Source of the DNA: Zygophlyctis sp. KS116 | Lineage: Eukaryota > Fungi > Chytridiomycota | NCBI GenBank assembly: GCA_054661495.1 | Contig: BAAFSQ010000183.1 | Span: 1-20,187 of the forward strand | Reading direction: 5' to 3' | DNA: 20,187 bases | Shown: one piece after another, positions 1-20,187 of the stretch | Position numbering within the stretch: position 1 is the first letter of the stretch | Layout: each line of letters starts with the position of its first letter | Program-made: the position numbers and the translations under genes | The notes under the pieces: model-generated | Database searches by the model: none | What the model was told of the DNA's origin: nothing | What the model saw: only the letters and a program-made list of their open reading frames with translations

Positions 1-1545
1 GATCTTCCAAGCAGAGGATCTGGAGAGAATGACTGTGATAGTGGGTTAGAGAATGCTATTTTGGGTTTTGGTATTAAAAAAGGTCCATTTTTCAAGTCCA
101 ATGGGTTATCAGTGTTTTCATTTGATTTCTTTTGAGCAGGTTTTGGAGTGCATGAAACCCAAGAGTCTAACATTGGTTCATAGCGCAAATCGAATTTAGT
201 GCTATACGCAGGATTTAGTTTAACATGATCTTTGAGATTAGCAAGCAAAGACTGACACTTTTCTAAATGAATTCGATCTTCATTTTTTAATATTTTATGT
301 TCCAAAAATACCAAGATTTTGATTGCAGCCTCATAATATGAATAGTATTCCAAATGCTGAGCGATTATTATGAATTGTGCCTCTGATATATTTTCGACCT
401 TATCAATGTGTTGATCTATTAATAATTCAGACAGATGTGAACACCAAAGCCCCATAGATTCTTTAGATATATTTTCAAGATAAGAAATCCCTTGAACCAA
501 TAATCCGATTGCAATTTCTATTGGCAATTTAAGAATATGAACCAACCCATTCATTAAATCACATATTTGAAAAGAAACATCACTCAATATACGAGATTCA
601 GACTGAAACATTGCATTAAAGTATGAAAAATGTGAATGACACACTTTCAAATTAAGTAAATCCGACCTATTATAATTAATAGCATCAATAATAATCTGAA
701 TCAGGCTTTTTAAGAGATGTACTTTATACTTTTCATCAATCACAGAATAAATATATTCATCTCCTACATCTCTCTCTGTAACATTTGACGAAACAAACTC
801 AAACCATGCTTGTTTCTTGTTCCAAATTTCAACACAATTTCCAATAAATTGAACATTATCCAAACTTGATGATCCCGTTAATTTCCAATGGGCTTTTAAT
901 AATTCAAATCCCTTGATATTTAAACTTTTCAAATACCTGATATGACAACTTTTTATCAAGACATGCATCAATCATACTTTTTATAATCCATGGAATCTTT
1001 AAATACTTTATATGCAACTCTACCAAATGCTGTAAAAGAACCCATCTTTTTTCTTAAAATAAATTAAATTACCTTCTAAATTGAAATGGTATATTTCTAT
1101 ACCAAACTTCTTCTAAAACGTGAGCGTGATCTAAACTTTGATCCATTGGTGCAGTTTTAGCAAGATTAAATGACGCAAACATGACTAATTTCTGAGGAAT
1201 TTTACAATCATGATCAGCCAATTTCTCCAAAATTTCATAAATAAAATTATCAACAACATTTTCCGCACGTTGAAGTATTTGCATGGATGAGCTCGTCCGG
1301 TTCAAATGATAATGTGTGCCACGAAACGTTGTTTGTGTAGAAATACTCTTTGACATTTCCAAGTTTGAAGATGGCGACACAGAACAGAACGCATTTAAAC
1401 TAGAAATTTTTGATTTAGTGTGCCTGAGTATTCTTTTAATCTTTCGTATATCATACTCATAACTCATTGCAGACGGTGGCACCAAAAATGTGGCACCAAT
1501 GAAGAAAATTTTCAAATCTTGAGTTAGGGTTACAGTTGCGACCAT
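1..1545 (-). CDS. Uncharacterised protein, 3'-partial (runs off the window start)
   Basis: Exons 1545(or 1467)..1073, 1045..937 and 911..<1. GT-AG introns at 1046-1072 (27 nt) and 912-936 (25 nt) join the 158-aa ORF to a stop-free frame of about 300 codons reaching position 1 (…WYRNIPFQFR|RWVLLQHLVEL…YEPMLDSWVSCTP…). The start may be the second ATG at 1467. No family recognised. Confidence 0.8.
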
Positions 1546-1591
1546 AAAATTTTTCTGGTTTTGAAATGAGTAAAATTTGATTGGTCGTTAA

Positions 1592-3140
1592 ATGCTCTCA
1601 AGTAATCAATTGAATTCAGCGACTGTAAAGGAAGTATCATTAAAGTCTCTTGATGGCGATAATAATTTTGAGGTTTGTGCCGGTCAGCGCATCAGTCTGC
1701 GGATCTTGTTGGTTTTAACTGGTCCAATCTCTGATGTTCAAGTTTATTTGGGAGTCAGGGGAACTGCAAGAGGGATCAAGAGCGATTTTAGTACTGAAGG
1801 CGCATGGTTTACAAAGAGATTAGCTACTTCGAATCAATTGATTTTTGATGGGACTGAAAAAGGAACGGGAGGAATTTTGCATGGTGGCACTCATGGTTTT
1901 GATCTGAATTTAAATATTGATGATGTAAAAGAAGAAGGGATCGATGTCCTTCCTCCAAGTTTTAGATGCGAAGATGATGGGATATTAATCTATGTTAAAT
2001 ATCTTATAAAGGTTTTAGTGGTTTGGCCAGGGCCTTTAAATTCAAAGCTAAAAAAGGATGCTATTTCAGAACTTTATATTAGGGACTCTCCAAAACAATT
2101 TGCATTATGGCTTACTAATCCCTATCCATATCTATTCTCAAAATCTGGTCTTTCAGCCTTGACAAAACCAGTAGATCGGAGAAGAAAACCGGTTCATCAT
2201 AGTCATGAAATTGAATGGAATTTTGCATTCTCTAGACAGTCTGTGATTCCAGGTGATATTTTAAAATGTTTCTTTGTATTTAGAACCTCTATTCTTTCTC
2301 AAGTTTCTCAAGTTAGAGTTGCACTTTTGCAAAGAACAAAATACAAATCTCAATCTTTTGGATACATGGAATATCTAGATGGGACAAGACTTTTGGAAAA
2401 AGCTAGGATTATGGATAAGGAAGATGGTGTTTCTCAAGAGAAGCTTCTTGATTTTACACTAACTATTCCAAAGGATGCAAGTCCTACAATGCGCTTAGAG
2501 ACAATGTCACATGAATTTTATGTAATTTGTGAAGTCTTGTTTAAGGATCGATCACAGTATATGCGTTTAATTGAAGCACCACTCCGTATTACAAGTCATA
2601 AACCTAATATTTTGGAAAAGATTGAGTCTTTATCCTGTCAGAACCTAATTTCTTCATTGGAACCACCTAATCAGCCTTCAAAAAATAGTATGATTGTTGT
2701 GTATTCATTTTCTCCATCTACAGAAGACGAAATTCTATTAGAATTGGGTGATTTATGTGACATACTGTATTTTATATATTTTTAATCTTAGGAAATCATT
2801 TGATGATGGATGGAGCATAGTTTTCAACCATACAAAATTCAAAAAAGGACTGGTTCCTACTTTTTCGCTTTCCTTCCCTCTAATTCTTCCTACACTCCAT
2901 AATGAAGATAAACTTATTGGAAAACACATGCAAACTATTATAGGAGATTTAAGAAGATTGTGCAAAATGGAGGAACGTTATTCACTACATCTTGAATGTC
3001 TGAACAGAGTTGATGATTCAAATCAAGTTACATGTCCTGAATTAGCATATCTACTTCATCCAAAATCTCGAATTACTCGTATTCTAAAGCATGGAGTGGA
3101 AGAATGCTCTTCTTGTATGGCTCATGAAGGTGTGCTCTAG
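1592..3140 (+). CDS. Arrestin-fold protein with C-terminal SH3 domain (507 aa)
   Basis: join(1592..2766,2792..3140), with a 25-nt GT-AG intron at 2767-2791. Arrestin-like motifs are present: GTHGFDL, LPPSF…IYVKYLIKV, VIPGD, LTIPKDASPT. The splice restores an SH3 pattern: VVYSFSPSTEDEILLELGDLCDIL|KSFDDGWS…KKGLVP. Confidence 0.8.
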
Positions 3141-3156
3141 GGTTAATAAAGTGAAA

Positions 3157-3944
3157 ATGAATGATGTTGAAATTGTAAACATTATAGCAATCTCCTTCTT
3201 TGCAATTATGATATGTGGCTATCACCTATATTTATATTATGTCCTGAGAAAAGACCGCAGTCGACTAGTCTATGGACTAACATCATCGGCCAGAAGAGTT
3301 TTTATCGCTCAAATCATGAATCGAAAGAATCAAATTCTTGGAGTTCAAACGTTAAGAAATTATGTAATGATGTCTTCTGCCATGGCCACTGCTGCCATGT
3401 ATGTAATTATCGGACTTTTAGCATTTCTTGGTGTTGTAAGCACCAAGCAGATTGATTTACAAAATTCACCAATCTCACTTAGCTTATTATATGATCCTTG
3501 GTTTGCTGGAAAAGTAATTCAATTTACCACTAAGACTAGGTTGTACTATTGATTGTGACTTTTATGTGCTCATTCTTTTACTTTTCACAAGCAATGAGGT
3601 TTCTAAACCATACTTGTATTCTTATGAATATAAATATAACTGATGACGAAGTTTCAAAGTTGGATAAGAATGCTTTATTAGCGTATCAGAGACTTAATGC
3701 AGATGTAGTAGGAGATATGATGAATCGAGGAGCTTATTGTAATACAGCTGGGTTTAGAATGTATTATCTATCTTTCCCAGTTATAGCTTGGATAGGAGGA
3801 GGATATTATATGATTGCGGCTACTTGTGTTTTGGTTTTTGTATTGAGACAAGTGGATTTTAATTTGGAAGATAAGCCTGGCAGAAGGAGTGCAAATGACA
3901 CTGCTCAGGATATTATAGAAATGTCTGAAAAGTCTGATGACTAA
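3157..3944 (+). CDS. DUF599-like multi-pass membrane protein (253 aa)
   Basis: join(3157..3513,3540..3944), with a 26-nt intron at 3514-3539. Family-like motifs YHLYL, ILGVQTLRNYVMMSS, FFYFSQAMRFLNH and GFRMYYLSFPVIAWIGG, plus about four hydrophobic segments. Confidence 0.8.
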
Positions 3945-3969
3945 TAAATCGGAATTACTTTTATTAAAT

Positions 3970-4990
3970 ATGTTGATTGGACTTGTAGGTCCGGCTCTTG
4001 CTGGAAAGTCTACAATAGCTGAATATTTGGTTTGTCATTCTTTTACAAGGCTGCGTATTGTACACGGAGAGCCACAATCGGAGCATGAATTTAATTGTGC
4101 AGCACAAGTACTAGATTTTGTAATTTGCCAATGGAAAAATAATTTTGTATTGACTGGAATAGAAAAGTCTTCAGACTGGAAAGTACTTTTGAAAAGGCCA
4201 TTCTTTCTATTGATTGGAGTGGAATGTCCGGTTGGTGTTAGATTTCAGCGTGGAAATGGGCATCTTTCATTAGAGGAATTCGTTCGACAAGAAGATCAGA
4301 GTATCTACTGTGGAGAAATCGATAACTCAAAGAATGATGTAGTTGGAGGAATGATTGGGCTAAATCTGTCTGGAAATGCTTCATTATTCACTATTATGAA
4401 TCATGCTCATTTAAAGATTCTTAATATCTGCCAGAGTGTTTCAAACCTTTATAATTATCTGGATTATTTGGATTTGTTAAATCATGAAAGATTGAGGCCG
4501 AGTTGGGATACGTATTTTATGAAACTTTGTGATTTGGCAGCTAGTAGAAGCAATTGTATATAATCTATATTAAATTTTAGGCATGAAAAGACGGGTTGGA
4601 TGTATAGTCGTTAATGATAAGCGTATAATTGCAACTGGTTACAATGGGACACCTAGAGGTCTTCGGAATTGTAATGAGGGTGGATGTACACGGTGTAACT
4701 CGAATGCACCTTGTGGATCTTCACTAGATATGTGTCTTTGTTTACATGCAGAAGAGAATGCTCTTTTAGAAGCTGGAAGAGAAAGAGTGGAAAATGGGGG
4801 TCATGTCACACTGTATTGTAATACATGCCCATGTTTGGGATGTGCTAAAAAGATCATTCAAGTTGGTATAGATGAAGTAGTTTACTCTAAAGCATACGGT
4901 ATGGATATTTCAACAGAAACAATTTTCAAAGAAGCAGGAATAAAATTAAGACAATTTTCTCTTTTAGAAAACATTCAAATAGCCGAATAA
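3970..4990 (+). CDS. DCD1: dCMP deaminase with N-terminal P-loop domain (331 aa)
   Basis: join(3970..4555,4581..4990). The 25-nt intron at 4556-4580 restores RSNCMKRRVG. Motifs: RPSWDTYFM, TGYNGTPRG, HAEEN and PCLGC (Zn/catalytic), and N-terminal GPALAGKST. An upstream ATG at 3937 is possible but overlaps the previous gene. Confidence 0.95.
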
Positions 4991-4996
4991 AACAAA

Positions 4997-6329
4997 TTAA
5001 GTGCCATATTTCGCTATTCTTCTTCTTTCTGCATCTAATCGTGCTCCAATCATACCAACAGCAATTACAATTTGTTGTGGATGTCCAGTAATCTTGAATT
5101 GTCTTTCTTCTATAGATCCTGTAGTTACTCCGGGAGGCAAATCAAGCATTTCAATATCACAGCGTGAAACTCTACGAATTTCATTAATATGCCGACCAGC
5201 TTTCCCGATGAGTGCACCAACAAAGTTACTTGGAACATTAACCAATTGGCTAGGATAAGATGGGATATTACTTAATGATTCAACATTATGATTAGCGAAT
5301 GACAATGAAGATAATGCGGGATCATACAAATGACCATGTGGTAGAGGAAAAGAAGAATGCGAGTATACTGGATTTATAAGCTGCGGGGCCATATAAGAAG
5401 ATTGTGGATAATCCTGAGAGCCTGTATAAAAAGGCTGAGGATATCCAACAGGTGATACTTCATGAAATTGCGGAATTGCGAAAGAGTTATAATTAGAAGT
5501 TTGTCCATACGAAATTTGAGTATTAACAAAATTATTAGATTTAGCAGGGATAATCGGAGTTGCATCTATATAAGGTTTTGGAACGAATGGAACATTTGCA
5601 GCTACTGATGCAGGAAACTCTAAAATAATTTCACTAATCTAATCTTTGAATTTTAAGTAAAATTACCATTAATACCGCAATCCGTATAGACTCTGAATCA
5701 CCAATCATATTCATTTTCCTTTCAGTAGAATCCAATAACAATCCTTGCTCCGCACTTATCCTACAATTTGACAGTTTTTGAATTTCCTTGACTTTAATTG
5801 CCTTTTTTCCAATGATGGCTCCCATAATTTCATGAGGAATTAGAAATCTCAATGTCAGTTTCTTGAAAGCACTTTCATCCGTCTTATACTGTTGATTCTC
5901 TGCTTTAACTAGAATTTTTGCAACTTGATATATTGCTTGTGAAACTTCTTCAGGGAGTCCGATTGCAGTTAATATTCTATCTGATGAAGCCATAATCATT
6001 TCCGAAACTGAAACTTTAGCATTAGATATTTCCTTTATTGCCGCAATTGTAGATCCGGATTTACCAATTACCAAACCAGAATAACTTGTAGGAATCAATA
6101 GACGAAGAAGTACAGAGCTATTACTTTTAGTCTCATTTGGCTTGACTCTTTTAAATGGTTTTCTATCTTTGCCATCATCTTGCCCATCATCTTCTTTTAT
6201 CAATGGTTCATTCTCAATCTTGTCTTCAAACAACTGAGGATGATCAGTAACTATCAGTTCTGATTCTTCTTCGAGCGATCTTTTGCGATCTGCTAGGATC
6301 TGATCAATATCTTGTGCCTCTTGACTCAT
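4997..6329 (-). CDS. Triple-KH-domain RNA-binding protein (PCBP/Hek2/Pbp2/Rnc1-like, 434 aa)
   Basis: Exons 6329..5667 and 5638..4997, with a 28-nt intron at 5639-5666. KH1 GLVIGKSG, KH2 GAIIGKKA and KH3 GALIGKAG, with a P/Y/S/Q-rich linker between KH2 and KH3. Confidence 0.9.
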
Positions 6330-6467
6330 TCAGAAAATATAAATTCAATAGGATAGGTTTTGAAACTTGCATTAATTAGATGATATTATGTCTACAATCA
6401 AGACAATCTAATGGAAATGATGAATAAGATTTCAACAAACCAGATAATCCTCCGGACATGATATACC

Positions 6468-6481
6468 TCCGTATATACGGA
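6468..6481. promoter_or_regulatory. Perfect 14-bp palindrome TCCGTATATACGGA between divergent genes
   Basis: The palindrome is seen directly and has a CCG-N6-CGG layout. A regulatory role is inferred. Confidence 0.35.
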
Positions 6482-6517
6482 ATTTTTCTGGTTTTGGATT
6501 CTCTTTTGAGATTTAAA

Positions 6518-7519
6518 ATGAAATTTAAACTCAAGAAATGGAAACATGATGAATCAGATAAAAGGCTCTGGTTTTCTTCTTCACGAGTCTCTAGTATGAT
6601 GTCTTTTGAATCAATTACTGAAAAAAAGAAGTGGAATTTCTCATTTCTTAAAAAAACAAATAATATTACTACAAAACAAATAGAATCACAATCTACAATA
6701 ATCTTGGAAGATGAAGGTACAAGTTTACAAAACTTTATAGAACCTGTAGAAATCCAAAAAACACTAAAATCTACACCAGAATTATTGGAAAATCTATCAC
6801 AAATCACTATTAAACAATCTGAATTAAATTTATTAGAGTCTCCTTGTGAAATACCTCTAGGAAGAAATTTATTTACTCCTAAATTCAAAGGCATCCGATA
6901 CTTTCATTCAAGACAGTCTGGAAAGATTTCACCAGAGTATTTAATTAGAGAAAAACATAATTCTCGTAGAACTTGGAGTCCTACTGACCTTGATTCTGGA
7001 ATATGGAATTCTTTATCTCTACAAATACCACCATCTCCAGTTTTACTACCTGAAACTATTCAATCTCAAAATCAAATTTATATAAAACCTCAAGTCTCTA
7101 ATAGGAGTATAAAACAGACTGTAAATTCTATATTTCAAAAATTATTATCTGATCCATCAATTAAATCCCGTATTTCTAAAAAACCTTCAATTCAATCACT
7201 AGACAAGCCCAGAATTCCATATAACAATATTAAACACCTTCCAAACAATCTGAATGAACCATTAACAGAGAGCAGTAACATTGAAGTTTTTGAACAAGAA
7301 ATGATTTCTAGAATCAGGAAAAGGAATAAACGAGCGTGGACGTCTGAACCCAAAGAATCAAAGTCAACTTCAGAATGGTCAATATTTAGTTGGATGGGAG
7401 CACCCTCACTTACACTGAATGCATTAGCATTACCAACTCTTGTGATACCATTTACGCATTTTAGAGATCAGAGTCTTGATCATCATATTGAGCTATCGTC
7501 ACTTGGTTCCGACTGTTGA
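6518..7519 (+). CDS. Hypothetical S/K/I/P-rich, probably disordered protein (333 aa)
   Basis: Uninterrupted 1-kb ORF in AT-rich DNA. The start at 6518 (aaaATG) is preferred over 6458. No recognisable domain. Confidence 0.65.
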   Translation: MKFKLKKWKHDESDKRLWFSSSRVSSMMSFESITEKKKWNFSFLKKTNNITTKQIESQSTIILEDEGTSLQNFIEPVEIQKTLKSTPELLENLSQITIKQSELNLLESPCEIPLGRNLFTPKFKGIRYFHSRQSGKISPEYLIREKHNSRRTWSPTDLDSGIWNSLSLQIPPSPVLLPETIQSQNQIYIKPQVSNRSIKQTVNSIFQKLLSDPSIKSRISKKPSIQSLDKPRIPYNNIKHLPNNLNEPLTESSNIEVFEQEMISRIRKRNKRAWTSEPKESKSTSEWSIFSWMGAPSLTLNALALPTLVIPFTHFRDQSLDHHIELSSLGSDC

Positions 7520-7567
7520 TTATTAATAATTGCTTTTACATTTTGAATTTATACAAAAACTTGAAAA

Positions 7568-10022
7568 ATGATCAAGGATTTTGAGTCTGAGAGCTTCAAT
7601 GCAAAGAGCTATGCAAACAAGATACTTTCAGAATCTACAGCGTCAAACGGACTCTTGGAATTAGAAGAAAACATTTGTAACTTGAATCTAAAAATTCAAG
7701 AAATTATTCTGAATTCACAGGGAGAATTGATTTCAAACTCTTCTTTTAATAGTTTGGAAAAATCTACACTGGAATACAACTCACAACTGCAAGGAATTAA
7801 TAAGAAATTTCAGGGAATAAAGGAGAAATCACTCTTTTTATGGCAGGAAATGGCTAATAAATCTCTACAACTGGAATCTGAAATTGAAAAATCTAAAATT
7901 TCTAAAGCTTTAATCAGATTTCTAAATTTATACAAGAGACTAGAAAATTCAGAGTCTAATTCAGAGCCAAATTCAGGGATTTTACACGACTTGAATGCTA
8001 TTATAAAGGAATATGACTTGAAAAGAATTGAAATTGTACGAGAAAAAGTACAAGTAATTCAAGAATATCAGGAAAAAACTAATGATTTTGCTAAAAGTAG
8101 GCTAGAAAATGCTCTAGAAAGTTCAAATTTACAAGATATAATACTCGGATTAGGAATATTTTACAATTTAGATACTCTAGATACTAAAGTATTGGAAATT
8201 TTAGACTGCATTTTGAAAAATATTTCAAATCATGTAGAAAATGGACTTGATTCAGAGAATTTTGGGAAAATAATGAAGAGTGCTGTTAAAAGAGTACATG
8301 AACCGACAATTTCAGACGCTAATTCTAGAAATTGGATCAAGGAATTATGGGAAAATGTAGAGAAAATGACTCAAGGGATTTATAAGGAATGTGTAAAGGT
8401 ATGAAGATTTTTCTAAAGAATTGGTTTATAATTTGGAAAAAGGGCTGGAAGGAGTTGGGATGGAGTCAAATCAGGATGTTTTGGGAATGATTACAACTGT
8501 AAGTTTTTTAAAAAATTTAAATATTTTTTAGAAATTGCAAGAGCCAATAGGGATTTATTTTTGGAATAATTTTGCTAGTATTTTAGAAAAAGGGATAAGG
8601 CGTGCAATTAAAGGTATTTCTTTTTATAAAAATTATGCAAAGGATCAACTTTTTTACAGCAAACGTTTCAGGCAGAGTATCCTAGATTATTAAGGCTTTT
8701 TCATGATTTTTTAAGTCGGATTGCGTTAGTAAATGGTTATTTAGGACAAGATTTTTTAAAGAATCCGGAAAGTTTGTCTATTTTAAAGGTTTTGGCGAAT
8801 TTTGAATCTGCATATTTGTCAAAGTCTCTAACAAGGCTTTTGGATCCTATTAATTCTTGTTTTCCTGAAGGAGGCGGAGGACTATCAAAAATATCACCAA
8901 GAAAAGATGACGTAGACAAACTTGTGAGAATTATTGGATTGTACTTTATAATAATTTATTTTTAGGGAATTGGATGTGGTCAAATTTGATTCTCATTTAT
9001 TAAAAATGGTAGCAAAGCATGTTAATAAAGCTTTGGGATTATATCTCTTGAAAATGGAGCAACTTTTTTCTGTGTCAGGTACAGTATCTCATGCCCAGAC
9101 ATCAAATGTACATGTTGTAAACTGCTTATGGCATCTAAAAGAAACCTTTTATAGTCTATCAAACGACTATTATGGATCAAGTATTTTTGAATCTCTGTTG
9201 GATCAGACCGAGGTATTAAAGATTTCTGATATTTTAGTCAATTACAAATATTTTAAAACATATCGTTGAACAGCTATATCTTTCAATATCTAGAGAGCTT
9301 GAAAGCGTAATTTTGAAAATTCACAAGGACGATTATTTCAAGTATTTTTTATAAAGTTACACTATAGAAACAAGATAGTCTCTCCATCGACCAAATCAAC
9401 AAATGGCGGATTCCTTCGTGATTTTACAATCAAATTAAAATGGTTCCAAACAGAACTTCTCTGTAAAATAAACTGTAATGAGGAATCTAAATCATGGTAA
9501 TCTTTTGAAAATAATGGTAGGAATCAAGTTCTTGTTCAGCGAATTATAAAGATTTTCGTTCGACATGCTTCAATTGTCCGACCTCTTTCTGAGGATGGAA
9601 AAGTCAAACTTGCTGGCGAGATAACTCAATTTGAATTTTCACTATCCCAATTTTGTAATGGAGTTGGTATTAAATTAGAAACTGATTCTTTTCTATCTAA
9701 TTCTTACAAAATTCTACGGTCTTTCAAGCCTTTGCTTTTCCTGGAAACAAAACAACTTGTGGAAAAAAAGCAGATCGATTTTCTCCCTAAAATTATAGTT
9801 ATACATCACCTATTTGTACGTGCCTTTCCAAATCTATCATTACCACCTTGGCATTTCTCGTGGACAGAAGCTCAATACTCTGATTGGCTGGACAAACATG
9901 ACTCTGAAAGTCTAGGACTCCTATCTCGTTGCTGTGAAATATATGCAGAAGAAGTTAAGCGTCGTGGGGAAAAAGAATACTGCCTTGAGTATCCACTGAT
10001 CCTTCAATTGCTTAAACCGTAA
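7568..10022 (+). CDS. COG5: Conserved oligomeric Golgi complex subunit 5 (755 aa)
   Basis: Exons 7568-8398, 8424-8498, 8532-8613, 8643-8940, 8966-9212, 9238-9341, 9368-9496 and 9521-10022; the total is a multiple of 3 with no internal stops. COG5-like motifs: FNAKSYANKIL, GSTFLQQTFQAEYPRLLRLFHDF, FESAYLSKSLTRL, FVRHASIVRPLSEDGKVKLA, WTEAQYSDWLDKH. Confidence 0.9.
8399..8423 (+). other. Putative non-canonical GT-TG spliceosomal intron (25 nt) in COG5
   Basis: Sequence gtatgaagatttttctaaagaattg. It is the only short excision that keeps the frame and gives CVK|VYNLEKGL. Using the AG at 8417-8418 leads to premature stops. Confidence 0.55.
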
Positions 10023-10054
10023 AATAGGTTTAAACGTGCGAGAAAATAAATAAA

Positions 10055-10828
10055 ATGATTTTACTCACCATGGTATCTTTCCTCTCCTATTCATGTCTAC
10101 ATTTTGTGTCTGCACTTGCCTTTAGTAGATATAGTAAGAGACTAAAGACTCTATCCAGTGATGATAGAATCTATTTGGCTGAAAAGTAACTTAACTCTAC
10201 TTATTCTAGGATTTGCTCTTCGGTCAATGCATTGATAGTCGGCTATACAGGACTATCGTTGCTAATATTCAATGATGTTTTTGAAGATCCATGGGATAGC
10301 TTTCCCAGTCAGTTAGAGGTTCTGTACCCATTATACACTGGATATTGTTTGTATGATATGATTACCATGGCGTACCAAACTCAGCATTGGTCAATGTGGC
10401 TACATCACATACTGGGAGTAGCTGGATCTATTCTAACATTTTTTGGAAGAACTGGGGCATATTATTCAACTTGGTTCATGATCACTGAGACGACTGCAGT
10501 TTTTGACAATGCCAACTGGTACTTTAAAATATTATATATGCCTGATTTGGACACTTTATCAAAGCTGAAATGGAATCAGTTTTTAACAGTCACTAGAGCT
10601 TTATCATTTGTTATTACTAGACTCCCGATTGGTCCGTATAGTTTGTATAGAAGTAGTTTCAAGTTCAAAGATGACAAGGGACTCTTAAATGAATGGCTCT
10701 CACTTCCATTCTTCATATCTATTCCTGGATCAATGATTTTATTCTTGTTTACGTTTCTCAATACTGCCTGGACACTTGTCCTTTTAAAGAAGGCAATTGA
10801 TCGATTCAAGATCAAGAAAGTGGCTTAA
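10055..10828 (+). CDS. TLC (TRAM/LAG1/CLN8) domain membrane protein, TLCD4/TMEM56-like (249 aa)
   Basis: join(10055..10185,10210..10828), with a 24-nt intron at 10186-10209. Motifs KICSSVNAL, TGYCLYD, WLHH, ETTAVFDNANW, FVITR and LNTAW. Confidence 0.85.
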
Positions 10829-11189
10829 TTTGATTTAAACAGCAAAAGACCTAAAAAGTGACCACATAAAATAGCTATTAGAAATCCAGCGTTTCCAGTG
10901 ATTATGATTAAGATTAGTAGATACTCGAGTAATTTAATTGAAGTCTTGAGTAATGCATTTTTAACAATCAGCATCTCCTTTTTATAAACTCCTTTTAATG
11001 TTGGTTTTAAGAGTGAAGCTCTTGGAACATTGATTGAAGATAATACTTGATAACCAATTGCGATTACAAATACAAAAATTAAAAATCCAAAATATTCACC
11101 ATAAGTATGAGGAACCCATCCCGAGAATAATAATTCTTGTCTTTATGATTACAAACTCTCTCTTACCTCCATCCAAAGTGAAGGCTCAT
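10825..11189 (-). CDS. Ctr/SLC31 copper-transporter family homolog, minimal (112 aa), MxxxM replaced by IxxxI; not in the ORF track
   Basis: Exons 11189..11167 and 11140..10825, with a 26-nt GT-AG intron at 11141-11166 (gtaaga…aaag). Translation: MSLHFGWRQELLFSGWVPHTYGEYFGFLIFVFVIAIGYQVLSSINVPRASLLKPTLKGVYKKEMLIVKNALLKTSIKLLEYLLILIIITGNAGFLIAILCGHFLGLLLFKSN. It has the LLFxGW motif before TM1, three TM helices, TxN after TM2 and GxxxG in TM3. Confidence 0.85.
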
Positions 11190-11275
11190 TTTAAAATTTC
11201 CGCTTGTATACAATTCTGTATCGGGAAATTCATTCTAAATTGTCTAAACAAACATATATTTCCAGAAATAATAAA

Positions 11276-11722
11276 TCAAAACGGAGCTCTACCAATGATA
11301 TTTCCCTGAGGCCAATAATGACAAGTCACTATTTCACAGTTTTTACGAGGATTGACACTCTTTGCACAACCAATCTTTCTAGTATCTTTCCAAACCAGTT
11401 GGGTAAAGTGATTCAAGATTCCTCTTCTCCAAGAGACTCTCTCCTTGTACCATAAAGAAACAGCATCTCTAAATGAAAATGGTGATGATCTTCCCGTCAT
11501 ATACAAGTTTTCTCCGACTCCACTTTTACCTGAATGTTTTAGAATACAACCAGCGTCACTCAAAGATTTAGAGACTGCATAAGCCGATGCTGCCAATTTA
11601 TTATCCCATGATACCGGACCCACTCCAACCAATTGTCTAGCTTTATTAGTTTCCCTTAATGATCCAAAAATATGCTTTACAGCCATGATTGATGCAATCC
11701 AGAAAAAAAAGATGATTTTCAT
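11276..11722 (-). CDS. Secreted CAP/SCP (PR-1/Pry-like) protein (148 aa)
   Basis: Hydrophobic N-terminus; motifs WDNKLA, HS…GENLY, AVSLWYKE, HFTQLVWKDTRKIGCA and CHYWPQGN. Intronless. Confidence 0.92.
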   Translation of the reverse strand: MKIIFFFWIASIMAVKHIFGSLRETNKARQLVGVGPVSWDNKLAASAYAVSKSLSDAGCILKHSGKSGVGENLYMTGRSSPFSFRDAVSLWYKERVSWRRGILNHFTQLVWKDTRKIGCAKSVNPRKNCEIVTCHYWPQGNIIGRAPF

Positions 11723-12146
11723 TTCTTGTCCAATGTTACTACCCTAGGCTTGCCGCTGACGGACCCGATCTCTCTCTTGTTTTTTCTGCTTGTCCGGTTC
11801 TAAAACAGCAAAAAAGTTCAAATTTTTATCCGCAGTGCTTATAAAAGGGAAATTTTTACTAAATTTTTCATGATCCAGAATTCCTGAATCGAGCTCTGTA
11901 TGACCTTGCCTGTCATTTGTCTAGGGTACTATAAAATCTGAAATCTACAATCTACAATGGACAGATTACAGGTGGGGTGGTAAAGTAGGTCAGTGTCCAG
12001 GGTACTTTGGAGACAAACTGAAAGAATTCAGCGATTAAATTCTAGATGAATGCATGATTATTAAATACAAGAATTAAATATTATTAATAAATTTAAATTC
12101 ATTTTTTGAGTCTTGAGATTTTACTTTTAGAATTTCTTGAAAAAAA

Positions 12147-14831
12147 ATGTTTTGGAAATTTGGATTTCATTCTTCTTCTCCCATAGACTCTCTGCTAGAC
12201 AAATCTAGTGTAACTTTAGAAGAGATTCTAGATCAGGAACAAGTTTTACAAGAAACTAAAGGGAAAAATGAGAAATTGTTGAATTTCATCTCAAAACCAG
12301 AAATTATAAAACAATTGTTAAACTATTTGCGACAAAACTCTAAATATTCTTTTCAAACTATTGAAATTTTAAGTTGTGAAGTGGAAATGTTTTATACGAA
12401 TCTATTCAAGAATTTAGAAATTCTAAAGGAATTTTGGACTTTTTTGGATTCAGAGGAAATATTAGACTTGAATGCTTCTTATTTTGCTAGAAGTAATATT
12501 ATTTTTCTTCAAAAAAGGCCAAAACAAGTATTTTTAAATTCTAAATTTTAGATGTTGGATTTCTTGAAATCAATGGAAAATATTGTACCTAGACTATTAA
12601 AACACTTGAAGACGGCTTCAATAATTGATATTATAATGAAATTAATCAGTTTAGATGATTTAATGGATGGAGAGGGAATAGTAGATGTATTTATTGATTT
12701 TTTTTAATAGGAAAAAGTGGTTGGCTGATCAAGGACTAATTGAAACTCTGATTAGTAATTTTGATCCGAAATTAGATACTTTTGTACTATTTGTAAATTA
12801 ATTTGAATAGATTCACGCGTCTGCATCTCAGGCAATTTTAGATATTATTGCTATTTCTTATCAAAATGTAATGTTGGAGCAGTCTCTAACTTATTCAAAT
12901 GAACCTAGAGGTTTTCAAATGATTAAGAGTAAATTAATTCAAAAATTAAGAAGTGCGGGTGTTTTGACAACTTTGTTGGGTTTTATGATTGATAGATCTG
13001 CAGAGAATTCAAAGAGTTCTCTAACACATGGAATTAATATAATAATGGAACTTATAAGGCGATATTGCACGTATATTTATTACTTTTCAAGTTTAGAGAT
13101 ATTGAACATTTGGAAATGCAACATCAGGAATTTAATATTGCTGTACAGCAAGGAATGGAATTAAACTCTGATCCCTCAGAAGAGGCTATTCCTTTTCTTG
13201 CAACTTGTATGAATGATGTATTTGTTACTCTGGGTAAAAATATGGCTTCTTTTTTGCAAATTCTTAAAGATCCAAAAGATGTGGTATTTTAAATTACCCT
13301 TTTAATTTAAAGAATGGTCAAGTACATACAAGTATTGGGATGATGGAACCTCTGGGATCAGAAAGGTTCAAAACTTGCGAGCTTATAGCGGAATTGGTTC
13401 ATGCTCAGTATTTGTTTATCTCTTCACCTCTCTTTGAATATCTTGTACAACATTATCCCATAGAAATCGATGATAGTAAAGAAATTGAATCAGACAGGTA
13501 CCATGATCGAGCGATTGATGGGTTATTGAGTGTGACAGAAGTGTTGCTCAAAGAAAACGTTTTTGAGATTACAATCGTAATTTACTTGTGCTAATTGAAA
13601 GGATTTATTTTTCCGCTTTAAGTGGAATAATTTTTTACATTCGGTTGTGTATGATATGATTGCTAAAGTACTAAATTCTTATTCTTTCATCCTATCCGTA
13701 TGTACACCCGCAATGTTAGATATTGAAATTTCAGAATCCAAGGATCTCTCAGTCGGTCAAGTCACAATGATTCAAGCCAGGGATCTGGTAAAACTATTGG
13801 TTCTCTCGGTTAGATTCATAATTCATACTAAATTTTTAGATTTTTGAAAAGGGTAGAGTAACTTATCGAATTTTAGAATCGGATACTTTAAACCGCGAGC
13901 AGGAGTATGTTATTTTTCGGTTTGATGACTTAGATCGCTTCGAAAAGGTCTCAGATTGGGCTACATGGGTCATTTAACTTATTTATCAGAGGAAATTATC
14001 AAGTTGACCGAAAAATGTGGACAGGATTTAGGCGAGAATTTTCAAAGCTATGTGTTCGATGATAACTGGGTGGCATATGTCACCGGTCCTCTAAAAGCTA
14101 CTAAAGAACGAGATAGCAAACCTCTTGGTGGAGGCCGACCCGAATTTCCAAACATTTTAGCACAATTTGGTGGATACCCCGGGGATGATGGGCCCAACAC
14201 AATGCAGTTGTTGAACGCTGAAAATTTCAATATAAATGCTGTAAAAGAACGGGACCAAAAGCCTGTTGGAGGAGTTAGACTGGAAATGCCGAATATTTTG
14301 ACGCAGCTGGTTGCAGATGATGTACCTAATAAGAATCAATTGCTGGAAGCTGGCGAAATACATCATTCCAGTGTATATAACAAATATTAATACCCATAGG
14401 AACCTGATGGATATAAGACGAAATGGGATTATAATCCAGATAATAGCAAAAACATCATATTATCTGATACAGAGAAAGAAAAACAATTATTTTATTCTGT
14501 AAAACTTTTTCATTAATCTTATAGAATATTCCAGAATACAATAAATCTAGCTGGAATCCCAATATGGTAGAAAATGATATCGAATTCGATGTAAACGAAG
14601 CATATCATGCCGTAATTAGAATTAACATTTTTAACCCGTTAGGATACTTCAGGATTCCAACCGACATCTAATTTTAAAGCTGATGATGCATCTACTTGGA
14701 AAGCAGATTTTGACGGTGCGTTCGGAACAGAAGAGTTGAGATCATCCTTAGACTCTATAAAATCCTCAAAATCATTTCAAGATGCACCTGGAGAAGAATG
14801 GACTGAATTCAGTTCATCTGAAGGTGCATAA
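12147..14831 (+). CDS. SIT4/PP6 phosphatase-associated (SAPS domain) regulatory subunit (792 aa)
   Basis: Eleven GT-AG introns: 12528-12551, 12687-12717, 12784-12810, 13071-13096, 13284-13312, 13577-13601, 13809-13839, 13905-13933, 14373-14399, 14499-14524 and 14612-14642. Motifs MFWKFGF, EPLGSERFKTCELIAEL, DLFFRFKWNNFLH and RLGYMGHLT, followed by an acidic tail. Confidence 0.92.
14094..14365 (+). repeat. Diverged in-frame tandem duplication (about 47 codons) within the SAPS gene
   Basis: KATKERDSKPLGGGRPEFPNILAQFGGYPGDDGPNTMQLLNA (from 14094) versus NAVKERDQKPVGGVRLEMPNILTQLVADDVPNKNQLLEA (from 14235); offset 141 nt. Confidence 0.85.
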
Positions 14832-14877
14832 TATTTAGTACTGTGATTGATTTATAAAGTTTAAGCCGTATTTTAAT

Positions 14878-16768
14878 CTATAATAATGGTTCTGTTCCAT
14901 TCCAATCGATTCCAGATGCTGGCCATTTAGTCTTGATGCAGTTTTCAATAGGTGATATGAGCTCTGGCGAATGGTAATTATTGTGTCCAAAATTTGGAGA
15001 AAGCGACAATCGAATTTCATGCTGCTGATTAGCTAGGCCGTCATAATAAAATAAATCAAATGTGGTGTTTGAGCTGGCAGGAATATGTTTTAAACTGAAT
15101 ATAATAGTATAATGAGATTCTGAACATACAACCCAAACAGGATATTTTGGGGACTTGCAATATTCACCCACTTTCAAATTTTGATAATGCTCGAAAAGAG
15201 ACAATTGTCCAAACAAAGGCTGTGAATGGATTCCTTTGATAATTTTAGGAGGATCTCCACCAAGATCAAGGTTTCCATCATGTAAATTGGATACGGCCAT
15301 CCCCATCAAGATTAAATTCACCATTTCTTGAGTGCAGTAGCTGTGCTTTCCCATTAAACGCCCATCCTTTTCATCCATATCATTACGTACGTTTTCTATC
15401 CCTCGAGAAAGAATAACAGAATACAAAAACTGTATGATGCCATTTGTGCGGCGAGAATTGATCATAAACTATTTATTAGTAAGTTTATAAGCTATTTTTA
15501 CCTGACTTTGTGTAGCTTCTATAAAATCTCTTAGAACATTAGTGTCAGTAAATTCGTGCAATTCTAGGCCCAAAAGAGATCCTGGCCCATTTGATCGAGA
15601 GCTATTTTGTCTGCTGGTTAATAAAAACAAATTTACACAACAAATATGACTTTTTTTGTCAACTTGCTAGCTTGAGTAAGTATCTCAACCATCGCATCAA
15701 ATAAAGCATTTCTGGCTTGAGCCTTATTTGGTCGTAATCTATTCAAACTATAAAATTAATAATAGCGATAAATACGATATTCCATGGTTTTGAGCATCAA
15801 AATGCAAATGCTTTACTACAAATGCCTGTACAGCGGCCAAAAGTCCACATGGTCCACCTTTTAATTGGTTTAATCCATATCTAAGCTCTTCTTCTTCCCT
15901 AAAAACAAATCCCTTCCCAGCCCATTCTTCTCCAAATGTTGCTTTTCCTTTAAACGGAAATATTACTGAATTCAAGTCTTGAAGTATTTGGGAATTGATT
16001 GGAATTCCACGACTAAACGCCCAAGTTGAAAGATTAGAAATTGGAACTGATATTTCATCATCAGAGTCAAAATCATCTGCATTAAAATCATCTATAACAA
16101 GTTCCGGTTGTCGATGAGCAGATGAAGCTCTTTTAATTCGCGGCTGCGGTGTTTGTACAGGCCTTGAAATAGCACTTGGGTTGGATGTACTAAAAGATCC
16201 CAATATTGGAGCGTTTTCATTCAAATCGACATACTTCTTGGGAGTATCTTCCCATCCTTTTGAGACCTTTTTAATAGATGATTTTCTAGAGTTTGCGAGT
16301 ACTGGCTGTATAATTTCTCCATTTCCTAACTTGTCCGATGTGTCCGATAAGATATTCATATCCTTATTTATTTTGTTTGATAACAATTTTTGTACGATAA
16401 TCTCTAAAAATGGTACTTTTTGATTATCTAATGATTAAATTGCTATTATACCTAATGATTTGTCTATAATATTCTCCAGTCCCAATAGATCAAAAAGTTC
16501 TGAACGATCGTCAATCCTAGTTTCTTTAATCTATGATATGAGTTTAATTTTCACACACCAAAATTTCCTCTTTAGCTAGCGTTTCCAGAGTCTTTCGACA
16601 GCCTAAACAAAGTAAATACTCGCGTATCAATGCCAATGACAAATCAGTAATGCTAACTTTTAAATGATCTTTTTCATTTTTTGCCGAATGGATTGGTCTA
16701 GATGGAGAAACAGGGGATATTTGACTAGTAAAAGACTGTCTAGTATCATAAATCTTGGATGATCGCAT
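14878..16768 (-). CDS. MINDY4: MINDY3/4-family deubiquitinase, MINDY4 (FAM188B)-like (583 aa)
   Basis: Introns at 16531-16558, 16428-16451, 15748-15775, 15611-15636 and 15469-15501. Catalytic motifs QLKGGPCGLLAAVQA and CSESHYTIIF, plus HSYCTQEMVNL, YYDGLANQ and IDWNGTEPLL. The N-terminal LisH-like LIREYL…RKTL segment resembles MINDY4 rather than MINDY3. Confidence 0.85.
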
Positions 16769-16817
16769 TACACAAAATCTTCCGAGTCAAAACGATTGCA
16801 TTACTCCTTTCTTGTTA

Positions 16818-17825
16818 CTATTTAGAAAAATATAAAACTAATAGAAAAAGTCCAGTTGATAGAAAAAAGAGAGTTGAATATCTGGCTAAGAAACCTGTTA
16901 CTTTTGCATTTGAAAGTTCCTGATTAAGATCTTGGAACACCCTTGATGCTTCCAACAAGGAATAATTGTCATCATCCACGTCCGAAGTTAAAAGCCTAGA
17001 GTTTATCAATTCATGAATTAAATCTTGACTTATTACATGAGATTGGACAAATGATTGCAATCTATGATCCATTGATAGTAGCGATTTTTGACTTAAAAAC
17101 TCTACTTGCCCTTGTAATGTCATCAAATAGCTATATTCAAGCTTTTCAATATCTTCTTTACTTTCTGCAAATCGCATTTCTTCTATCCATGCATGAATTT
17201 TAATAATCCAAGCAATCATATCATTGGCTAATTGAATTTCATATTCAATTTGCAACCACTGTACTAAAAAGTCATTATTTTTACCCTGTTTTTTCAACTT
17301 TTCGAGAGCAGTATCATTAAGAAATACCAACCCATCAAGTCCTTGGAATAGCATTGACTTTTTCATTGCAAGATCATCAATAATTGCTAAAATTCTTTCA
17401 TATGCCGGTTGAAGATTGAACTCTTTAATCTTATTCAAATGGGAGATATCCATCTGATAAAGATTCTCTAGTACAGTTTTTGCTTCCCTTTTATTCAATG
17501 AATGATATAATTGATTTCGATAAATTTCTAAAAGTCTCTTATTAAGATCAATCTGTGCTGCTCTTGCGACGTTTGAGATGAGTGTCCGATTTAAGGATTT
17601 CCCTTTATATTTTGACAGAATTCCTGGAACTTGTTTTTGAAAGTCATCATGACTATTCTTCAAAAGAATGAGAATGCTGTTTCCCCATGACTGTCCTTTA
17701 ACCTTTTCGGACATACTTGCATGCAATTGATCAGTCAATTCTTTAGCGAATGCATTAGGATTATGTTGGGTTTTTGACAGTAATACATTAATATTCAGTA
17801 AAAAGACTAATAGACAGACAAACAT
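16818..17825 (-). CDS. Hypothetical helical protein with signal peptide and C-terminal membrane anchor (335 aa)
   Basis: Intronless ORF with hydrophobic N-terminus (MFVCLLVFLL) and C-terminus (TLFFLSTGLFLLVLYFSK). No family recognised. Confidence 0.75.
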   Translation of the reverse strand: MFVCLLVFLLNINVLLSKTQHNPNAFAKELTDQLHASMSEKVKGQSWGNSILILLKNSHDDFQKQVPGILSKYKGKSLNRTLISNVARAAQIDLNKRLLEIYRNQLYHSLNKREAKTVLENLYQMDISHLNKIKEFNLQPAYERILAIIDDLAMKKSMLFQGLDGLVFLNDTALEKLKKQGKNNDFLVQWLQIEYEIQLANDMIAWIIKIHAWIEEMRFAESKEDIEKLEYSYLMTLQGQVEFLSQKSLLSMDHRLQSFVQSHVISQDLIHELINSRLLTSDVDDDNYSLLEASRVFQDLNQELSNAKVTGFLARYSTLFFLSTGLFLLVLYFSK

Positions 17826-17859
17826 TCTAATCTAAAATTTTCAATAGAAAAAAACTTTT

Positions 17860-18899
17860 TTAAATCATTGAAGAAATCAAATCCGCAAGTTTTTGACCAT
17901 CTTGTCCAAACTTTCGAATCCCTTCAGCCAATTTCTCTGTAGCCTAATCATTAAAAAGTAAAATCACCATTGCATCTTCATTTAAAGCCCATCTAAAACT
18001 TTTTTCATCATAGAAAATCTTTTCCAAGGCTAAAGATTTTGCATTTTCTGGAGATAAACGTCTTTCAAGTTTATCAATAGACATTAATGACAATTCTTGT
18101 AAAAGAGAAGGAGAAATTGTCAAATAATCAATTCCTGATAATTCAATAATTTCAGAGACTGATCTAAAAGACGCTATAAATAAATCCTAGTAAAAATTAC
18201 CACCCATTACAATTGTTTTATATCCAAACTTTTTATAATAATTGTAAATAATAGCAACCGATAGTACTCCTGGATCTTCTTTTCCAGTATAATCTTTTTT
18301 AAATTCCTTTTTAAACCAATCTAAAATTCTACCAACAAAGGGAGAAATTAGAGTCACGTTTGCCTCTGCACACGCGACTGCTTGAGCAAAAGAAAAAAGT
18401 AGAGTTAAATTGCAGTGAATCCCATACTGAGATTCTAAAATCTTTGCAGCTTGAATCCCTTCCCTAGAATTTAAAACCTTTAAATTTACCATGTAGAAGC
18501 CAATTTAATCAAAATCCGATCTTTAGAAATCCCAACTTCATCATACATTTGAATTAATTTTCTAGCCTTTTCCACAGATCCATTAATATCAAACGAGAGT
18601 CTTGCATCTACTTCTGTAGAAACTCTTCCTGGTACAATTTTCAAGATTTCAGTCCCAAAATTAACCAGTAATTTATCAAAAGCCATAGATTGAATTTCTA
18701 GGATATTGTCCGAATTCTTCTTTGCATAATCGATTGCAGATTCAATTAAAAACTTGTATTCTGGTTTCTGACTTGCCGCCAATATCAGAGACGGATTCGT
18801 TGTTGCGTCTTGGGGCGTATAATTCTTGATTGAAGCGAAATCCCCAGTGTCTGCAACTATTGTTGTCATTGACTTTAGCGCATCCAAAACTGAAACCAT
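17860..18899 (-). CDS. TAL1: Transaldolase (320 aa)
   Basis: Introns at 18464-18489, 18174-18200 and 17944-17967. Motifs [38 protein letters not shown]|EGI (catalytic Lys), [22 protein letters not shown] and [12 protein letters not shown]. Confidence 0.97.
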
Positions 18900-18900
18900 T

Positions 18901-18910
18901 TTTAGGGCTT
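18901..18910 (-). promoter_or_regulatory. Putative Tbf1/telo-box-like site (AAGCCCTAAA) in a 31-nt divergent gap
   Basis: Matches ARCCCTAA. A second match lies at 1524-1531, near another divergent gene pair. Function is inferred only. Confidence 0.3.
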
Positions 18911-18930
18911 TCATTAGGTTAAACTGTGAA

Positions 18931-20187
18931 ATGCAACAGAAAATCCAAGAAAAACTAAATACTCTTCTCAAAATACCTCAAAAGAAATTCAAAAAGAGGA
19001 AATTTGAAGATTTAAAGGAAAACGAACATTCTATTCTCTTCTCAAAAGAGTCTGCAGACTGTACTGTTCTTGGATGGAGTCCAAATTTTAATTTAGAAAC
19101 TGCAGAATATTCTGAAAAATTCAAATTAAATGTTTCCCATGTCTCAAAATTAAAAGGCGGTCATCACTTTATTCTAGAGTCTAATTACGCTCTAAATCAT
19201 ATTTTACACAATTCTTTTGCTGCATTGCTGAAAAGTATTAAATTTGGTCACACATTTACATTTTATTGGCCTCAAGCACAGTTTTTTAATGAGTCTGCAG
19301 GACTTAAAATTTCTTGTTTTACAAAAATTAAAGAAACTAGGACAGGTGAAGATTGGGAATTGCATTTAAGAGCTAAAAAGGATAAAAGTTGTGTTCTAGG
19401 ATATCTATTAAAAGTAAAATTGTTTTTTTATAAATTTTTTAGCGTGCAGAAATACAAAGGGTAATTGATGAAAAGGCGTTATCACTCTTGAAATCTAGGA
19501 AATTACCTCTAATATTGGATTTAGATGATACTTTAATTCGTGTAGTGGATAAAACAGGGTCTAATAAAGTGTTTCCTTTCTCACAATTGGATTTGGGTAA
19601 ATTTAAAATTTTAAATAATCTAGTTAAAAATAGGACAAGAGAATTAAAAGATGGTAGAAAGGTGGTGCTGGCATCAAAAGTTTTGGAGTTTTTAAGATGG
19701 GCTAAACAGTTTTTTGAAATTTCTATATGCTCATTGGGTGATTTGGATTATGTAAATCAAGTGATTAGAGTCTTGGATCCTAATAATTCTTATATTAAAG
19801 GTGTTGTTTATTCTGCAAGAGATGAATATCTCTATCTAAATCAAAATCAAACTCAGAATACAAAAGTCAGAGTTGCTCCAAAGGATGTTCGATCGCTTTT
19901 AGCTTTCAGTGAAGTGTCTCAGATTTTGTTAGAGCCAATCATTGTAGATGATATTGTAAATATGTGGATTCCTCAACAGCGAGACTCGGTTATTGTAAAT
20001 TTTTTAGATTAAGAAATAGAATGTCCGTGAAGTTAAAGGATCTTCTCTTTGGGATGTCAATTTCTTTCCAATCGTGACTTTCTGTTTGGAAGAAGTTCAC
20101 AAATCATTTTTTCACAAGTATGATGCCTGGTGTTTTGATAAAGAACGCGAAATTCCCAGCACTGTCACTTCCTACAAGGAATTTTTA
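18931..20187 (+). CDS. FCP1/SCP-like (NIF) HAD-family phosphatase, 3'-partial
   Basis: Introns at 19414-19442, probably 19597-19623, and 19995-20019. Motifs [13 protein letters not shown] (DxDxT), [34 protein letters not shown] and LEEVHKSFF. The frame is open to the window end. Confidence 0.85.

What the first reader, a model, noticed from the sequence alone, without database searches (positions are those of the whole stretch)
10825..11189. Hidden minimal Ctr copper-transporter homolog that has lost its MxxxM selectivity filter (IxxxI)
Seen: an apparently intergenic stretch splices (26-nt intron) into an intact 112-aa, 3-TM protein with Ctr hallmarks (LLFSGW, TxN, TM3 GxxxG). TM2 reads YLLILIIITGN where the family has YLLMLxxMTFN, and both Met codons are ATC (10914-10912 and 10902-10900). 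There is no Met/His-rich ectodomain and no C-terminal Cys/His motif. Established: the TM2 methionines form the Cu(I) filter of Ctr trimers, and in S. pombe Ctr4/Ctr5 act as a heteromer in which the Ctr5 motif is dispensable. Inference: two parallel M-to-I changes with an intact frame, intron and oligomerisation motif suggest a selected pseudo-transporter (regulatory or scaffold subunit of a heterotrimer) or a channel with a different substrate.
Basis: partly seen in the sequence, partly recalled or inferred. Interest (0 to 1): 0.8.

Follow-up and report, generated by a model that had tools for sequence, protein, structure and literature searches.

The report
Copper channel relative lacking copper filter
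An uncultured lake chytrid fungus keeps, under selection, a tiny relative of the Ctr copper-uptake channel that has lost every residue known to bind copper, so it probably no longer carries copper; a similar case is known in plants, and what such proteins do is untested.

Summary
On the minus strand, exon 1 (11189-11167), a 26-nt GT-AG intron (11166-11141) and exon 2 (11140-10825) encode a 112-aa, three-helix Ctr-family protein. Support: Pfam PF04145 E 8e-13; AlphaFold pLDDT 85; Ctr1 crystal structure Z 11.7. Both TM2 filter methionines are Ile (ATC, ATC), and two independent lake metagenomes agree. There is no Met-rich ectodomain and no Cys/His tail.

It is not decaying. Relatives at 58-64% identity keep I/V at both sites, with dN/dS about 0.14-0.24 (dS saturated). 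An intronless ortholog has the same N-terminus, which supports the splice.

The gene sits in a conserved CAP-Ctr-TLC slot. In related uncultured lineages that slot holds a canonical MxxxM mini-Ctr (two lineages), a Met-less one (FxxxV), or a tandem Met-less plus MxxxM pair. All five Met-less copies also lack the His/Cys tail.

The genome has only one other Ctr, a canonical CTRA-type importer. The most likely reading is a copper-blind Ctr-fold subunit, regulatory or repurposed. The heteromer idea is untested. Arabidopsis COPT4 is an independent precedent, so this is a new variant of a known kind, of moderate interest.

The parts
11167..11189 (-). Exon 1: ATG plus 7 codons and 2 nt of a split Arg codon (reads MSLHFGW + R).
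   Evidence: It is the first ATG after the in-frame TAG at 11237-11235. The same 8 residues open the intronless ortholog P0001 in L005.
11141..11166 (-). 26-nt GT-AG intron, phase 2.
Evidence: Without splicing, an in-frame TAA follows at once. Splicing restores the frame. The other Ctr gene of this genome has a 28-nt intron. No RNA read across the junction was obtained.
10825..11140 (-). Exon 2: 104 codons plus a TAA stop. It carries TM1, the cytosolic loop, TM2 and TM3.
   Evidence: Pfam Ctr E 8e-13. AlphaFold model pLDDT 85.3 with helices 13-35, 48-80 and 84-101. Ctr1 6m98 Z 11.7, rmsd 2.3 A over 101 residues. A metatranscriptome contig covers 10844-11125.
10900..10914 (-). TM2 filter position: I-L-I-I-I, where the family has M-x-x-x-M. 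Both Met codons are ATC.
   Evidence: Of the other 100 aligned Ctr relatives, 96 have Met at each of the two columns. Contigs X2 and X3 show no difference here.
10849..10863 (-). TM3 GxxxG motif (G-H-F-L-G), with a His that is invariant in this clade.
   Evidence: Gly is found at these two columns in 98 and 95 of the other 100 relatives. His at the second position occurs only in this clade and two other sequences.
10924..10926 (-). Glu codon one helical turn before the first Ile. It replaces the family's conserved TM2 Gly.
   Evidence: 83 of 100 relatives have Gly here. Glu occurs only in the window protein, P0001 and P0002.
11276..11722 (-). Upstream neighbour on the same strand: a CAP/PR-1 domain gene (synteny anchor).
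   Evidence: Pfam CAP E 2.7e-19. The same neighbour is present in L007-L010.
10232..10828 (+). Convergent neighbour: last exon of a TLC-domain gene (synteny anchor). Its stop codon overlaps the Ctr stop codon by 2 nt.
   Evidence: Pfam TLC E 4.7e-14. Sequence. The same convergent neighbour is present in L005 and L007-L010.

Best explanation
This is a genuine, selectively maintained gene for a Ctr-fold membrane protein in an uncultured freshwater chytrid.

Origin: it descends from a minimal, ectodomain-less Ctr copper transporter that occupies the same CAP-Ctr-TLC slot in related lineages.

What it lost: all three classes of Cu(I)-handling residues are gone. These are the two TM2 Met rings (now Ile), any Met/His-rich ectodomain, and the cytosolic His/Cys tail.

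What it kept: the three-helix fold, the tight TM2-TM3 hairpin (TxN) and the TM3 GxxxG packing motif used for trimer assembly.

Inferred mechanism: it still oligomerises but cannot pass Cu(I) through a thioether filter. It most likely acts as a copper-blind subunit or trimer that modulates the cell's single canonical CTRA-type Ctr importer, or that serves a repurposed, copper-independent membrane role.

Status of each step: homology, fold, residue losses, selection and synteny are shown. Loss of transport, oligomerisation and the regulatory role are inferred.
For: Family and fold:
- Pfam Ctr 49.6 bits.
- The model has 3 helices, pLDDT 85.
- Ctr1 crystal structures are the top two hits, Z 11.7 and 11.4, with the next hit at 7.8.
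- The two Ile align to the two filter Met.

Rarity: of the 146 real Ctr relatives fetched, 142 read MxxxM and only four (P0001, P0002, P0003, P0009) lack Met.

Selection:
- P0001 (VxxxV, 58% identity) and P0002 (IxxxI, 64%) are orthologs.
- dN/dS is 0.135-0.24, with dN about 0.35 and dS above 1.5.
- The one population SNP in the gene is synonymous.
- The gene appears in a metatranscriptome contig.

Splice: intronless P0001 begins with the same 8 residues.

Synteny: CAP-Ctr-TLC is shared with L005 and L007-L010.

Correlated loss: all five Met-less copies end without His or Cys. All Met-bearing copies in the slot keep His, and three of them end in HC, HHC or HQC.

Repertoire: only two Ctr loci exist in the 12.7-Mb assembly. 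The other has a Cys/Met-rich ectodomain, MLISM in TM2 and a terminal CC.

Established knowledge:
- The TM2 MX3M motif is essential for transport and GX3G is needed for trimer assembly (PMC2915924; PMC4039008).
- M150 and M154 bind Cu(I) in the crystal structure (PMC12731240).
Against: - No transport, localisation or interaction data exist.
- No trimer or heterotrimer model could be made with these tools.
- The RNA contig does not cross the intron, and contigs in an RNA library cannot rule out DNA carry-over.
- dS is saturated, so the dN/dS values are rough.
- The candidate partner is only 29% identical.
- In the window lineage the tandem MxxxM mini-Ctr seen in L007 is absent, which argues against an obligate pairing with that copy.
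- In relative L006 the gene lacks its first ~28 codons and abuts a MINDY gene. If that contig is not chimeric, the gene is dispensable or breaking down there.
- A clade-invariant Glu and a clade-invariant His inside TM2 and TM3 could mark a new activity rather than a dead pore.
Confidence: 0.55

Rival explanations
1. Repurposed channel. The trimer has a remodelled outer pore (Ile/Val rings, a new Glu ring one turn below, His in TM3, and TFN changed to TGN) and conducts or senses something other than Cu(I), acting as a homotrimer without any canonical Ctr partner.
For: - Five changes in the TM2-TM3 hairpin are all fixed in the three orthologs: G72E, M76I/V, M80I/V, F82G and L94H (exon-2 numbering).
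- Glu at the conserved Gly column is unique to this clade among 101 sequences.
- The gene persists as the only mini-Ctr in the slot in the window, L005 and L008.
Against: - Only three orthologs are available, and about 37% of all columns are invariant among them, so the Glu and His conservation is weak statistically.
- The other Met-less copies (P0003, P0009) lack the Glu and, where the column is covered, the His.
- No substrate is suggested by any tool.
- Whether Glu and His face the pore could not be checked, because no model coordinates or multimer were available.
Confidence: 0.2
2. It is still a copper transporter. In this fast-evolving mini-Ctr group the Met rings are not strictly needed, and Cu passes by other ligands, such as the conserved His of the HFGW block.
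For: - Met loss is seen in three lineages of the same slot, which could mean the motif is under weaker constraint here.
- The N-terminal His is kept in all copies.
Against: - The TM2 Met motif is reported as essential in yeast, human and plant Ctr proteins (PMC4039008; PMC2915924).
- Ile, Val and Phe cannot ligate Cu(I).
- The His/Cys exit tail is lost together with Met in all five copies. That pattern fits abandonment of copper handling.
Confidence: 0.15
3. It is a decaying or functionless relic of a mini-Ctr gene that merely has not yet acquired a stop codon.
For: - Copper ligands are lost.
- The mini-Ctr evolves faster than its neighbours. For example, L009 vs L010 is CAP 73%, TLC 55%, Ctr 39%.
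- The L006 copy is 5'-truncated.
Against: - The ORFs are intact at saturated synonymous divergence, with dN/dS 0.14-0.24.
- The splice site and start codon are kept.
- Family-invariant Asn, Gly and Tyr residues are kept.
- The fast rate is shared by Met-bearing copies, so it is not specific to Met loss.
- The population SNP is synonymous.
Confidence: 0.07

Closest known systems
Ctr/COPT copper transporter family (Pfam PF04145; human CTR1, yeast Ctr1/Ctr3; salmon Ctr1 structures 6M97/6M98)
   Same: - Significant Pfam match.
- Three-helix fold with Z 11.7 to 6M98.
- Shares the LLFxxW block before TM1, the short TM2-TM3 hairpin with invariant Asn, and the GxxxG motif in TM3.
   Different: - Both TM2 filter Met are Ile.
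- There is no Met/His ectodomain and no Cys/His tail.
- The conserved TM2 Gly is Glu, and TFN reads TGN.
Arabidopsis COPT4
   Same: [quoted passage not shown]
   Different: - It is a plant protein that arose independently.
- It was not retrieved among the relatives here.
- I did not compare the sequences directly, and nothing is known about whether its changes match Ile/Val plus tail loss.
Minimal MxxxM Ctr proteins of the same chytrid CAP-Ctr-TLC slot (P0004/P0023, P0006, P0019/P0033); nearest named relatives by profile are plant COPT5-type short Ctr proteins
   Same: - Same genomic slot and same size class (109-134 aa).
- Same HFGW-LLF start with almost no ectodomain.
- They fall in one clade with 83/85 support.
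   Different: - They keep MxxxM and a His-containing tail, three of them ending in HC, HHC or HQC.
- They are only 33-35% identical to the window protein.
Heteromeric or helper Ctr subunits: S. pombe Ctr4-Ctr5 (2:1) and rice COPT6 as cofactor for COPT2/3/4
   Same: They are precedents for Ctr paralogs that work only in mixed complexes or that help partners reach the membrane (PMC2915924; PMC3103425).
   Different: - Those helpers belong to families described as carrying the MxxxM motif.
- No interaction data exist for the chytrid protein.
CTRA-CTR importers of chytrids, green algae and Amoebozoa
   Same: The genome's other Ctr (contig C59) has a signal-peptide-like start, a Cys/Met-rich N-terminal region, MxxxM and a terminal CC. 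This matches the description of the CTRA-CTR subfamily (10.1101/2023.10.19.563170).
   Different: - The window protein has none of these additions and is 29% identical over the membrane core.
- The CTRA assignment of the C59 ectodomain rests on its motifs only; Pfam gave no domain.

Membership tests
Ctr copper transporter family (PF04145 / functional Ctr) | Sequence match to the family profile above the curated cut-off | tested here: met
   49.6 bits against a cut-off of 25.3, E 8e-13, using exon 2 alone.
Ctr copper transporter family (PF04145 / functional Ctr) | Three transmembrane helices with the Ctr1 fold | tested here: met
   The AlphaFold model has pLDDT 85.3 and three helices. 6m98 scores Z 11.7 with rmsd 2.3 A over 101 aa, and 6m97 scores Z 11.4. 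Foldseek TM-scores are 0.71-0.75.
Ctr copper transporter family (PF04145 / functional Ctr) | MxxxM Cu(I) filter in TM2 | tested here: not met
   The motif reads IxxxI, both codons ATC. Two metagenome contigs agree. The protein is therefore a homolog of the family, not a canonical Cu(I) transporter.
Ctr copper transporter family (PF04145 / functional Ctr) | GxxxG in TM3, 12 residues after the TM2 motif | tested here: met
   G-H-F-L-G lies with the family's usual x12 spacing from the second filter position.
Ctr copper transporter family (PF04145 / functional Ctr) | Met- and/or His-rich extracellular N-terminus | tested here: not met
   Only 8 residues precede the conserved block, and they hold one Met (the start) and one His.
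Ctr copper transporter family (PF04145 / functional Ctr) | Cys/His motif in the cytosolic C-terminus (common but not universal) | tested here: not met
   The protein ends KSN three residues after TM3.
Ctr copper transporter family (PF04145 / functional Ctr) | Trimeric assembly and Cu(I) uptake | not testable with these tools
   No multimer prediction and no experiment were available.
Met-less Ctr paralogs (COPT4-like) | Ctr homolog lacking the essential TM2 Met residues | tested here: met
   for this protein. The statement about COPT4 comes from PMC4859090.
Met-less Ctr paralogs (COPT4-like) | Common descent with plant COPT4 | not tested
   COPT4 was not among the sequences retrieved. The chytrid clade nests among chytrid-type mini-Ctr proteins, and plant COPT5-like sequences were used as the outgroup. 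Independent origin is therefore inferred.
Heteromeric Ctr complexes (Ctr4-Ctr5 type) | Physical association with, and dependence on, a second Ctr paralog | not testable with these tools
   A single candidate partner exists on contig C59. A tandem Met-less plus MxxxM pair is seen only in relative L007.

The most novel reading that the evidence does not exclude
The Ile/Val-lined Ctr trimer, with its clade-specific Glu ring one turn below the former filter and a His in TM3, is a repurposed channel or sensor for a substrate other than Cu(I). This would be a new activity built on the Ctr fold. It would have either evolved repeatedly in lake chytrids or been inherited from an old tandem duplicate.
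Probability: 0.1. Interest if true: 0.75.

Novelty: new variant of a known kind. Interest (0 to 1): 0.42.

Why it matters
The TM2 Met-x3-Met filter is treated as the signature of Ctr copper channels. Natural copies without it are rare and unexplained; plant COPT4 is one.

Here a Met-less copy is shown to be old, under purifying selection, and a positional ortholog of canonical mini-Ctr genes. It has also lost its copper exit tail, and in one relative it sits in tandem with a canonical copy.

That provides a clean natural set for asking what a copper-blind Ctr fold does: regulator, scaffold or new channel. The set consists of Met-bearing and Met-less proteins of about 110-135 aa from one genomic slot. 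The question can be tested with simple yeast complementation and co-expression assays.

The organism is uncultured and the functional readings are untested, so the value at present is as a lead rather than a discovery.

Tried and rejected
- **Word-index protein search with exon 2:** no hit. The exhaustive representative search was needed to find relatives.
- **JGI metagenome scan with the three-ortholog alignment:** 598 pattern matches, none a relative.
- **Degenerate DNA pattern for the GHFLGLL(M/L)F block in metagenome contigs:** All were chance matches by tblastn.
- **Resolving one versus several Met losses:** the mini-Ctr clade is unresolved inside. The AU test does not reject Met-less monophyly (p 0.47), so both histories stay open.
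- **Faster evolution after Met loss:** I first suspected this and then rejected it. Met-bearing slot orthologs diverge just as fast (L009 vs L010: Ctr 39% against CAP 73%).
- **Ciliate genetic code:** considered because of the tiny introns, then rejected. TAA and TGA close long ORFs, and the best named hits of the mitochondrial HSP70 are all Chytridiomycota.
- **RNA proof of splicing:** the only RNA contig lies inside exon 2.
- **Pore orientation of Glu and His:** this could not be assessed. Model coordinates are not exposed and no multimer prediction is offered.

Full report
**Observation**

- The ATG at 11189-11187 is the first one after an in-frame TAG at 11237-11235.
- Exon 1 (11189-11167) reads MSLHFGW plus two bases of an Arg codon.
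- A 26-nt GTAAGA...AAG intron (11166-11141) follows. Exon 2 (11140-10825) adds 104 codons and a TAA stop.
- Without splicing, exon 1 runs into TAA at once, and the exon-2 frame is closed upstream by TAA at 11145-11143.
All searches used exon 2 by reference (window:10828-11139:-). Exon 1 is too short to search on its own.
- Residue numbers below are exon-2 numbers; add 8 for the full-length protein.

**Family and fold**

- Exon 2 alone scores 49.6 bits (E 8e-13, cut-off 25.3) on Pfam Ctr PF04145.
- phmmer against PDB sequences finds only salmon Ctr1. It aligns I76 and I80 to the two filter methionines.
- An AlphaFold2 model built on 101 aligned relatives has mean pLDDT 85.3 and three helices at 13-35, 48-80 and 84-101.
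- The two Ctr1 crystal entries are the top Foldseek hits, with TM-scores 0.71-0.75 normalised to the query. On re-alignment they score Z 11.7 and 11.4, rmsd 2.3-2.5 A over 101-103 residues. The next chain scores 7.8.
- Both filter codons are ATC.
- GxxxG is present as GHFLG and the family-invariant Asn is present in TGN.
- There is no Met/His ectodomain, and the protein ends KSN.

**Is the sequence right, and is it expressed?**

- The stretch is found in freshwater and lake metagenomes from 14 studies.
- Contigs from two independent runs (X2, X3) span the whole gene with no difference at either ATC codon. A third run (X4) has a gap there.
- The only variant inside the gene, 11017 A>T, is synonymous. 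Across the three neighbouring ORFs, 11 of 12 variants are synonymous.
- A freshwater metatranscriptome (X11) has a 282-nt contig at 10844-11125, wholly inside exon 2, plus contigs inside the two neighbour genes.
- This is compatible with transcription. It does not cross the intron, and because it is a contig it cannot exclude DNA carry-over.

**Organism**

- The assembly is 12.7 Mb in 1175 contigs.
- A 493-aa exon of its mitochondrial HSP70 has its best named hits exclusively in Chytridiomycota at 82-85% identity. These include Gorgonomyces, Polyrhizophydium, Homolaphlyctis and Batrachochytrium. Unnamed metagenome proteins reach 95%.
- This agrees with earlier notes of the scan that call it a lake chytrid.

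**Relatives**

- The word-index search found nothing. The exhaustive search of 1.84 billion representatives found 22 hits, of which two were close.
- P0001 is 109 aa and 58% identical. It reads VxxxV at the filter.
  - Its gene in L005 has no intron and opens with the same eight residues, MSLHFGWR. This is strong indirect support for the 26-nt splice.
- P0002 is 85 aa and 64% identical. It reads IxxxI.
- Codon comparison gives dN about 0.35, dS above 1.5 (saturated) and dN/dS 0.135-0.24 in all pairs where it could be computed.
- Intact frames at that divergence rule out a recent pseudogene.
- More distant Met-less relatives exist. P0003 reads IxxxV. P0009 reads FxxxV and has a 40-nt intron after NAG, which restores a GVFCG motif and a short tail.

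**Synteny: the main new result**

- In the window the order is CAP-domain gene (11276-11722, minus), Ctr, then a convergent TLC-domain gene (10232-10828, plus). COG5 lies further along.
- The same CAP-Ctr-TLC order is found on metagenome contigs from related organisms.

| Locus | Ctr in the slot | TM2 motif | Tail after TM3 |
|---|---|---|---|
| Window | single | IxxxI | KSN |
| L005 | P0001, single | VxxxV | none |
| L006 | P0002, 5'-truncated | IxxxI | QIS |
| L007 | P0003 plus P0023, in tandem | IxxxV and MxxxM | SRDL; RRHDYERF |
| L008 | P0009, single | FxxxV | RI |
| L009 | P0006, single | MxxxM | His-rich, ends HC |
| L010 | P0033, single | MxxxM | His-rich, ends HHC |

- The window gene is therefore the positional ortholog of a canonical, ectodomain-less mini-Ctr.
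- All five Met-less copies end within seven residues of TM3 and have no His or Cys in that tail. Every Met-bearing slot copy keeps His in its tail, and three end in HC, HHC or HQC.
- Loss of the pore ligands and loss of the exit ligands therefore go together.

**History**

- A maximum-likelihood tree groups all slot proteins (support 83/85) and groups the window protein with P0001 and P0002 (100/99). It does not resolve the deeper order.
- An AU test does not reject a single Met-less clade (p 0.47).
- Two histories remain open. One is an old tandem duplication, preserved in L007, followed by differential loss. The other is repeated Met loss.
- I first suspected faster evolution after Met loss. 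The data do not support it, because the mini-Ctr evolves faster than its neighbours in all lineages:
  - L009 vs L010, both MxxxM: CAP 73%, TLC 55%, Ctr 39%.
  - Window vs L010: CAP 60%, TLC 48%, Ctr 33%.

**Repertoire in this genome**

- The Pfam profile and the mini-Ctr profile each find only two Ctr loci in the assembly.
- The second, on contig C59, has the following features:
  - a hydrophobic N-terminus;
  - a Cys/Met-rich region of about 180 residues;
  - a 28-nt intron;
  - a membrane core with MLISM, GxxxG and a terminal CC.
- This matches the CTRA-CTR importers described for chytrids, green algae and Amoebozoa (10.1101/2023.10.19.563170).
- It is 29% identical to the window protein over the core.

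**Clade-specific changes**

- Besides the two Met, the window protein, P0001 and P0002 share three further changes:
  - Glu at a TM2 position where 83 of 100 relatives have Gly. It lies one helical turn before the first filter position, so by periodicity it is on the same face.
  - Gly in place of the usual aromatic residue of TFN.
  - His inside GxxxG.
- With only three orthologs, and 37% of columns invariant among them, this is suggestive only.

**Mechanism**

- Established knowledge:
  - The TM2 MX3M motif is essential for Cu transport in yeast, human and plant Ctr proteins.
  - The two Met form the Cu(I)-binding triads in the crystal structure.
  - GX3G supports trimer assembly.
  - The Cys/His tail receives copper (PMC2915924; PMC4039008; PMC12731240).
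- From this I infer that the protein still folds and probably still oligomerises, but cannot conduct Cu(I) in the canonical way.
- Most likely reading (about 0.55): a copper-blind subunit or trimer kept for a modulatory or repurposed role.
- Heteromeric Ctr complexes have precedent. S. pombe Ctr4:Ctr5 assembles 2:1, and rice COPT6 acts as a localisation cofactor. Mammalian CTR2 regulates CTR1 processing.
- Nothing here tests interaction.
- Rivals and their weights:
  - a repurposed channel, 0.2;
  - residual copper transport through other ligands, 0.15;
  - a functionless relic, 0.07.

**Comparison and novelty**

- By homology and fold this is a Ctr-family protein. By the functional definition it fails on the MxxxM filter, the ectodomain and the tail. 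I therefore file it as a degenerate derivative of a Ctr transporter, not as a copper transporter.
- A Met-less Ctr paralog of unknown role is already on record in Arabidopsis (COPT4; PMC4859090). A phrase search of the paper library for Ctr proteins lacking MxxxM returned nothing.
- What is new here:
  - a fungal (chytrid) clade of such proteins;
  - evidence for purifying selection on them;
  - positional orthology to canonical mini-Ctr genes;
  - correlated loss of the tail;
  - a tandem Met-less plus Met-bearing pair in one lineage.
- I rate this a new variant of a known kind, of moderate interest.

**Limits**

- Read evidence comes from assembled contigs, not raw reads.
- Splicing is not seen directly in RNA.
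- Only three close orthologs are available, one of them 5'-truncated.
- All relatives come from unnamed metagenome contigs.
- No multimer modelling was possible, and there are no experiments.

Noticed in passing
window 10825-10828: The convergent TLC gene (+) and the Ctr gene (-) share 2 nt of their stop codons inside a TTAA, so their 3' UTRs must overlap completely. In relative L005 the called genes (64-393 plus, 390-854 minus) overlap in the same way.
   Followed up: partly
L006:28-927, compared with window 14881-15465 and 10825-11189: In a relative, the last exon of a MINDY-3/4 deubiquitinase gene (77% identical to the window's) lies 55 nt upstream of a Ctr copy that lacks its first ~28 codons. 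In the window about 3.7 kb, including the CAP gene, separates the two. This is either a real deletion that truncates the gene or a chimeric metagenome contig.
   Followed up: partly
L007:1045-1912: A tandem pair of mini-Ctr genes sits between CAP and TLC in a more distant relative, one IxxxV and one MxxxM, separated by 88 nt. It could be the ancestral arrangement or a lineage-specific duplication.
   Followed up: partly
window 11141-11166; L001 about 1811-1838 (contig C59); L005:64-393: The two Ctr paralogs of this genome have tiny introns (26 and 28 nt) two codons apart and in different phases, just after the HFGW/FHSG block. The close ortholog in L005 has no intron there. This points to recent intron gain, loss or sliding.
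   Followed up: partly
window 11568-11616: A 49-nt piece inside the CAP gene also matches separate 44-51 kb contigs in two metagenomes at high depth, probably a paralogous CAP gene of the same organism.
   Followed up: no
L009:545-1606: In one relative the CAP gene upstream of the Ctr slot is called as a 353-aa LysM plus CAP fusion, whereas the window's CAP ORF is 148 aa.
   Followed up: no
window 11925-11952: A cluster of indels (+3 and +7 nt) and four substitutions in one lake population (X3) lies in the stretch upstream of the CAP gene. It is the most variable spot of the 3 kb examined.
   Followed up: no
window 14881-16386: The MINDY-3/4 deubiquitinase gene is split over at least two ORFs on the minus strand, consistent with the tiny-intron gene structure of this genome.
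   Followed up: no
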